Shown in pieces: positions 1 to 64,000 of a DNA stretch of 64,000 nucleotides; the first letter of the stretch is position 1; each line of letters starts with the position of its first letter. The notes under the pieces were generated by a model. The model searched no databases, was not told where the DNA came from, and worked only from the letters and a program-made list of their open reading frames with translations. Position numbers and translations under genes: made by a program. The stretch comes from an uncultured Gemmatimonadales bacterium. Lineage in GTDB: Bacteria > Gemmatimonadota > Gemmatimonadetes > Gemmatimonadales > GWC2-71-9. The stretch lies in the NCBI GenBank assembly GCA_963771275.1, contig CAVYSW010000003.1, positions 1,408,001 through 1,472,000 on the forward strand, in the 5' to 3' direction.

Positions 1-225
1 GGGACGCTGCCGATCGCGGTGGGCTGGGGGTCGGGCGCCGAGTCGCGCCGGCCCCTCGGCCTCGCGGTGGTGGGCGGGCTCGCCTTCTCCCAGATGGTGA
101 CGCTGTACGTGACGCCGGTGTTCTACACCTATCTGGACGCGTTGCAGAAACGGCTGGCCCGCGTGCGGGTGCCCGGACGGGTGCCCGCCACGGCCGCCGT
201 CCCCGCCGCGCCGGTCAGAACTTGA
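1..225 (+). CDS. RND efflux permease (AcrB/MdtB-like), C-terminal end, partial
   Basis: Frame from base 1 reads GTLPIAVGWGSGAESRRPLGLAVVGGLAFSQMVTLYVTPVFY, the typical last transmembrane segments of AcrB-family proteins. Confidence 0.9.
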   Translation, partial: GTLPIAVGWGSGAESRRPLGLAVVGGLAFSQMVTLYVTPVFYTYLDALQKRLARVRVPGRVPATAAVPAAPVRT

Positions 226-589
226 CCGCGAGGCGGATCCCGAGCTCGACCCGGACCTGTTCCGGCGCGCCTTCCAGCACGATGCGATCCTGCACCTGCC
301 GCACGATCATCCGGGCTGGCGGGCCCTGCCCCCTGCCCCGGCCGCGGTTTCCGGCACGATAGTAGATGATCTGATAGCCTTCCTTGGGCTCGACGCGGAC
401 GACCTCGTAGCCCTGCTTGACCAGGATTTCCTTGGCCGTCGAGACGGTCAGCTGCACGGTGACCTTGGGCTTCTCCGTGTCCGGCTTCCGGCCCTCATGC
501 CCTCTTCCCTGCGCCAGCGCCGGTGTGCCGCTCAGGCCAACCATCAGCAGCACGAGGCCAACGCCTGCGTAACGCGAATTCCGGCCCAT
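215..589 (-). CDS. Small exported hypothetical protein
   Basis: Signal peptide ending ALA-Q; RG-rich loop; high GC3. Confidence 0.7.
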   Translation of the reverse strand: MGRNSRYAGVGLVLLMVGLSGTPALAQGRGHEGRKPDTEKPKVTVQLTVSTAKEILVKQGYEVVRVEPKEGYQIIYYRAGNRGRGRGQGPPARMIVRQVQDRIVLEGAPEQVRVELGIRLAVKF

Positions 590-702
590 GTCTCCGCCAG
601 GTGATCAGGTTCTCACACAATGACGCACCGGGCCGCCGCCGGATGTGACGGAGCGCACTCCGGGCCGAAGGCTCACCGGGACGGGACGGCTCGGACCGCG
701 AC

Positions 703-1017
703 CTAGCTCCGCGGCCCTGCGGGCCCAATCCGCTCGAGGGCGGCGCGGACGCGCAGGATGGCACCGTCGATCTGGCGCAAACCGGCATCGTCCATGATCC
801 GGGCGTCCGCTACCTGCGCGAGCAGCTCGAGCGCCATCTGCAGCTGCTGGCCCGGGCTGGCGCCGCCGGCGCGCCGGTCTCCACCGCTGCGCCGTTGGGA
901 GCCACGCCGGTGGTCGACGCGGAGCGCGAGCGCCACCACGCGGCGCTCGGCACCGCTGCGGCGCTCGCCCTGACGCTGGTCAGGGATCGCGGGATCGGTC
1001 GGATAGGACGAGGTCAT
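703..1017 (-). CDS. Hypothetical protein with ERR/DRR repeats
   Basis: From ATG 1017: DQRQGERRSGAERR...DHRR...DRR followed by a helical C-terminus. Confidence 0.55.
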   Translation of the reverse strand: MTSSYPTDPAIPDQRQGERRSGAERRVVALALRVDHRRGSQRRSGGDRRAGGASPGQQLQMALELLAQVADARIMDDAGLRQIDGAILRVRAALERIGPAGPRS

Positions 1018-1187
1018 GCTCGCTAGGATTTGCACCGGCGGGCACGGCGGCGCAAGGGCTCGCGCCGTGAGTCCGTCACCCGATTCAGAGGCTCTCTGCG
1101 GCTGAGCCCTGGTGCGGGCGCGGGCCGGTCGACGATCTTCCATCACGCAGGAAGCTCGTAGCGGACAGCGACAACCGATCGACGAGG

Positions 1188-3443
1188 ATGGACATGCACA
1201 CCCGAACGATGCTGCGCGCCCTGTGCGTTCTCGGGGGCGCCTTGATGGCAGGCACCGCGGCCGCGGCCCAACAGCCCGGCGAAGCGATGCTCAAGCGGAT
1301 CTTCGCGTCCAACGACTTTGCGGGCGAGCGGTTCGGGCCGGCGCGCTGGCTGGACGGCGGGTCGTATCTCGTGACCGAGCGCTCGCAGCAGCCCCGCGGA
1401 TCGGATCTGGTCAAGATCGACGCGGCGACGGGGGCGCGCACGGTTCTGGTGAGCGCGCGGCAGCTGGTGCCGTCCGGCGACAGCGCGGCGCTCGCGGTCG
1501 AGAGCTTCGCGTTCTCCGGCGATCTCTCGAAGCTCCTGATCTTCACCAACTCGCGGCGCGTGTGGCGCCAGAACACCCGCGGCGACTACTGGGTGCTGGA
1601 CCGCACCGCGGGCACGCTCAAGAAACTGGGTGGCCCCGACGCGCCGGCGTCGTCGCTCATGTTCGCCAAGCTGTCGCCCACCGCGGACCGGGCGGCCTAC
1701 GTCCGCCAGGGGAACCTCTACGTCGAGCGGCTCGCCGACGGGGCGATCACGCGGCTCACGAGCGACGGCAACGACTCGCTGGTGAACGGCACGAGCGACT
1801 GGGTCTACGAGGAGGAGCTGGACCTGCGGGACGCGTTCCGCTGGTCGCCGGACGGAACCCGGATCGCCTTCTGGCGGTTCGACATGTCGGGCGTCCCGAC
1901 GTTCACCCTGCTCAACGACACCGACTCGCTCTACCCGTTCACGATCACGTTCAAGTACCCCAAGGTGGGGACGACCAACTCGGCGGTGCGCGCCGGGGTG
2001 GTGAGCGCGGCGGGCGGCGCGATCGCGTGGCTCGATCTCCCCGGCGACTCCCGGAACGACTATTTGCCGCGCATGGAGTGGACCGGCTCGTCCGAGCTGG
2101 CGCTCCAGCGCATGAACCGGCGGCAGAACGTGGATCACGTGCTGCTGGCCGACGCGGCGACCGGCGCCACGCATGAGATCTTCACTGAGACGGACAGCGC
2201 GTGGCTCGACGTGGTGGACGACTGGGAATGGCTCGACCAGGGCCGCCGAGTGCTGTGGGTGAGCGAGCGGGACGGCTGGCGGCACCTCTACACGGTCTCG
2301 CGCGACGGCAAGGACGTGAAGCTGCTCACCCCGGGCGACTACGACGTCGTGAGCGTGCTCAAGGTGGACGCCAAGGGCGGCTGGATCTACTTGAGCGCCT
2401 CGCCCGGCGACGCGGGGCAGCGCTACCTCTACCGCGTGCCGCTCGCGGGCGGCCGCGCCGCGCGGCTCACCCCGGCGGATCAGCCCGGCACCCACTCGTA
2501 CTCGATCTCACCGGACGCGCGGTTCGCGATCCACAGCTACTCGGCGTTCGACCTGCCGTCACAGACGGAGCTGGTCCGCCTGCCGTCGCACCAGGTGGTG
2601 CGCGTGCTGGCGTCGCGCGAGAAGCTGCAGCAGGCCGCGGCGCCGCTGGTGCACCGGCCGACCGAGTTCTTCAGGGTGCGGGTGCCGGACGGGACGGCGC
2701 TCGACGGCTGGATGATCCTGCCGGCCGACTTCGATCCCGCGAAGCGGTACCCGATGCTGATGTACGTCTACACCGAGCCCGCGAGCCAGACGGTGCGCGA
2801 CGCGTGGTTCGGGTCGCAGGGACTGTGGTACCGCGCGCTCGCGGACATGGGCTACGTCGTGGCGAGCGTGGACAACCGCGGCACGCCGGCGCCGCGCGGC
2901 CGCGCGTGGCGCAAGGCCGTGTACGGGCAGATCGGCGTGCTGAGCAGCCAGGATCAGGCCGACGCCGTGCGGCAGCTCACCCGCACCCGACCGTATCTGG
3001 ACTCGACCCGTGTCGCCGTGTGGGGTTGGAGCGGCGGGGGGACCGCGACCTTGCAGGCGATGTTCCGCTACCCCGACGTGTACCAGGTGGGGATGGCGGT
3101 TGCCTCGGTGCCGGACGAGACGCTGTACGACACGATTTACCAGGAGCGCTACATGGGGCTCCTGCCCGCGGACTCGCTCAACTACCAGCGCGCATCAGCG
3201 ATCAGCCAGGCGGAAGGGCTCGCGGGGAAACTGTTGATCGTGCACGGTACGGGCGACGACAACGTGCACTGGCAGGGGGCCGAGCGGCTGGTGAACCGGC
3301 TGGTGCAGCTGGGGAAGCGGTTCGACTACATGACATATCCCAATCGTAGCCACTGCATCTGCGAGGGGCCCGGGACGACGCTCCACGTGTATTCGCTGCT
3401 CACACGGTACCTGGTCGAAAACCTGCCGGCGGGAGGGCGATGA
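1188..3443 (+). CDS. S9B dipeptidyl peptidase IV family peptidase, exported
   Basis: Signal peptide, NGTSDWVYEEE propeller motif, GWSGGG nucleophile, HGTGDDNVH, YPNRSH. Confidence 0.95.
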   Translation: MDMHTRTMLRALCVLGGALMAGTAAAAQQPGEAMLKRIFASNDFAGERFGPARWLDGGSYLVTERSQQPRGSDLVKIDAATGARTVLVSARQLVPSGDSAALAVESFAFSGDLSKLLIFTNSRRVWRQNTRGDYWVLDRTAGTLKKLGGPDAPASSLMFAKLSPTADRAAYVRQGNLYVERLADGAITRLTSDGNDSLVNGTSDWVYEEELDLRDAFRWSPDGTRIAFWRFDMSGVPTFTLLNDTDSLYPFTITFKYPKVGTTNSAVRAGVVSAAGGAIAWLDLPGDSRNDYLPRMEWTGSSELALQRMNRRQNVDHVLLADAATGATHEIFTETDSAWLDVVDDWEWLDQGRRVLWVSERDGWRHLYTVSRDGKDVKLLTPGDYDVVSVLKVDAKGGWIYLSASPGDAGQRYLYRVPLAGGRAARLTPADQPGTHSYSISPDARFAIHSYSAFDLPSQTELVRLPSHQVVRVLASREKLQQAAAPLVHRPTEFFRVRVPDGTALDGWMILPADFDPAKRYPMLMYVYTEPASQTVRDAWFGSQGLWYRALADMGYVVASVDNRGTPAPRGRAWRKAVYGQIGVLSSQDQADAVRQLTRTRPYLDSTRVAVWGWSGGGTATLQAMFRYPDVYQVGMAVASVPDETLYDTIYQERYMGLLPADSLNYQRASAISQAEGLAGKLLIVHGTGDDNVHWQGAERLVNRLVQLGKRFDYMTYPNRSHCICEGPGTTLHVYSLLTRYLVENLPAGGR

Positions 3444-3486
3444 GAGCAGAGGAGAGGGGCAGTAGAGAAGGGAGGAGCGGGAAAAG

Positions 3487-3527
3487 CTCGGGGGGCGCGC
3501 GGTGCGCCCCCCTCGGTGTTTCGTGTT
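3487..3527 (+). terminator. GC hairpin between convergent genes, preceded by a purine-rich tract
   Basis: ggggggcgc-gcg-gtgcgcccccc stem followed by tgtttcgtgtt. Confidence 0.5.
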
Positions 3528-3530
3528 CCG

Positions 3531-4862
3531 TCACGCGGTGATCCGCCGAGCGGAGCCGAGCGCCGCGTCGTGCACCCGCTCCTCCTGCCGGCGCCCCAGG
3601 CGCACGCTCACCGCCGCCCAGAGCGCGGCGAGCGGCGCGGCGGTGAGCGCGATCGCGCCGATCGACAGGCCGACCGCCGCGAGCCCCGCGTAGATCCACC
3701 CGCTCACGAGGTCCCCGCCGCGGTAGATCGCGGCATCGAGGAACGGCTTCGACTTGTACTTCTCCTCGCGGCTCACGACCGTGAACAGCACTTCCCGCGC
3801 GGGCTTCGCCAGGCCGTACCGCACCCCGCGATAGGCGACCTGCAGCACGATCAGCACGGCGAGCACGGGCGCAGAGCCCAGCCATACAAAGCCAAGGCCC
3901 GCGACCACCGGCAGCACGGCCAGGCTCATGCCCACGCCGAGCCAACGCATCAGCCGCGCCGCGAGGATCGTCTGAATCACGATGGTGAGCACGTTCGACC
4001 AGAGATCGATCCGGGCGAACAGCGCCGTCCGGGCCGCGCGATCCGCCACGGCCGCGCCGATCACATCCGCCTGGAGGTAGTAGAGCACGGCGGATGCGTA
4101 GGTCATCAGCACGATGAACGACGCGATGGCCAGCAGGTACGGCGAGCGGAACACGACGCCAATCCCGCTCCACGCGCTGCCGCCGAGCGGGCGGTTTTCG
4201 GCCCGGGAGGTGTCCTGCCCACCGCCGAACCGCCGGTGGAGCACGGCCACGCACCATGACGCGGCCTCGAGCGGCACGCAGGCGGCCAGCAGCAAGGTGA
4301 ACGGCGGCAGGGCCTGCACGAGGTGCGACGTGACCCACGAGCCCGCGATCCCGCCAAGCGAGCTGCCGACGGCGATGAAGCCGAACAGCCGTTTCCCCTG
4401 CTCGTTCTTGAACAGGTCGGCCATGAACCCCCAGAACACCGTGACGACGAACAAAGCGAACACGCTGGCCCAGACGTAGAACACGCGGTCGATCCACGCG
4501 CGGGCGCCGGCGGGGAGCAGCGCGAGGGCCAGGTAGAACGCCACGAGGTTCGCGATGAAGAACCGGTTCGCCAGCGGGACGAGCACGCCCCGTCGCAGGC
4601 GGGACGCCGCCCACGAGTAGGCAGGCACGGCGACGAGCATCGCGAGGAACACAGCCGTCCAGAGAATCTGGAGGTTACCGCGGTCGGCCGCGCTGATCTC
4701 GTCGCGCACGGCGCGCAGGATGTAGTAGGAGAACAGGATGCAGAAGCCGTACGCCGAGGCCCACAGCAGCGGCGCCACCTCGTCGTCCCGGGCGGTGGAG
4801 AGCCGCGTGACGAGGAACCGGAAGATGGCGACGGCGCGCCGCTCGATTCTGGACCAGGGCAT
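3531..4862 (-). CDS. MFS transporter, NTP/NDP exchanger (TLC ATP/ADP-like) family
   Basis: SYYILRAVRDE, FWGFMADLF..EQGKRLFG and KPAREVLFTVV..EEKYK.K motifs; about 12 hydrophobic segments. Confidence 0.85.
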   Translation of the reverse strand: MPWSRIERRAVAIFRFLVTRLSTARDDEVAPLLWASAYGFCILFSYYILRAVRDEISAADRGNLQILWTAVFLAMLVAVPAYSWAASRLRRGVLVPLANRFFIANLVAFYLALALLPAGARAWIDRVFYVWASVFALFVVTVFWGFMADLFKNEQGKRLFGFIAVGSSLGGIAGSWVTSHLVQALPPFTLLLAACVPLEAASWCVAVLHRRFGGGQDTSRAENRPLGGSAWSGIGVVFRSPYLLAIASFIVLMTYASAVLYYLQADVIGAAVADRAARTALFARIDLWSNVLTIVIQTILAARLMRWLGVGMSLAVLPVVAGLGFVWLGSAPVLAVLIVLQVAYRGVRYGLAKPAREVLFTVVSREEKYKSKPFLDAAIYRGGDLVSGWIYAGLAAVGLSIGAIALTAAPLAALWAAVSVRLGRRQEERVHDAALGSARRITA

Positions 4863-5011
4863 GCTGGAGCCTCCCGATGGATCTCCAAACCTACGAGCGA
4901 AACGCCCGGCGCGTTGGATTCCGGGCGGCCCCGGTTCAAGGCACGCGCTGCGCCGCGCGTACCTCAGGCGCTATCTTCCACTCCATCCCCTGAGCCTGAG
5001 GATCTCCCACG

Positions 5012-6736
5012 ATGCTACGCCCGCGTCTCCTGCCCTGCATCATGCTGCTCGCCATGGCCGTGCTGCCCACCCGGGTCGCCGCGCAGCGGGCCGCGCCGCT
5101 CCCGCTCAAGCACCGGCCCCAGCCCACCACGGCCGGCATCACGGCCGCCGACCTCATGACCCGCCTCTACATCTTTGCCGACGACTCGATGATGGGGCGC
5201 GAGACCGGCACGGCGGGGCACGTGAAGTCCACGGACTACGTCGCGAGCGAGCTCAAGCGGCTCGGCCTCGAGCCCGCGGGGGACGACGGCGGCTACATCC
5301 AGAACGTGCCGATGATCCGGCGCGCGTTCGACCCGGCGTCGCTCATCACGGTGGAGGGCGGCACGCTGCACGGCGGCACCGACTTCCTCGCGACGTCGCG
5401 CGGCACGATCGGCTCGATCGACCGTGCCCAGGTGGTGTTCGGCGGGGCGGTGTTTGACACCACCAACCTGCTGACGCCCGGGCAGGTGACCGGCAAGATC
5501 GTCGTGGTGCGCGCGCCGGCTGGCGGTCAACGGGGCGGGTTTGGCGGTCGCCGGGGAGCCGGCGGCGCGCTGCGCGCGTACTTCGAGTCGCTGAACGGCG
5601 CAGTCGCCATCGCGACGATCGCCGACGAGCTGAGCGCGCAGCAAGTGCAGTCCGCCATGCGTCCGCGGGACGGCGACGTATTCATGAAGCCGAACGACAC
5701 GGCCGGACCGGCGCCGCTCAATCTCACGATCACGCCGCAGGCGGCGGCGCTGCTGCTGGGCGTGGCCCCCGATGCGGCCACCAAGGGGCAGGCCGGCAAG
5801 ACGGTGCGGGCCACGCTCATCTTCCACGATCAGGCCGCGCCGGCCCGGAACGTGGTCGCGATCGTCCGCGGGAGCGACACTACGCTGCGCAACGAGTACG
5901 TCGCGATCGGCGCGCACAACGACCACACGGGAATGCTGCAGGGGCGGCCGATCGATCACGACTCGCTGCACCTGTACAACGCCGCGCGGTTCGCGATCGT
6001 CGGGCTGGTCTCGCGCGGCGAGCAGCCGACTGCGGAGCAGCAGGCCGAAGTCGCCGCGATCCACATCGACCTGGACGGCGTCCACAAGGCGCAGCCGGCG
6101 CGGGCCGACTCGATCCGGAACGGCGCCGACGACGACGGCTCGGGCTCGGTGGCGATGCTCGAGCTGGCCGAGGCGTTCGCCAAAGCCCAGGTGAAGCCCA
6201 AGCGCTCGATCCTCTTCGTCTGGCACACCGGCGAGGAGAAGGGGCTGCTCGGCTCCCGCTGGTTCGCCGATCACCCGACCGTGCCGCGCGACGCGATCGT
6301 GGCGCAGCTCAACATGGACATGGTGGGCCGCGGCGCGGCCCGGGACCTCCCGGGGGGAAGCCCGGACTACCTCCAGCTCGTCGGCTCACGCCGGCTGTCC
6401 ACCGAGCTGGGTGACCTCGTGGAAACGGTGAACCGCGCCGAGGCGCGGCCACTCACGTTCGACTACCAGTTCGACGCGCCGGGCCACCCGGAGAACATCT
6501 ACTGCCGGAGCGACCACTACAGCTACGCGCGCTACGGCATCCCGATCGTGTTCTTCACCACGGGACTGCACGGCGATTATCACCAGGTGACCGACGAGCC
6601 GGAGTACATCGACTACCCGCACATGGCGCGGATCAGCAAGCTGGTGTACGACGTGGCGCGCAAGGTCGCGGACCTGGACCACCGCCCGGTCGTGGACAAG
6701 GAGAAGCCGGACCCCAATGCGCCGTGCCGGCAGTAG
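5012..6736 (+). CDS. M28 family metallopeptidase, exported
   Basis: GAHNDH, NGADDDGSG, GEEKGLLGS, NMDMVGR, RSDHY, DYHQ motifs; signal peptide. Confidence 0.95.
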   Translation: MLRPRLLPCIMLLAMAVLPTRVAAQRAAPLPLKHRPQPTTAGITAADLMTRLYIFADDSMMGRETGTAGHVKSTDYVASELKRLGLEPAGDDGGYIQNVPMIRRAFDPASLITVEGGTLHGGTDFLATSRGTIGSIDRAQVVFGGAVFDTTNLLTPGQVTGKIVVVRAPAGGQRGGFGGRRGAGGALRAYFESLNGAVAIATIADELSAQQVQSAMRPRDGDVFMKPNDTAGPAPLNLTITPQAAALLLGVAPDAATKGQAGKTVRATLIFHDQAAPARNVVAIVRGSDTTLRNEYVAIGAHNDHTGMLQGRPIDHDSLHLYNAARFAIVGLVSRGEQPTAEQQAEVAAIHIDLDGVHKAQPARADSIRNGADDDGSGSVAMLELAEAFAKAQVKPKRSILFVWHTGEEKGLLGSRWFADHPTVPRDAIVAQLNMDMVGRGAARDLPGGSPDYLQLVGSRRLSTELGDLVETVNRAEARPLTFDYQFDAPGHPENIYCRSDHYSYARYGIPIVFFTTGLHGDYHQVTDEPEYIDYPHMARISKLVYDVARKVADLDHRPVVDKEKPDPNAPCRQ

Positions 6737-6779
6737 CCACGGGCAGAGGGGGAGGCAGAGGGGGCGAGGGGCGGCGGAG

Positions 6780-6835
6780 TAGGAGGCGGCTGGAAGCCGC
6801 TACTCGGCGCGGCCTGTCGCGCGAGGGCGACCGGG
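6780..6835. repeat. Two-hairpin repeat, copy 1 (copy 2 at 14476-14528)
   Basis: taggaggcggctggaagccgctactcggcgcggcctgtcgcgcgagggcgaccggg aligns with 14476-14528. Confidence 0.75.
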
Positions 6836-7105
6836 ACCGCGGCCGAAGCGCTCGGCGGCCCGCGCGCGGCGCTTGGCGGCTTCCAGGGCGCGGTCGCGCG
6901 GCGGAGCGGTCGTCTCCAGGGCGGCGAGCAGCCGGTGCACGACGAGCGACATGTCCTCCACCGCGCGGTCGAACGGCTTCCGATTGGCGATGGACGGCTT
7001 GGCGAAGCCGGTCACCTTGCGCACGAATTGCAGCGACGCCGCCTGGATCTCGTCTTCAGTGACAGGCGGGTCGAAATTGAACAGCGTGCGAATGTTGCGG
7101 CACAT
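6800..7105 (-). CDS. DUF2277 family protein
   Basis: MCRNIRTLFNFDPPVTEDEIQAASLQFVRKVTGF.KPS.AN signature N-terminus. Confidence 0.9.
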   Translation of the reverse strand: MCRNIRTLFNFDPPVTEDEIQAASLQFVRKVTGFAKPSIANRKPFDRAVEDMSLVVHRLLAALETTAPPRDRALEAAKRRARAAERFGRGPGRPRATGRAE

Positions 7106-7201
7106 GGGCGGCTCGGTGGCTGGGGGGATGGGCTCGGTCTCGGGAAGATGCGCTGCCCCGCGTAAGCAGGCAAACCAGGTCACCGCATCAAGGAGCGTCC
7201 C

Positions 7202-7966
7202 GTGAGACGATCCGTCCCACTCGCCATGGCGCTGCTGCTCCCGGCGGTGCCGGCCCGCGCACAGGACACGTTTGAGATCCAGGTCTACGAGTACGCGACG
7301 GTCCCCGCGGGACGGTGGGATCTCGAGACGCATCTCAACTATGTGGTGAGAGGGACCACCGCGGCTGCGGGCGCTGTGGCGCCCACCGAGCACCAGACGC
7401 ATCTCACGTTCGAGCTGACGCGCGGCATCACGCCGATCTTCGAGCTGGCCGGCTATCTCGTGCTGGCACACCGGCCGGGCGAAGGCGCGGAGTTCGCCGG
7501 CTGGCGGGTGCGCCCGCGGATCCGGGCGCCCGAGCGCTGGCACCTTCCCGTGCTGCTCAGCCTGAGTCTCGAAGTGGGGTTTCCGCGCCCGGCCTACGAG
7601 GAGAGCTCCGCGACCCTCGAGGTCCGCCCGGTCATCGAGCGGGCGTTCGGGCCGGTACAGATCGACCTCAACCCCGTGCTGGGTCGCGCGCTGAAGGGGC
7701 CTGCGTCCGGCGACGGATGGGATTTCGAGCCCGGCGTACGGCTGGCCCTGGGCGTGCGGCACTGGCTCGACCTGAGCGTCGAGTACTACGGCGGTCTCGG
7801 GCCGATCACGGACTTCCTGCCGGCGGACCAGCAGGTGCACCAGTTCTTCTTCGGTGGCGACCTCGGCCTGAGCGATGCCATCGTGTGGAACGTGGGCGTG
7901 GGGGTCGGCGCGACCGACGCGGGCGACCGGACCGTGCTCAAGACCAGGCTGGGCTGGATCTTCTGA
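7202..7966 (+). CDS. Putative outer-membrane beta-barrel protein
   Basis: Signal peptide ARA-Q, amphipathic beta strands, C-terminal aromatic residue (LGWIF). Confidence 0.7.
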   Translation: MRRSVPLAMALLLPAVPARAQDTFEIQVYEYATVPAGRWDLETHLNYVVRGTTAAAGAVAPTEHQTHLTFELTRGITPIFELAGYLVLAHRPGEGAEFAGWRVRPRIRAPERWHLPVLLSLSLEVGFPRPAYEESSATLEVRPVIERAFGPVQIDLNPVLGRALKGPASGDGWDFEPGVRLALGVRHWLDLSVEYYGGLGPITDFLPADQQVHQFFFGGDLGLSDAIVWNVGVGVGATDAGDRTVLKTRLGWIF

Positions 7967-7975
7967 AAGACCGCC

Positions 7976-8641
7976 ATGGCTAGAGACCCACACCGGGACC
8001 AACCGATTCTCCGCTCGGGCCCCCCGCTCGACGAAGCGGCGGGGCTCATGATCATGGCGCACGGACGGGGCGGGTCCCCACGCGACATGCTGGCACTGTC
8101 GCTCGAGCTCGATCGCCCGCGGCTCGCCTGCCTGGCGCCCACCGCCGCGGGAGGAAGCTGGTATCCCTACAGCTTCCTCGAGCCGATCGAGCGGAACGCG
8201 GGGCCGCTCAACTCCGCCCTGCGGCTACTCCAGACCGCGCTGGACAAGGCCGGGGCCGCGGGATTCCCGGCCGAGCGCGTCGTGCTGCTCGGGTTCTCGC
8301 AAGGCGCCTGCCTGGTCCTCGAGTTCGCCGCGCGCAACGTGCGCCGCTTCGGCGGCATCGTCGGACTCTCGGGCGGACTGATCGGGCCCGAGGGAACCCC
8401 ACGCGATTACCTCGGCTCGTTCGGCGGGACCCCGGTGTTCCTCGGCTGCGGCGATGTGGACCCGCACGTTCCCAAACGCCGGGTGGACGAGACGGCGGGC
8501 GTGTTCGAGCGGCTAGGCGCCGTGGTGACGAAGCGGATCTACCAGGGGATGGGCCACACCGTGAGCCCGGACGAGATCGAGGCCGTGCGAGGTTTGCTGG
8601 ATCGCTTCCTCGCGTCGGCCGGCCCGACCGCACTGGCCTAG
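7976..8641 (+). CDS. Phospholipase/carboxylesterase (alpha/beta hydrolase)
   Basis: HGRG, GFSQG nucleophile, DPHVP and GMGH catalytic residues. Confidence 0.92.
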   Translation: MARDPHRDQPILRSGPPLDEAAGLMIMAHGRGGSPRDMLALSLELDRPRLACLAPTAAGGSWYPYSFLEPIERNAGPLNSALRLLQTALDKAGAAGFPAERVVLLGFSQGACLVLEFAARNVRRFGGIVGLSGGLIGPEGTPRDYLGSFGGTPVFLGCGDVDPHVPKRRVDETAGVFERLGAVVTKRIYQGMGHTVSPDEIEAVRGLLDRFLASAGPTALA

Positions 8642-8675
8642 CGACGCGGCCGGACGCCACTCGGCATCCGGCCGC

Positions 8676-8719
8676 TGAGGACGCTCTGCACAAGTCGCGA
8701 CTTGTGCAGAGGCTCCTTA
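8676..8719. repeat. 44-bp inverted repeat with a perfect 28-bp palindromic core
   Basis: ctctgcacaagtcg|cgacttgtgcagag at 8684-8711; imperfect extension to 8676/8719. Confidence 0.85.
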
Positions 8720-8744
8720 CCCCCCGGTCGCGGCCGGGATCGCG

Positions 8745-11336
8745 CTACTTGATCTCCGCGTTCTCCCGGTAGTAGTCGCCGATCAGGTGCTCGGCAAAGT
8801 ACTCCATCAGCATGTGCGTGAAGTACGGCTGGTAGTCGCCGTACGAGTGCGGCTTCCCCGGCATCAGCATGAAGTCGAAGCGCTTGTTCGCCTTGATCAG
8901 CGCGTTCACCAGGCGGATCGTGTTGCCGGGGTGCACGTTGTTGTCCATGTCGCCCGTCACCAGCAGCAGCGAGCCCTTCAGGTTCGCCGCCAGCTCGATA
9001 TTGGTCGGCACGTGAATCTCGAACTTGACGCTGTCCTGCTCCTCGAGCTGCTCCTCCGTCTCGGCGGGACCGCGGTCCGCCGCCACCCGCCGGGTGCGCG
9101 CGGTGCTGTCCACCTTGGGCGACGCGACCTTGAGGCCGTGGTACTGCTCGCTCCAGTTCTGGTTGTAGATGTTGTTGTCGTGGTTGCCCGACGACGACAC
9201 ACCCACCTTGAAGAAGTCGTTGTACGGCGGCAGCAGCATCGCCGCGCCCGTGAGGAAGCCGCCACCGGAGTGGCCGTAGATGCCCACGCGCTCGATGTCG
9301 ATCCACGGATGCTGCGCGGCCAGCTGCTCGATGCCGGCCTTCTTGTCGGCCAGGGCATAGTCGCGGAGGTTGAAGTAGCTGAAGTTCTGGTACGCGTTGG
9401 ACCGCAGCGGGCTGCCTCCCCGGTTCCCGATCTGAATGACGATGATGCCCAGCTGCGCCAGCTGCTGCGGCACTCCGCCCGCGTTGAACGCCGTGATCAC
9501 CGACTCGGTCTGCGGGCCGGGATAGACGTTGGCGACGATCGGATACTTCCGGGTGGAGTCGAAGTCGAATGGCTTCCACATGTTGCCGTAGATGTCGGTG
9601 ACGCCGTCCGCCGCCTTCACGACGAAGGTCTCCGCCGGCTTCCAGCCGAGGGCCTTGAGGTCGGTGAGGTCCATGTCCTCGAGGTCCATCACCACGCGGC
9701 CCGCCACGTCGCGCACGACCGCCTTGGGCGCGGCGTCCACGCGCGAGTAGTTGTCGACGAAGTACTTCTTGGTAGGTGACAGCGTGGGCGAGTGATTGAA
9801 GTCCCCCGGGTCCACCAGGGCAAACCCGCTCCCGTCCGCATTCATGCGGTATGTGTGCCGGTAGTACACGTTCTCACCCGGCTCACGGCCCACGCCGCTG
9901 ACCCAGAGCGTGCCGCCCAGCGTGTCGACCTCGACCAGGTTGTCGGCCCGCCAGGCGCCGGACGTGAGTGCGCGCTTGAAGTGCCCGGTGTAGTCGTACA
10001 GGTAGTAGGCGCCCCAGCCGGACCGTTCCGACCACCAGACGATGTCGCCGCCGGTCTTGGTGTAGCGCGGCGCCTGGCTCTCGAGGTTGGCGTTCTCCAC
10101 CGACTCCGTGATCAACGGCGTGATCGCGCCGTTTGCCAGATCGATCTCGATGAACTCGAGGTTCCGCTGCAACCGGTCCCGGCGGACCAGCCGGAGCCTG
10201 TCCGAGCCCGTCGTCCAGTGGATGTACATCAGCCGCTGGTCCTTCCACTTCTTGACGTTCACCGGCGTCAGCGCCTTGTCGCCGCGCTTGTAGGTGAACA
10301 GCTCGGCCTGCGGCACGTTCGCCTCGCCCGGCATCGAGTAGCCGTACTCGACCATGACGGGGCGCGGGTCGGCCAGCACGTTCACCAGATACAGCTCCTT
10401 CACCTTGCGGGAGTCGTTGCGGGTGACGTAAAACGCCTTGGAGTCGGGTGACCAGGTGACGTTGGCGCGGACCCGTGCGTCGCGGCCGCCAGCCTCGTCG
10501 CCCTCTTCCTCCTGCTGCTGCTCCTCGTCCTGCTGCCGGCGCTGCTGGAGCTGCTGCAGCTGGCGGCGGTTCTCGGTCGTGTCGCGGAAGCCGAAGCTGT
10601 AGTTCAGCTCGCCGTCCGTGGAGAGCTGGAGGGTGTCGGGCTTGCCGACCTCGACGAGGTACAGGTTGTGGTCGCGCGCGAACGCGAACGCCGTGCTGTC
10701 GGGCGAGAAGTTGCGGAAGTCGCGGCCCGGAACGGCGCCGAACCCGAACCCGCCCCCGCCCCCGCGGCCGCCGAACAGCTGGCGCCCCTCCTCACGCTCC
10801 TCGTCATCCGGTAGACGGCCGCCGCGGGGTGGCCGGCCGAGGCTCTTGATCGCCTCGCCGGCGAGGTTCCACTCGTAGCGGACCGTGTCGACCGTGAAGC
10901 GGATCGCCTTGTGGTCCTTGGTGAAGTTGAAGGTGTTGAACGGCAAGGCGTTGGGATCGTAGGGCTTGTGGTGGGCCACGGCCAAGGCGGCGGCCAGCTT
11001 CACGTGATCGAACAGCGGCTTCCTGACCCTGGCGGGCGGGAACACGACGTAGAACGTGGTGCCGTCGCGATCGCGCCACTGATACCACAGCGAATCGGTC
11101 TTTCCGATGTAGTGCGGCAGCACGGCGGTGCTGTGCGTCGCGCGTCGGATGGCCTCCGTGCCGAACTTGTTGGCCAGCTCCCAGTTGGCCCGGTTGATGT
11201 GCACCGGGACGGCGGTCTGGGCGCGGGCGGGGCCGGTGAGACCCAGCAGCAGCACGGCGCCGAGCAGCGCGCGCGGCATGGGGTGGCGGCCGGCGAGCGG
11301 CGACCGGCCGAGACTCCGGAACGCGAAACGGGACAT
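8745..11336 (-). CDS. S9 family (DPP IV-like) peptidase, exported
   Basis: GHSGGG nucleophile, SGNHD, GDMDNNVH, PGKPH; true start may be ATG near 11279. Confidence 0.93.
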   Translation of the reverse strand: MSRFAFRSLGRSPLAGRHPMPRALLGAVLLLGLTGPARAQTAVPVHINRANWELANKFGTEAIRRATHSTAVLPHYIGKTDSLWYQWRDRDGTTFYVVFPPARVRKPLFDHVKLAAALAVAHHKPYDPNALPFNTFNFTKDHKAIRFTVDTVRYEWNLAGEAIKSLGRPPRGGRLPDDEEREEGRQLFGGRGGGGGFGFGAVPGRDFRNFSPDSTAFAFARDHNLYLVEVGKPDTLQLSTDGELNYSFGFRDTTENRRQLQQLQQRRQQDEEQQQEEEGDEAGGRDARVRANVTWSPDSKAFYVTRNDSRKVKELYLVNVLADPRPVMVEYGYSMPGEANVPQAELFTYKRGDKALTPVNVKKWKDQRLMYIHWTTGSDRLRLVRRDRLQRNLEFIEIDLANGAITPLITESVENANLESQAPRYTKTGGDIVWWSERSGWGAYYLYDYTGHFKRALTSGAWRADNLVEVDTLGGTLWVSGVGREPGENVYYRHTYRMNADGSGFALVDPGDFNHSPTLSPTKKYFVDNYSRVDAAPKAVVRDVAGRVVMDLEDMDLTDLKALGWKPAETFVVKAADGVTDIYGNMWKPFDFDSTRKYPIVANVYPGPQTESVITAFNAGGVPQQLAQLGIIVIQIGNRGGSPLRSNAYQNFSYFNLRDYALADKKAGIEQLAAQHPWIDIERVGIYGHSGGGFLTGAAMLLPPYNDFFKVGVSSSGNHDNNIYNQNWSEQYHGLKVASPKVDSTARTRRVAADRGPAETEEQLEEQDSVKFEIHVPTNIELAANLKGSLLLVTGDMDNNVHPGNTIRLVNALIKANKRFDFMLMPGKPHSYGDYQPYFTHMLMEYFAEHLIGDYYRENAEIK

Positions 11337-11549
11337 AGATGGACTCTCCGTGGATGGGCAACGTCGCGGTCACCGCCCGCGACTCGATCGAACCGGGGGC
11401 GGCTCGGTGTTACCTACGCATCCGGTCGCCCGGTCGTTGACCGGCGGGCCGCCGGACGCGGCCCGTAGCCATGCCGCGGCACAGGCTCTATACTCGAATC
11501 GTCCGCCACAGGCCGAAACCCTCAACGTCGTCCCCCCGACCAGCCGAGG

Positions 11550-14396
11550 ATGCCAATCATGCTGCGGAAGACCTCGCGCGTGCTCGCCCTGCTCGTCGTC
11601 GTCGTGCTCGCCGTGCCCCACCTGGCGGCGCAAACCCGGCTCACCACGCCGAAGGAGTTCCTCGGGTTCGCCTTCGGGGACGACTACCAGCTCGCGAGCT
11701 ACCGGCAGCTCTCGGCCTACTGGCAGCAGCTCGCCCGGGAATCCGACCGGATGGTCCTCGAGGAGATCGGCAAGACGGCCGAGGGCCGCACCATGCTGAT
11801 GGCGGTGGTGTCGTCGCCCGAAAACCTCCGGCGGCTGGACCACTGGCGGGAGATCTCACGCCGCCTGGCGCTGGCGGGGAGTCTGACGGACGACGAGGCG
11901 CGTGCGCTCGCCAAGGAGGGCCGGGCCGTCGTGTGGATTGACGGCGGGCTGCACGCCACCGAGGTGCTGGGCTCGCAGCAGCTCGGCGAGATGATCTGGC
12001 AGATGGTGAGCCAGAACGACGACGAGACGCGGCGCATTCTCGACAACGTCGTCATCCTCTTCGTGCACGCCAACCCGGACGGCAACGACCTCGTGGCCGA
12101 CTGGTACAACCGGAACCCGGTGCCCGAGCAGCGCAGCTACGCGCCCGGCCTGCCGCGGCTTTACCAGAAGTACATCGGCCACGACGACAATCGTGATTTC
12201 TATGCCTCGACGCAGGCCGAGACCGAGGCGATGAGCCGGGTGATGTACCACGAGTGGTTCCCCCAGATCGTCTACAACCACCACCAGACCGGCCCCGCGG
12301 GAACCGTGATGTTCGCGCCGCCGTTCCGCGACCCGTTCAACTACAACTTCGACCCCCTCCTGGTCGTGGAGCTGGACCTGGTGGCGGCGGCGATGCACAC
12401 GCGGTTCGAGGCGGAGGGAAAGCCGGGCGTCACCATGCGGACCGGCTCCAGCTACTCGACCTGGTGGAATGGCGGGCTCCGTACCACGGCGTATTTCCAC
12501 AACATGATCGGGATCCTGACTGAGACGATCGGCAACCCGACGCCGGTCCAGATCCCCTACACCCCCCGTCAGGTGCTGCCGCGCGCCGATCTGCCGTACC
12601 CGATCCAGCCGCAGGAATGGCATTTCCGCCAGTCGATCGACTACGCGGTCACGGCCGACCGCGCGATCCTCGATCTCGCGGCGCGCAACCGCGAGACCTT
12701 CTTGTTCAGCATCTACCGGATGGGGAAGAACTCGATCGAGCGCGGCAGCCGCGACTCGTGGACGATCACCGGGAAGCGCGTGGCCCTGGCGAACGCGGAG
12801 TACCAGCAGCACCAGCCGGCGGGCCGTGGTGCTGGTGGTCCCGGCGGTTTCGGCGGCGGCAGGCCCGCCGAGCGCGCCCCGGGAGACACGACCGCCCCGT
12901 TCGACCCGTACGCCGCCGTGCTGCACGCGCCCGACGCGCGCGACGCGCGGGCGTACATCATCCCGTCCGACCAGCCGGACTTCCTCACGGCAATCAAGTT
13001 CATCGACGCGCTGCGGGAAGTGAACGTCGCCGTTCATCGGGCGAGGGCGCCGTTCACGGCGGGCGGCAAGACGTATCCGGCGGGCTCGTTCGTGGTGTTC
13101 ACCGCGCAGGCGTTCCGCCCGCACGTGCTCGACATGTTCGAGCCGCAGGACCACCCCGACGACTTTCCCTACCCGGGCGCCCCGCCCACCCCGCCGTACG
13201 ACAACGCGGGCTGGACGCTGGCGTTCCAGATGGGCGTCCAGTTCGACCGGCTTTTCGAGGGGTTCACCGGGCCGTTCGAGCAGGTGACCGACTGGAACGT
13301 GAAGCCGCCGGCGGGGACCGTGACGACGGTGACGCGCCCGGCCGGGTACTTCACGAGCCACCGGGTGAACGACGCGTTTCAGGCGGTGAACACGCTGCTG
13401 GGCAGCGGCGAGGCGGTGTACTGGCTCACCGCGCCGGTCACGGTGGGTGGAAGGCAGTATCCGGCGGGGACGTTCTACGTGCCCGCCAAAGCCTCGACTA
13501 GGGCGAAGCTCGAGGCGATTGCCGGCAAGGTCGGCGTGAGCTTTGATGCCGCTGCGGCCAGGCCCGCCGCCTCCGCGCTCAAACTCAAGCCCCCGCGCAT
13601 CGGGCTGGTGGACGTGTACGGCGGCTCAATGACCTCGGGCTGGACTCGCTGGATCTTCGAGCAGTTCGGGTTCCCGTACGAGGTCACGTTCCCGCCGCGG
13701 ATCGACCGGGGCAACCTCAACGCGAAGTACGATGTCCTCGTGTTCCCGAACGGCGTGCTGCCGGACCCGAGCCAGCCGTCGCGGGGCCGGCGCGGCGAGC
13801 CGACCTACAGCGCCGCGGCGAACGACTCGATCGAGGCGTCGCTGCCGCCGGAGTACCGCGACGAGCGCGGGCGCGTGACGGCCGAGCAGACGCTGGCCGC
13901 GATCAAGCAGTTCGTGGAGAACGGCGGCACCGTGATCGCGATCGGCGGGTCGGCCCCAGCGCTGGCGTCGTACCTCGGCCTCCCGGTGGGCAACCATCTC
14001 CTGGAGAACGGGGAGGCGCTGCCGCGCACCAAGTTCTTCATCCCGGGCTCGCTGCTCCGTGCGGCGGTCGATACCGCCGAGCCGCTGGCGGCGGGGATGC
14101 CCGCGCAGGTGGACGTCTTCTTCGACAACAGCCCGGTGTTCTCCTTGGCGCCCGACGCCGCGGCCCGTGGCGTGAAGCGCGTTGCCTGGTACGGCGGGAC
14201 GACGCCCCTGCGGAGCGGCTGGGCCTGGGGCCAACAGTATCTCGACGGTGGGGCCGCCGCGGTGCAGGCGACGGTGGGGAAGGGGAAGGTGTTCCTGTTC
14301 GGGCCGGAGATCCTCGAGCGGGCCCAGCCGCACGGCACGTTCAAGTTCTTCTTCAACGCGATCTACTACGGGACGGCGGTGCCGGGGAAGCCGTAG
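11550..14396 (+). CDS. M14 family zinc carboxypeptidase-like protein, exported
   Basis: DGGLHATE, NPDG, HDDNRD, YNHHQ motifs; C-terminal GATase-like domain; signal peptide. Confidence 0.9.
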   Translation: MPIMLRKTSRVLALLVVVVLAVPHLAAQTRLTTPKEFLGFAFGDDYQLASYRQLSAYWQQLARESDRMVLEEIGKTAEGRTMLMAVVSSPENLRRLDHWREISRRLALAGSLTDDEARALAKEGRAVVWIDGGLHATEVLGSQQLGEMIWQMVSQNDDETRRILDNVVILFVHANPDGNDLVADWYNRNPVPEQRSYAPGLPRLYQKYIGHDDNRDFYASTQAETEAMSRVMYHEWFPQIVYNHHQTGPAGTVMFAPPFRDPFNYNFDPLLVVELDLVAAAMHTRFEAEGKPGVTMRTGSSYSTWWNGGLRTTAYFHNMIGILTETIGNPTPVQIPYTPRQVLPRADLPYPIQPQEWHFRQSIDYAVTADRAILDLAARNRETFLFSIYRMGKNSIERGSRDSWTITGKRVALANAEYQQHQPAGRGAGGPGGFGGGRPAERAPGDTTAPFDPYAAVLHAPDARDARAYIIPSDQPDFLTAIKFIDALREVNVAVHRARAPFTAGGKTYPAGSFVVFTAQAFRPHVLDMFEPQDHPDDFPYPGAPPTPPYDNAGWTLAFQMGVQFDRLFEGFTGPFEQVTDWNVKPPAGTVTTVTRPAGYFTSHRVNDAFQAVNTLLGSGEAVYWLTAPVTVGGRQYPAGTFYVPAKASTRAKLEAIAGKVGVSFDAAAARPAASALKLKPPRIGLVDVYGGSMTSGWTRWIFEQFGFPYEVTFPPRIDRGNLNAKYDVLVFPNGVLPDPSQPSRGRRGEPTYSAAANDSIEASLPPEYRDERGRVTAEQTLAAIKQFVENGGTVIAIGGSAPALASYLGLPVGNHLLENGEALPRTKFFIPGSLLRAAVDTAEPLAAGMPAQVDVFFDNSPVFSLAPDAAARGVKRVAWYGGTTPLRSGWAWGQQYLDGGAAAVQATVGKGKVFLFGPEILERAQPHGTFKFFFNAIYYGTAVPGKP

Positions 14397-14475
14397 CGCC
14401 GTTCCTTGACGGGAATCCGCGGGCCGGCATCGGAGCCGACCGGCCCCCTCGTTCTGGGCGCTAGGTGCGGGCTAA

Positions 14476-14528
14476 TAGGAGGCCGCTGAAGCGGCTACTC
14501 GGCGCGTGCTGTCGCCAAGGCGACCGGG
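14476..14528. repeat. Two-hairpin repeat, copy 2 (intergenic)
   Basis: taggaggccgctgaagcggctactcggcgcgtgctgtcgccaaggcgaccggg. Confidence 0.75.
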
Positions 14529-14589
14529 CGCGTCGCGGGGACGTCCGCTTCCTGGCGTCGCGGGCAGGGGCTTTCTACCTTCAGAGGCC

Positions 14590-17500
14590 ATGAGCGACCT
14601 CCAGGACCGCATCCAGCAGGCGGTCGGCAACACCTATCACATCGAGCGGGAGCTGGGCGGTGGCGGGATGAGCCGCGTGTTCCTGGCCGACGAAGTGGCG
14701 CTCGAGCGCCAAGTCGTGATCAAGGTGCTGCCGCCCGAGATGGCGGCGGGGGTGAGCGCCGACCGCTTCCGCCGCGAGATCCTGCTCGCCGCGCGGCTCC
14801 AGCACCCGCACATCGTGCCGCTGCTCACCGCCGGCTCGGCCGGCGATCTGCTGTACTACGTCATGCCGTTCATCAAGGGCGAGTCACTGCGGGCCCGGCT
14901 CGGGCGCGAGGGCGAGCTGCCGCTCGGCGACACCGTCCGGATTCTGCGGGACGTGGCCGACGCGCTGGCGTTCGCGCACGGCGAGGGCGTGGTGCACCGC
15001 GACATCAAGCCGGACAACGTGCTGTTGGCGGGCGGCCACGCGCTGGTCACCGACTTCGGCGTGGCCAAGGCGGTGGCGTCGTCCGCCCCGCTCACGTCGC
15101 TCGGCGTGGCGCTGGGGACGCCCGCCTACATGGCGCCCGAGCAGGCCGTGGCCAGCCCGCAGGTGGACCACCGGGCGGACATCTACGCGCTGGGGGTCAT
15201 GGCGTACGAGATGCTCACCGGGGAGCCGCCGTTCACCGGGCCCAACCTCCAAGCGGTGCTGTCGGCGCACGTGATGGACGAGCCGGAGCCGGTGACGAAG
15301 CACCGCGCGACAGTCCCGCCGGCGATGGCCCAGGTGGTGATGCGCTGTCTCGCCAAGAAAGCTGCGGACCGGTTCCAGCGGGCGGACGAGCTGATCCCGC
15401 TGTTCGACGGCGTCCTCACGCCGAGCGGCGGCGTCACGCCGACTGGCTCCCAGCCGGTGCCCGTGGCGGACGACGTCGCCCAGGCCCGACGTGCCCACCC
15501 GCTGCGGCTCGGCGCGATGTTCGCGGTCGGCGCGCTCGCAGTGGCCGCCGCGGCGTACGGTATCGTGCGGCTCGCCGGCCTCCCCGACTGGGTGTTGCTC
15601 GGCACGCTGGGCCTCCTCGCGCTGGGAGTCCCCATCCTGCTCCTCACCGGCTACTTCGAGCGGCGGCGGGCACGGGCACAGGCGACGGGCGAACATCCCG
15701 TGACGCCCCCGGGCGTGAAACGGCTGTTCACGTGGCGTCGGGCCATCATGGGTGGGGGATTGGCATTCGCTGGGCTCACGGTCGTGGCCGGGGCGTTCAT
15801 GGCGATGCGTGCGTTCGGCATCGGCCCCGCCGCGACGCTGCTGTCGTCCGGCCGGCTCGCCGAGCGCGCGCGGTTGATCGTTGCCGATTTCGCGAACCAC
15901 ACGGCGGACTCGACGCTCGGGCGCTCGCTCGCGGAAGCGCTTCGCATCGACCTGTCGCAGTCACCGGTGATCCGCGTGATGGCGCCGGACGAGATCGGCC
16001 GGGTGCTCGCCCGCATGGAGCGGCCGGAGAGCACGCGGGTGACGTCCTCGGTCGCGCGTGAGGTCGCGGAGCGGGAGGGTGTGCCGGCGATCATCGAGGG
16101 GGAGATCGGCACGGTGGGTGGAGGCTACGTGCTCTCGGCCCGCGTCGTGGGCAGCACGGACGGGGCGGAGCTGCTGGCGGCGCGGGAGACGGCGGCCGAC
16201 GAGACGGAGATCCTCCCGGCGCTCGCGCGGCTCTCGACCCACGTGCGTGAGCGGATCGGGGAATCGTACCGGTCGCTTCGGGCAACGAAGCCGCTCGAGG
16301 ATGTCACGACGCCATCGCTGGAGGCGCTCCGGCTCTACACCCGTGGGGGCGAGGCCGCGCGCAGCGGCGACTTCCCGCAGGCGATCGACCTCCTCCAGCA
16401 GGCGGTGACGGTGGACACCGGGTTCGCCACGGCGTATCGCGCACTGGCGGTGACGCTGAGCAACCGGTTCCGCAGCTCCGTGAGCCGTCAGGTGGCGGCG
16501 GCGACCGCGGCCTTCCGCCACCGCGACCGGCTCCCACCCGTCGAGCGCTATCTGGCCGAAGCGTACTACTACCAAAGCGTGGAGTACGACCCCCAACGTC
16601 TCGTGACGGCCTACCGCGCAGTCCTCGCCATCGATCCGGATCAGTCCACGGCGCTCAACAACCTGGCGAACGAGTACGTGGCCGAGCGGCAGTGGGCACA
16701 AGCGGAATCGCTGTTCCAGCGCGCCATCGTCGTGTCGGATAGCGGAGTGTGGCAGCCGCTCACCAACCTGGCCGAGACGAAGTATGCCCAGGGACACGCG
16801 GATGAGGCGCGCCACGTGCTTCGCTTGACGCAGCGCAAGTTCCCGACGCTTCTCCCGGGGTTCGGGTTCGAGATTGCACTCGAGTATGCCGAAGGGAAGT
16901 ACGACACGGCGATCATGCTCCGCCGCGCGATCGCGCAGCGTTTCCCGGGCGCCCCGGGGCGGGCGGGGGACTTCCAAGTGGCCGCGGCCCTGACGGTCCA
17001 GGGGCGTCTCATGGAAGCCGACGCGGTGCGGGCCCGGCGCGAGCGGCTCGAAGCCGAGGCGGGGGACTCGGCCAGGGCCCTGCACCTGGCTCTCGAGCCG
17101 GCAGAGGTGGAGATCCGCGTCAGGGGACGCCCGGACTCGGGCCTCCGCCTGGTCGCGGCCGCGCTCGAGCGCTACTCCCTCGAGCGCATCGCGCCCGCGG
17201 ACCGGCCGTGGGCTTTTCTCATCGATCTCTACATGCTCGGCGACCGGCCCCGGCAGGCGCGGGCGCTCCTTACCCGCTGGGAGCGCGAAGTGCCTGCAGC
17301 CCAGCGAAGGGGACCGCCGTACGACGGCGCGCTCGGCAGCGTCGCGCTCGCCGAGGGCCGCCCCGCCGAAGCGAGGTCTGACTTCGAGCGAGCGCTCGCG
17401 TACGCAGGCTGCAATGCCTGCTATCAGGACCTGATTGGGCGAGCCTGGGACGTGGAGGGCAAACCGGATTCGGCGCTCGCGGCCTATGACCGGTTCTTGG

Positions 17501-17715
17501 ACGAGCCTGAAATGTTCCGGGCCGAATGGGAGCCTGCGATCCGGGCCGGCATTCTGCTCCGGGCCGGGGAGCTGAACGAGCAGTTGGGTCGGCGGGAGCA
17601 GGCCGCCGCGCGGTACTCCGCGCTGGCGGACCTCTGGAAGAACGCCGATCCCGACCTCCAACCCGTCGTCCGCGACGCGAAGGCGCGATTGGCACGACTG
17701 GTGGGCGAACGGTAG
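14590..17715 (+). CDS. Membrane Ser/Thr protein kinase with TPR repeats
   Basis: LGGGGMSRV, VIK, HRDIKPDN, DFG, GTPAYMAPE; three TM segments, then TolB_N-like and TPR regions; start at MSDLQ. Confidence 0.95.
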   Translation: MSDLQDRIQQAVGNTYHIERELGGGGMSRVFLADEVALERQVVIKVLPPEMAAGVSADRFRREILLAARLQHPHIVPLLTAGSAGDLLYYVMPFIKGESLRARLGREGELPLGDTVRILRDVADALAFAHGEGVVHRDIKPDNVLLAGGHALVTDFGVAKAVASSAPLTSLGVALGTPAYMAPEQAVASPQVDHRADIYALGVMAYEMLTGEPPFTGPNLQAVLSAHVMDEPEPVTKHRATVPPAMAQVVMRCLAKKAADRFQRADELIPLFDGVLTPSGGVTPTGSQPVPVADDVAQARRAHPLRLGAMFAVGALAVAAAAYGIVRLAGLPDWVLLGTLGLLALGVPILLLTGYFERRRARAQATGEHPVTPPGVKRLFTWRRAIMGGGLAFAGLTVVAGAFMAMRAFGIGPAATLLSSGRLAERARLIVADFANHTADSTLGRSLAEALRIDLSQSPVIRVMAPDEIGRVLARMERPESTRVTSSVAREVAEREGVPAIIEGEIGTVGGGYVLSARVVGSTDGAELLAARETAADETEILPALARLSTHVRERIGESYRSLRATKPLEDVTTPSLEALRLYTRGGEAARSGDFPQAIDLLQQAVTVDTGFATAYRALAVTLSNRFRSSVSRQVAAATAAFRHRDRLPPVERYLAEAYYYQSVEYDPQRLVTAYRAVLAIDPDQSTALNNLANEYVAERQWAQAESLFQRAIVVSDSGVWQPLTNLAETKYAQGHADEARHVLRLTQRKFPTLLPGFGFEIALEYAEGKYDTAIMLRRAIAQRFPGAPGRAGDFQVAAALTVQGRLMEADAVRARRERLEAEAGDSARALHLALEPAEVEIRVRGRPDSGLRLVAAALERYSLERIAPADRPWAFLIDLYMLGDRPRQARALLTRWEREVPAAQRRGPPYDGALGSVALAEGRPAEARSDFERALAYAGCNACYQDLIGRAWDVEGKPDSALAAYDRFLDEPEMFRAEWEPAIRAGILLRAGELNEQLGRREQAAARYSALADLWKNADPDLQPVVRDAKARLARLVGER

Positions 17716-17792
17716 GAGCCGGCCACCTCGTACTTCCGGGTGCCGGGAACAAGGTGAATGCAGCGGGCTCAGCCGTGTTCGTGCAGCGTGCT

Positions 17793-17859
17793 GCGGGTAG
17801 CCCCAGTCCCGGGCTGCCCGCGCTCGGCCAAGGACCGCGTCCTGAAGGACGCAGCCCAC
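17793..17859. repeat. REP-like hairpins
   Basis: gcgggtagccc/gggctgcccgc and gcgtcct-ga-aggacgc stems. Confidence 0.45.
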
Positions 17860-18065
17860 GCGGAGTCACTGGCGTCTCACTCCCTGGCCGGGTTCAGTCC
17901 TTTCAGGCCGGGACTGCCCCGGTCCAGGATGCCGATCGCGTAGTCGCTTGAGATGAGACGATGCTAATCCGGAGTTAACGAGGGCTTCATCCCCCCCCCC
18001 CTGAGATTGGTCGCGATCGCCAACCGCCGGAGAGCACTTCGCAACGGCGTCGGCAAGGAGGTGTC

Positions 18066-19043
18066 ATGAGAAGGATCGCGACCGTCGGACTGATCGCAGC
18101 GGGACTGCTTCTGGCCTGTGAGCCACGTCTGTCGGCACCACCCACCGAGCTCGTCGTCCAACCCTTGTGCCAGATCGGGTGCGTGGAGGACGGCCCCTAC
18201 CCGGAGGCACCCGGCGTGTTCCTGGGCAGCGGCGTTACGCCGGAGCAGTGTTTCTATTTCGGTACGGACGCGGACAGCGACGAACTCTCCGACTTCTGCG
18301 AGAAGCAGCTCATGTTCGCGTTTAACCCTGAGCTCCGATACTACCACTTGGACTACGTCGATCGCGAACCATACTGGGCTGCTGGGCCCACGGGCAGCGC
18401 GGATGATCCGATTCGCATCGTCTATCTCCTCTCCTACTACCGTGACAACGGCAGCGACGCCTGGGTGTGTTCATTGCCTTTCGCACCCAGCAGCTGTCAC
18501 GGACACAACGGTGACTCAGAGGTTGTGGCATTTGACGTGTACTACGATGCGGTCCATGAGCACTGGGTAATGCATGCAGCCTACTACTCTCAACACAACG
18601 ACCTTCGCGTCGCTAGCCGGGAGGGGGCCGACGCCTTTCCCCGGAGGGTCAGGTACGGAACCCCCACTCACTATACGTGGTACTCCCTTCAGTACCCCGA
18701 ACACCCTGGCAGTTACCTGCGCGTGTACGTCTCAGAGGGAAAGCACGCGAACTACTTCTCGACCAGTGACTGCGAAACGGGTGGCGCGTTTCAGACCGAC
18801 ACGTGTGCACATGTCGATACTTCGGTGCGGGGTGTCATGGCGAACGTCTGGAACATAGGTAGCCGGCAGGACCAGCTCATCAACTGCGTTGAGGCACGCA
18901 GCACGGCTCATCCCTACTATGGAAGCCACAGAGCGGAGTGCTACTGGACTCCGGGGTCGAATTTCCGCGGGTGGTTTCCACCCGACGTGGGTGGTGATGA
19001 GGCCGACCCTTACGACGTTGTTCTAACCGCGCTCGATTTCTAG
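18066..19043 (+). CDS. Cys-rich lipoprotein, NPP1/Vps62-like motifs
   Basis: aaggagg RBS, lipobox LLAC, DADSDELSD Ca-binding-like motif, SYYRD, GHNGDSE, YYSQH, VYVSEGKHANY. Confidence 0.7.
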   Translation: MRRIATVGLIAAGLLLACEPRLSAPPTELVVQPLCQIGCVEDGPYPEAPGVFLGSGVTPEQCFYFGTDADSDELSDFCEKQLMFAFNPELRYYHLDYVDREPYWAAGPTGSADDPIRIVYLLSYYRDNGSDAWVCSLPFAPSSCHGHNGDSEVVAFDVYYDAVHEHWVMHAAYYSQHNDLRVASREGADAFPRRVRYGTPTHYTWYSLQYPEHPGSYLRVYVSEGKHANYFSTSDCETGGAFQTDTCAHVDTSVRGVMANVWNIGSRQDQLINCVEARSTAHPYYGSHRAECYWTPGSNFRGWFPPDVGGDEADPYDVVLTALDF

Positions 19044-19073
19044 ACCGTATGGTCCGTGGATGAACGGGCGGGT

Positions 19074-19586
19074 ATGAGACTTCCGGCGTGCCTACTGATT
19101 GCCGCGCTGCTCGGCGCCTGGAAGACCGCTGCACCCCAAGGGCCGCGAGGGCCCGCGTACCCGCCGTGGGTTCGCGCCGCGGTGCCGAACGTGGGACCAC
19201 AGCTTAACAGCCTGACGCTACTCTATCTGGGACCGCCGGCTCAATCGAGCCGAGCCGGCGGCTGCGCGTTGGCTCAACTCAGTCTCGGCCTGGCGGGGAT
19301 GGTCCTGGGCGGTGGCGGCACCGCCGCTGTGAGTGACGGCGCGGGGCCTCCCCTCGTCGCCGCCGGTGTGGGGGTGGTGGGAGGGCTCATGCTCGGTTCC
19401 TACGCCAGCCGCTGCCATGTCTCGGTGTGGGGTGCGGCAGGCGGGGCCGCGCTCGGAGTGTTGATCGGTGCCACGTTGGGCAAGGCGTTCGCGGAAACTC
19501 GGAGCGAGCGGGACGACTCGAATCTGGCAGCCGCGTACGTGGTAATGCTGCCGCTCGCTTGGTTCGGCGCACAGCTCGGACGCTGA
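19074..19586 (+). CDS. Hypothetical Gly-rich membrane protein
   Basis: Signal-like N-terminus and several Gly/Ala-rich hydrophobic helices. Confidence 0.6.
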   Translation: MRLPACLLIAALLGAWKTAAPQGPRGPAYPPWVRAAVPNVGPQLNSLTLLYLGPPAQSSRAGGCALAQLSLGLAGMVLGGGGTAAVSDGAGPPLVAAGVGVVGGLMLGSYASRCHVSVWGAAGGAALGVLIGATLGKAFAETRSERDDSNLAAAYVVMLPLAWFGAQLGR

Positions 19587-19593
19587 GCCCCGG

Positions 19594-19627
19594 TGCACGC
19601 TGGACGCTGCACGCTGCACGCTGCCCG
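19594..19627. repeat. Heptamer tandem repeat (TGCACGC) x about 4.5
   Basis: tgcacgc tggacgc tgcacgc tgcacgc tgcccg. Confidence 0.8.
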
Positions 19628-19637
19628 TAGCTCCACC

Positions 19638-19690
19638 TTCACCACACGCGCGCCCCCGCCGCGCGCTCCAGCTCGTAGCGGCTCCGCACG
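19638..19690. repeat. 53-bp perfect direct repeat, copy 1 (duplicate of tolC 3' end)
   Basis: ttcaccacacgcgcgcccccgccgcgcgctccagctcgtagcggctccgcacg is identical to 21325-21377. Confidence 0.95.
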
Positions 19691-19691
19691 G

Positions 19692-21329
19692 CTACGGGCG
19701 GTCGCGAGACGGGGCCGCGGGCAGCGCCGCGCGCAGCACGTCGCCGTCGAGCGCGCCGCTCGGCGTCACCCCGATCGCGGCGGCGATGGTCGGCGCCATG
19801 TCCACGACCCGGACCGGATCGGGGTAGCGACCCGGCCGGAACGGCGGACCGTAGAACACCACCGGAACGTGCGTGTCGTAGTCATGGGGCCCGCCGTGCT
19901 GGGCGTCGGCGGCGCGGCCCCACACCCAGTGCGGCTGGAGCGTCACGACGGCCTCGATCGGGAGATCGGGCGGCAGCGCGTGGTACCAGCGGCGCGCGAT
20001 CGCATCGTGGACGGTGTCGGCTCGCGAGAGGTCGGCCAGGCGATCCACGCGGGCGACGCCTGGCACGCGCCGCGCGAGGTCGGCGAACGCCGCGACCAGC
20101 GAGTCCACGTCCACCCCTGCGGCACGCAGCGAAGCCCGGTCCACCCACAGCGTGTTGCTCTCGATCCGAAACGCTCCGGCGGGAACCCCCCGCGCGGCGA
20201 GCCCGTCGCGGATGGTGGTGATCGGTTGCCGCAGGCTCGCGTGGCCGGTGGAGCCGCCCGTGCGGGCGGCGTACAGCTCGGGAAATGGTCCGACGCCATG
20301 GTCCCCGGTGAGCGCGATCACGATGCGCGCCGAATCCCGCAGCCGGTAGAGCGAGTCGATGAAGGCGCCGAGTGCGCGGTCCAGCCGCAGAATCTGATCG
20401 TGGATCTCGCGGGAGTCGGGCCCGTATCGGTGCCCGACCGCGTCGGTGCTCGAGAGCGAGATCGCGAGCAGGTCGGTGGCGGGCCCGTGGCCGAGTCCCA
20501 TCGCCTCGACGCCTGCGAGCGCGAAGTCGAGCGTGATCTGATCCATCCAGGGGTACTGGATCACGTCCCGGGCCGCCCGCGCGGAATCCGCCGCGAGCAC
20601 GTGCGGAAACACGAAGTTCCGCCCGCCGCCTTCGATGGGTACGGAGTCGGGCTCGGGATAGGCGCTGTCGGGTCGCAACAGTGTCCAGGCGCGGCCCGCG
20701 GAGCGCTGCGGCAGGCGGCGGGCGTTGAACGCCCGAACCCAGGCCGGCAGCGTGTCCATGTAATACGTGCTGGTCGTGAACGGCCCATCCGGCTCCGCGT
20801 ACCAGAACACGGCGGCGCGCGCCCGGCCGAGCGGCAGGATCGCCGCGCGGTCCTTGCGCGACACCGAGAGCGCGCGGGCCGCGGGGTGATGGGCCCGGAT
20901 CCAGTCGATCAGAGTCGTGCCGCGAAACCGCCACGGGGACGCGCCCGGGCCCTGCGCTCCGAGCAGTGGGGCGGCGGAGTCGGGCACGCCACGCTCGTTC
21001 GACACGATGCCGGTGTGACGCGGGAAGCGACCGGAGAGCACCGTGGCGTGGCCCACCGCGGTCTCCGTGTTCGCGTAGTCGAGATCGCCGTCCGTGAACC
21101 ACGCGCCGCCCCGGATCAGACGCCCCAGCCCGCCCGTGAGCTGCGGCGCGAAGCGCGGCAGGTAGTCGGCCCGCATCTGGTCCACCGTGACGAACACGAC
21201 GAGCGTGGTCGGGGTCGGCGGAGACGGGAGCGGCACGGGCGCAGCCCCCGCGACGAGAGCCCCCGCGAGGAGCGGGGCGAATCTCAGCTGACGGCGGATC
21301 GCGCCGGTCGCCACCGTCGCCGCGTTCAC
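19692..21329 (-). CDS. PafA-type alkaline phosphatase family protein
   Basis: VDQMRAD, TETAVGHAT (Thr nucleophile), SRKDRAA, DAVGHRYGP, TGDHG, QHG..YDTHVP; GTG start overlaps the tolC stop. Confidence 0.92.
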   Translation of the reverse strand: MNAATVATGAIRRQLRFAPLLAGALVAGAAPVPLPSPPTPTTLVVFVTVDQMRADYLPRFAPQLTGGLGRLIRGGAWFTDGDLDYANTETAVGHATVLSGRFPRHTGIVSNERGVPDSAAPLLGAQGPGASPWRFRGTTLIDWIRAHHPAARALSVSRKDRAAILPLGRARAAVFWYAEPDGPFTTSTYYMDTLPAWVRAFNARRLPQRSAGRAWTLLRPDSAYPEPDSVPIEGGGRNFVFPHVLAADSARAARDVIQYPWMDQITLDFALAGVEAMGLGHGPATDLLAISLSSTDAVGHRYGPDSREIHDQILRLDRALGAFIDSLYRLRDSARIVIALTGDHGVGPFPELYAARTGGSTGHASLRQPITTIRDGLAARGVPAGAFRIESNTLWVDRASLRAAGVDVDSLVAAFADLARRVPGVARVDRLADLSRADTVHDAIARRWYHALPPDLPIEAVVTLQPHWVWGRAADAQHGGPHDYDTHVPVVFYGPPFRPGRYPDPVRVVDMAPTIAAAIGVTPSGALDGDVLRAALPAAPSRDRP

Positions 21330-21377
21330 CACACGCGCGCCCCCGCCGCGCGCTCCAGCTCGTAGCGGCTCCGCACG
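21325..21377. repeat. 53-bp perfect direct repeat, copy 2 (tolC 3' end)
   Basis: Identical to 19638-19690. Confidence 0.95.
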
Positions 21378-22636
21378 ACATCGTACTGCGCGCGCAGCCG
21401 CATCAGCCGCGCCTCCTGGAGCGACGTCTGCGCGTCGAGCACATCGAGGTTGGTGATGACGCCGGCCTCGTAGCGCACGTCCGCCATGGAAACTGCCGCC
21501 TCCGCCTGCCGCACCTGGAGGTCGGACGTCGCCAGCTTCTGCACACCAGCCTGCACGTCCGCGATGGCCTGCCGCACCTCCGTGGCGATGCGCCGCTCGA
21601 CGTCGCGCGTGTGGTCCTGCGCGGCCGCGGCCGCCGCCTGCGTCTCCGCCACCTGATTCCGGGTGCGGAACCCGTTGAACACCGGGACCCGAACTTGCAC
21701 GCCGGCGTCCCAGTTGCCCTTGATGGTGTTCAGGTTGGGGACGTAGCCGTTCTTGAAGCCGGCCATCACGCCGAGAGCGAGCGACGGCCGGTCACCCAGC
21801 GAGGCGAGCCGGGTCTGGATCGCGGCCGACGCTTCGCCGTCGCGCGAGACCTTGAGCTCGGGCCGCTGCGTCAGGCCGAGTGCCACGAGCGAGTCCACAT
21901 CGAGGGCCGCGGGAGCGTCGACGAACGTGCCCTTGAGGTTGAGTTGCTGGTCGGGCGGGAGGCCCATCAGCCCGCGCAGGCGCACGGTCTGGCGCTCCAG
22001 CGCGTTGGCGAGGTCGATCCGCCGGCTCTGCGCCGTCGCCACTCGCACCTCCGTGGTCAGCACCTCGAAGTCGGTGGCGCTCCCGGTGAGGAGCTTCTCG
22101 CGGGTCACCGCGAGGTGGCGTTCGAGCGCGGCGATCTGGTCGTCCTGCACGTCCAGGCTCCGTTCCAGGAAGATGATCGCGTAGAACGTGTCGATGGCCT
22201 CGAAGGCGAGCCCCGCCTGGACGATCTCCACGGTGTGATCGGCCGCCTGCTCGAGCGACTGCGCGTAGTCCACCGCGGTCGAGCGGCGCCCGAAATCGAA
22301 CACCGTGTGGCGCAGCGACAGGTGGGCGTCGTAGTTGTTGGCCGGGTACAGGTCGAACGGTCCCAGGCCCTGCAGGTCGATGCTCGCGACCGGCTCGAGT
22401 CGCGCGTACGAGCCGTCCGCCTCGATCTCCGGGTAGTAGGCGCTCCGGCTGCCGAGCACGCGCGCCTGCGACGCGCGCACGCCCTGCGCCGCCTGCTGGA
22501 CCGCGGGGTGGGTTTCGATCACCCGCCGGATCACGGCGTCCAGCGAGAGCGAGTCGGCCCCCTGCGGCTGTGACGCCGGGGAGGAGGCGGACAGGGCCGA
22601 CAGGAAGATCAGAGAGGCGAAGGACATGACATTCAT
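21326..22636 (-). CDS. TolC family outer-membrane efflux protein
   Basis: Signal peptide, YYPEI, VPVFNG, RYEAGVITNLDVLDAQ OEP motifs. Confidence 0.93.
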   Translation of the reverse strand: MNVMSFASLIFLSALSASSPASQPQGADSLSLDAVIRRVIETHPAVQQAAQGVRASQARVLGSRSAYYPEIEADGSYARLEPVASIDLQGLGPFDLYPANNYDAHLSLRHTVFDFGRRSTAVDYAQSLEQAADHTVEIVQAGLAFEAIDTFYAIIFLERSLDVQDDQIAALERHLAVTREKLLTGSATDFEVLTTEVRVATAQSRRIDLANALERQTVRLRGLMGLPPDQQLNLKGTFVDAPAALDVDSLVALGLTQRPELKVSRDGEASAAIQTRLASLGDRPSLALGVMAGFKNGYVPNLNTIKGNWDAGVQVRVPVFNGFRTRNQVAETQAAAAAAQDHTRDVERRIATEVRQAIADVQAGVQKLATSDLQVRQAEAAVSMADVRYEAGVITNLDVLDAQTSLQEARLMRLRAQYDVVRSRYELERAAGARVW

Positions 22637-22665
22637 GAGGGCTCACCGAATGCGATCAACGTGGG

Positions 22666-24282
22666 TTACTCGATGGCGGCCGGGGCAGCGGCCCCGCGCC
22701 GGTGGTGGGGACGCAAGAGCAAGGCGGGGACGAGGGCGACGATGAGAATGCCGGCCGCGAGCAGGAATACGTCGGCGATCGCCTGCACGAATGCCTGGCT
22801 CTCGGTAAGCCCCGCCACGAGGGCCTGCGCCTTGGCGGCCGCGGCGGACGCCGTGCCCCCGGTGACCCGCTGGGCGAAGTAGCCCAACCGGGTGACCGTC
22901 TCGCGGAAGGCGTCCGAGTGCGGGTCCAGCTGCTGGCCGTACAGGGCCGCGTGGAAGATGGTGCGCCGCGTGAGGATCATCCCGAAGATCGCCACCCCGA
23001 AGCTGCCGCCGATCTGCCGGATCACGTTCACCAGCCCCGACGCCTGGGCCATCTGGCGATTGGAAATCTCCGAGATCGCGACGGTGGTGAGCGGTGAGAA
23101 CAGCAGGCCCATCGCCACGCCGCGGATGTACAGCGGCATCATGATGGCGGCCTTCTCGGTGAACAGCGAGATGTCGCTGAACCGGTAGAGGCTCAGGGCC
23201 ATCAGAGCCAGCCCCAGGGCGATCGGCACGCGCGCGTCGTACCGGTCGGCGAACATGCCGGCGAACGGGGCGGTGATGCCCAGCAACAACCCCATGGGCA
23301 GGAAGACGAGGCCGGCCTGAAACGGCGTGTAGCCGAGCGAGTCCTGCAGATAAATGGGTAGCAGGAACGTGCTGCCGAACATCCCCAGTCCGAAGATGAA
23401 CAGCACCACGTTGCTGAGTGCGAAATCGAAGTTGCGAAAGAGCGTCATCTGGATCAGCGGGTGACGCACGTTGGCTTCGGCCACGAGGAAGATCACCAGG
23501 CCGGCGAACGCCACGATGAAGCATGTGACGATGAAGCGCGACGTCCAGCCGCCGGTGTTCCACGCGGAGTTGCCGCTGGCCAGGGCGAGGAGCAGCGCCG
23601 TGAGGAACGCGGTGAGTGAAACGAACCCGAGCAAATCGAAGCGGCCGATGTCGGGCACCTTGCGATCCCGCAGAATGACCGCGCCCGCGAAAACGCCCAT
23701 CGCCCCAACCGGGACGTTCACGTCGAAGATCGTGTGCCAGGCGTAGTGGTCGATCAGGTAGCCGCCGACGGTGGGGCCGAGCGAGACCGACGCGGATGCC
23801 GCCACCGACCAGAAGCCGAGCGCGATGCCACGCTTCTCCGGCGGGAACTCGCGCGTGATGATCGCCATGCCGACGGGCATGAGCAGCCCCGCGCCCGCGC
23901 CCTGGAGAATCCGGAACGCGATCAGGGCGTCGATGCTCCACGAGAGGCTGCACAGGAACGAGCCAACGGTGAAGAGGGACAGCCCCATGAGGAACATCGT
24001 CTTGGAGCCCCACCGGTCCGCCAGCCAGCCGGAGGTCGGCAGGATCACGCCGAACACCAGCAGGTAGGCCGTGAGAATCCACTCCACGCGATCGACCGAG
24101 ACCCCGAAGGCCGCCATCATCTTCGGCAGCGCCACGTTGACGATCGTGGAGTCGAGCACGGCCATGAACGTGCCGATCATCACGGCGGCGAGGACCAGCC
24201 AGCGGTAAGTCGGGTGCTGGGGGTTCAGGGCGGGGAACTGCTCGACGAGCCGCTGCCGGGCAGCGGTCCACGGGCGCGGCAT
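22666..24282 (-). CDS. emrB: DHA2 MFS efflux permease (EmrB-like)
   Basis: FMAVLDSTIVNVALP, GWLADRWG, FRILQGAG, RQIGGSFG. Confidence 0.93.
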   Translation of the reverse strand: MPRPWTAARQRLVEQFPALNPQHPTYRWLVLAAVMIGTFMAVLDSTIVNVALPKMMAAFGVSVDRVEWILTAYLLVFGVILPTSGWLADRWGSKTMFLMGLSLFTVGSFLCSLSWSIDALIAFRILQGAGAGLLMPVGMAIITREFPPEKRGIALGFWSVAASASVSLGPTVGGYLIDHYAWHTIFDVNVPVGAMGVFAGAVILRDRKVPDIGRFDLLGFVSLTAFLTALLLALASGNSAWNTGGWTSRFIVTCFIVAFAGLVIFLVAEANVRHPLIQMTLFRNFDFALSNVVLFIFGLGMFGSTFLLPIYLQDSLGYTPFQAGLVFLPMGLLLGITAPFAGMFADRYDARVPIALGLALMALSLYRFSDISLFTEKAAIMMPLYIRGVAMGLLFSPLTTVAISEISNRQMAQASGLVNVIRQIGGSFGVAIFGMILTRRTIFHAALYGQQLDPHSDAFRETVTRLGYFAQRVTGGTASAAAAKAQALVAGLTESQAFVQAIADVFLLAAGILIVALVPALLLRPHHRRGAAAPAAIE

Positions 24283-25293
24283 TTACCGCTCCTGCCCCCT
24301 GATGCTCACCTCCACCGACAGCCCCGGAACGAGCATCACCGGATCTCCCGTCCCCGGACCCGGACGTTCGATCGCGATCCGGACGGGCACCCGCTGGGTG
24401 ACCTTGGTGAAATTGCCCGATGCGTTGTCCGGCGGGATCAGGGAGAACTGCGAAGCGGCGGCCGAGCCGATCCACAACACGGTGCCCACGAGCGCGCGGC
24501 CGGGGTAGGCGTCCACCGCGATTGCCACCCGGTCGCCGGCGTGAATCCGGCCGATCTTGGTCTCCTCGAAGTTCGCGGTGACCCAGAGGTCGGCGAGGTC
24601 GTAGAGCGCGAAGATCGGCTGCCCCGGCTGCACCACGTCACCCGGCAGCACCCAGCGCCGCGCCACGACCCCGGTGAGCGGCGCGGTGATCCGCGTGTTG
24701 GTGAGCTGCGTCTCGATGACCTGGAGCTGCGCCCGCGCCGTCTGCACCTGCGCCAACGCGATGCGCTGGCGCGCCTCGGCCATGTCGAGCGCCGTCTTCG
24801 CGTGATCGTACTGCTCCTGGGGGATCACCTTGCCACGGAGCTGCGTGGCCGCGCGCTCGAAGTCGTCGCGCGCGCGCTGCCCCTCGACCGCGGACAGCTG
24901 CACGTTCTCCCGCGCGAGCGCGAGGCCCGACTGGGCCTGGACCTCCTGGGCGCGCAGATCCGCGTCGTCGAGCCGAACCAGCAGCTGGCCCTCCTGCACC
25001 GTGTCCCCTTCGTCCGTCCCCAGCTCCACGATGCGGCCCAGTATCTTGGTGGCGACGGAAACGCGGTCGCCGTCGATGTAGGCGTCGTCCGTCGCGATCA
25101 CGCCCCGGACCCTGACGTACCAGTAGGCCGCGCCCGCAATGCCGAGGACCACGAGGAGGAGGAGTGGGAACACCACGCTGCGACGGTGGTGCAGGGGACC
25201 GCGGTCCCGCGGTGCGTCAGGTGGAGCCTGCTGTGAGACCAGAGGCGGGGACCCCGGTTGCCGGGCCCCAGCCGACGTTGGCCGATCTTCCAT
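24283..25293 (-). CDS. emrA: HlyD/EmrA membrane fusion protein
   Basis: TDDAYI, WVTANFEET, FSLIPPDNASGNFTKVTQRVPVRI. Confidence 0.93.
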   Translation of the reverse strand: MEDRPTSAGARQPGSPPLVSQQAPPDAPRDRGPLHHRRSVVFPLLLLVVLGIAGAAYWYVRVRGVIATDDAYIDGDRVSVATKILGRIVELGTDEGDTVQEGQLLVRLDDADLRAQEVQAQSGLALARENVQLSAVEGQRARDDFERAATQLRGKVIPQEQYDHAKTALDMAEARQRIALAQVQTARAQLQVIETQLTNTRITAPLTGVVARRWVLPGDVVQPGQPIFALYDLADLWVTANFEETKIGRIHAGDRVAIAVDAYPGRALVGTVLWIGSAAASQFSLIPPDNASGNFTKVTQRVPVRIAIERPGPGTGDPVMLVPGLSVEVSIRGQER

Positions 25294-25509
25294 GTATGAC
25301 TGCGGCTTCCTGGGCGGGAACCAGTGTGGGGTCCCGCCCCTGCGATGTCCGGAACACATGGCGCCAGCTTGGCTGACGCCTTGAACTGTACCCCTCCGGT
25401 CGGGAATCGGGTAAGGGGGAGGAGCGCTCGACCTGGTCACGCGTCGACGCCGGTAGCGGCAACCCGCCCCGGCTGCCATGTTAGCCGCGGCTTCCCATGA
25501 GGGGCGAAC

Positions 25510-26160
25510 ATGCGGGCGCTACGTGTCGCGACGATCGGTCTCGCGGTCGCAGCTCTGAGCGGGACACCTACGCTGGCCGCCCAGGTGCGGCTGGGGTTCT
25601 ACGGTGGCCTCGCCCGGTCCACGTTTGGCGGGCCGGACCTCGCGCAGGGCTGGCACGGCCGGAATGGTGGTGTTGGGGGGGGCTTCATCACGCTCCCGCT
25701 GCTCGGTCGGGTGCTGAGCGTGCGGCCCGGTGTCGCGTGGGTCAGCAAAGGCGGGGAGACGGTGGTCCAGGACGTGACCGCGCAGCTGGTGATCGAGTAC
25801 TTCCAGATTGCGGCGCTCGCCCAGGTCACCCTCCCATCGAGCCTGTGGATCGAGGCCCACGGACTGGTGGGTCCGGTCGTGGGGTTCGTGATGAAGTGCG
25901 AGTTCGTGGCCTGGAATCAGTTCCAGAGAGGGTCGGCGGCATGCAGCAGCCCGCTGTTCCAGGGAGCCTTCCCGACCAAGTCGAGTGATGTGGGGCTGCT
26001 GCTGGGCGCCGGCGCCACGCTGGCACCACGCAGCCGGCTGAGCTTCCTGGCGGAGGTGGCGTATGAGCTGGGGCTCGCCAGCATCGTCGCGGCGAGCGAT
26101 CCGGCGGACATCAAGAACCGCTCGCTCGGCATCCGGGCTGGTCTGATGTTCTCGCTGTGA
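25510..26160 (+). CDS. Outer-membrane beta-barrel (porin family) protein
   Basis: Signal peptide, KGG motif, alternating strands, C-terminal GLMFSL. Confidence 0.75.
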   Translation: MRALRVATIGLAVAALSGTPTLAAQVRLGFYGGLARSTFGGPDLAQGWHGRNGGVGGGFITLPLLGRVLSVRPGVAWVSKGGETVVQDVTAQLVIEYFQIAALAQVTLPSSLWIEAHGLVGPVVGFVMKCEFVAWNQFQRGSAACSSPLFQGAFPTKSSDVGLLLGAGATLAPRSRLSFLAEVAYELGLASIVAASDPADIKNRSLGIRAGLMFSL

Positions 26161-26218
26161 GGGGGCGGCCCGCGCGACGCTGCCGGACCGCGCGCGTGCG
26201 ATGCGGCTACCGGGAGGA

Positions 26219-26590
26219 CTATCGCTCGATCGACACCTGGTAGGAGCCCGTGGGGCGCTGCTCGTACGTCGTCACGTGCGCCGCCTGCTCCACGGTGCCG
26301 GTGTACGACGCGACGGCGCCGACGTCGGGTACCCAGATCTCGGCCATCACGCCGGCGACCGGCGCGCCGGCGACGAGCACCCGCCACGTCGCTCCCCGCT
26401 CTGCGGAGTAGCAGTCGGGGAACGCCGACCGCACCGAGTCGATCGGCCCGCCGGTCACGGTGAAGATCACGCCGCCGTCATCCGCGTTGGGGGAGACGAG
26501 CCGGACCAGCAGCCATCCCGGCCGCGGCCCGTCGCACGTGCCGAGCACGACGACCAGCGCGGCGAGCCCGAGCGCGCGGAGCGCCTTCAT
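26219..26590 (-). CDS. Small hypothetical lipoprotein
   Basis: MKALRALGLAALVVVLGTC lipobox-like start, coupled to the upstream gene. Confidence 0.7.
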   Translation of the reverse strand: MKALRALGLAALVVVLGTCDGPRPGWLLVRLVSPNADDGGVIFTVTGGPIDSVRSAFPDCYSAERGATWRVLVAGAPVAGVMAEIWVPDVGAVASYTGTVEQAAHVTTYEQRPTGSYQVSIER

Positions 26591-29500
26591 CGCCGACCCC
26601 GCGCGGCCGGGGCGTCCGCGGTGCGTGCGAGCAGCGCCACGAAGTCGCCGAGATTGAAAGTGCCGTCCCGGTTCCCGACGAGATCGAGGTAGCGACGGCC
26701 GGTGTCGTCGAGGCATGGGGTCCCCAGCAGCTCCTGCGCGGCACACGCCGCCGTGATGGCGGGTGCGGTGACCAGGAACGCGATGCCGACCCGGGGCGTG
26801 TCGCCGCGCGAGGTCCGCACCACGATCGTGTCCGCGTAGCTGCCGGGCTGGAGGTCGCTCGGATCGAGGGACCAGCGCACCGTGCCGCTCCCGGTCCCGC
26901 TTGCCGTGGCGAGGGTGATCCACGGTGCGCCGCGGGCGACGGTGACGGTCCAGCTCGTGGTGTCGGCCCCCGTCCCCACGATGGAGAGCGCCGCTGAATC
27001 GGCGATCTGGGCCACGCTCCCCGCGGTCGCGCTGTCGCTCCGGTTGCCCGGCGCGAGCGTGACCGTGACAGTCGTGGGGGGCGACTGCACGATCAGCGTG
27101 TCGCGTACGCTCCACGGGCTGTCGATCGCGCCCGGAACCGCCACCCGGATCGTGTCGACGTAGGTGCCGGGGGCGAGGCCCGTGGGGTTGCGGGTCCAGC
27201 GCAGCCGGGTGGTGCCGGTCCCGCTGCTCGTCGTCAACGCGATCCAGCTCGCCGCGCCGTGCGTGGCGCTCCACCCTGTGGTGCTGGCGTTGGTGCCGCT
27301 CAGGATCACCATGGCGGAGTCGGCGTGGAGGCCCGTGTCTCCGGTCGACGCCGAGTCCCGTCGCGCACCTGGCGACACGGCCAGGGTGAGCGGCCGCACG
27401 AGGTCGAGCGCGAACATGCCGCGGCCGTGCGTCCCGGCGAGCAGCACCCCCGTGTTGGCGTTGTACGCCAAGTCGTAGACCGCCACGTTGGGAAGCCCGT
27501 CCGTGAGCGGCGTCCAGGTGCCGCCGCTGTCGCCCGACGCGAACACGCCGAGGTCGGTTCCCACCAGCACCACCGCCCGCGAGGTCGGATCCGGCACGAC
27601 GGCGTTCACTGGGGCGTCGGGAAGGTTACCCGAGCGGTTCTGGAAGGTCACCCCGCCGTCGGTGGTGCGGAACACGTGCGCGGTGAGGAACCCCGACACG
27701 GTGACCCAGGCGGTCTGGGGGTCACGCGGGTCCACCGCGATGTCCTGGACGTAACGGGAGCTGGCCATCGGCAGGGTACGCTGACTCCAGTCCTGGCCGC
27801 CGTTCGCCGTGCTCCAGACCCGGCCGTCGCTCGTCCCCACGTAGAGGACCGCCGGATTAGCTGCCGCGGGGGCGATGGCGGAAATCGATCCCCCGCCCGT
27901 GAGATCGCCGCTGATCGGCGTCCACGTGTCCGCGCGATCGGTGGTGCGGTACACCCGGTACGTGCCGAAGTACAGCGTTCGGGAGTCCGCCGGGTCCATG
28001 ACGAGGGGCGGAATGAACTGCGCGCGGTCCGCGCTGTTGATCCCGTTCAGCTTGAGGAAGTAGCCGACGCCGTCGGACCGACGCGGTCCCGAATAGCCGC
28101 TGTTCGCCTGCCACTGCGTCTCGGCGTATCGCGTCGCCGGGTTTTGTGCGTCGATCGCCGTGTAGCCGCCGTCTCCGCCCAGCACTGCCGACCACACGGG
28201 GTCGAAGGCCCACGCCACCGTGCCGTTGTCCTGGGTGCCGCCCATGGCCTGGCTGGGATCGAACGGATGGAGCGAGATGCCCTCGTAGAACTGCGTGAGC
28301 ACCAGGTTGGTGTTGAGGCTGGTCCACGAGGAGCCGCCGTTGGTGGAGCGGAACACCCCGCCGTCGTTCCCGACGTACACCGTGAGCGGGTCCACCGGGT
28401 CGAACGCGATGTGGTGCTGGTCCACGTGGATCCCGCTGAGGATGTTCGCGAACGACGCGCCGCCGTCGGTCGACTTGTAGAGACTCACCCCTCCGAAGTA
28501 GACGGTGTTCGCGTCGTCGGCGGGGACGGCGATGATCTGGTCGTACCAGCACTGGGTGCCGCACGAGGCGCCCGTCGCCGCGAGTTTCGACCACGACGCG
28601 GCGGCGTCCACGGTGCGCCAGATCCCCGCGAGATCGCCGCCGCTGGCATTCTCGACACTGGCGTAGACCGTCGTGGGAACGGACGGCGCGATCGCGAGAT
28701 TGATCCGCCTGATCGAGGTCGAGAACCCGTTGTTGGCGGCCAACCAGGACGCGCCGCCGTCCACGCTCTTGTAGATCCCCACGCCCCGGACGGCGGCGTA
28801 CAGCGTGTCCGGACCCGTCGGGTGCATCACGAGGTCCGTTGCGGTCCCGCTCAGCACCTGCGTGAACGACGCCCCGCCGTTCTGGGAGCGATACAGCCCG
28901 AAATCGCTCGCCACGAGGAGCTGGGTGGTGGCAACCGTCCCCGCCGTGCGGGGGTCGATCACGAGGCGCGAGATCTTGGCCCCGCCGGATGCCGTCTGGA
29001 AGATCGCGCCGCCGAGCTGCGTCCAGCTGGTCCCGCCGTCGGTCGACCGCAGCACGCCGCATCCGTAGTAGCTGTCGCCCGAGAAGTGCTGCTCGCCGGT
29101 TCCCGCATAGACGATCTGCGGGTTCACCGGGTCGATCGCCAGCGCGCCCATCGCGAGGGAGCACTCGCGGTCGGTGAGCGGCGTCCAGCTCGCGCCGCCG
29201 TTCGTGGTCTTCCAGACGCCGCCCTGGGCGCCGCCGATGTAGATCGTGTTGCGATCGGTCGGGTGAACGGCGATGGCGGTGAGTCGGCCGATCGACCCCT
29301 GGCTGATCGGGATCCCCTCGGGCCCGATCGACCGCCACTGTGTGCCGGAGATGGGAGGCGGCGCGGCCTGGAGGAAGGCCCGCATCGACGCCGCCTGGAG
29401 CTGGGCCCGCGCGAGCGCGCCGGCCGGAATCCGCGCGAAGGGAAACGCCCGTTTCTGGTAGAAGAATTCCCACCGGAGCCGGGGGGAATCCCCGACCTCG

Positions 29501-29592
29501 CGCTCCTGCGCCCGCCCGGTGCTGGGGAGGGACGCCAGGAGCAGGGCTCCGAAGCCGACCGCCGAGGCGGCGCGGATCGATCGGGCGATCAC
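26587..29592 (-). CDS. Exported BNR/Asp-box beta-propeller protein (VPS10/GH74-like) with two BACON-like domains and a C-terminal EF-hand/dockerin-like motif
   Basis: Many S/T.DGG.SW repeats, WIALTTSSGTG and WITLATASGTG repeats, DLVGNRDGTFNLGDF. Confidence 0.85.
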   Translation of the reverse strand: MIARSIRAASAVGFGALLLASLPSTGRAQEREVGDSPRLRWEFFYQKRAFPFARIPAGALARAQLQAASMRAFLQAAPPPISGTQWRSIGPEGIPISQGSIGRLTAIAVHPTDRNTIYIGGAQGGVWKTTNGGASWTPLTDRECSLAMGALAIDPVNPQIVYAGTGEQHFSGDSYYGCGVLRSTDGGTSWTQLGGAIFQTASGGAKISRLVIDPRTAGTVATTQLLVASDFGLYRSQNGGASFTQVLSGTATDLVMHPTGPDTLYAAVRGVGIYKSVDGGASWLAANNGFSTSIRRINLAIAPSVPTTVYASVENASGGDLAGIWRTVDAAASWSKLAATGASCGTQCWYDQIIAVPADDANTVYFGGVSLYKSTDGGASFANILSGIHVDQHHIAFDPVDPLTVYVGNDGGVFRSTNGGSSWTSLNTNLVLTQFYEGISLHPFDPSQAMGGTQDNGTVAWAFDPVWSAVLGGDGGYTAIDAQNPATRYAETQWQANSGYSGPRRSDGVGYFLKLNGINSADRAQFIPPLVMDPADSRTLYFGTYRVYRTTDRADTWTPISGDLTGGGSISAIAPAAANPAVLYVGTSDGRVWSTANGGQDWSQRTLPMASSRYVQDIAVDPRDPQTAWVTVSGFLTAHVFRTTDGGVTFQNRSGNLPDAPVNAVVPDPTSRAVVLVGTDLGVFASGDSGGTWTPLTDGLPNVAVYDLAYNANTGVLLAGTHGRGMFALDLVRPLTLAVSPGARRDSASTGDTGLHADSAMVILSGTNASTTGWSATHGAASWIALTTSSGTGTTRLRWTRNPTGLAPGTYVDTIRVAVPGAIDSPWSVRDTLIVQSPPTTVTVTLAPGNRSDSATAGSVAQIADSAALSIVGTGADTTSWTVTVARGAPWITLATASGTGSGTVRWSLDPSDLQPGSYADTIVVRTSRGDTPRVGIAFLVTAPAITAACAAQELLGTPCLDDTGRRYLDLVGNRDGTFNLGDFVALLARTADAPAARGRR

Positions 29593-29738
29593 CGCCTGAT
29601 ATGTGCAGCGCGCCGGGGGCTGCGCGCAAGAGGGCGCCGCGGGTCGACGATGGTCGCGACCCGCCAACGACGTGCCGCCCCACTGCGTATGATCGGCAGC
29701 CGCTATCCGCCTCACTCCGTCACTCCGGAGATTTCCCC

Positions 29739-32687
29739 ATGCGTCATTCGTTGGCTCGTCTTCTCACCCTGGCCCTCGTGCTGGCCGCCGCGGCTGCCGG
29801 CGGGATCCAGGCGCAGGCCCGGCCCGACCGCCCGCCGCGCGATACCGCGCAGCAGGCTGGACCACAGGCGCCGAAAGTCCTGACCCTTGCCGACTACGGT
29901 CCGTGGAATCGCATCACCAGCGCCGCGATCTCGTCGGACGGGGCGTGGATGGTCTACGGGCTCCAGCCGAACGACGGGGACCTGACGCTGCATGTGAAGC
30001 AGCTCACCGGCGACAAGAGCTACACGATCCCTGCCGGCTCGGCCCCCACGGCTGCCGGCGGTGGGGCCGGGCGGTTCGGTGGCGCGGGCGGGGGCGGCGG
30101 TCCCGCGTTCTCCGGCGACGCCCGGTGGGTGGTGTACTACGTCAACCCGCCGTCGCGCGACTCGGCGCGGCGTGGAGGCCGCGGGGGTGCTGGCGTGCCG
30201 GGCGGCCCGGGTGCTCAGCGTCCCGGCTTTCCGGGAGCCGCCGCCGCCGCCGCCCGGCCGCAGCGTAAGCTTGAGCTCCTGAACCTCGCCTCGGGCGACA
30301 AGTTCGACGTCACCAACGCGGCGAGCTTCGCGTTCTCCGGTGATTCCAAGTGGCTCGCCATCAAGCTCAACCGCGCGCAGGGAGACACCTCGCACAGCGG
30401 TAGCGACCTGGTGCTGCGCGAGCTCGCGACCGGGGCCACGCGCAACGTCGGTAACGTGAACCTCTACGCGTTCGACGACGCGGGGCGGCTGCTTGCCTAC
30501 ACGGTGGACGCGGCCGAGCGGCTCGGCAACGGGATCTACGTGCTCGATCTCGCGACCGGCACCACTCGGGCGCTCAACACCGCCACGCGCGATTTCGACC
30601 AGATGACCTGGAGCGACTCGGGCACCAATCTGGTCGTGCTGTCGGGCGACAAGCAGAAGGAGAACGTGCAGAAGGACAACCTGCTCTACGCCTGGACCGA
30701 CCTCGGCACCGCGCGCGAGAAGGCGGTCGCGTACGATCCGACCAAAGACGCGGCGTTCCCCAAGGGGATGGTGCTGAGCGAGTTCGCGGCCCCGCGCTGG
30801 AGCAAGGACGGGACACGGCTGTTCATCGGGATCAAGGAGCAGGAAGCCGCGCCGGCCGAAAGCAGCGAGCCCAAGGCCAACGTCGACGTGTGGCACTGGA
30901 AGGACACGGAGGCGCAGTCGGTGCAGATGGTGCGGATCCAGCAGCTCCGCCGCGCCACGCTCCCGGCGGTGCTCCACCTCGCGACGCAGAAGTTCGTGCA
31001 GCTGGGCGACGACGACATGCGCACCGTGCAGCCCACCGCCAACGGCAAGTGGGCCATCGGGCGGTTCGACGCGCCGTATCGCGGCGAGGTCGCCTGGGGC
31101 GGGAGCCGCGCAGACTACTACAGGGTGAACGTGGCGACCGGTGAGCGCACGCTGATCGTGAAGAGCCTGAGCCGCACCATGGGCACCTCGCCCGACAGCC
31201 GCTGGTTCCTCTACCTCGAGAACGGGCACGTGTTCGCGTACGACCTCGAGACGGCCAAGATCGTCCCGGTGGACGCGAGCGCCGGCGTGAGCTTCGTGGA
31301 CGCCGACGACGACCACCCCTACGAGCGGCCCGTCTACGGTGTCGCGGGCTGGAGCAAGGACGGCAAGTCGGTGCTGCTGTATCACAAGTACGACGTGTGG
31401 CAGCTCCCCCTGGACGGCGGCAAGCCGGTGAACCTCACGCGCGGCGTGGGCGACAAGGAGGAGATCCAGTTCCGCGTCGTCCGGCTCGATCAGACCGGGC
31501 CGCGCCGGGGTGGTGGCGGTCGCGGCGCGTTCGGCCCGGGTGGCGGCGGCGACGACGAGGGCCTCGATCTCACCAAGCCGGTGCTGCTGTCGGCCTATGG
31601 CCAGTGGACCAAGAAATCCGGCTACTGGCGGCTCCCGCCCGGGAAGCCCCCGGTGGCGCTGATCTGGGCCGACAAGGCCATCGGCGACGCCGACAAGGCC
31701 GACAAGGCCGACCAGGTGATGTTCACCCAGCAGACGTTCACCGAGTTCCCGGACTACTGGGTGAGCAACGCCTCGTTCGAGGCGCCGCGCCAGGTGACCG
31801 ACGCCAACCCGCAGATCAAGGACTTCGCGTGGTCGAGCGGCAAGGTCCTGATCGACTACACCAACAGCAAGGGCCAGCGGCTCCAGGGGACGCTCACGCT
31901 GCCGGCCAACTACGAGCAGGGGAAGAAGTACCCCATGCTCGTGTACTTCTACGAGATCATGTCGAACACGCATCACCGGTTCTCGATGCCGGTGTACGAC
32001 GACCGCCCCCACATCTCCGAGTACGCCAGCGACGGCTATCTGGTGCTCCAGCCGGACGTGGTCTACCAGATCGGGCGGCCGGGCACGTCGGCGGTGGACT
32101 GTGTCACCAGCGCGGTGAAGAAGGTGATCGAGCTGGGCTACGCCGATCCCGCGCACATCGGGCTCCAGGGGCACAGCTGGGGCGGCTACCAGTCGTCCTA
32201 CATCGTGACCCAGACCGACATGTTCGCCGCGGTGGTCACGGGGGCGCCGCCCACCAACCTGGTGAGCTTCTACGACGAGCTGTACAAGCAGACCGGCACC
32301 GTGCAGCAGGGGATCATGGAAGTGGGGCAGGTGCGCATGGGCCAGGACTCGACGCCGTGGACGGCGCATGCGCAGTACGAGGACCAGTCGCCGATTCACA
32401 ACGTGCAGAACATCAAGACGCCGTTCCTGATCCTCCAGGGCACCGCCGACGGCGCGGTGGACTGGGTGCAGGGGCTCGAGTATTTCAATGCCGCCCGGCG
32501 GAACGGCAAGCAGGTGATCTTCCTGTCGTATCCCGACGAGCCGCACCATCTGGCGAAGAAGGAGAACCAGAAGGACTTCCAGGTGCGGATGAAGCAGTTC
32601 TTCGACCACTATCTCAAGGGGACGCCCGCGCCCAAGTGGATGACGGACGGGGTGCCGCAGGTGAAGAAGGGTGGACCGATCGAGTAG
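29739..32687 (+). CDS. S9 family prolyl oligopeptidase-like peptidase, exported
   Basis: GHSWGG, GTADGAVD, YPDEPHH; start at MRHSLARLL. Confidence 0.95.
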   Translation: MRHSLARLLTLALVLAAAAAGGIQAQARPDRPPRDTAQQAGPQAPKVLTLADYGPWNRITSAAISSDGAWMVYGLQPNDGDLTLHVKQLTGDKSYTIPAGSAPTAAGGGAGRFGGAGGGGGPAFSGDARWVVYYVNPPSRDSARRGGRGGAGVPGGPGAQRPGFPGAAAAAARPQRKLELLNLASGDKFDVTNAASFAFSGDSKWLAIKLNRAQGDTSHSGSDLVLRELATGATRNVGNVNLYAFDDAGRLLAYTVDAAERLGNGIYVLDLATGTTRALNTATRDFDQMTWSDSGTNLVVLSGDKQKENVQKDNLLYAWTDLGTAREKAVAYDPTKDAAFPKGMVLSEFAAPRWSKDGTRLFIGIKEQEAAPAESSEPKANVDVWHWKDTEAQSVQMVRIQQLRRATLPAVLHLATQKFVQLGDDDMRTVQPTANGKWAIGRFDAPYRGEVAWGGSRADYYRVNVATGERTLIVKSLSRTMGTSPDSRWFLYLENGHVFAYDLETAKIVPVDASAGVSFVDADDDHPYERPVYGVAGWSKDGKSVLLYHKYDVWQLPLDGGKPVNLTRGVGDKEEIQFRVVRLDQTGPRRGGGGRGAFGPGGGGDDEGLDLTKPVLLSAYGQWTKKSGYWRLPPGKPPVALIWADKAIGDADKADKADQVMFTQQTFTEFPDYWVSNASFEAPRQVTDANPQIKDFAWSSGKVLIDYTNSKGQRLQGTLTLPANYEQGKKYPMLVYFYEIMSNTHHRFSMPVYDDRPHISEYASDGYLVLQPDVVYQIGRPGTSAVDCVTSAVKKVIELGYADPAHIGLQGHSWGGYQSSYIVTQTDMFAAVVTGAPPTNLVSFYDELYKQTGTVQQGIMEVGQVRMGQDSTPWTAHAQYEDQSPIHNVQNIKTPFLILQGTADGAVDWVQGLEYFNAARRNGKQVIFLSYPDEPHHLAKKENQKDFQVRMKQFFDHYLKGTPAPKWMTDGVPQVKKGGPIE

Positions 32688-32733
32688 GGTGAGGAGCCCC
32701 AGGAGCGGCAGGAGCGGCAGAGCCGGCAGAACG

Positions 32734-32773
32734 GACGACGCGGCGGGGAGGGTTCCTGCCGCGCCGTCGTTTG
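32734..32773 (+). terminator. Intrinsic terminator-like hairpin (repeat family, also 33946, 41437, 42106)
   Basis: gacgacgcggcgggga-ggg-ttcctgccgcgccgtc then gtttg. Confidence 0.7.
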
Positions 32774-32812
32774 TGCGATGCTCCCGAGCCAATCTCGCCT
32801 GATGCCGCGCCC

Positions 32813-32889
32813 GTGGCACGAAAGATCGTTCGGCCTTCCTTCGCTGCTGCCGGTAGCAGCTTGCGCGCCGCAGCGGCGATGCGAATAAT
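32813..32889 (+). promoter_or_regulatory. AraC-module promoter, copy 0
   Basis: Palindrome gctgctgccggtagcagc, then TTGCGC-17-AATAAT; homologous to 35082-35158 and 43248-43324. Confidence 0.6.
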
Positions 32890-32925
32890 GGCGGCGAAGC
32901 CTGCCGTTCAGGGGGTCGAAACGCC

Positions 32926-33145
32926 ATGGTGTAGCCGTCGGACCGGAGGCGGTACCCAGACCCGTTCGAGTACTACACCGCCCTCAGGCGAATGAAGGAG
33001 TACGTGGGCGCGCACCTGGGTGAGGAGATCGGGCTGCATCGCCGGCGCAGCGGGGCTTCAGCCCCAAGTCCTTGTCGCGCTTCTTCCGCGAGAAGGTGGG
33101 GCTGACATTCACCGAGTGGCTGGCGGCGTACCGAGTCGATGTCGG
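32926..33145 (+). pseudogene. Degenerate AraC-HTH gene
   Basis: Fragments FEYYTALRRMKEYVGAHLGEEIGL and SRFFREKVGLTFTEWLAAYRV match 35193-35567; broken and 3'-truncated. Confidence 0.8.
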
Positions 33146-33186
33146 TCGCGGCCTGAGCCGCAGAGGTGGCTGGAACGGTGACGGTC

Positions 33187-33735
33187 CTATACCGGCCGGA
33201 ACAGCTCCCCGACCGTCAACGCCAGCGGTTCCCGCGCGCCCGCCGGATGCCACGTCACCAGGTCGCGCTCCACGCTTGGGAAGGTGGCCTCCCGGGTCCA
33301 GAGCTCGAACAGTTGTGCATCCGGGTCCACCATCCAGTACGTCGCGACGCCGTGCTCCTGGTACAGCCGCCGCTTGGTGAACCGGTCGGCGCGCCCGGAC
33401 GACGGGCTCAGGATCTCGACGGCCAGCAGCAGGGTTCGCATCCGGCGCCAGTCGAGTGTCCGTGCCTCAGCAAGGTCCACCACGAACAGGTCGGGCTGCA
33501 CGAGAATGTCCGGTCCCCATGAGATGTCCGCCGGGGACGCCAGCAGCTGACCCACCGGCTCCCGTTCGAGGTAAACCCCCAGGGCGAGTTGCAGCCGCTG
33601 CAGGACGAGCTGGTGAAGGGCCCGCGGTGCCGGAGTCACCAGCAGCTCCCCGTGCACGACCTCGTAGCGGTTCCCGTCGTCGGGGAGGGCGCGGACCATG
33701 TCGGCGGTGTGGTACGTCGGGGCGACCATGCCCAT
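33187..33735 (-). CDS. Uma2 family (PD-(D/E)xK) endonuclease
   Basis: LPDDGNRYEVVHGEL, VQPDL, LAVEILSPSS..DR..KRRLY, YWMVDP. Confidence 0.93.
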   Translation of the reverse strand: MGMVAPTYHTADMVRALPDDGNRYEVVHGELLVTPAPRALHQLVLQRLQLALGVYLEREPVGQLLASPADISWGPDILVQPDLFVVDLAEARTLDWRRMRTLLLAVEILSPSSGRADRFTKRRLYQEHGVATYWMVDPDAQLFELWTREATFPSVERDLVTWHPAGAREPLALTVGELFRPV

Positions 33736-33860
33736 AAGCTCGGCTCGGCGCGGAGGAGAACGCAAGGTGGCACGTCCCAGCATGGGACGGGCCGCGACCC
33801 GAACCGTCATCGTTCGCATGCCCGGCCCCGCCGAAACCCCGCGTCCTGCCACCCGCCGGC

Positions 33861-33899
33861 GTGGACATTGAGAGCGGCGCCGTCTGCGTCGCGGCCTGA
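33861..33899 (+). pseudogene. Internally deleted remnant of the DUF4160-DUF2442 pair
   Basis: 33861-33884 matches 41663-41686 (21/24) and joins directly to a match of the DUF2442 3' end at 42049-42071 (20/23). Confidence 0.65.
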
Positions 33900-33945
33900 G
33901 CGGGAGGAGGAGCAGCGGCAGAGGCAGCAAAGGGGGCGGGAAGGA

Positions 33946-34008
33946 GACGCGGCGAGGAGGGTTCTTCCCGCGTCGTCGTTTGACAGCCATGGGCGACACA
34001 CCGATACT
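33946..34008 (+). promoter_or_regulatory. Hairpin whose tail forms the -35 of a sigma70-like promoter for OCD copy 1
   Basis: TTGACA(33980)-17-GATACT(34003); same boxes at 42145 and 42169. Confidence 0.65.
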
Positions 34009-34032
34009 CTGCGATCCCGATCCCGTACCCAC

Positions 34033-35036
34033 ATGAAGACCCTGATCGTCACTCAGTCAGAGATCTCCCGCCTGCTCCCGATGCCGGAGTGCATCGAGGC
34101 CATGGTCGAGGCGCTCACGGCAGTGGCCCGAGGCGAGGTCGTGCTCCCGCTCAGGCAGGTCGTTCCGCTGCCACACCACCTTGGCGCCCTGGCGTCGATG
34201 CCGGCGTACCTCGAGTCGCCCAGGGGGATGGCGGTCAAGGTGATCGCGGTGTTTCCGGGAAATCATGGGACGCAATTCGATTCCCATCAGGGGGCCGTGC
34301 TGCTGTTCGAGGGCGAGCATGGCAGCCTCCGCGCCATTCTCGACGCGACCGAGGTGACGGCGATCCGCACCGCCGCGGTCTCGGGCGTCGCGACTCGACT
34401 GCTGGCGCGGGAAGGCGCCGGAGACCTCGCGATCCTCGGCTCAGGAGTCCAGGCTCGTACGCATCTCGAGGCGATGCTCGCGGTGAAGCGGATCCGTCGG
34501 GTGAGAGTGTGGAGCCGGACCGCGGGAAAGCGCGAGCGGTTTGCCGAGCGCGAGGGTCGGCGCCACGCCATCACGGTGGAGCCGATGCCCACTGCTCGCG
34601 AGGCCGTGGCGGGTGCGGACCTGATCTGTACCACCACGTCGTCGCGCGAGCCGGTGCTCGAGGGCGACTGGCTCGCGCCCGGGACGCACGTCAATGCGGT
34701 GGGCTCGAGTGTCAGGATTGCCCGTGAGCTGGATACCGCCGCGGTCGTGCGGTCGCGGCTCTTCGTGGACCGGCGGGAATCCACACTCAACGAAGCGGGC
34801 GACTTCCTGACGCCTAAGGCCGAGGGCGCGATCGGCGACGATCACATCCGGGGCGAGATCGGGGACATCCTCGTCGGCAAGGCGCGCGGCCGCGAGTCGG
34901 ACCAGGAGATCACGCTGTTCAAGTCCCTCGGGAATCGCGGTGGAGGATCTCGCCGCCGCGCAATCTGGTCTACGCGCGGGCGGTGGAGCAGGGAGTGGGG
35001 ACGTGGGTCGAGCTGGGAGGAAGCCGAGCGGAGTAG
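34033..35036 (+). pseudogene. Ornithine cyclodeaminase / mu-crystallin family, copy 1 (two +1 frameshifts near 34932 and 34962; may be read errors)
   Basis: TAIRTAAVS, ILGSGVQA, HVNAVG, ITLFKSLG; 2 nt longer than the intact copy at 42201. Confidence 0.85.
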
Positions 35037-35081
35037 TCGGGTTTCCCGGTGGACACCCGCTCCAAGCCCCGGCGTGCGGGC

Positions 35082-35158
35082 GTGGCACGAAAACGCGTTC
35101 GGCTTCCGTTCGCCTGCTACCGGTAGCGATTGCGCATCGCACCCCACCCCCCAATCGT
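35082..35158 (+). promoter_or_regulatory. AraC-module promoter, copy 1
   Basis: GCTACCGGTAGC palindrome (35116-35127), TTGCGC-17-AATCGT. Confidence 0.6.
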
Positions 35159-35192
35159 AGGGGCAGCGTTCCTGCGGTTGAGGGTGAGTCTT

Positions 35193-35567
35193 ATGGAGGA
35201 TCGGCCTGGACTCGGGCGTGCAGACGCGCCGGCCTTTGAGTACTACGCTGCTCTTAAGCGCGTGGACGAGTATGTGCATCGGCACCTGGCGGAGCCGATC
35301 GGTCTCCGCCAGATCGCGGGCGTAGCGCACCTCGAACCGAAGTACTTCTCCCGCTTCTTCCACGACAAGATCGGCCTGACGTTCACCGAGTGGCTTGCGG
35401 CATGCCGCGTTGAGCGTGCGGCGGCGTTGCTGCGGGAACGGGAGCGATGCGTGGCAGAGGTTGTCCAGGAGGTTGGGTTCCGGACCTGCCGGACCTGCGA
35501 TCGGTGGTTCAAGCGCTTCAAAGGCGTGACGCCCTTGCAGTACAGGCAGATGATGCGGCCGAGGTGA
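35193..35567 (+). CDS. Stand-alone AraC-family HTH regulator
   Basis: YFSRFFHDKIGLTFTEWL..RVERAAALL, VGF....FKRFKGVTPLQYR; no sensor domain. Confidence 0.9.
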   Translation: MEDRPGLGRADAPAFEYYAALKRVDEYVHRHLAEPIGLRQIAGVAHLEPKYFSRFFHDKIGLTFTEWLAACRVERAAALLRERERCVAEVVQEVGFRTCRTCDRWFKRFKGVTPLQYRQMMRPR

Positions 35568-35799
35568 GTGGCCTCGACCCATGGGAGGTGGAAAGCTGAC
35601 GCATTTCGGACGAGAAGTGTCCGATTCTTGGCACTTTCCGGTCTTTCGAGTGGCCTTCACCCACCGCAACGTAGCGCATGGATGAGGCGGAGAAGGAGGC
35701 GTCCCGCGCCGGTCTCACGCCGGTGCTGTGTGCCTGCGCTCGTCATGCCAAACCGGAACGTGACTCGGGCTCGACGTCCGAGTCAGGGGGGAGGAAGCC

Positions 35800-37707
35800 A
35801 TGAGACTCCATCAACCTCTACCGTTGTTGGCGACCGTGATCGTCCTGGCCGCCTGCGCGCCGGACCGCGGGCCCGTCGAACCCACCGCTCCTCCCGACCT
35901 GTCCGCCGTAGGGGCGGGAGATCGACCATTCTACTACTACCAGCATGCTCCCGTATACCTGGATCCGGACAGCTCGCGCGTGGTGGTGACACTGCGGGAG
36001 GGACGCACGTCCGAATCAGCAGGCGAAGTCGTGCAGGCCGTCACTGGGCGGGCCGCAGAGGCGGGGCGGCGGGTCGCGCCGGGGGTCCACGTATTCGAGC
36101 TCGCCGGCCAAGAACCCGGGAAGCCATCTCAGCTGGTCAGCCGTCTCCGGGACGAGGGGATCGCTTCGATCGCCGTGCCGGCGTACCGGTGGGAGGGTGA
36201 CGGGTCCGACGTCTTCTTGACGAACCGCTTCATGGTCCAGTTCTCCCCGGGGGTGTCCCGGGCGATGGTCCAGGCACTCGCGGATTCCGCGGGGCTCGCG
36301 TTCGTGCGCACGCCTGCACCGGATTCGGGGCGGTTCTCCTACACGTTCAGATACCCCGACGGGACGGCTGATCCTCTGGCGTTCGTCAACCAGATCGCGG
36401 TGAGGCCGGACGTTGAATGGGCGACGCCGGACAAGGTCGCCGGACGGCGGATGTTCGACCTCCCCACGGACCCCTATTTCCCGCTCCAGTTCTATCTTGA
36501 CAACCCGTTGATGTATCAGGGCAAACACGTCGACGATAACCCTGACTGGGCATGGCTGGAAACACGGGGAGCGGGTGTCACCATCGCGATTGTCGATGGC
36601 GGTGTGGAAGTTAGTCACCCGGATTTCTCGTTCTCCGCACCGATTCGCGTCTACGATGCTGTCGCTGGGGACACGTTGGCAGCGGTGCACCCGCATGGAG
36701 GGGTGGCATGCGGTCACGGTACGTCGGTCGCGGGAATCATCTTCGCCGAGCACAACAACGCCCAGGGAGTGGCGGGGATCGCGCCGGATGCGCACATCGC
36801 GGTGGCACGGATCTTCAACGATGCAGGAGGGATAGTGCCAGATGGACAGGTTGCCGACGCGATCAACTGGGCGTGGTCAACGGGGCAGGCCGATGTCCTA
36901 AACAACAGTTGGGGGGGAGGGGCGCCCGACGACGCGATCACGTGGGCCATTATCTATGCGACCATGCTCGGGCGAGATGGCAAAGGTTCGCTCGTCGTGT
37001 TCAGTGCCGGCAATGGCTACCCCTCCGTCGTGTATCCCGCCAATATCTGGTTTACGGTAGCGGTGAGCGCGATCACGCGCTCAGGAGCGCTTGCGCCGTA
37101 CTCCCCACCTGCCGGGATGACGGTGAGAGATCTCGTGGCTCCTTCGTCCGGTGAGCCGGGAGAGCAGTATGGCGTAGTCACGACCGACGTTACGGGCGCG
37201 GATGGGTATGATTCGGGTGACTACAATTTCCACTTTGGGGGGACATCAGCGGCGGCGCCACAAGTGGCGGGCGCTGCAGCCCTGATCTACGCACGTTATC
37301 CAGCCCTGCAGCAAGAGCAGACCCGCAGTCGTCTCACCTCAAACGCCGACGCTTGGGGGTCAAGCGCCATCTTCGGAGCAGGCAAGCTCAACGCGTCGCC
37401 TGCCGCCGGCGTGACTGAGCTGCTCACGTACGTCAGTGGACCGGGCTACATTTTCACAAAGGGGTCGTACACTTGGAACGCCTCGCGATCAGGTGGCACG
37501 GGGACCTACTCATATCGGTGGCGCCAGCGATTCGTCGGAGGCTCGTGGTCGGTGGTGGGCTCAGGTTCGTCTGTGAACCTCATGGTCTACGGCGGGGACG
37601 ACGACTTCGACCTCGAGTTGCGGGTGACCTCTGGAATGCAAACGAAGTACGACACGCTTCGGGTGGTCAACTGCATAGACGGTGGTGAGAATTGCATACA
37701 GTACTAG
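35800..37707 (+). CDS. S8 subtilisin-like serine protease lipoprotein with C-terminal PKD-like domain
   Basis: Lipobox LAAC; IVDGG, HGTSVAG, SAGN, GTSAAAP; strong RBS. Confidence 0.93.
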   Translation: MRLHQPLPLLATVIVLAACAPDRGPVEPTAPPDLSAVGAGDRPFYYYQHAPVYLDPDSSRVVVTLREGRTSESAGEVVQAVTGRAAEAGRRVAPGVHVFELAGQEPGKPSQLVSRLRDEGIASIAVPAYRWEGDGSDVFLTNRFMVQFSPGVSRAMVQALADSAGLAFVRTPAPDSGRFSYTFRYPDGTADPLAFVNQIAVRPDVEWATPDKVAGRRMFDLPTDPYFPLQFYLDNPLMYQGKHVDDNPDWAWLETRGAGVTIAIVDGGVEVSHPDFSFSAPIRVYDAVAGDTLAAVHPHGGVACGHGTSVAGIIFAEHNNAQGVAGIAPDAHIAVARIFNDAGGIVPDGQVADAINWAWSTGQADVLNNSWGGGAPDDAITWAIIYATMLGRDGKGSLVVFSAGNGYPSVVYPANIWFTVAVSAITRSGALAPYSPPAGMTVRDLVAPSSGEPGEQYGVVTTDVTGADGYDSGDYNFHFGGTSAAAPQVAGAAALIYARYPALQQEQTRSRLTSNADAWGSSAIFGAGKLNASPAAGVTELLTYVSGPGYIFTKGSYTWNASRSGGTGTYSYRWRQRFVGGSWSVVGSGSSVNLMVYGGDDDFDLELRVTSGMQTKYDTLRVVNCIDGGENCIQY

Positions 37708-37729
37708 CGTGCTCGGCGGGCGGCGCCCT

Positions 37730-38878
37730 GTGAAGCGATGCCGCGTGCATTGGTTGGTGGGCCTGGCCCTGTGTAGCGCGTTGGCGTGCAGTACCGTCGA
37801 CGGACCCGGGCCGGGCTCACCCATTGCACTGATCGACGTGGGAGAAGGCGGCCGCCCGCTTCTGATCGAGAACGATGGTACTATGACGAGCGCGGCGGAG
37901 CCGCTGCCTTGGTTCCGCGACGCGATCGGGCGCGTGGGAGACAGCGCGCTACTGGTCCTGGGCTTTGATCCGCCGGAGCCGGCCCAGCTGCTGATGATGC
38001 GCTTGCCGTTGGGAGAAGTTACACGATCGGTGCCCACCGCCCAATTGCTCACCGAGTGGATGGGGTGCACGGTGGAAGCCAGCCATCCATGGTACGCGGC
38101 GGTGGGCGGCACGCCGGCGTACGTCGTCCTCGCCGGCGTCCCCGTATGCGGTACCTGGGGGCTCGTGGGCCTCTCATGGCCCGACGCCAAGGTGACGGCT
38201 GTACTCCGGAACCTCGAGGTCGATTTCTGGTCGCTGGCCGCATTGCCGGGGGATGACGGCCTGATCGCGGCCGGAGGGCGCCGCCCGTCCGATCCGGAGG
38301 GCGTGGGCCGGTTGTACATCGTGAATGCTCCGACGATGGTGGTGGTCGACTCGTCCCCGCCAATTACCGTGGATCCCGAGTTCCACACGCCCTGGGTGGA
38401 AGTCGTTTGGACGGACGATTCGGACCGGGGATACGTGTTAACCTACGACGCGCGGATCCGACTCTACCGGCGGAGCACCGGCGCGTTCTCGCCTGTGGCG
38501 GCCAATGCCATCTGGTCACGCATCCGGTTCGATCCTCGGCGGGACGCGGTGCTGGTGCTTACCCCCGGCGATCCCTTCGACTGGCCCGGTCGCCCTCTGC
38601 TCCAGTGGTTCAGCGATACCGGCGAGGTGTTCCCGCGCGTGACCCTGGCCGGTATGATGCCGGACAGGTCGGATCCGCGGGTGCGCGATGCCCGCCCCGA
38701 CGGCTCGGGCGGGCTGCTGGTGCTCACGGGGACGGAGCGGCGAGGGCCCTTGTATCCGACTCAGACCTGCCGAGTCTTCCGGGTCAACGACACGGCAACC
38801 GCCGGTGTAAGCGTGTCCCTTCTGGCCGCGACGGACGCGTACGGATGCACCACGGTGGTGCCGATTCGCGGGCGGTAG
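37730..38878 (+). CDS. Hypothetical beta-rich lipoprotein, copy 1
   Basis: Lipobox ALAC; clear paralog at 45082-46229. Confidence 0.8.
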   Translation: MKRCRVHWLVGLALCSALACSTVDGPGPGSPIALIDVGEGGRPLLIENDGTMTSAAEPLPWFRDAIGRVGDSALLVLGFDPPEPAQLLMMRLPLGEVTRSVPTAQLLTEWMGCTVEASHPWYAAVGGTPAYVVLAGVPVCGTWGLVGLSWPDAKVTAVLRNLEVDFWSLAALPGDDGLIAAGGRRPSDPEGVGRLYIVNAPTMVVVDSSPPITVDPEFHTPWVEVVWTDDSDRGYVLTYDARIRLYRRSTGAFSPVAANAIWSRIRFDPRRDAVLVLTPGDPFDWPGRPLLQWFSDTGEVFPRVTLAGMMPDRSDPRVRDARPDGSGGLLVLTGTERRGPLYPTQTCRVFRVNDTATAGVSVSLLAATDAYGCTTVVPIRGR

Positions 38879-38922
38879 GCGCACGTCGGGGATACGGTGC
38901 CGCTGAATCCGGACGCCGCCCC

Positions 38923-39089
38923 CTACCGGTACTCGCCCCCACAGCGCCTCCAGGAACTCGGCGCAGGGAAGCACCTGAATCCCGTCAACCACGTCCGGCG
39001 AATGAGCGTCGTCTTACCGGTCTGCCTCGGCCCGAAGCGGAAGTGCGACTTCCGCGCAAGCAGGGCGGTCAGGTCGAGGGCGCCCTCGA
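38923..39089 (-). pseudogene. Ends-only remnant of the AAA/DUF4143 ATPase
   Basis: N-terminal part (ALDLTALLARKSHFRFGPRQTGKTT) joined to C-terminal part (VVDGIQVLPCAEFLEALWG); about 960 bp missing relative to 46274-47423. Confidence 0.88.
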
Positions 39090-39703
39090 CGGGCCGCCCA
39101 CTGCACCGCGCCCTCCGCGAGATGCCCGCGCGGTTCCGGCAGTATCTCGTCGGCGTCGGCGTCTTCGGCGCGGGCGACTACGCACACACGATGCTGATCC
39201 TCGCGGCCACGCAGCTCTTGACCCCGGGATGGGGGGCGCTCAAGGCCGCGGCCGCCGGCGGGGCCCTGTACGTCGCGCACAACGTGGTGTACGCGGCCGC
39301 CGCGTATCCCGCCGGCGCGCTGGCCGACCGCTACGGTCACCGGCGCATCCTGGCGTGGGGCTACACGGTCTCCGTCACGGTGCCGCTCCTCTTGATCGCC
39401 GGCTTCGGTACCCGGCTGGCGACCCTCACCTTCCTCATCCCCGCGTTCGTGCTGGCCGGACTGGTGAACGGCGTGCAGGACACCTTGGAGCACTCGGCCA
39501 CCGCGGGCCTCGTGCCCCAGCATGACCGCGGGCTCGGCTTCGGCGCGCTCGGGGCGGTGAACGGGGTGGGCGACCTCGCGTCGAGCGTCGTGGTCGGTCT
39601 GCTCTGGACGATCCACCCGGCATTCGGGTTCGGCTATGCGGCGGTGTGCATGGCGGCCGGCGCCGCGGTCATGCACGCGGGCGCGGCGCGGGAGAGTCCG
39701 TGA
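39090..39703 (+). pseudogene. 5'-truncated MFS transporter (C-terminal half)
   Basis: AYPAGALADRYGHRR and RGLGFGALGAVNGVGDLASS motifs; only about 6 TM segments; abuts the ATPase remnant. Confidence 0.75.
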
Positions 39704-40416
39704 TGCGCACGCTGGTTATCTCCGACGTGCACGGCAACCTGGCGGCTCTCCAAGCTGTGTTGGCCGATCCGCACGACGCCGTGATCTGCCTGGGGGACGT
39801 GGTGGGCTACGGCCCGGAACCCGCTGCCTGCGTACGGCTGATCCGGGAGGAGGCGCGCGTGGTTGTTCAAGGCAACCACGACCGGGCGAACGCGGACGGC
39901 GCGCCGCCCCGCTGCCGCCGGGAGTTCGAGTGGCTGGCCGAGGCCGTCGTGCCACTGACGCGGTCGCAGCTCACCGCGGACGACGTGGCGTACCTGAGCG
40001 GGCTGCCCCGCTGGGCCGAAACCGACGTGGGTGGGCTCCGCGTTCTCTGCGTCCACGCGACGCCGATCGATCCCTTGTACCGGTACCTCGGCCCCGACCC
40101 TGCGGCGTGGGAAGCCGAGACGGCCGGCGCCTTCCCGTCACTCATGTTCGTCGGGCACACCCACCTGCAGTTCGATCTCGCGGCCGGCCGTACCCGCATC
40201 GTGAACCCCGGCAGCGTCGGCCAGCCGAAAGACGACGACCCCCGCGCCGCGTACGCACTGATCGAGGAGGACGCGCTCACCCTGAAACGGGTGACCTATC
40301 CGGTAGAGCGAACGGTTGCCGGCCTGGAACGGGGCGGGATCAGGCCCGACGCGGTCGCAGACTTGAGCAGCCTGCTCAGGACCGGGCGCACACCGCCCGC
40401 CCGCCGCGAGCGCTGA
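39703..40416 (+). CDS. Metallophosphoesterase (calcineurin-like, YfcE type)
   Basis: SDVHGN, LGDVVGYG, GNHD, GHTH, NPGSVGQP. Confidence 0.93.
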   Translation: MRTLVISDVHGNLAALQAVLADPHDAVICLGDVVGYGPEPAACVRLIREEARVVVQGNHDRANADGAPPRCRREFEWLAEAVVPLTRSQLTADDVAYLSGLPRWAETDVGGLRVLCVHATPIDPLYRYLGPDPAAWEAETAGAFPSLMFVGHTHLQFDLAAGRTRIVNPGSVGQPKDDDPRAAYALIEEDALTLKRVTYPVERTVAGLERGGIRPDAVADLSSLLRTGRTPPARRER

Positions 40417-40419
40417 TCC

Positions 40420-40803
40420 TCAGGCATCGGGGGCCGTGTCTTCGGGCCCCGGAGTCACCTCGGCGCGCACGATCGCCGACCGGTTCGCCTTCGCGTCGGC
40501 CAGGACCCGCTCCGCCACCGCACCCCCCATGCGGCCGAGCGCGAGCACGATCTCGCGTTGCAGGTAGGGATCGTCGGTGCCGTGATAGCGGCGCTCGAGC
40601 GCCTCGGCGGCGCCCGGGGGACGGCGGAACCCCAGGAGATACGCCGCCCGCGCGGAGGTCTCGGGCTCCGGGTGAAACAACGCGATGAGCAGCTTGTCGT
40701 CGTACGAGGCGCTCTCGAAAGCGGCGATGTCGAACCCGCACCTCCCGCAGACCGGCTCCTCGGGGGGGCGCGTCGCGCCGCAGCGGGGGCAGACAAACGT
40801 CAC
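40420..40803 (-). CDS. Zinc-ribbon plus HEAT-repeat protein
   Basis: CPRC...CGRC then ALFHPEPE..RAAYLLG and EIVLALGRMG; GTG overlaps the upstream stop. Confidence 0.75.
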   Translation of the reverse strand: MTFVCPRCGATRPPEEPVCGRCGFDIAAFESASYDDKLLIALFHPEPETSARAAYLLGFRRPPGAAEALERRYHGTDDPYLQREIVLALGRMGGAVAERVLADAKANRSAIVRAEVTPGPEDTAPDA

Positions 40804-41210
40804 CACGGCAGGTACCGCCGCCCACGCCGCTTCCCGCCCCGCGCGTCCGGCTTGGGAGGCGCGGTCCAGCCGGTGCGGAGCCATCGCCACCAGGTGTCGA
40901 GGTTGGGGAAGCGCGCCAGGGAGCGCTCGATCTGCGCCCGGATCACCGTCTCGCCAGGATCGTCGCCGGCCGGCTCACTCAGCCGATTGGTCAAGGCCGC
41001 GCGCCACAGCGTGGAACCGGGATGCGGATGCTCGACCGAGCCCGGGGCCCATTCGATCTCCACCATCGCCGGCTCGTCTTCGTCCGCCGCGGGCGAGACC
41101 GCGACGAAGCGCGCGTAGGGCAACAGTGGCACGCGCTCGGCACCGTCGTGACGGCGCAGCAGCTCAAGGCCGAGCGCTTCGGCTTCCGTGTACTGATTGG
41201 TGGACGTCAT
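40800..41210 (-). CDS. Hypothetical protein
   Basis: ATG preceded by aggag RBS; coupled to the downstream gene. Confidence 0.6.
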   Translation of the reverse strand: MTSTNQYTEAEALGLELLRRHDGAERVPLLPYARFVAVSPAADEDEPAMVEIEWAPGSVEHPHPGSTLWRAALTNRLSEPAGDDPGETVIRAQIERSLARFPNLDTWWRWLRTGWTAPPKPDARGGKRRGRRYLPW

Positions 41211-41560
41211 AACAAGACTCCTACCAGGATCGCGTCCTCGTAGGAGTCATCAGCCCGGAGGCGAACGCGGCGAACTCCATCGCCGGCGCCGGTCGGCGCA
41301 CCACAATCGTACACCTGAGCCGGGTTTTGGATCAAGCGCCCCCTGCAAGCAGCGCATGCAGAGCGTGGCGGCTGAGTGGGTGGAGATGGGCAGACGCGGC
41401 GGAAGCAGCAGGGGCGGTAGAAGGGACAGAGAGTGAGGCGGCATGGCGGGGAAGCTCCCGCCGCGCGGTCGTTCGCCCCCAGCCTGACGCTGCGCTCAGA
41501 ACGCGGGATCGCGCGTCGTTTGGATGATGTGCCGCAGGACCGGGTGCGTAGGGTGGGCGC

Positions 41561-41818
41561 GTGCCCGAGATCTCCCGCTTCTTCGGCATCGCGATCGGCA
41601 TGTTCTACCGCGATCACGGCCCGCCGCACTTCCACGCCGCCTACGGTGAGCACCACGTTACTGTGGAGATTGAAAGCGGCGCGGTCCGCGGCGAGTTTCC
41701 GCCGCGGGCGCGGGCTCTCGTACTTGAATGGACCCGGCGTCACCGGGTAGAGTTACTGGAGAACTGGGAGCGGGGGCGGGACAGCCAGCCCCTGCGACGC
41801 ATCCCGCCGCTGGAGTGA
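41561..41818 (+). CDS. DUF4160 protein (putative TA toxin)
   Basis: MPEISRFFGI.I.M.Y.DH.PPHFHA.YG...LLENW. Confidence 0.93.
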   Translation: MPEISRFFGIAIGMFYRDHGPPHFHAAYGEHHVTVEIESGAVRGEFPPRARALVLEWTRRHRVELLENWERGRDSQPLRRIPPLE

Positions 41819-41823
41819 GCGTC

Positions 41824-42069
41824 ATGGACTACGATGTCGTTGAAGCTCGGTATGTCACCGGCCACGTGGTCTGGCTGCGATTTCGGGACGGAACGACGGG
41901 TGAGATAGACCTCTCGGGCGAGCTTCGGGGCCCGGTGTTCGAGCCGCTGCGTGACCCCGGAGTGTTCCGACGGTTCCGACTTGACCCCGAATTCCACACG
42001 CTGGCTTGGCCGAACGGCGCGGATATCGCCCCGGAGCATCTGCACCACGCCGTTCGGGTCGCGGCCTGA
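41824..42069 (+). CDS. DUF2442 protein (putative TA antitoxin)
   Basis: LRFRDG..GEIDL, GPVFEPLRD..F, TLAWPNGADIAPE. Confidence 0.93.
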   Translation: MDYDVVEARYVTGHVVWLRFRDGTTGEIDLSGELRGPVFEPLRDPGVFRRFRLDPEFHTLAWPNGADIAPEHLHHAVRVAA

Positions 42070-42105
42070 GCAGCCGAAGCGGCAGAGAGGGGCAGGGGGA
42101 TTTCA

Positions 42106-42174
42106 GACGACGCGGCGGGGAGGGTCTTCCCGCCGCGTCGTTGTTTGACAACACGGCACTCGCGCGTCGATACT
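42106..42174 (+). promoter_or_regulatory. Terminator hairpin plus OCD copy 2 promoter
   Basis: gacgacgcggcggg/cccgccgcgtcgtt stem; TTGACA-18-GATACT. Confidence 0.65.
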
Positions 42175-42200
42175 GGGCGGTCCCCATTCCCGCGCTTCGC

Positions 42201-43202
42201 ATGAGAGTCCTGATCGTCAGTCAGCCAGAAGTCAACCGCCTGCTCACGATGGCCGAGTGCATCGAGGCCATGGTCGAGGCGCTCACGGCAGTGGCCCGTG
42301 GTGAGGTCGTGCTCCCGCTCCGACAGGTGGTCCCGCTGCCGCACCACTTGGGCGCCCTCGCGTCGATGCCGGCCTACATCGAGTCGCCCAGAGGGATGGC
42401 GGTCAAGGTGATCGCGGTGTTTCCGGGAAATCATGGGACGCAATTCGATTCCCATCAGGGTGCCGTGCTGCTGTTCGAGGGCGAGCATGGCAGCCTCCGC
42501 GCCATTCTGGACGCCAGCGAGGTGACGGCGATCCGCACCGCCGCGGTCTCGGGTGTCGCGACGCGGCTCCTCGCACGACAAGGCGCCGGGGACCTCGCGA
42601 TCCTCGGCTCGGGAGTCCAGGCCCGCACACACCTCGAGGCGATGCTCGCGGTGCGTGGCATGCGCCGCGTACGGGTGTGGAGTCCGACCGCGGAAAAGCG
42701 CGAGCGGTTTGCCGAGCGCGAGGGGCGGCGGCACGGCATCACCGTCGAGGTGGCGTCCACGGCCGAGGGCGCGGTAGTGGGCGCAGATCTGATCTGTACG
42801 ACCACATCGTCGCGCGAGCCCGTGCTCGAGGGCGAGTGGCTCGCGCCCGGGACACACATCAATGCGGTGGGCTCGAGTGTCAGGAGCGCCCGCGAGTTGG
42901 ACACGGCCGCGGTGGTGCGGTCGCGCTTGTTCGTGGACCGGCGGGAATCCGCACTCAACGAAGCGGGCGACTTCCTGACACCTAAGGCCCAGGGTGCGAT
43001 CGGCGACGATCACATCCGGGGCGAGATCGGGGACATCCTCGTCGGCAGGGCGCGCGGCCGGCAATCGGACCAGGAGATCACGTTGTTCAAGTCGCTCGGA
43101 ATCGCAGTGGAGGATCTCGCCGCCGCGCAGCTGGTCTACGCGCGGGCGGTAGAGCAGGGAGTGGGGACGTGGGTCGAGTTGGGAGGAAGCCGAGCGGAGT
43201 AG
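42201..43202 (+). CDS. Ornithine cyclodeaminase / mu-crystallin family, copy 2 (intact)
   Basis: TAIRTAA, GSGVQA, FKSLGIAVEDLAAA. Confidence 0.93.
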   Translation: MRVLIVSQPEVNRLLTMAECIEAMVEALTAVARGEVVLPLRQVVPLPHHLGALASMPAYIESPRGMAVKVIAVFPGNHGTQFDSHQGAVLLFEGEHGSLRAILDASEVTAIRTAAVSGVATRLLARQGAGDLAILGSGVQARTHLEAMLAVRGMRRVRVWSPTAEKRERFAEREGRRHGITVEVASTAEGAVVGADLICTTTSSREPVLEGEWLAPGTHINAVGSSVRSARELDTAAVVRSRLFVDRRESALNEAGDFLTPKAQGAIGDDHIRGEIGDILVGRARGRQSDQEITLFKSLGIAVEDLAAAQLVYARAVEQGVGTWVELGGSRAE

Positions 43203-43247
43203 TCGGGTTTCCCGGTGGACACCCGCTCCAAGCCCCGGCGTGCGGGA

Positions 43248-43390
43248 GTGGCATGAAAACGCGTTCGGCTTCCGTTCGCCTGCTACCGGTAGCGATTGCG
43301 CATCGCACCCCACCCCCCAATCGTAGGTGGTGGTTCCTGCGGTTGAGGGCCGAAGTGTTATGGAAGATCGGCCAAGCTCGCTCGTGCGTG
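43248..43390 (+). promoter_or_regulatory. AraC-module promoter copy 2 with a short 5' stub of the AraC gene
   Basis: Nearly identical to 35082-35160; ttatggaagatcggcc matches ttatggaggatcggcc, then homology stops. Confidence 0.65.
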
Positions 43391-43399
43391 TGCAGGAAC

Positions 43400-44497
43400 T
43401 CACCGTCAGTGAGCCTGGTGGTCTATGGCGGCGACGAGTTCCGATACCACAGTCGTGGCCCAGGTCAGGGACAGCCTGTTTGTAGCGCGGGCGCTGGGGA
43501 CATGCGTGCTGACGGCCGAAGTAGCCGTGGAAGGTGCGACATTCACGGCGACTCTCGAGTTTCAGGTGATCCCGCGCTCAGCGGCCGAATGGCCTGGGTC
43601 CGGCAGAACACGATGACCGGGCCGGTCCGATTGGTGAGTCGCGATCTCGCGACGCGCACCGTCGTGCCCGCCCCGTCGGTTGGCTATCCCACCGTGGGTC
43701 AGGGACCGCCCGCGGTCTCTCCCGACGGCCGGTACGTGGCGATCCAGGCCACGCGGCCCACGAGTGATGCCGCCGACGTGGCCATTCATCTCGTGGATCT
43801 CCTGACGAACGCGACCGTCGCGCTGACGGACTCCATGTTGGGGAACCAGATCGCGCCCCGCTGGACGCGGGATGGAGGGGCCGTGTTGTTCTCCGCCGAC
43901 GCCAGGGGGAGCTGGAACATCTGGTCGGTGCCTCCCAGCGGTGGTGAGCCGCAGCTGCGGGTTCGCCTGGACGCCGGCTCGCCCGTGTTCTTCGACGTAT
44001 CGCGCCCCGATGGGCGGCTCGTCATTGCCCTGGCCACCCCGGAGGGGGGCTACGACCTGTGGGAGGCCAGCCTCGACACCGGTGTCGTTGGCCGTATCAC
44101 GAACACGCCCCAAGAGGGCAAGGCTCCCCCTCGCGTGAGCCCGGACGGCGGCACAATCGGGTATACGGGTTATGTCGATTCCGCAGGCGGCTTCGGGCCG
44201 TTTCTGATGCCCCGAGCAGGGGGGGTGCCTCGCGAGCTTCTGCCCCCAGTCGTGGTCCCAGGGTACGGCTCTGGCCCCGCGAGAGCCCGCCGGGCACCCG
44301 GAGTTGCCGACGGCTGGAGCGTGGACGGCCAATTCGTGCTGGTGTACTGGGCGGTGGATGCCACGGCCATCTCCGTGAACGGGGAGGTCCGGCAGATACT
44401 GTACCCGGGTGACATCTACGCGGTGTCGCTGGACGGGCTGCTGCGGCTGCGCTTGACAACGTGGCAGTGGGGAGATGTCCAGGCCGACGTTCGGTAG
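43400..44497 (+). pseudogene. 5'-truncated Ig-like plus TolB-like (PD40) propeller protein, frameshift near 43572
   Basis: SSDTTVVAQV...ARALGT Ig-like segment, then SPDGRYVA, PRWTRDG, SPDGGTI, WSVDG repeats in another frame. Confidence 0.7.
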
Positions 44498-44532
44498 TCT
44501 GGAGATACGAGGCGCCGGGAGGGAGGTAGGGT

Positions 44533-45018
44533 ATGCGTGCCATGCGGTCGGCGGCGGCTCTGCTGCTTTGCGCCACGGCAAGCCACCTGGCCGTCTGTCA
44601 GACCCGGCCGACGCTGCTAGGAGTCCCGCCCAAGGCGGAGCTCCGTCTACAACTCCTCGGCTCCACCATGGTGGTGGGCCGCTTGGTGGTCCTGGAACCG
44701 GGGCGGATCCGGCTCAATACCATCGTGCGGTCAGGGCTCACCGACTCGCGCTTGGTGGCCCGGAGCGTGGTGCTCGACTCGATTACCGCGATGTGGGTGC
44801 GGTCCGGGACGCGCTGGAAGCTCGGTGCCGGCATCGGCGCGGCGGCCGGTAGCGCCGGGCTGCTCCTCGTTGTTGGGATAGCTGCGGAATCCCAGGACGG
44901 CTCCCGTTGTAGCACCTGGTGCTGGACGTCGGCGGCCGCGGGCGGTGCGTTGGGAGGTGCGTTCCTGGGTGCGTTGGTGGGACACCAGTTCGTCGTCTGG
45001 CGACCGGTGAGCTTCTAG
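44533..45018 (+). CDS. Hypothetical exported protein with Gly-zipper helices
   Basis: RBS ggagg, signal peptide, GAGIGAAAG and GGALGGAFLGALVG. Confidence 0.7.
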   Translation: MRAMRSAAALLLCATASHLAVCQTRPTLLGVPPKAELRLQLLGSTMVVGRLVVLEPGRIRLNTIVRSGLTDSRLVARSVVLDSITAMWVRSGTRWKLGAGIGAAAGSAGLLLVVGIAAESQDGSRCSTWCWTSAAAGGALGGAFLGALVGHQFVVWRPVSF

Positions 45019-45081
45019 CCGCCGTGAGGGGTGGTGTAGAGTGCATCTCGTATTAATCGGCGCAGTGCCCGGCGGCCCGCC

Positions 45082-46229
45082 GTGACGCTACGCCGGCTGC
45101 GGCACTCGGCGGGCCTGATCCTGTGCGGAGTTGGCTTGGCCTGCGGTACGGTGGACGAACCGCGCCCGCACCCGCCGATTGCACTGCTCGACGTCGAGGC
45201 CGGCGCACTCTTGCTCGGAGACGATGGTGTCATCAACAACGCCGCCGACCCCTTGCCGTGGTTCCGGAACACGGTTGTGGCGGTGGGGGACACGGCCCTC
45301 CTGGTTCTAGGGTCCGATCCCCCAGCAGCCGGCCCGCCTCTGTGATGATGCGCCTGCCGTGGGGCGAGGTCACTCGATCGCTGCCCACCGCCGAGCTGCT
45401 CACGGAGTGGATGGGCTGCCCGGTGGCCGCCCGCGATCCTCGGTACGCGGCGATAGCCGGCAGACCCGCGTATGTTGTCCTCGCCGGCATCCCGGTGTGC
45501 GGTACCTGGGGACTGGTGGGCCTCTCGTGGCCCGAGGCCAAGGTCATTGGCGTGCTCCGGAACCTCGAGGCCGACTACTGGGCGGTCGCCGGGTTGCCGG
45601 GGGACAGTGCCTTGGTCGCGGTCGGAGGGCACCGGCCCTCCGATCCCGACGGCGTGGGCCGGCTCTACATCGTCAACGCCGCGACCATGTCGGTGCTCGA
45701 CTCATCACCACCCATCGTGGTGAATCCTGAGCACCGAAATCCCTGGGTAGAGGTTGCCTGGACGACCGACTCGGACCGGGGATATGTGTTGACGGCCGAC
45801 GCGAGGGTGCGGCTCTACCGCCGAAGCACCGGCGCGTTCTCCCCGGTGGCGGCCAATGCGGTTTGGTCGCGCATCCGGTTCGATGCTCGGCGGGACGCCG
45901 TGCTGGTGCTTACCCCGGGTGATCCCTTCAATTGGCCTGGCCGCCCCCTGCTGCAGTGGTTCAGCGATACCGGCGAGGTGTTCCCGCGTGTCACGCTGGC
46001 CGGCATGATGCCGGACGGCTCCGATCCGGTGGTGCGGGACGCCCGCCCCGATGGCGCAGGGGAGCTCTTGGTCCTCACCGGCACCGAATGGCGAGGGCCA
46101 TTGTATCCGATCCAGACGTGCCGGCTCTTCCGGGTCAACGATACGGCGGCGGCGGGCGTGAGCGTGACCCTTCTGGCCGCGACGGAAGCGTATGGCTGCC
46201 GCACGCTGGTGCCGATTCGCGGCCGGTAG
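45082..46229 (+). pseudogene. Hypothetical lipoprotein copy 2 (net +2 frameshift near 45320-45342)
   Basis: Lipobox GLAC; collinear with 37730-38878 through to PIRGR-stop. Confidence 0.8.
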
Positions 46230-46273
46230 GCGCGCGGCGGGAAGATCGTTCCGCGGAATCCGGGCGCCGCCGC

Positions 46274-47423
46274 CTACCGATACTCGTCCCCCCATAGCGC
46301 TTCCAGGAACTCGGCGCAGGGAAGCACCTGAATGCCGTCAACCACCCTGCGGCGCGGCTCGAGACAGGCGCAGACGTACCGCTTGAGCTTCGCCTCCTCG
46401 CTTGAGCGCCCGCAGCGACCTGAGGTCCGCGCCCGAAACCGTGGTGCTGGCCTTCACCTCGACGGCGGTGTGATCGCCGAGGATGAAGTCCACCTCGAAG
46501 CCCGACGTGGAGCGCCAGAAGTGCAGCGCGTCGCCGGACCGGTAGTCGCTCCAGGCCGACAGCTCGTGCATCAGCCAGGTCTCGAAGCCGGGGCCGAACT
46601 CCGGCGTCCCGCGACGCAGGAGCCGCCCCTGAAGCGCGGACACGACCCCGACGTCGAAGAAGTAGTACTTCGACGAGGCCACGGGCTTGCGCCGCGCCGA
46701 CTTCCGCCACGCCGGAAGCTCCCGCACCAGCAGCGTGTCCTTCAGGATCTCGAAGTACTCGTGCACCGTGGTGCGCGGCACCTGCGCGTCGTTGGCCACC
46801 TTCGTGAAGTTCACGATCGTGCCGTTGCACAGCGCGGCGACCCGAAGAAACCGGCCGAACGCCGGCACGTTGCGCGTGGCCCCCTCGGCCACCACCTCCT
46901 GCTGGAGGTAGGTGCCCCCGTAGGCCTCCAGGTCCGCGGCGGGATCATCCGAGAAGTAGATGGAAGGCAGGGTCCCGCGCTCGATCGCACGGGCCAGGTC
47001 GAAATGCTCCCCCAGCTCGGCCCAGGTCAGGGGATGCAGGTACTTCGTTCGGGCGCGACCACCCAGCAGGTTGACGCCGCCGCGGCGGAGCTTCCTCGCG
47101 CTCGAGCCGGTGAGCAGGAAGCGAATGCCGCGCTCCTCGATCAGGCGATGCACCTCGTTGAGCAGCTCGGGGAGACGCTGAATCTCGTCGATCACCACGA
47201 GGCGGGTATCGGGGTCGAGCTCTTCGGCCAGCCGACCGGGGCTTCGGCTCAGCGCCAGGTAGACGGCGCTATCCAGCAAGTCATAGACCTTGGCGCCGGA
47301 CAGGGTCCGGCGAATCAAGGTCGTCTTGCCGGTCTGCCTCGGCCCGAACAGGAAGTGCGACTTCCGTGCGAGCAGGGCGGTCAGGTCGAGGGCGCGCTCG
47401 AGGAACGGTGTCTGTGTCGCCAT
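46274..47423 (-). CDS. AAA_14 ATPase with DUF4143 domain (+1 frameshift near 46402, probably a read error)
   Basis: GPRQTGKT, IDEIQ, LTGSS, KYYFFDVG, EVDFIL..AVEVK; corrected tail ...FLEALWGDEYR-stop. Confidence 0.9.
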
Positions 47424-47425
47424 AG

Positions 47426-47463
47426 TCGTCATTTATCATGATATATGACGATAGAGGCGTCAA
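47426..47463 (-). promoter_or_regulatory. Promoter with overlapping 26-bp palindromic operator
   Basis: tcgtcat-t-tatcatgata-t-atgacga; minus-strand TTGACG-17-CATGAT. Confidence 0.7.
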
Positions 47464-47545
47464 GAGTCGTGGGCGGCGCAGGCCCGGTGATACCTTAAGT
47501 CACACGGCCACCACCCCCGATCACCACGAGGCACACGGACCTCTC

Positions 47546-48700
47546 ATGACCACCAATCGCAGAGACTTCCTGAAGCTCGCCGCCGCCGGCGGCAGCGCCC
47601 TCGGCCTGGGCGTCGTGCCGCGCGTTCGCATGGGCCAGACGCCCGATCTGAACGACGTCCCACCCACCGCAACGCCGCTCAAGATCCTGATCCTGGGCGG
47701 CACCGGGTTCACCGGGCCATTTCAGGTGCGCTACGCCGTGGCGCGCGGCCACACGGTGACCGTATTCAACCGCGGGCGGCGCCAGGCGGATCTCCCCGAC
47801 TCCGTCGAGCACCTGATCGGCGACCGCAACAACGACCTGAAAGCGCTCGAGGGACGCAAGTGGGACGTGGTGATCGACAACCCCACCACGCTCCCCAACT
47901 GGGTGCGCCTCTCCGGCAAGCTGCTCAAGGACGCCTGCCGGCAGTACGTCTTCATCTCGACCATCTCGGTCTACGCGGACACCAGCGCCGTGGGGATGGA
48001 CGAGACCACGCCGGTGCTGGAGTACAAAGACGAGAAGGACCCGTTCACGCTGGAGCTCAACCAGGAGACCATGCGGTTCTACGGCGAGCTCAAGGCGCTC
48101 TCGGAGCGCGAGGCCGCCTACTGGTTCCCCGGCCGCGTCACCATCATCCGGCCCGGGCTCATCGTGGGCCCCGGCGACACGAGCGACCGGTTCACCTACT
48201 GGCCGGTGCGGATCGATCGGGGCGGTGAGGTGCTGGCCCCGAACACGCCCGACGATCCCACGCAGATGATCGACGCGCGCGACTTGGCCGAGTGGACCGT
48301 CCGGATGGTGGAGCAGGGGGACGTGGGCGTGTTCAACGCCACCGGCCCCGAGCGGCCGCGCCCGTTCGGCGAGATGCTGAACGGCATCAAGACCGCGCTC
48401 GGCTCGAGCGCGACCTTCACGTGGGTCGCTCAGGACTTCCTGCGGGAGCAGCGGGTCCGCGGATGGGCCGACCTCCCGGTGTGGGTGCAACAGGGGCCCG
48501 ATACCGCCGGGTTCATGACCGCGAGCGTGGCCGCCGCAGTGGCCAAGGGTCTCACCTACCGGCCCCTCGACGTCACGGCCCGCGACACGCTGGCCTACCA
48601 CAAGTCGCGTCCCCCGGAGCGCCAGGCAAAACTGAGCGCGGGTCTCACGGCCGAGCGGGAAGCGGAAGTGCTCAAGGCCTGGCACGCGGCCGGGCACTAG
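47546..48700 (+). CDS. Tat-exported NAD-dependent epimerase/dehydratase family protein
   Basis: NRRDFLK Tat motif, GGTGFTG, YGELK, RPGLIVGP. Confidence 0.92.
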   Translation: MTTNRRDFLKLAAAGGSALGLGVVPRVRMGQTPDLNDVPPTATPLKILILGGTGFTGPFQVRYAVARGHTVTVFNRGRRQADLPDSVEHLIGDRNNDLKALEGRKWDVVIDNPTTLPNWVRLSGKLLKDACRQYVFISTISVYADTSAVGMDETTPVLEYKDEKDPFTLELNQETMRFYGELKALSEREAAYWFPGRVTIIRPGLIVGPGDTSDRFTYWPVRIDRGGEVLAPNTPDDPTQMIDARDLAEWTVRMVEQGDVGVFNATGPERPRPFGEMLNGIKTALGSSATFTWVAQDFLREQRVRGWADLPVWVQQGPDTAGFMTASVAAAVAKGLTYRPLDVTARDTLAYHKSRPPERQAKLSAGLTAEREAEVLKAWHAAGH

Positions 48701-48718
48701 TCAGAAAACGGTGGCACG

Positions 48719-48760
48719 GCGCTTCCCCCTCCGGCTCCGGGGGGGGGAGGCGCTTCTTTG
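48719..48760 (+). terminator. Intrinsic terminator
   Basis: gcgcttccccctccgg/ccgggggggggaggcgc followed by ttctttg. Confidence 0.65.
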
Positions 48761-48830
48761 GATCCGGCTCGCGCTATATTGATGATATGCACATGACGTA
48801 CGTATGCGACCTTCGGAGGGACCTGCCTTC

Positions 48831-49037
48831 GTGAGTCCCAAGGTGCGGAAGACCCTCAACATCGACGCCGCCAAGCTGCGCCGCGCCAAGGAGTACCTCG
48901 GCCTCGATACCGAGACTGCGGTGATCGATCACTTGTTGGATCGGGTGGAATACGAGCGTGAGCTGGACGCGGTGCTGGCGCAGGCATCGGCATCCTGGAA
49001 GCGGTTTCGGTCACCGCTCGCCGAGCGTCGTGGATGA
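48831..49037 (+). CDS. vapB: VapB-like antitoxin
   Basis: RKTLNID...A...LG..TET; stop overlaps the PIN gene start. Confidence 0.75.
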   Translation: MSPKVRKTLNIDAAKLRRAKEYLGLDTETAVIDHLLDRVEYERELDAVLAQASASWKRFRSPLAERRG

Positions 49038-49447
49038 GGGTGGTCCCGGACACCAACGTCTGGATCGGTTGGTTCCGGTCTGGCGAAGTCCCGCGGCCTC
49101 TGCCCGTGACACCTCGGCCGGTCGTTCTCGTGTCGTCGATCGTCCTCCAAGAGCTGTGGGCCGGCGTCCGATACGATGCCGAGGCGCGGGACCTGGACCG
49201 GCTCTATCGAGTCGCGTTGCGCCACCGCACCATATTGACCCCGCCGCCCGCCGCGTGGATTCTGGCGGGTCAGGTGCTGGCCCGTCTCCGGGCGCGCGGC
49301 TCACTGCGCGCTGCGCGCCTCCGAGCTCTCCGGAACGACGTCCTCCTCGCCGCCTCCGCGCTCCTGGCCGGCGCCGCCATCATGACGCACGACCGATCGG
49401 ACTTCGAGCTCATCGGCCAGGAGTTGGCAGTGTCGATTGTCGAATAG
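49034..49447 (+). CDS. vapC: PIN-domain (VapC) toxin
   Basis: DTNVWI, ELWAG, NDVLLAASA, THDRSDF. Confidence 0.88.
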   Translation: MRVVPDTNVWIGWFRSGEVPRPLPVTPRPVVLVSSIVLQELWAGVRYDAEARDLDRLYRVALRHRTILTPPPAAWILAGQVLARLRARGSLRAARLRALRNDVLLAASALLAGAAIMTHDRSDFELIGQELAVSIVE

Positions 49448-51710
49448 CCCCTTCGCGCCCCGTGGCGGTCGTGACCGTCTCCCGCGGGACCTTGAGGTAA
49501 CGGTCGTACCAGCCGAGGATGCGGGTGTGATAGTCCCGCACCTCGGCTTCCGTCGTCGTGGGCATGCCGTGGCCGCCGTTGGTGTAGCTCACCCACTCCA
49601 CGCGCTTCCCCAGCCGCCTGAGCGCGTAGTACATCTCCATGGTCGTCCGCTCGGGCACGTTGGGGTCCTGGTGCCCGGTGAGGAGCAACAGCGGCGTGGT
49701 GATCCGGTCGGCGAACATCACCGCCGAATGCTCGACGTACTTGTTGGGCTGCTCCCAGAGCGTGGCGCCGATCCGGTCCTGGCTCCGCTCCGGCGCGTGG
49801 ATGTTCCGCGTGCCCAGCCGCGGCGAGTCCGTGTAGAAGCTGATCATGTCCACCTTGCCCGAGACGTTGATCGCCGCCGCGAAGCGCTTGGTCTGGGTGA
49901 TCAGCAGGTTGGTCGCGTAGCCTCCGTAGCTCGTCCCCTGAACGCCCAGGTGCTTGGGATCGGCGACCCCCATCTCGATCAGCTTGTTGGCCGCCGCGGT
50001 GACGCCCTTGAGCCAGGCCTCGCCGGGGTGCCCCCGCTCGAGGCTCACCGACGGCTGCGCCACCGCGTAGCCGTTCGATGTGAGAAAGCTCGTCGTGGCG
50101 TTGAAACGGTCGTCGAAGAAGGTCTCGTAGACGATGAACACGGTGGGCACGGGCGTCCCCGCCCGGTAGTCGAGCGGGTAGTACAGCACGCCGTACAGCG
50201 AGTCGCCGTCCGCGCCGAGGTAGCTGAACAGCGCGGTGCGGCCCAGCTTGGGCTTGATCCCGGGGTTGGCCTCCGTGAGCCGCCGCACCGACTGGAACGC
50301 GCGATCGGCCAGGTACACGTCGCCGGGATGGTTGCCCTCGGCGATCGTGAGCACGAGCGATGAGCCGTCGGCCGCAAGCCGCACGCCGCCGTACTGGCGC
50401 CCGTCCTTCACGAGTTGATCCAGCCGGCCCGTTCGGCGGTCGTAGCGCGCCAGCCCGCGCTCCCACTGTGTCCGGGAGGCGTAGCTCAGGTAGAGGTCGT
50501 TCCCGTCCCTGCTCCAGGCCACCACCTCGTAGCGCGGCGACGTGCGGTCGTCCTCGCCCTGCGGCGCTTCCAGGAACATTCGTCGCTCGCCTGAAGCGGT
50601 CTGAATCAGCCAGAATCCCTGCTTGTTCGTGGCCACCAGCACGTCCCCGGTTTCGCTGAGCCGCACGGGTGTAAACCGCTCCTTCTCCCGCCGCTCGCGC
50701 TCGGCCGCCCGCGCGGCGCTGTCGGCCGGCTCCTGGCCGGGCTTGGGCGCGTCCTCGCCGGTGAGCTTCCTGGGCGCGCTGTCGGTGACCGAGCCCACGA
50801 AGATCTTGCCGTCCTTGGCGTAGGCGTAGGTGCGTCCGTCGCCCGACCAGCGCAGCGTCAGGCCTTTCGTGCTGGGAATGAGCGTCTTCGTGTCGGCCCC
50901 GCTCACAGCGCGCACGAGGACCTTGTTCTCGCGCCCCTGGATCTCGGCGTAGTCCGTCTTGGCGGTGATGTCCTCCTCGTAGCGGAGCAGCGCGCCGTCG
51001 GACGTGAGCGCCGCGGCGGCCAGCCTGGTCTCGGGCAACAGCTCCTCGACCCGCCCGCTGGCCACGTCGTACGTGGCGGGGATCGCGAGCAGCGAGCGGC
51101 GGCGGATCTCCTCCCACGAGAGAAACGGATCGTCGCTCGACTGGACCACGATCGGCCCCTCGACCTCGTGGAGGAATCGCTCGCGCGCGTCGCGCCGCCA
51201 CTGCGCCGTGCGCATGGCGAACAGCAGCTTCGTTCCGTCGGCGGTCCACTGGGGCGGCGAGCCGTCCGAGACGATGCGGTCCTTGAGGAGCGTCACGAAG
51301 CGCAGTCGCCCGCGCTCCCGCTCCCACAGGGCCAGCCTGAACGTCTCGCCCTCCAGCAGCAGGAACGCCAGCCGAGACCCGTCCGGCGACCAGGCGAATC
51401 CCTGGGCCTGGCGCTTCTCCGGAAACAGCCGCTGAGTCGCGCCCGTGCGGGTGTCAATCACCGTGAGGTCGGCGCGGCGCGGCGCGATGTACGTGGGATC
51501 GCCGAACCGGCTGTTGTCGATCCCCAGCCGGTCGCGCAGCGACGAGGTCGCCACCACCAGCCAGCGGCCGTCGTCGCTCAGATCGCCGACGCTGACGGTA
51601 CGAACCGTGAGCACGTCGTCCAGCGTGAAGCGTGGCGCTGCCTGCGCGGGCAGGCGCAGCGGCGCCAACGCGACGAACAGCACCAGCGCGGCACGAAAAC
51701 GGGCGAGCAT
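49410..51710 (-). CDS. S9 family peptidase, exported
   Basis: GTSYGG, GHQDPNV, NGGHG; signal peptide. Confidence 0.93.
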   Translation of the reverse strand: MLARFRAALVLFVALAPLRLPAQAAPRFTLDDVLTVRTVSVGDLSDDGRWLVVATSSLRDRLGIDNSRFGDPTYIAPRRADLTVIDTRTGATQRLFPEKRQAQGFAWSPDGSRLAFLLLEGETFRLALWERERGRLRFVTLLKDRIVSDGSPPQWTADGTKLLFAMRTAQWRRDARERFLHEVEGPIVVQSSDDPFLSWEEIRRRSLLAIPATYDVASGRVEELLPETRLAAAALTSDGALLRYEEDITAKTDYAEIQGRENKVLVRAVSGADTKTLIPSTKGLTLRWSGDGRTYAYAKDGKIFVGSVTDSAPRKLTGEDAPKPGQEPADSAARAAERERREKERFTPVRLSETGDVLVATNKQGFWLIQTASGERRMFLEAPQGEDDRTSPRYEVVAWSRDGNDLYLSYASRTQWERGLARYDRRTGRLDQLVKDGRQYGGVRLAADGSSLVLTIAEGNHPGDVYLADRAFQSVRRLTEANPGIKPKLGRTALFSYLGADGDSLYGVLYYPLDYRAGTPVPTVFIVYETFFDDRFNATTSFLTSNGYAVAQPSVSLERGHPGEAWLKGVTAAANKLIEMGVADPKHLGVQGTSYGGYATNLLITQTKRFAAAINVSGKVDMISFYTDSPRLGTRNIHAPERSQDRIGATLWEQPNKYVEHSAVMFADRITTPLLLLTGHQDPNVPERTTMEMYYALRRLGKRVEWVSYTNGGHGMPTTTEAEVRDYHTRILGWYDRYLKVPRETVTTATGREGAIRQSTLPTPGR

Positions 51711-51833
51711 GGATGCCTCGGGGAGGGAGAGCCGGCGGAAGGTAGCATTGGGCGGCGGGGCGGGACAGCACGTCCCGCACCGCCGGCTCCATGTAAGGCG
51801 GCGACCGGTGTGGCGGTCGGGAATCCTAGGCTG

Positions 51834-52683
51834 TCACTTCAGGCGGCCCAGCTCCGCTTCCGACGCGATGAGTCCGAACGCGGGCCAGCCGCCTGACTTG
51901 ACCGAGCGCTCGAACCATTCACGGGCGTGAGTCGTGTCGCCGCGCACCAGATACCAGTTGCCCACCCCGTAGCTCAGCGTTGCGATCTGGATGTCCGCCG
52001 TATCGGCGGGCGTCATGACCTGGTCGGGAGTGATCTCCCCGCGATAGAGGCTCAGCCGCCGCGTGTACGCGTTGTCGACAGGGATCGAATCGGCGTTCTG
52101 CTCGAGCAGGGCCTGCGCGGCAGCGGCGCGGCCGGCGCGCGACAACGCCATCCACGACCAGTCGAGGGACCCGGCCCGCTCCCCCGGCTCGGGTGCCAAC
52201 GGCAGCGCGTGCGCAAAGGCGTCCGCGGCGCCGTCGAAATCGCCGGTCACGTACTTCACGATGCCAAGGTGGTACCAGCCGCCGTAGAGCGTCGAGTCGA
52301 GCGCGAGCCCCCGCTCCAGGTCGGCACGGGCGCTGTCGAGCTGACGGACCGAGAGGTAGCGGTGCCCACGCCAGCGGTAGAGCACCGCGCTGTCGGGCGC
52401 GATCCCGATGGCGCGGGTGAACGTGGCGATCGCCTCGCGGTACTGCCGGATGGCCGATTGGGCGAGGCCGAGCTGGATGAGGCGGTCGACGTTCCGCGGG
52501 TCGGCCGCGAGCGTGGACTCCGCGCGCGCCACCGCCGCCCGTGTCAGCTTGCGCGTAGTAGGCGACGCCCGCGGGGGACCGATACTCGGCCGCCTGCCGG
52601 GTGGCGGGCGTGGAGCACGCAACGCACAGGGGGGCTACCACCGAGAGGATCGCCAGATACCTGGCCGGAAGTCGTCCGCGCAT
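51834..52683 (-). CDS. TPR-repeat lipoprotein (+1 frameshift near 52540)
   Basis: Lipobox VAC start in one frame continues as ADT-AAVARAE...TPR repeats in another. Confidence 0.8.
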
Positions 52684-52754
52684 CAAGTCCGCTCCGAAGG
52701 GGATGCCATAATGTGCCGTCCGGGATCGCGCCGCGTAACCGTGTGGCGCCGCCG

Positions 52755-54306
52755 TCAGCGCGCCGACGTCGCCGTGATGAGTTGCGCGATGTTGGCCTTG
52801 AGCTTCACCAGCTCCGGCTCGAGCACGTACATCATGTGCCCCGCCTCGTAATAGCGCTGCTCGACGTGCGCGCGGATGCTGGCCGGGACGGCCAGGTGGT
52901 CGATGGTGTACTCGATGGCGAAGAACGGCGTCGCCAGATCGTAGTAGCCGTTCTCGATCTGGACCCGAAGGTTGGGGTTCGTGAGCAGCGCCTGCGCGAG
53001 GTCGGATCCCACGTAGGGAGCACCGCCGCGACCTCCGCCCCCGCCCCCGGCCTGCCCCTCGCGCGTCCAGTTCCAGCCGGGCGTGCCGCCCGAGAGGCTG
53101 TAGCGCTCGTCGGTCGTGAACTTGAGGTCCTCGCGCAGGTACGAGTTGATCGCGGCCGTGTAGGCGCTGCTGATCGCCGTGGACTGGGGGTCATAGTCGG
53201 CCGTCTCGGCGAGCTGGTCACCCATCGGCCCGTCGAATCGGGAGTCGAGCCGCCCGGTCGCCAGGCCCTGGCGGCGCTGCAGCTCGGCCCGGAACTGGCC
53301 GAGGTTCACCCGCAGGTCCGCCTTGCCGAGATAGTCCTCCGAAAGGCCGGTGTACTGCGAGAGCTGCTTCAGCGTGGCGGCGCGGTCGGCGTCGGACAGG
53401 CTGCCGCCCTTGGACAAGGCGGCGAGGTACGGGCCCAGCGCGTAGCGCCGCACTTCGTCGAGAAACGCGGAGAGATTCTGCGGCTTAGGTGTCAGCCCGT
53501 GGTAGGCTGCCGTCGCGGCGTAGCTCGGCAGGTAGAGCGCGTAGCCGATGTCGTGGCCCGGCGCGAACGCGAGCGTCTCGAAGTCGAGCACCGCGGAGAT
53601 CAGCACGACGCCGTTGAAGTCCATGCCCTCGCGCCGCTGCAGCCGGTTTACCAGCACGGCCGAGCGCGTGGTGCCGTAGCTCTCGCCGATCAGGTACTTG
53701 GGCGAGTTCCAGCGGGCGTTTTGGCTCACGTAGTGGCTGATGAAGCTGGCGAGCGACGCCGCGTCCTCGTCGATCCCCCAGAAGTCCCGGCCCGTGCCCT
53801 TGCCGACCACCCGGCTGAACCCGGTGCCGATCGGGTCGATGAAGACCAGGTCGGCCACGTCGATCAGGCTGCTGGCGTTGTCCACGCAGCTGGTAGGGCG
53901 CCGGCGGCGTGGGCGCGGCGTCGGTGGTGACGACGCGCCGCGGGCCGAAGGCGCCCATGTGCAGCCAGGCCGAGGCCGAGCCGGGGCCGCCGTTGTAGAC
54001 GAACGCGAGGGGCCGGCGGCTCACGTCCCTGACGTCGGTGCGCGTGTACGCCGTGTAGTAGAGGCTGCCGATGGGCTCGCCCCGGCCGTTGGTGAGCAGC
54101 ATGGTCGCGGCGGTCGCCCGGTAGGGGATCACCTGTCCGTCGATGCGGATGGTGTGCTCGGTGACGGAGGACATCTCCTTGGGCACCGGCAGTGGTGCGC
54201 CCTCCACCGCGGCCGAGTCGCGGATCTGGGCAGGCTGGCGTTGCGCCAAGGCCGGCACGGCGGACGCGAGGGCGAGCAGGGCGACCACGAAGCACGAACG
54301 GCGCAT
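52755..54306 (-). CDS. S10 serine carboxypeptidase (+1 frameshift near 53887)
   Basis: NGGPGS, FIDPIGTGFS, GESYG, GYYDLATP, AGHMMY split over two frames. Confidence 0.9.
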
Positions 54307-54379
54307 GGGATTCCCTCCGAGGGCTGGTGCTGGGCGGTGCGGACGGTACGGGCGGATCGCGCGAGAATATACGCCGGGC

Positions 54380-54422
54380 TTGCGGCGCTGGCGTCAGGTA
54401 TGGTAGTATGGCAATATGGCAT
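54380..54422 (+). promoter_or_regulatory. TA promoter with three 8-bp TATGG-core repeats
   Basis: TTGCGG-18-TAGTAT; tatggtag tatggcaa tatggcat overlap the -10 and the ATG. Confidence 0.65.
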
Positions 54423-54700
54423 CCAACAAGATGACCTTTACGCTGGACGCCGAGACCGTGGCGCGCATTGACCGCACGGCGGCCCGCCTGGGCACGTCGA
54501 AGAGCGGGGTGGTGCGAGAGGCCGTGCGTGAGTACGCGGCGCGGGTCGGGCGCCTGAGCGATGACGAGCGGCGCCGCCTGCTGGCCACGTTCGACGAGGT
54601 CGTGGCCCGCATCCCCAGGCGCGCGGCCGCCGCGACCGATCGCGAGATCGCCGCGGTGCGCGTGGCCCGCCGCGGTGGGGGCCGCAAGTCGCCCGCGTGA
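54416..54700 (+). CDS. Ribbon-helix-helix (CopG-like) antitoxin
   Basis: KMTFTLD...SKSGVVREAV. Confidence 0.85.
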   Translation: MASNKMTFTLDAETVARIDRTAARLGTSKSGVVREAVREYAARVGRLSDDERRRLLATFDEVVARIPRRAAAATDREIAAVRVARRGGGRKSPA

Positions 54701-55077
54701 TCCTGCTCGACACGTCCGCCCTGATTGACTGTCTCACCGGACCGCGGCGCTCGGCGCCCGCGGTCCGCCGCGCCCTGGCCGACGGTGAGCGCGTGGTGCT
54801 CGCGACCCTGGTGCTCTACGAGTGGCTGCGTGGGCCCCGCCTGCCGGAGGAGCTAGCCGCTCAGGAGGCGCTGCTTCCCCAGGCCGCCGCCATCCCCTTC
54901 GGCGCAGACGAGGCCCGCCGCGCGGCGGAGCTGTACCGTTCCGTGCCGGGTGCCCGTGGCCGGGAACCGGGCTTGGCCATCGCGGCGTGTGCGCTGGTGT
55001 GGGACGCGCGCGTGTGGACGCTCAACGTGGCGGACTTCCGGGACATCCCGGACCTGGTGGTGGAGCGGCCGCGCTGA
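54697..55077 (+). CDS. vapC: PIN-domain (VapC) toxin
   Basis: ILLDTSALI, YEWLRG, LAIAACA, TLNVADF. Confidence 0.88.
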   Translation: MILLDTSALIDCLTGPRRSAPAVRRALADGERVVLATLVLYEWLRGPRLPEELAAQEALLPQAAAIPFGADEARRAAELYRSVPGARGREPGLAIAACALVWDARVWTLNVADFRDIPDLVVERPR

Positions 55078-55425
55078 TCTGACGCATCGGGCTCGGCGAC
55101 GGCAGGTCCGACCTAGCCGGGGCCCTCCCGCTCAGCGACCGTCACCGCATGGCTCCCCATCGCGAGGAGTCGCCCAACCTCGCAGAACGCGGCCAACAAC
55201 CCCTGGTGCAGCCCAAGACTCCCGTGCCCAGGATTCAGGGCGGGGGCGCAAGCGGCTTACGCCGGCGGCCGGCCGGATGGAATAGGGTGGTCGCCGCTGT
55301 CGCGGCTCCCGCTCCCCCTGACGCCAGAACGCTCTTGCAGGCCGCGGACGCTCGGTCCTGCCGCACCGCTGTTCAATCTCGTCCAGGATTCGACGGTCGT
55401 CGCCGAGTCGCTGCTGCGCGAGGTC

Positions 55426-56844
55426 GTGGTGCAGCTGCCCGCGAGCGGCAGCGCCGACAGCGATCTTGTGGCCAACCTGTGGCTTCCGGGGGAGCTGAGC
55501 GGGCCGGCGATCATCGAGGTGGCGGGCCCGTTCCAGCTCGATGCCGGGACCCTGCCCGTCACGGACGCCCTGACGAGTGGGGCCTTGCTCTGGTACGAGG
55601 AGTCGATCATCACGGCGCCTCCCATACGGCCCCCGTCGGGAGCGCCGCCGTTGCGGTCAGGGCCGCTGCCCGGAGACCTCGTGCTGCTCACGCTCGTGCG
55701 GGAGGCCGCGCTGTCGTTCGAGGCGCTGGCCCCCGGCGACACGGCCGAGCGACTGGGTGTCGATCTCTCGGGGCCGCTCGACTCGGCCCGGTTCGTGGAC
55801 GCGGCCGCGGCGAGCCACGGCATGCAGCTGCGCTGGTGGTATTCCGATGGGGACCAGTCCCTGGGCTTCCCCGAGAACCTGGACTCGGCCTGTGCATTCA
55901 TCGGGCGCTTCGGGTGTGCGGCGCTGCCGCCGCGGGACAGCGCGCATCTGTCGAATGGGCAGCCGCACGGCGAGGTGCGGATCCGGGTGTACCGGGCGGG
56001 ACAGCCCGTGAATGTGGAGATTGACACGGTGTACGGTCCTAACCCCGGAACGGTGTACAGCCTGAGCGGTTCGTTTACCACCTTGGTGGGTGAGAATGTG
56101 GTGTTTCTACAGGCGAGTACCACCCCCACGGCGTTGGGACCAGGGGTAGCATGGGCCGTTGTCCCGGCGGCGCAGGCCGCAGCCGAGACCCAAGCTCCGG
56201 AGCCGCCTCCGCAGGGGGCAACCTCTCAGTTCAGCGTACCAACTCCATCGAACGCTGATGGCCGGTGGCAAGCATATGGGCATCCTGGCGCCCTGGAGGT
56301 GAAGAGGCTCGGCTACGAGGTGAGGGCGAGAGTGTCGAGTGGCGCCACACAATTGCAGAGCGGTCCGCTACGGGTGTACCAGGACGAGATCGACGTCGTG
56401 CGGCAGGAGTACATTGACCTGTCCGTTCTCAGGGGCGTCCCATCCAGAGGCCGTTTTCTGACAGAGCTGCCCACCGATCCCGGTCTGAATACTGGAGACT
56501 ACGGGCTCATGGTGTGGAACAACGACTTCGTGGTCCACCTGAACGACCTGTCGTTCCAGTGGACTGCTTTTGGCGAGTGGCGGATCAACAGTTACTATCG
56601 CAATCCGACACATCAGCGATTCCACATACCTGGCGCGAGCCGCCCGGGCCGAAATAGCTGGCACCTCTTTGGTTGTGCTGCTGACATTCAGACATTCGGT
56701 GATGACGCAGCTGCCAGGGACGAATTCTGGACGAAGCTTGCAAGCCTCGCCGACAGCCTCGGCTTTGACTACGTAGAGCCGCAGGCAGAGAGTGGAGTTG
56801 GGCACGTTCATGTCGAGTTCCATTTCTGCCAATTGAACCAATGA
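55426..56844 (+). CDS. Protein with C-terminal M15-type (D-Ala-D-Ala / peptidoglycan) zinc peptidase domain; true start probably upstream
   Basis: INSYYRNP, SWHLFGCAAD, HVHVE; frame stays open back to about 55285. Confidence 0.8.
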   Translation: MVQLPASGSADSDLVANLWLPGELSGPAIIEVAGPFQLDAGTLPVTDALTSGALLWYEESIITAPPIRPPSGAPPLRSGPLPGDLVLLTLVREAALSFEALAPGDTAERLGVDLSGPLDSARFVDAAAASHGMQLRWWYSDGDQSLGFPENLDSACAFIGRFGCAALPPRDSAHLSNGQPHGEVRIRVYRAGQPVNVEIDTVYGPNPGTVYSLSGSFTTLVGENVVFLQASTTPTALGPGVAWAVVPAAQAAAETQAPEPPPQGATSQFSVPTPSNADGRWQAYGHPGALEVKRLGYEVRARVSSGATQLQSGPLRVYQDEIDVVRQEYIDLSVLRGVPSRGRFLTELPTDPGLNTGDYGLMVWNNDFVVHLNDLSFQWTAFGEWRINSYYRNPTHQRFHIPGASRPGRNSWHLFGCAADIQTFGDDAAARDEFWTKLASLADSLGFDYVEPQAESGVGHVHVEFHFCQLNQ

Positions 56845-58376
56845 GCACTCCGCCAATGAAGCTCCCATCGTTCGTGTCCGTGGCCCGGTACCTCCTGACG
56901 GTCAGCCTGGTATGCGCTGGCTCGCTCCGCCCGCTGCTCGGACAACAATCGCCGCCAGAGTCTCTGCTGGTGCAGCTCCGCTCACCGGACTGGCTAATCC
57001 GCTCCGACGCGTTGGTTCGCTTGGGCCGTCTGCCTCAGGACTCGCTGCCGGCCGGGTACGCCGACGCGATCGTTCAGTTGTTGGAGCAAGAAGCTGTGTC
57101 GCCTGATACTACGCAATTCGGGGAAGGCCATGGGGAGTACATGATTCAGGTTGTCGACGCGGCCCTGAGGCTTAGAGATCCGCGTACTCTTCGCGGGATG
57201 TCGGTTTGGGGCACCCAAATCAGCCGTGCAGCACGAGACTTTGTGGCCCAGCAGGGGAGTGCTGCCCTGCCATACCTTGACGAGGCATGGAATTCCCCCT
57301 ATGCCAGCCGCCATTTTGTGGTAATCACTTGGGCTCTGATGCTTGGGAAGTACAAGGACAGACTCAGTCCGAGCGAGCGCCAGTCTGTGCTTGCCGCTGT
57401 TCTGCACAGCGACTCCTTGGCCCTCATAGAATCGGCCAGCAGGATCCCATTACCGGAAGCAGTTCCGCTCCTTGAGGGTATGGCTTCAAATGCTGGCTCG
57501 AGAATCTTGCGGGTTTCCGCAGACCAGACTGCAGCCGCTTTGCGCCCACTGAGGGAAGCTCTTGCCCCGGCGGAGGTCGTGCAGAAGATCTCCGACGTAC
57601 TGGGAGCGCTGTGCGTGGGGGCCCAGGCGGCCCGCAACGACGCGTGTGTTTCGCTTTCGAGCAACCTTACTGAAGCGACGACGCTGATCGAAGCCAACCA
57701 AACGGCCGCCGCCCGTGATAGGCTCATGGCGTTCGCGGCTGAGGTCGATGCCGGCCTTCAGCAAGGGCTCTGGAACGACGGCGAGCGTCGACTCCTCGGG
57801 GACAACGCACGGTACCTCAGTTCCCGCCTCGCCATTGCCCTCTTCCTCGAGGGCGCCGGCGCCACGGCCAATCCGCCGACCCTCTCCCTGTCAACGAGCG
57901 CCCCGACCAGCACCACCGCGAAGTACAAGGACTCTCCCGCGATCACGTTCGCCGGGGGCAACCCCTGGGCCGAGATTGGCACTTGGTCCGCCCCCCCCGC
58001 GCTCGTGAGCGGTACGTTGGCGGCGCTCGGCGGCGCCCAGCTCTGGCTCGGCCTCAGGAACAGCGATGACATCGGCACGAACTTCGATCTGCGGGTCGAG
58101 GCGTACGAGAACGGTGGCCTAGTGGCGTCGGGGGAGACGCACTGCATCCAGGGGCTCACGCGCAACGCCAATCAGGCGCACGAAGTCGCCGTGGCGTTCG
58201 ACGCCTTCCCGGCCACGGCCTTTGACGGGACGAACGACGTGCTGAGCCTCAGAGTCCTGACACGGATCGGGACGACGGAGACGGGGGCGTCCTGCGGGGG
58301 GCATCACAATGCCGTGGGACTCAGGCTCTACTTCGACGCCACGACCCGGCCGGCGCAGCTCACCGCCACGTTCTGA
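56841..58376 (+). CDS. Exported HEAT-repeat protein with a helical (FIMAH-like) domain and a C-terminal beta domain
   Basis: Signal peptide, LRSPDWLIRSDALVRL, LRDPRTL, AVPLLE; ATGA overlap with the upstream gene. Confidence 0.7.
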   Translation: MSTPPMKLPSFVSVARYLLTVSLVCAGSLRPLLGQQSPPESLLVQLRSPDWLIRSDALVRLGRLPQDSLPAGYADAIVQLLEQEAVSPDTTQFGEGHGEYMIQVVDAALRLRDPRTLRGMSVWGTQISRAARDFVAQQGSAALPYLDEAWNSPYASRHFVVITWALMLGKYKDRLSPSERQSVLAAVLHSDSLALIESASRIPLPEAVPLLEGMASNAGSRILRVSADQTAAALRPLREALAPAEVVQKISDVLGALCVGAQAARNDACVSLSSNLTEATTLIEANQTAAARDRLMAFAAEVDAGLQQGLWNDGERRLLGDNARYLSSRLAIALFLEGAGATANPPTLSLSTSAPTSTTAKYKDSPAITFAGGNPWAEIGTWSAPPALVSGTLAALGGAQLWLGLRNSDDIGTNFDLRVEAYENGGLVASGETHCIQGLTRNANQAHEVAVAFDAFPATAFDGTNDVLSLRVLTRIGTTETGASCGGHHNAVGLRLYFDATTRPAQLTATF

Positions 58377-58403
58377 GGTAGCTCAGCCCTCACAGCTTTG
58401 GCC

Positions 58404-59102
58404 CTACTCGTCCTTGAGCCGGTACCCCACGCCCGGCTCGGTGGTGAGGTAGCTGGGCCGGGCCGGATCGGCCTCGAGCTTGTGACGGAGCTGGGCCATG
58501 TAGACCCGCAGGTAGTGCGTTTGCGTCGGAGCGGTGAGCCCCCACACCTCCTTGAGGAGTTGACGGTGGGTCACCACCCGTCCCGCGAAGCGCACCAGCA
58601 TGGCGAGCAGCTTGTATTCCGTCGGCGTGAGGTGCACCGGGGCATCGCGCACCGCGACCTCGCGTCGCACGAGATCGATGTGCAGGTCGCCCACCGCAAA
58701 CACCGGCTGGTCCGCGCCGTCCGCGGCGCGCCGGGCGTGGCGCAGAGCCACCCGCACCCGCGCCAGCAGCTCGCCCACGCTGAACGGCTTGGTGAGGTAG
58801 TCGTCGGCGCCGAGATCGAGCGCCGCGATCTTGTCCTGCTCGCGCCCGCGGGCCGAAATCACGATGATCGGCACGGGCGACCACTCCCGCAGCCGCCGAA
58901 TCACCTCGAGCCCGTCGGTGTCGGGAAGGCCCAGGTCGAGCAGGACGACGTCGGGCCGGCGGCCCGCCGCCTGGGCGAGGCCCACACGCGCGGTTTCCGC
59001 CTCGACGAGGTCGTAGTCCTGCGCGCCGAGGCCGGCGCGCAGAAACCGCCGCATCTGGGGCTCGTCCTCGATCAGCAGGATGACGGCGGCTGCCGTGGTC
59101 AT
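58404..59102 (-). CDS. kdpE: KdpE response regulator
   Basis: IEDE, LDLGLPD, GADDYLTKPF, HYLRVYMAQLRHKLEADPARP. Confidence 0.95.
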   Translation of the reverse strand: MTTAAAVILLIEDEPQMRRFLRAGLGAQDYDLVEAETARVGLAQAAGRRPDVVLLDLGLPDTDGLEVIRRLREWSPVPIIVISARGREQDKIAALDLGADDYLTKPFSVGELLARVRVALRHARRAADGADQPVFAVGDLHIDLVRREVAVRDAPVHLTPTEYKLLAMLVRFAGRVVTHRQLLKEVWGLTAPTQTHYLRVYMAQLRHKLEADPARPSYLTTEPGVGYRLKDE

Positions 59103-61813
59103 GTGGTTGTCGGCGTCCGGTGGACTGCCTCCGCGTCTTCGGCGGGCGGCAGTGATGGTGCCGGCCCTTCGATCGGCAACGAAAAGCGGAACCGCGCGCC
59201 GCCGCCCGGCCGCGGCTCCACCCAGATGCGGCCGCCGTGCGCGGTGACGATCCCGCGACAGATGGCGAGGCCGAGCCCGGCGCCGCCCGGGGCGGCGCGG
59301 TCGGCGAGCCGTGCGAACTTCTGGAACACACGCTCCTCCTCGCCCCGGGGGATCCCCGGGCCGCGGTCCGCGACCTCGACGACGACCGCGCCGTCGCCCA
59401 GCTCCGCGTCGATGTCGATCGGCCCGCCCGGCGGCGTGTACTTCGTCGCGTTGTCGAGCAGGTTGATCAGCACCTGCTCGATCAGCAGCCCGTCGATCGG
59501 CACGAGGGGAAGATCGCCCGGCAGATGGGTATGAATCGCGCGTCCCGCGAGCTGCGTGTCGAGCCGGAGCAGCGCGATGCCGACGACTTCCTCGAGCGGC
59601 TGCCACTCCTTGCGGACCTCCACCAGGCCGGACTCGACCTTGACCATCTCGAGCAGGTTGCCGATCAGGCGGCCCATGCGGCGCGATTCGCCCAGCACGG
59701 AAGCCAGCAGTTCGCGCCGGGCTGCCGCGTCGATCGCGGCGCCGCTGTCGAGCAGGGTAGACGCCGCACCCTCGATGGCGCCGAGCGGGGTGCGCAGGTC
59801 GTGCGACAGCGAGCTGAGCAGCGCCGTACGCAGGCGCTCAGCCTCGATCTCGAGTCGCGCGCGTTCCGAGCGGCGCACCAGATCGGCCCGCTCGAGCGCC
59901 ACGCCGGCCTGGCCGGCGATCGCCTCGAGCAGCTGGCGCTCGATCGGATCGCGCGCGCGCCGCGGATCGCGCACCACCACCCGCAAGACCCCGACCGCCC
60001 GGTTCGAGGCCGTCAGCGGGAGGTAAAGCGCGTCCGCCCCAGGCAGCGTGTCGGTGCCGGTCCCCGCGGGCTGCTGGTGCCCCAGGACCCAGCGCGCGAC
60101 ACCCAGCGCCGCCTCGCTCAACGCGCCGTCGTTCGCGGCGGCCGCCGGCTCGAGGTCGCCGTGCTCGTCGGGCAGGAGCACGGTCCCCGGCGTCCCGAAC
60201 GTCTCCCGCACCTGCGTGGAGAGGGCCAGCGCCAGCTCCTGCGCATCGCGCGCCGCGGCGAGCCGGCGGCTCAGCGCGTACAGCGCCGCCGTGTGTTGCT
60301 CGCGCTCCCGCGCCGCGTCGGCCTGGCCCCGGATGCGTGCAGCGAGGCGGCTGATCAGCAGCGCCACGACGAGCATCACGACGAACGTGAATAGATAGCC
60401 TGCGTGGGCGACGGCGAACGTGTAGTACGGCGGCACGAAGCAGAAGTCGAACACGGCGATGCCGAGCACGGACGCGAGCACCGAGGGGCGGGTGCCGTAG
60501 CGTGCGGCCGCGATCATCACGGCGAGCAGGAACAGCATCGCGATATCGGTCGTGCTCACCCAGGCGCGCACCGCGAGACCGATGGCCGCCGCGGCTGCCA
60601 CGACGCCCGAGGCACCGAGGTAGGCCCGCGTCGAGAACGGCGGGCGCTCACGGCGCACGGGCATGCGCTCCTCCACCTCGCCCGTGATCACGTACACATC
60701 GATCTCGCGGCTGCCACGAATCAGCTTGTCCAGCAGCGACCCGGTCAGCCGGTCGCGCCAGTGCGGGTGCGTCGGCTTGCCGGCGATGATCCGGGTAACG
60801 TTCTGGCCGCGGGCGTAGGCGAGAATCTCCGGCACCACGTCGTCCGCGCTGAGTGTCACGGTCCGTGCGCCGAGCTGCTCCGCGAGGCGGAGGTTCACCG
60901 TCAGGGCGTCGCGGTCGGTGGTGGAGAGCCGCTGCCGGCTGGACTGGACGTGGAGCACCACCCAGTCGGCGTGCAGCGCCGCCGCGATGCGGCGGCCCGC
61001 GCGGATCAGGCGGGCCGAGGCCGGGTTGGGGCCGATGCAGACCAGAATCCGTTCGCCGGCGGGCCAGGTGCGCTCGATCCCGTGGGCTTCGCGGTAGCCG
61101 CGCATCTGCGCTTCCACCCGCTCTGCCGTGCGGCGGAGGGCGAGTTCGCGCAGCGCGATGAGGTTGCCCTTGCGGAAGAACTGCTCCAGCGCGCGCGCCG
61201 CCTGCTCGGGGACGTAGACCTTCCCGTCGCGCAGGCGCTCGATCAGCACCTCGGCCGAGATGTCGACCAGCTCCACTTCATCGGCCCGCTCGAACACGGC
61301 GTCGGGAATGGTTTCCCGCACCACGACGCCCGTGATCTGAGCCACGACGTCGTTGAGGCTCTCGATGTGCTGGACGTTGAGCGTGGTCGAGACGCTGATC
61401 CCGGCGGCCAGCAGCTCTTCCACGTCCTGCCACCGCTTGGTGTGGCGCGAGCCGGGCGCGTTAGTGTGCGCCAGCTCGTCCACCAGGATCAGGCCCGGCC
61501 GGCGGGCCAGCGCCGCGTCGAGATCGAATTCCTGCAAGGTGGTGCCGCGATACTCGACGCTCCGGCGCGGAAGCACCTCCAGGCCGTCGAGCAGCCGCCC
61601 GGTTTCGGGGCGGCCGTGAGTCTCCACCACGCCGGCCACCACGTCCACGCCCTCAGCCCGGGAGGCGCGCGCGGCCTCGAGCATGGTATACGTCTTCCCC
61701 ACGCCCGGAGCCGCGCCGAAGAACAGCTTGAGGCGGCCACGGCGCGCCTGGGTCTCCTCTTCCGCCGCTCGCGCCAGGAGGGCGTCGGGATCCGGTCGCT
61801 CGGGCGCCGTCAT
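59099..61813 (-). CDS. kdpD: KdpD sensor histidine kinase
   Basis: GAAPGVGKTYTML, VDELAHTN, USP domain, four TM, GAF, SHDLRTPL, GLGL. Confidence 0.97.
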   Translation of the reverse strand: MTAPERPDPDALLARAAEEETQARRGRLKLFFGAAPGVGKTYTMLEAARASRAEGVDVVAGVVETHGRPETGRLLDGLEVLPRRSVEYRGTTLQEFDLDAALARRPGLILVDELAHTNAPGSRHTKRWQDVEELLAAGISVSTTLNVQHIESLNDVVAQITGVVVRETIPDAVFERADEVELVDISAEVLIERLRDGKVYVPEQAARALEQFFRKGNLIALRELALRRTAERVEAQMRGYREAHGIERTWPAGERILVCIGPNPASARLIRAGRRIAAALHADWVVLHVQSSRQRLSTTDRDALTVNLRLAEQLGARTVTLSADDVVPEILAYARGQNVTRIIAGKPTHPHWRDRLTGSLLDKLIRGSREIDVYVITGEVEERMPVRRERPPFSTRAYLGASGVVAAAAAIGLAVRAWVSTTDIAMLFLLAVMIAAARYGTRPSVLASVLGIAVFDFCFVPPYYTFAVAHAGYLFTFVVMLVVALLISRLAARIRGQADAAREREQHTAALYALSRRLAAARDAQELALALSTQVRETFGTPGTVLLPDEHGDLEPAAAANDGALSEAALGVARWVLGHQQPAGTGTDTLPGADALYLPLTASNRAVGVLRVVVRDPRRARDPIERQLLEAIAGQAGVALERADLVRRSERARLEIEAERLRTALLSSLSHDLRTPLGAIEGAASTLLDSGAAIDAAARRELLASVLGESRRMGRLIGNLLEMVKVESGLVEVRKEWQPLEEVVGIALLRLDTQLAGRAIHTHLPGDLPLVPIDGLLIEQVLINLLDNATKYTPPGGPIDIDAELGDGAVVVEVADRGPGIPRGEEERVFQKFARLADRAAPGGAGLGLAICRGIVTAHGGRIWVEPRPGGGARFRFSLPIEGPAPSLPPAEDAEAVHRTPTTT

Positions 61814-61932
61814 GGCATCCAAGCTAGCGGCGCAGCGGTGCCAACGACAGCAATCCCGAGGACCGGCCGGGCGCGCTCTCACCCCCCGTCCGGCAATCGG
61901 GAGCCGGCGCGGCGGCTGCGGCGCCGGCGCTC

Positions 61933-62200
61933 GTGGCGCCCGCCGAGCCGGCGGAACCGAAGCGCTCGGACGAGCCGCATATCGAGACGCTCCGCTGCTC
62001 GACCTGCAACGAGTGCACCGAGGTCAACGACCGGACGTTCAAGTACAACCAGGACAAGCAGGCGTCCATGGCGGACCTGAAGGCCGGGACGTACGCGCAG
62101 ATGGTCCAGGCGGCCGAAAGCTGCCAGGTGGCGGTGATCCATCCCGGCAAGCCGTGGAACCCAGACGAGCCCAGGCTGGAGGCACTGCCGCCGCCCGTCG
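61933..62200 (+). pseudogene. Orphan 4Fe-4S ferredoxin-domain fragment
   Basis: IETLRCSTCNEC...AAESCQVAVIHPGKP; no RBS and no stop before running antisense into the porin. Confidence 0.7.
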
Positions 62201-62205
62201 AGGCG

Positions 62206-63318
62206 CTAGAGCGTCAGCGCGAGCGAAGTGACCGCGACGCCGCTATTGCGGGAAAAGCCACCGTCCCGAGTGGGGTAGATATCCCCGTCGCCCCGGAAGC
62301 CACGCAACTCCGTCCGCCACAGGAAGCCCTTCGGCAGGGTGACGTCGAATCCCACCGAAGCGCCGGTCGTCTCGAACGCGGCGGTGCCCAGACTCGGCAC
62401 GATGACCCCGTCGGGATCGGCATACCGCTCCACCCGCGCGCTGAGCGCCACGGCGCCCGTCACGGGGACGCGACCGATCACCGCGAGCCCGTACCACGTC
62501 GAGGCGTCCGCCCCCGGAACGCTCTGGGTGCCGAGATCGAACGTGAGCCACACGGCGGCGCCGTCCGTCCGCCCGAGGCGCGCGAACACCTGGTTGAACA
62601 CGCGCAGCCGGTTGGGCAGGGAGTCGGGTTGCTCGTCGCCGATGAAGTTGCTGTAGCCGAGCAACACCCTCCCGGAAGGCGCGTACTCGACGCGCAGGCC
62701 TGCGGCCTTGCCCTCGTTCGTTTCCGAGATGTTCTGCCAACCGTTCACGAAATGCAGATGCAGGGTGACGGCGGCGCTGACCTGCCACACGGCGCGCACG
62801 CCGGCCGAGTAGTACGGCGTGTAGTCCGCGATGAGCGAGCGGGTGTATGTGGGATTGTCACGCGAGATCCACGACTCCTGCCCGATGTGTGAGAAGAAGA
62901 TGCCCGCGTCCACCCAGAGCGGCGTGGCCACGCGCAGGCCCACGTATGCCTCCTGGAGCAAGCGACTCAGATCGGGCCCGCTCACGCTGCCGATCCGCGG
63001 CTCAGCCGCGTAGTTCGACTGGACCGACGTCCCGGCCTGAAGCGCCAGGCGCCCGCGCACGCTCGTCCGCTCGAGCCGGGCTTCGACGAACGCCAGGTTC
63101 ACGTTGAACTCGGAATGGCGGGCGGGCTGCGTCGTGTATACACGGTCCAGGGACGGCGGCCGGGAGAAATCCCACGCGTAGTACGTGTCCACGAACGCCG
63201 CCACGTGCACGCCCTCGGGCAAACCCTGGGCGATGAGTGGGGTCCACGCGGGAGTCGCGAGCAGAAGGACCAGGAACGGCATGCCCAGACCGGGCAGGCG
63301 CCGGGCTTCGGTGTGCAC
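62206..63318 (-). CDS. Outer-membrane beta-barrel porin (BBP2-like), kdp-associated
   Basis: DTYYAWDF, QEAYVG, SHIGQE, TPYYSAG, NGWQNI; signal peptide. Confidence 0.85.
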   Translation of the reverse strand: MHTEARRLPGLGMPFLVLLLATPAWTPLIAQGLPEGVHVAAFVDTYYAWDFSRPPSLDRVYTTQPARHSEFNVNLAFVEARLERTSVRGRLALQAGTSVQSNYAAEPRIGSVSGPDLSRLLQEAYVGLRVATPLWVDAGIFFSHIGQESWISRDNPTYTRSLIADYTPYYSAGVRAVWQVSAAVTLHLHFVNGWQNISETNEGKAAGLRVEYAPSGRVLLGYSNFIGDEQPDSLPNRLRVFNQVFARLGRTDGAAVWLTFDLGTQSVPGADASTWYGLAVIGRVPVTGAVALSARVERYADPDGVIVPSLGTAAFETTGASVGFDVTLPKGFLWRTELRGFRGDGDIYPTRDGGFSRNSGVAVTSLALTL

Positions 63319-63371
63319 AAAACACCTCTCTTGGTGAGGATCAGTTGGATTCGTGAGAAGTCAGTTGGGGG

Positions 63372-63956
63372 TCATTGCCGCGACAGGGGCGCGAGACTAT
63401 CCAGCGCCAGATTGAGCAGCAGCACGTTGACCCGCGGCTCACCGATGAGCCCGAGCGTGCGGCCCTCCGTGTGCCGGTCCACCAGCGACTGGATCTCGTC
63501 CACGGTCCGGCCGCGAGCCCGTGCTACCCGCCCCACCTGGTACGCGGCGGCGGCGGGGGAGATGTGGGGATCGAGACCGCTCCCGGACGCGGTCACGAGG
63601 TCCACCGGCACCGGCCGGGTCTGCGCGGGGTCCGCGGCGCGGAGGGCCGCAACGCGTTGCGCGATCGCTTCCGCGAGCGCCGGATTGGTCGGCCCCAGGT
63701 TGGAGCCGCTGGACGCCGCCGCGTTGTAGGGCACCGGGCCGGTCGCCGACGGCCGGCTCCAGAAGTACGCCGGATCGGAGAACGGCTGGCCGATCAAGTC
63801 GCTTCCCACCACGCGGCCGTCGTGGACGATCAGGCTGCCGTTGGCCTGGCGGGGAAACAGGAGCTGCGCCACGCCCGTGGTGACGGCGGGATAGACCAAG
63901 CCGGTGAGGATGGTGAAGAGCGCCAGCAGGACGAGCGCGGGACGGAGATGAGACAT
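63372..63956 (-). CDS. kdpC: K+-transporting ATPase subunit C
   Basis: [42 protein letters not shown]. Confidence 0.97.
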
Positions 63957-64000
63957 CAGACGGCATCCTCTCTTGGTCGGACCGCCGGGACGAGGCGCAC
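63956..64000 (-). CDS. kdpB: Probable 3' end of kdpB (partial)
   Basis: [18 protein letters not shown] with TGATG overlap to kdpC; identity inferred from operon order only. Confidence 0.5.

Follow-up and report, generated by a model that had tools for sequence, protein, structure and literature searches.

An exchanged core spans the junction of a predicted peptidase gene and its partner gene in a Gemmatimonadales bacterium: a probable polymorphic toxin and immunity module

We analyzed a 64,000-nucleotide stretch of DNA (the window) from an uncultured Gemmatimonadales bacterium. Two open reading frames in the window, at 55426-56844 (gene 1) and 56841-58376 (gene 2), overlap by an ATGA at 56841-56844 (Table 1). 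The original prediction, which was made by eye from the sequence, described this coupling correctly, and it also described a run of A/T-ending codons from about 56040 to 57700 between host-like ends. The run is real: the change-points in GC content at third codon positions (GC3) are at 55999 (0.895 before vs. 0.676 after) and at 57837 (0.690 before vs. 0.899 after), and none of 500 permutations gave as strong a change at either point. Because of where the change-points lie, the dip is slightly wider than proposed; outside it, the beginning of gene 1 and the end of gene 2 are indeed host-like, with GC3 of about 0.9. The GC content of the core is 0.610, as compared to a genome mean of 0.703 (standard deviation, 0.026), and just 7 of 2,094 equal-sized tiles of the genome have GC content that low. 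Both change-points fall where homology to relatives breaks.

Table 1. Features of the two-gene locus, in window coordinates
Feature	Positions	Strand	Evidence
N-terminal scaffold domain of gene 1, without a Pfam name; left exchange arm; GC3 about 0.9	55363..55995	+	Homology
Gene 1 linker domain, likely Ig-like; opens the low-GC core	55996..56379	+	Identity comparison
Low-GC exchanged core across the gene junction	55999..57836		Change-points, genome percentile, homology breaks
M15A-type zinc peptidase domain (H-x6-D, HxH), predicted peptidoglycan hydrolase	56380..56844	+	Motifs, homologue profiles
Start of gene 2 at the ATGA overlap, with a predicted Sec signal peptide	56841..56942	+	Hydropathy
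HEAT-like helical solenoid, likely cognate peptidase-binding (immunity) domain	56943..57572	+	AlphaFold, VIA, identity matrix
Four-helix bundle (FIMAH-like) with two conserved Cys; closes the low-GC core	57573..57836	+	Profiles, VIA, alignment
Jelly-roll tail domain (right exchange arm), likely glycan-binding	57837..58376	+	Homology, VIA

An assembly artifact was rejected: short-read contigs that are possibly from the source sample (X1) match 54791-56252 and 56300-59500 without gaps. X2 (from another study) and X3 span the left junction as well; the right one is spanned by X1 only. Positions 56253-56299 have no short-read coverage, and the loose ends there resemble adapter sequence. At the locus, no flanking repeats, promoter, or terminator rose above chance.

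Neither the scaffold nor the two full-length proteins of the locus had any matches in Pfam or NCBIfam. The scaffold is nevertheless well conserved in relatives (188/211 identical to P0124 and 178/211 to P0125), and the alignment breaks after residue 293. Conserved coding sequence extends beyond the GTG at 55426 in the upstream direction, to near 55363; this available start is about 20 conserved codons inside the scaffold. By a simple rule, 19 of 25 scaffold homologues, including one that is 89% identical, have a lipobox-like cysteine, but a lipoprotein signal or lipobox is absent from all three forward frames of the window's gene 1. A frameshift that hides the signal peptide was rejected, as X1, which is the sole coverage of 55160-55395, has no indel there. 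The upstream DNA is no closer to the signal region of L031 than shuffled sequences are (770/2,000). Gene 1 in the window has lost the export signal that most homologues have, so that the product is likely not exported and the gene is probably disarmed.

The search with the scaffold gave 27 matches, and P0145, P0148, and P0151 were dropped as repeat-rich chance matches. The scaffold carries M15A-type, MepA-type, or C39-like domains or either of two further C-terminal types. The C39-like, papain-type domain is found on the scaffold at L107 and L108, which have no partner gene downstream, a point against a toxin and immunity role. A JAB-like reading of P0136 and P0142 is based on motifs seen by eye and had no support from Pfam or NCBIfam. 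The linker of the window's gene 1 is 65-75/128 identical to those of P0128, P0152, and P0153, whose scaffolds differ, and 23-29/128 identical to those of P0124, P0125, and P0127. It is probably Ig-like; weak matches to Big_1 sit in the linkers of MepA-type alleles.

The C-terminal domain of gene 1 has the M15 zinc motifs that were originally recognized: SYYR at 56590-56601, S-W-H-x6-D (with H at 56662-64 and D at 56683-85), and HVHVE at 56803-56817. The H, D, and HxH are invariant in 13 of 13 aligned domains; H-x6-D and HxH are the zinc-site motifs of peptidase M15. The window's domain is below every Pfam cutoff (for Peptidase_M15_4, E = 0.057-0.065 and 14.4 bits, vs. a cutoff of 25), while Peptidase_M15_3 matches 7 of the 13 aligned domains (best E = 1.6e-5). 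The top Atlas match for this domain is also M15_3, at 0.81, which is a lead only. A PDB sequence search with the peptidase domain found no relevant match; for the MepA-type alignment, PDB gave MepA (1tzp) alone, with E = 0.015. A single-sequence fold of the peptidase domain reached a pLDDT of just 33.5.

Gene 2 begins with a hydrophobic segment (mean of 2.1 over 12 residues), and simple hydropathy gives a similar result for 9 of 9 homologues checked, which agrees with the signal peptide that had been proposed. HEAT repeats were said to follow. The AlphaFold model of the N-terminal domain is a helical solenoid (pLDDT of about 90) with VIA Z scores of 8.8-9.4 to HEAT/ARM chains, and HEAT_2 matches 5 of 18 aligned sequences (best E = 8.6e-4), but Pfam finds no HEAT match in the window's protein. 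PDB sequence searches with either type of partner found nothing. For the four-helix bundle, FIMAH is above its cutoff in the homologues P0022 and P0035, and VIA aligned 91 residues to the GH92 protein 7nsn (Z = 13.2, rmsd of 2.1). This domain is 57-62% identical to those of two HEAT-type partners with the window's type of tail, 30-31% identical to those of the two tailless HEAT-type partners, and 18-34% identical to those of beta-type partners.

Gene 2 does end in a constant arm, as predicted, but it is only about 180 residues long (residues 333-511, or 179 amino acids) and not 250. The tail is 134/179 identical to that of P0004, which has a different N-terminal domain, and at least 235 proteins, all of similar length, carry this unnamed domain. 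Its fold is a jelly roll like those of known non-catalytic glycan-binding domains: VIA aligned 144 residues to the C-terminal domain of 8yzn (Z = 13.1, rmsd of 2.9), with Z scores of 12.1 and 10.9 to the C-terminal domains of PepX (6nff) and 3i2f and of 9.5 to a GH51 domain. Foldseek gave E = 2.8e-5, and the Atlas matches were unnamed clusters only. The tail is replaced by CBM96 or CBM5/12 at L009, L010, and L176, and it is this positional exchange that makes glycan binding likely.

Between conserved outer arms, a middle block is exchanged that comprises the linker, the zinc peptidase, the partner's N-terminal domain, and the four-helix bundle. Relatives retain the scaffold of gene 1 (up to 89% identity) and the tail of gene 2 (up to 75%) yet enclose a different core. 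For instance, the window's type of scaffold occurs with MepA-type cores in P0124, P0125, and P0127. The L003-type scaffold occurs with either core: P0128 and P0129 are identical at 142/176 positions and then at just 26/125 and 35/158. Two alleles at one chromosomal site, L021 and L033, differ only in the core: they are 91% identical over 4.4 kb upstream (including the scaffold), have no blastn match across about 1.9 kb, and are 88-94% identical in the tail and the downstream DNA. At the nucleotide level, the window begins to match beta-type loci at 57831-57867, which fits the proposal that the tail serves as the second recombination arm. In a tree of the tails, there are 6-7 changes of core label, and neither label is monophyletic in any of the bootstrap trees, although the starred branches force only two changes. 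The picture of constant outer domains around a variable core stands for the core; for the outer domains, constancy is limited to single lineages, as there are several N-terminal scaffolds and the tail may also be CBM96/DNRLRE, CBM5/12, or missing.

The catalytic and partner types are strictly paired. Among 52 partner genes, 18 are HEAT type with an M15A-type domain upstream, 21 are beta type with a MepA-type domain, and none are crossed; the other 10 lack an upstream catalytic match and 3 are at contig edges. Thus, wherever a partner gene has a catalytic domain upstream, the two types agree (39 of 39). Dereplication at 90% left 37 clusters (8 HEAT with M15A, 19 beta with MepA, none crossed, and 10 without a catalytic match). 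The identity matrices of the M15A-type and HEAT-like domains mirror each other (rho = 0.76, 28/5,000 permutations, 8 loci), as do identities of catalytic and partner N-terminal domains across 13 pairs (rho = 0.83, 0/5,000 permutations). The identities of the tails show no such mirroring (rho = -0.08 and 0.07, 7 loci). Because the catalytic and partner N-terminal domains are about 100 nucleotides apart and the two types of core share no alignable sequence, a crossover between these domains is unlikely whatever their function. Strict pairing and mirrored identities are also expected from physical linkage alone.

Tandem cassettes occur at L009 and L031. In the window's own genome, we found no tandem cassette at the locus or elsewhere, and searches with tblastn, blastn, and ten module HMMs found no paralogues or silent cassettes. 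When we looked for the empty site in same-genus genomes (5 of the 6), we found only the vapBC pair and other flanking genes, in other contexts. There was no relative in viral contigs, and no RNA data set holding the window's sequence was listed.

We conclude that the locus is an allele of a two-gene module with an exchanged core, which likely encodes a polymorphic peptidoglycan-peptidase toxin and its exported cognate immunity protein. Of the swappable effector-immunity cassette that was originally proposed, the modular exchange held up; the effector and immunity functions are predicted from the genomic pattern, and gene 1 in the window has no export signal. The pattern suggests a polymorphic lipoprotein peptidase/immunity system in Gemmatimonadales. 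Intact gene 1 products would be Sec/SPII lipoproteins, and with their HxH zinc domain they would cut the peptidoglycan stem peptides of neighboring cells. The partner would be exported and would bind and block its own peptidase through its N-terminal domain, and a glycan-binding tail would hold it in the envelope. Homologous recombination in the scaffold and the tail would bring in new cores. In the window's genome, the peptidase is likely unexported, and the intact partner would still protect.

A more ambitious reading is possible, and we offer it tentatively. Gemmatimonadota might have a conflict system of surface lipoproteins with interchangeable wall-cutting tips and exported immunity proteins with an exchangeable glycan-binding tail. 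Besides anchoring the antidote to the envelope of the cell that makes it, the tail would be the second homology arm, so that a single exchange across the gene boundary would replace the toxin tip and the immunity head together. The two heads would then be new classes of inhibitors for M15A- and MepA-type peptidases.

The partner might instead be a carrier that binds the peptidase and uses the glycan-binding tail to take the complex to the surface of prey or competitors. The tails are CBM96, CBM5/12, or jelly-roll modules; a single chain, P0038, combines a C39 peptidase with the tail, as would fit a tail that serves in targeting; and co-variation of domains fits any obligate complex. However, a carrier without cargo would be of little use, and the partner genes without an upstream catalytic match include partner-only loci (L002, L015, L165, L167-L169, L171, and L175), with tandem partner-only genes at L165 and L171. 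L002 and L015 are partner-only at a site where L109, L110, and L021 keep the full pair. Also, the tail is missing from L109, L110, and several others. We consider a carrier role to be unlikely.

It is rather improbable that gene 1 is an accessory wall-remodeling lipoprotein with its own regulator, and that the mosaic reflects ordinary domain shuffling or horizontal transfer among surface proteins, with no conflict between cells. Linkage alone would explain the pairing, the tail occurs on many unrelated secreted proteins (85 of 120 listed matches are not cassette partners), and no Rhs, VgrG, or similar delivery domain was present in the loci that we read. But this would not lead us to expect replacement of alleles at one site, several unrelated C-terminal domains on one scaffold, partner-only arrays, or the 3' stubs of catalytic domains that lie upstream of partners at L162-L164 and L166. 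Presence is also patchy: the partner's helical domain is in 25 of 400 same-family genomes, weak generic matches included, and in none of 6 same-genus genomes (71-89% complete). Finally, it is very improbable that this allele, which lacks a signal, encodes an effector that is made in the cytoplasm and carried as cargo by the genome's type VI secretion system (T6SS): the lack of a signal peptide, the M15_3 domains of predicted T6SS effectors, and two matches to TssC (PF05943) on contig C10 would fit, but that is another contig, no vgrG- or PAAR-like gene was seen beside the locus when we read the list of open reading frames, most scaffold homologues are lipoprotein-like (the closest one included), and the GTG start is inside the conserved scaffold.

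If the module does encode toxins and immunity proteins, then it differs from the usual design, which is replacement of the tip plus a downstream cassette: one exchange arm is in the toxin gene and the other is in the immunity tail. The family offers enzyme-partner pairs for testing in two unrelated classes of zinc peptidases, and partners that do inhibit would be new peptidoglycan-peptidase inhibitors. Soils and sediments commonly contain Gemmatimonadota. Our searches found no description of such a system.

Similar components are known from other systems. Some predicted T6SS effectors (Tpe14, PMC6833914; WHIX subclass II, PMC12135965) contain M15_3 or MepA-like domains, and most of the matching immunity proteins have predicted signal peptides. 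These effectors share the catalytic classes and the signal-peptide-bearing neighbors, but they are delivered by T6SS, whereas the window's family is lipoprotein-like and is not linked to T6SS genes. Polymorphic toxins with MafB-N, Microscilla-N, or Amoebophilus APD1/APD2 domains (Zhang et al. 2012, PMC3482391) also have a lineage-restricted N-terminal domain behind a signal or lipobox, a variable C-terminal enzyme, a downstream partner gene, and extra cassettes in relatives. Here, the scaffold has no sequence family match, several unrelated scaffolds share the same cores, and the partner, which is exported and has three domains, provides the second exchange arm through its tail. The Lipobox + Cystatin-like system (PMC12419801) has a constant lipoprotein N-terminal domain, exchangeable tips that include a VanY-like DD-carboxypeptidase and a papain-like domain, and an immunity protein that is predicted to act in the envelope. 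Its tips share one membrane-anchored, BamE-like immunity family, whereas here each catalytic type has an unrelated partner N-terminal domain plus a four-helix bundle and a tail; the model of the window's partner (solenoid, four-helix bundle, and beta-sandwich) is not BamE-like. Lastly, SitA/SitI of myxobacteria (PMC8546572) has a lipoprotein N-terminal escort domain (from several non-homologous families), a modular C-terminal toxin, and an operon with the cognate immunity gene. SitA tips are nucleases with a cytoplasmic site of action, and outer-membrane exchange by TraAB delivers them, but the main tips here are predicted wall peptidases with exported partners: instead of a nuclease tip and a non-exported immunity protein, the window has an HxH peptidase-like tip and a partner with a signal-like N terminus.

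The core of the cassette, a low-GC block that lies between the scaffold of gene 1 and the tail of gene 2, is real, and it was recently exchanged within a modular two-gene system. The two open reading frames, their ATGA overlap, and the zinc motifs of gene 1 are all present in the sequence as originally predicted, and so is the dip in GC across the gene junction. In a change-point analysis, third-position GC drops from 0.895 to 0.676 at 55999 and recovers from 0.690 to 0.899 at 57837; 0 of 500 permutations gave as strong a shift at either point. Overall GC within the block is 0.610, and 7 of 2094 genome tiles are equally low.

The first boundary is also visible in protein alignments (homologous proteins are given P numbers). 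A sequence search with the N-terminal part of gene 1 matched four other proteins at 76-88% identity, and the scaffold similarity of homologues stops sharply at about 55995, three bases off the GC change-point. For instance, P0124 is identical to gene 1 at 188 of 211 positions before the break, and then at 27 of 128 and 42 of 154. P0128 and P0129 share 142 of 176 scaffold residues and have different cores, with that of P0128 resembling the window's (65/128 and 84/154 identical). Judging from these alignments, scaffold and core combinations are reciprocal, and homologues with the same outer domains enclose different cores, as had been proposed.

A scaffold profile search gave 27 matches, three of which we discarded as repeat-rich chance matches. 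The same scaffold precedes an M15A-type domain like the window's in P0128 and partly in P0135; a MepA/M74-like HxH domain in nine proteins; and a C39-like papain domain in two loci, L107 and L108 (E = 0.0026, below the cut-off). It also precedes two C-terminal types without a Pfam or NCBIfam match: one bears a His-Glu-Gly-like motif (P0131, P0133, P0134, P0139, and P0147) and the other bears JAB-like motifs that were spotted by eye (P0136 and P0142). Conversely, at least four different N-terminal scaffolds were found upstream of the same cores. Across the 13 domains of the window's catalytic class, the His, Asp, and HxH residues do not vary; Peptidase_M15_3 matched 7 of the 13, and the window's own domain is below the cut-off. 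Among MepA-type domains from the loci, 6 of 13 matched Peptidase_M74 (best E = 9.8e-5; MepA from the PDB, E = 0.015). The profiles of the two types did not align (probability of 1.6% in a profile comparison).

In the AlphaFold model of gene 2 (18 sequences, mean pLDDT of 85.2), a helical solenoid is followed by a four-helix bundle and then by a beta-sandwich. In structure alignments, the solenoid matched HEAT/ARM chains (Z = 8.8-9.4), and the bundle matched that of GH92 (Z = 13.2); homologous bundles exceed the Pfam cut-off for FIMAH. The tail resembles non-catalytic C-terminal jelly-roll domains (8yzn, Z = 13.1; PepX, 12.1; cocaine esterase, 10.9). That the tail is constant holds only in part: P0004 keeps it (134/179 identical) with a different head (33/210) and bundle (19/88), but other loci have CBM96/DNRLRE (L009), CBM5/12 (L010 and L176), or nothing (L109 and L110) in its place. 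Because of these replacements and the jelly-roll fold of the model, the tail is likely glycan-binding. It was found on 235 proteins within the length range searched. The 120 matches listed comprise 14 with HEAT-type heads, 21 with beta-type heads, and 85 secreted proteins of unrelated kinds; of these 85, 59 have the tail C-terminally and 24 in the N-terminal half. This unnamed domain occurs at either end of Kelch, RCC1, FG-GAP, NHL, and other propellers (P0026-P0122), and also in L004, an Actinomycetes locus.

We gathered homologous loci (L numbers) by scanning genomes and metagenomes, taking the best 80 of 232 from the metagenomes, and annotated them with module profiles made from the same families. 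Among the 52 partner genes, the HEAT type follows M15A in 18 and the beta type follows MepA in 21, with no crossed pairs; 10 have no catalytic match within 450 nt, and 3 lie where a contig ends. Clustering at 90% gave 37 clusters, with counts of 8, 19, and 0, and 10 that lack a catalytic match. Pairwise identities of catalytic domains and heads are correlated (rho = 0.76 across 8 loci, with 5 near-duplicates dropped; 0.83 for 13 pairs), but tail identities are uncoupled from the core (rho = -0.08 and 0.07, 7 loci). Some loci have two partners and no enzyme (L165 and L171) or an enzyme reduced to a 3' stub (L162-L164 and L166), and L009 and L031 each have two tandem cassettes; the scaffold that opens the second one in L031 is of the window type and truncated. 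Many related loci have a frameshift or truncation in the enzyme gene (L010, L011, L012, L019, L021, L106, L109, and L166), and some have a broken partner (L002, L163, L164, and L171); these defects could reflect assembly errors. The module's distribution is patchy: the partner bundle was matched in 25 of 400 genomes from the same family, some weakly, and in none of six from the same genus (71-89% complete), and the window's genome has a single copy.

The clearest case of core exchange is L021 versus L033. These are 91% identical across 4.4 kb of upstream DNA that includes a second scaffold of unrelated type; their cores do not match; and the tail and downstream genes are 88-94% identical. The site is between what we take to be moaA and mdh (named from translations). 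It holds M15A/HEAT pairs in L109, L110, L011, and L021, a MepA/beta pair in L033, and a HEAT partner alone in L002 and L015. Both cassettes are flanked by a hairpin-like direct repeat, which could allow the whole pair to be excised or inserted. The window locus lacks this repeat, and one 41-nt match to it is on another contig of that genome (C10). P0124 and P0013, a partner of the beta type, were each found on just one contig, 8378 nt long; if this is the same contig, then the scaffold closest to the window's would be accompanied by the other core.

Together, the comparisons show exchange of the core between the scaffold arm and the tail arm, presumably by homologous recombination. The enzyme is predicted to cut peptidoglycan from its family membership (motif-supported, below the profile cut-off). 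The partner would be an immunity protein, given its position, predicted export, type-specific head, and frequent partner-only loci. The strongest rival is that the partner is a carrier instead: P0038 joins a C39 peptidase and the tail in one chain. The main weakness of the immunity reading is that linkage alone would also hold adjacent, non-homologous blocks together; well-supported branches of the tail tree require only two label changes. An assembly chimera can be ruled out, as contigs built from short reads match the region gaplessly and leave only 47 bases uncovered. A run from another study spans the junction at 55999; the one at 57837 is spanned only by X1, possibly the source run.

Upstream of the cassette, contigs from X1 and from X2 (a run from another study) are one base shorter at 53889, within the region of a split peptidase-like gene, and the X1 contig has 29 further differences over 53626-54592, so this region may contain an assembly error or reflect a second strain.

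Positions of the cassette, neighboring genes, and related features
Feature	Sequence	Position (strand)	Remark
ATPase gene	window	46338-47432 (-)	seemingly frameshifted at 3' end; from translations
Second PIN-like gene	window	49034-49447 (+)	from translations
Peptidase-like gene	window	52755-54306 (-)	S10 type by reading; broken by frameshift
RHH + PIN toxin-antitoxin pair	window	54416-55077 (+)	immediately upstream of cassette
Gene 1	window	55426-56844 (+)	
Core	window	55999-57836	
Gene 2	window	56841-58376 (+)	
Tail	window	57837-58373	
kdp operon	window	58404-63956 (-)	convergent on cassette; from translations
Ferredoxin-like fragment	window	61933-62170 (+)	short, near 61950-62170; from translations
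Hairpin-like repeat	L033	3634-3685, 6891-6942	52 nt, identical direct copies
Hairpin-like repeat	L021	3312-3354, 6873-6915	same repeat
TssC (PF05943)	G000:C10	134235-136847	two adjacent matches

The window's allele of gene 1 is probably disarmed. By a simple rule, 19 of 25 scaffold homologues have a hydrophobic segment with a lipobox-like Cys at the start, and the other six begin inside the scaffold. In the window, conserved coding sequence begins at about 55363, about 20 codons ahead of the first usable GTG. No forward frame upstream of it encodes such a signal. This stretch is covered by one contig, which has no indel, and the upstream DNA has no detectable relatedness to one homologue's signal region. 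In this allele, the 5' end has probably been lost or replaced, and the product is probably not exported. Arrival of the RHH + PIN pair might be linked to this loss; copies that are 75-78% identical occur in other contexts in two genomes of the same genus.

The TssC matches point to a type VI secretion cluster in another part of the window's genome, and nothing ties it to the cassette locus. Predicted type VI effectors do include M15_3 and MepA-like domains (PMC6833914, PMC12135965), DNRLRE is in the wall-binding part of a WapA toxin (PMC12704120), and CBM96 is described as alginate-binding (PMC9971899). We found no description of the cassette family in full-text literature, though the supplements of two large surveys, outside our search, could list it. 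Its design is like that of polymorphic toxins in which lineage-specific N-domains follow a signal or lipobox (PMC3482391), of the lipobox-Cystatin system, whose tips include VanY-like and papain-like ones (PMC12419801), and of SitA lipoprotein toxins (PMC8546572). By the features compared, the cassette belongs to none of these known families. The locus would be a variant of the polymorphic toxin/immunity modules built on lipoproteins, and its multi-domain partner is unusual.
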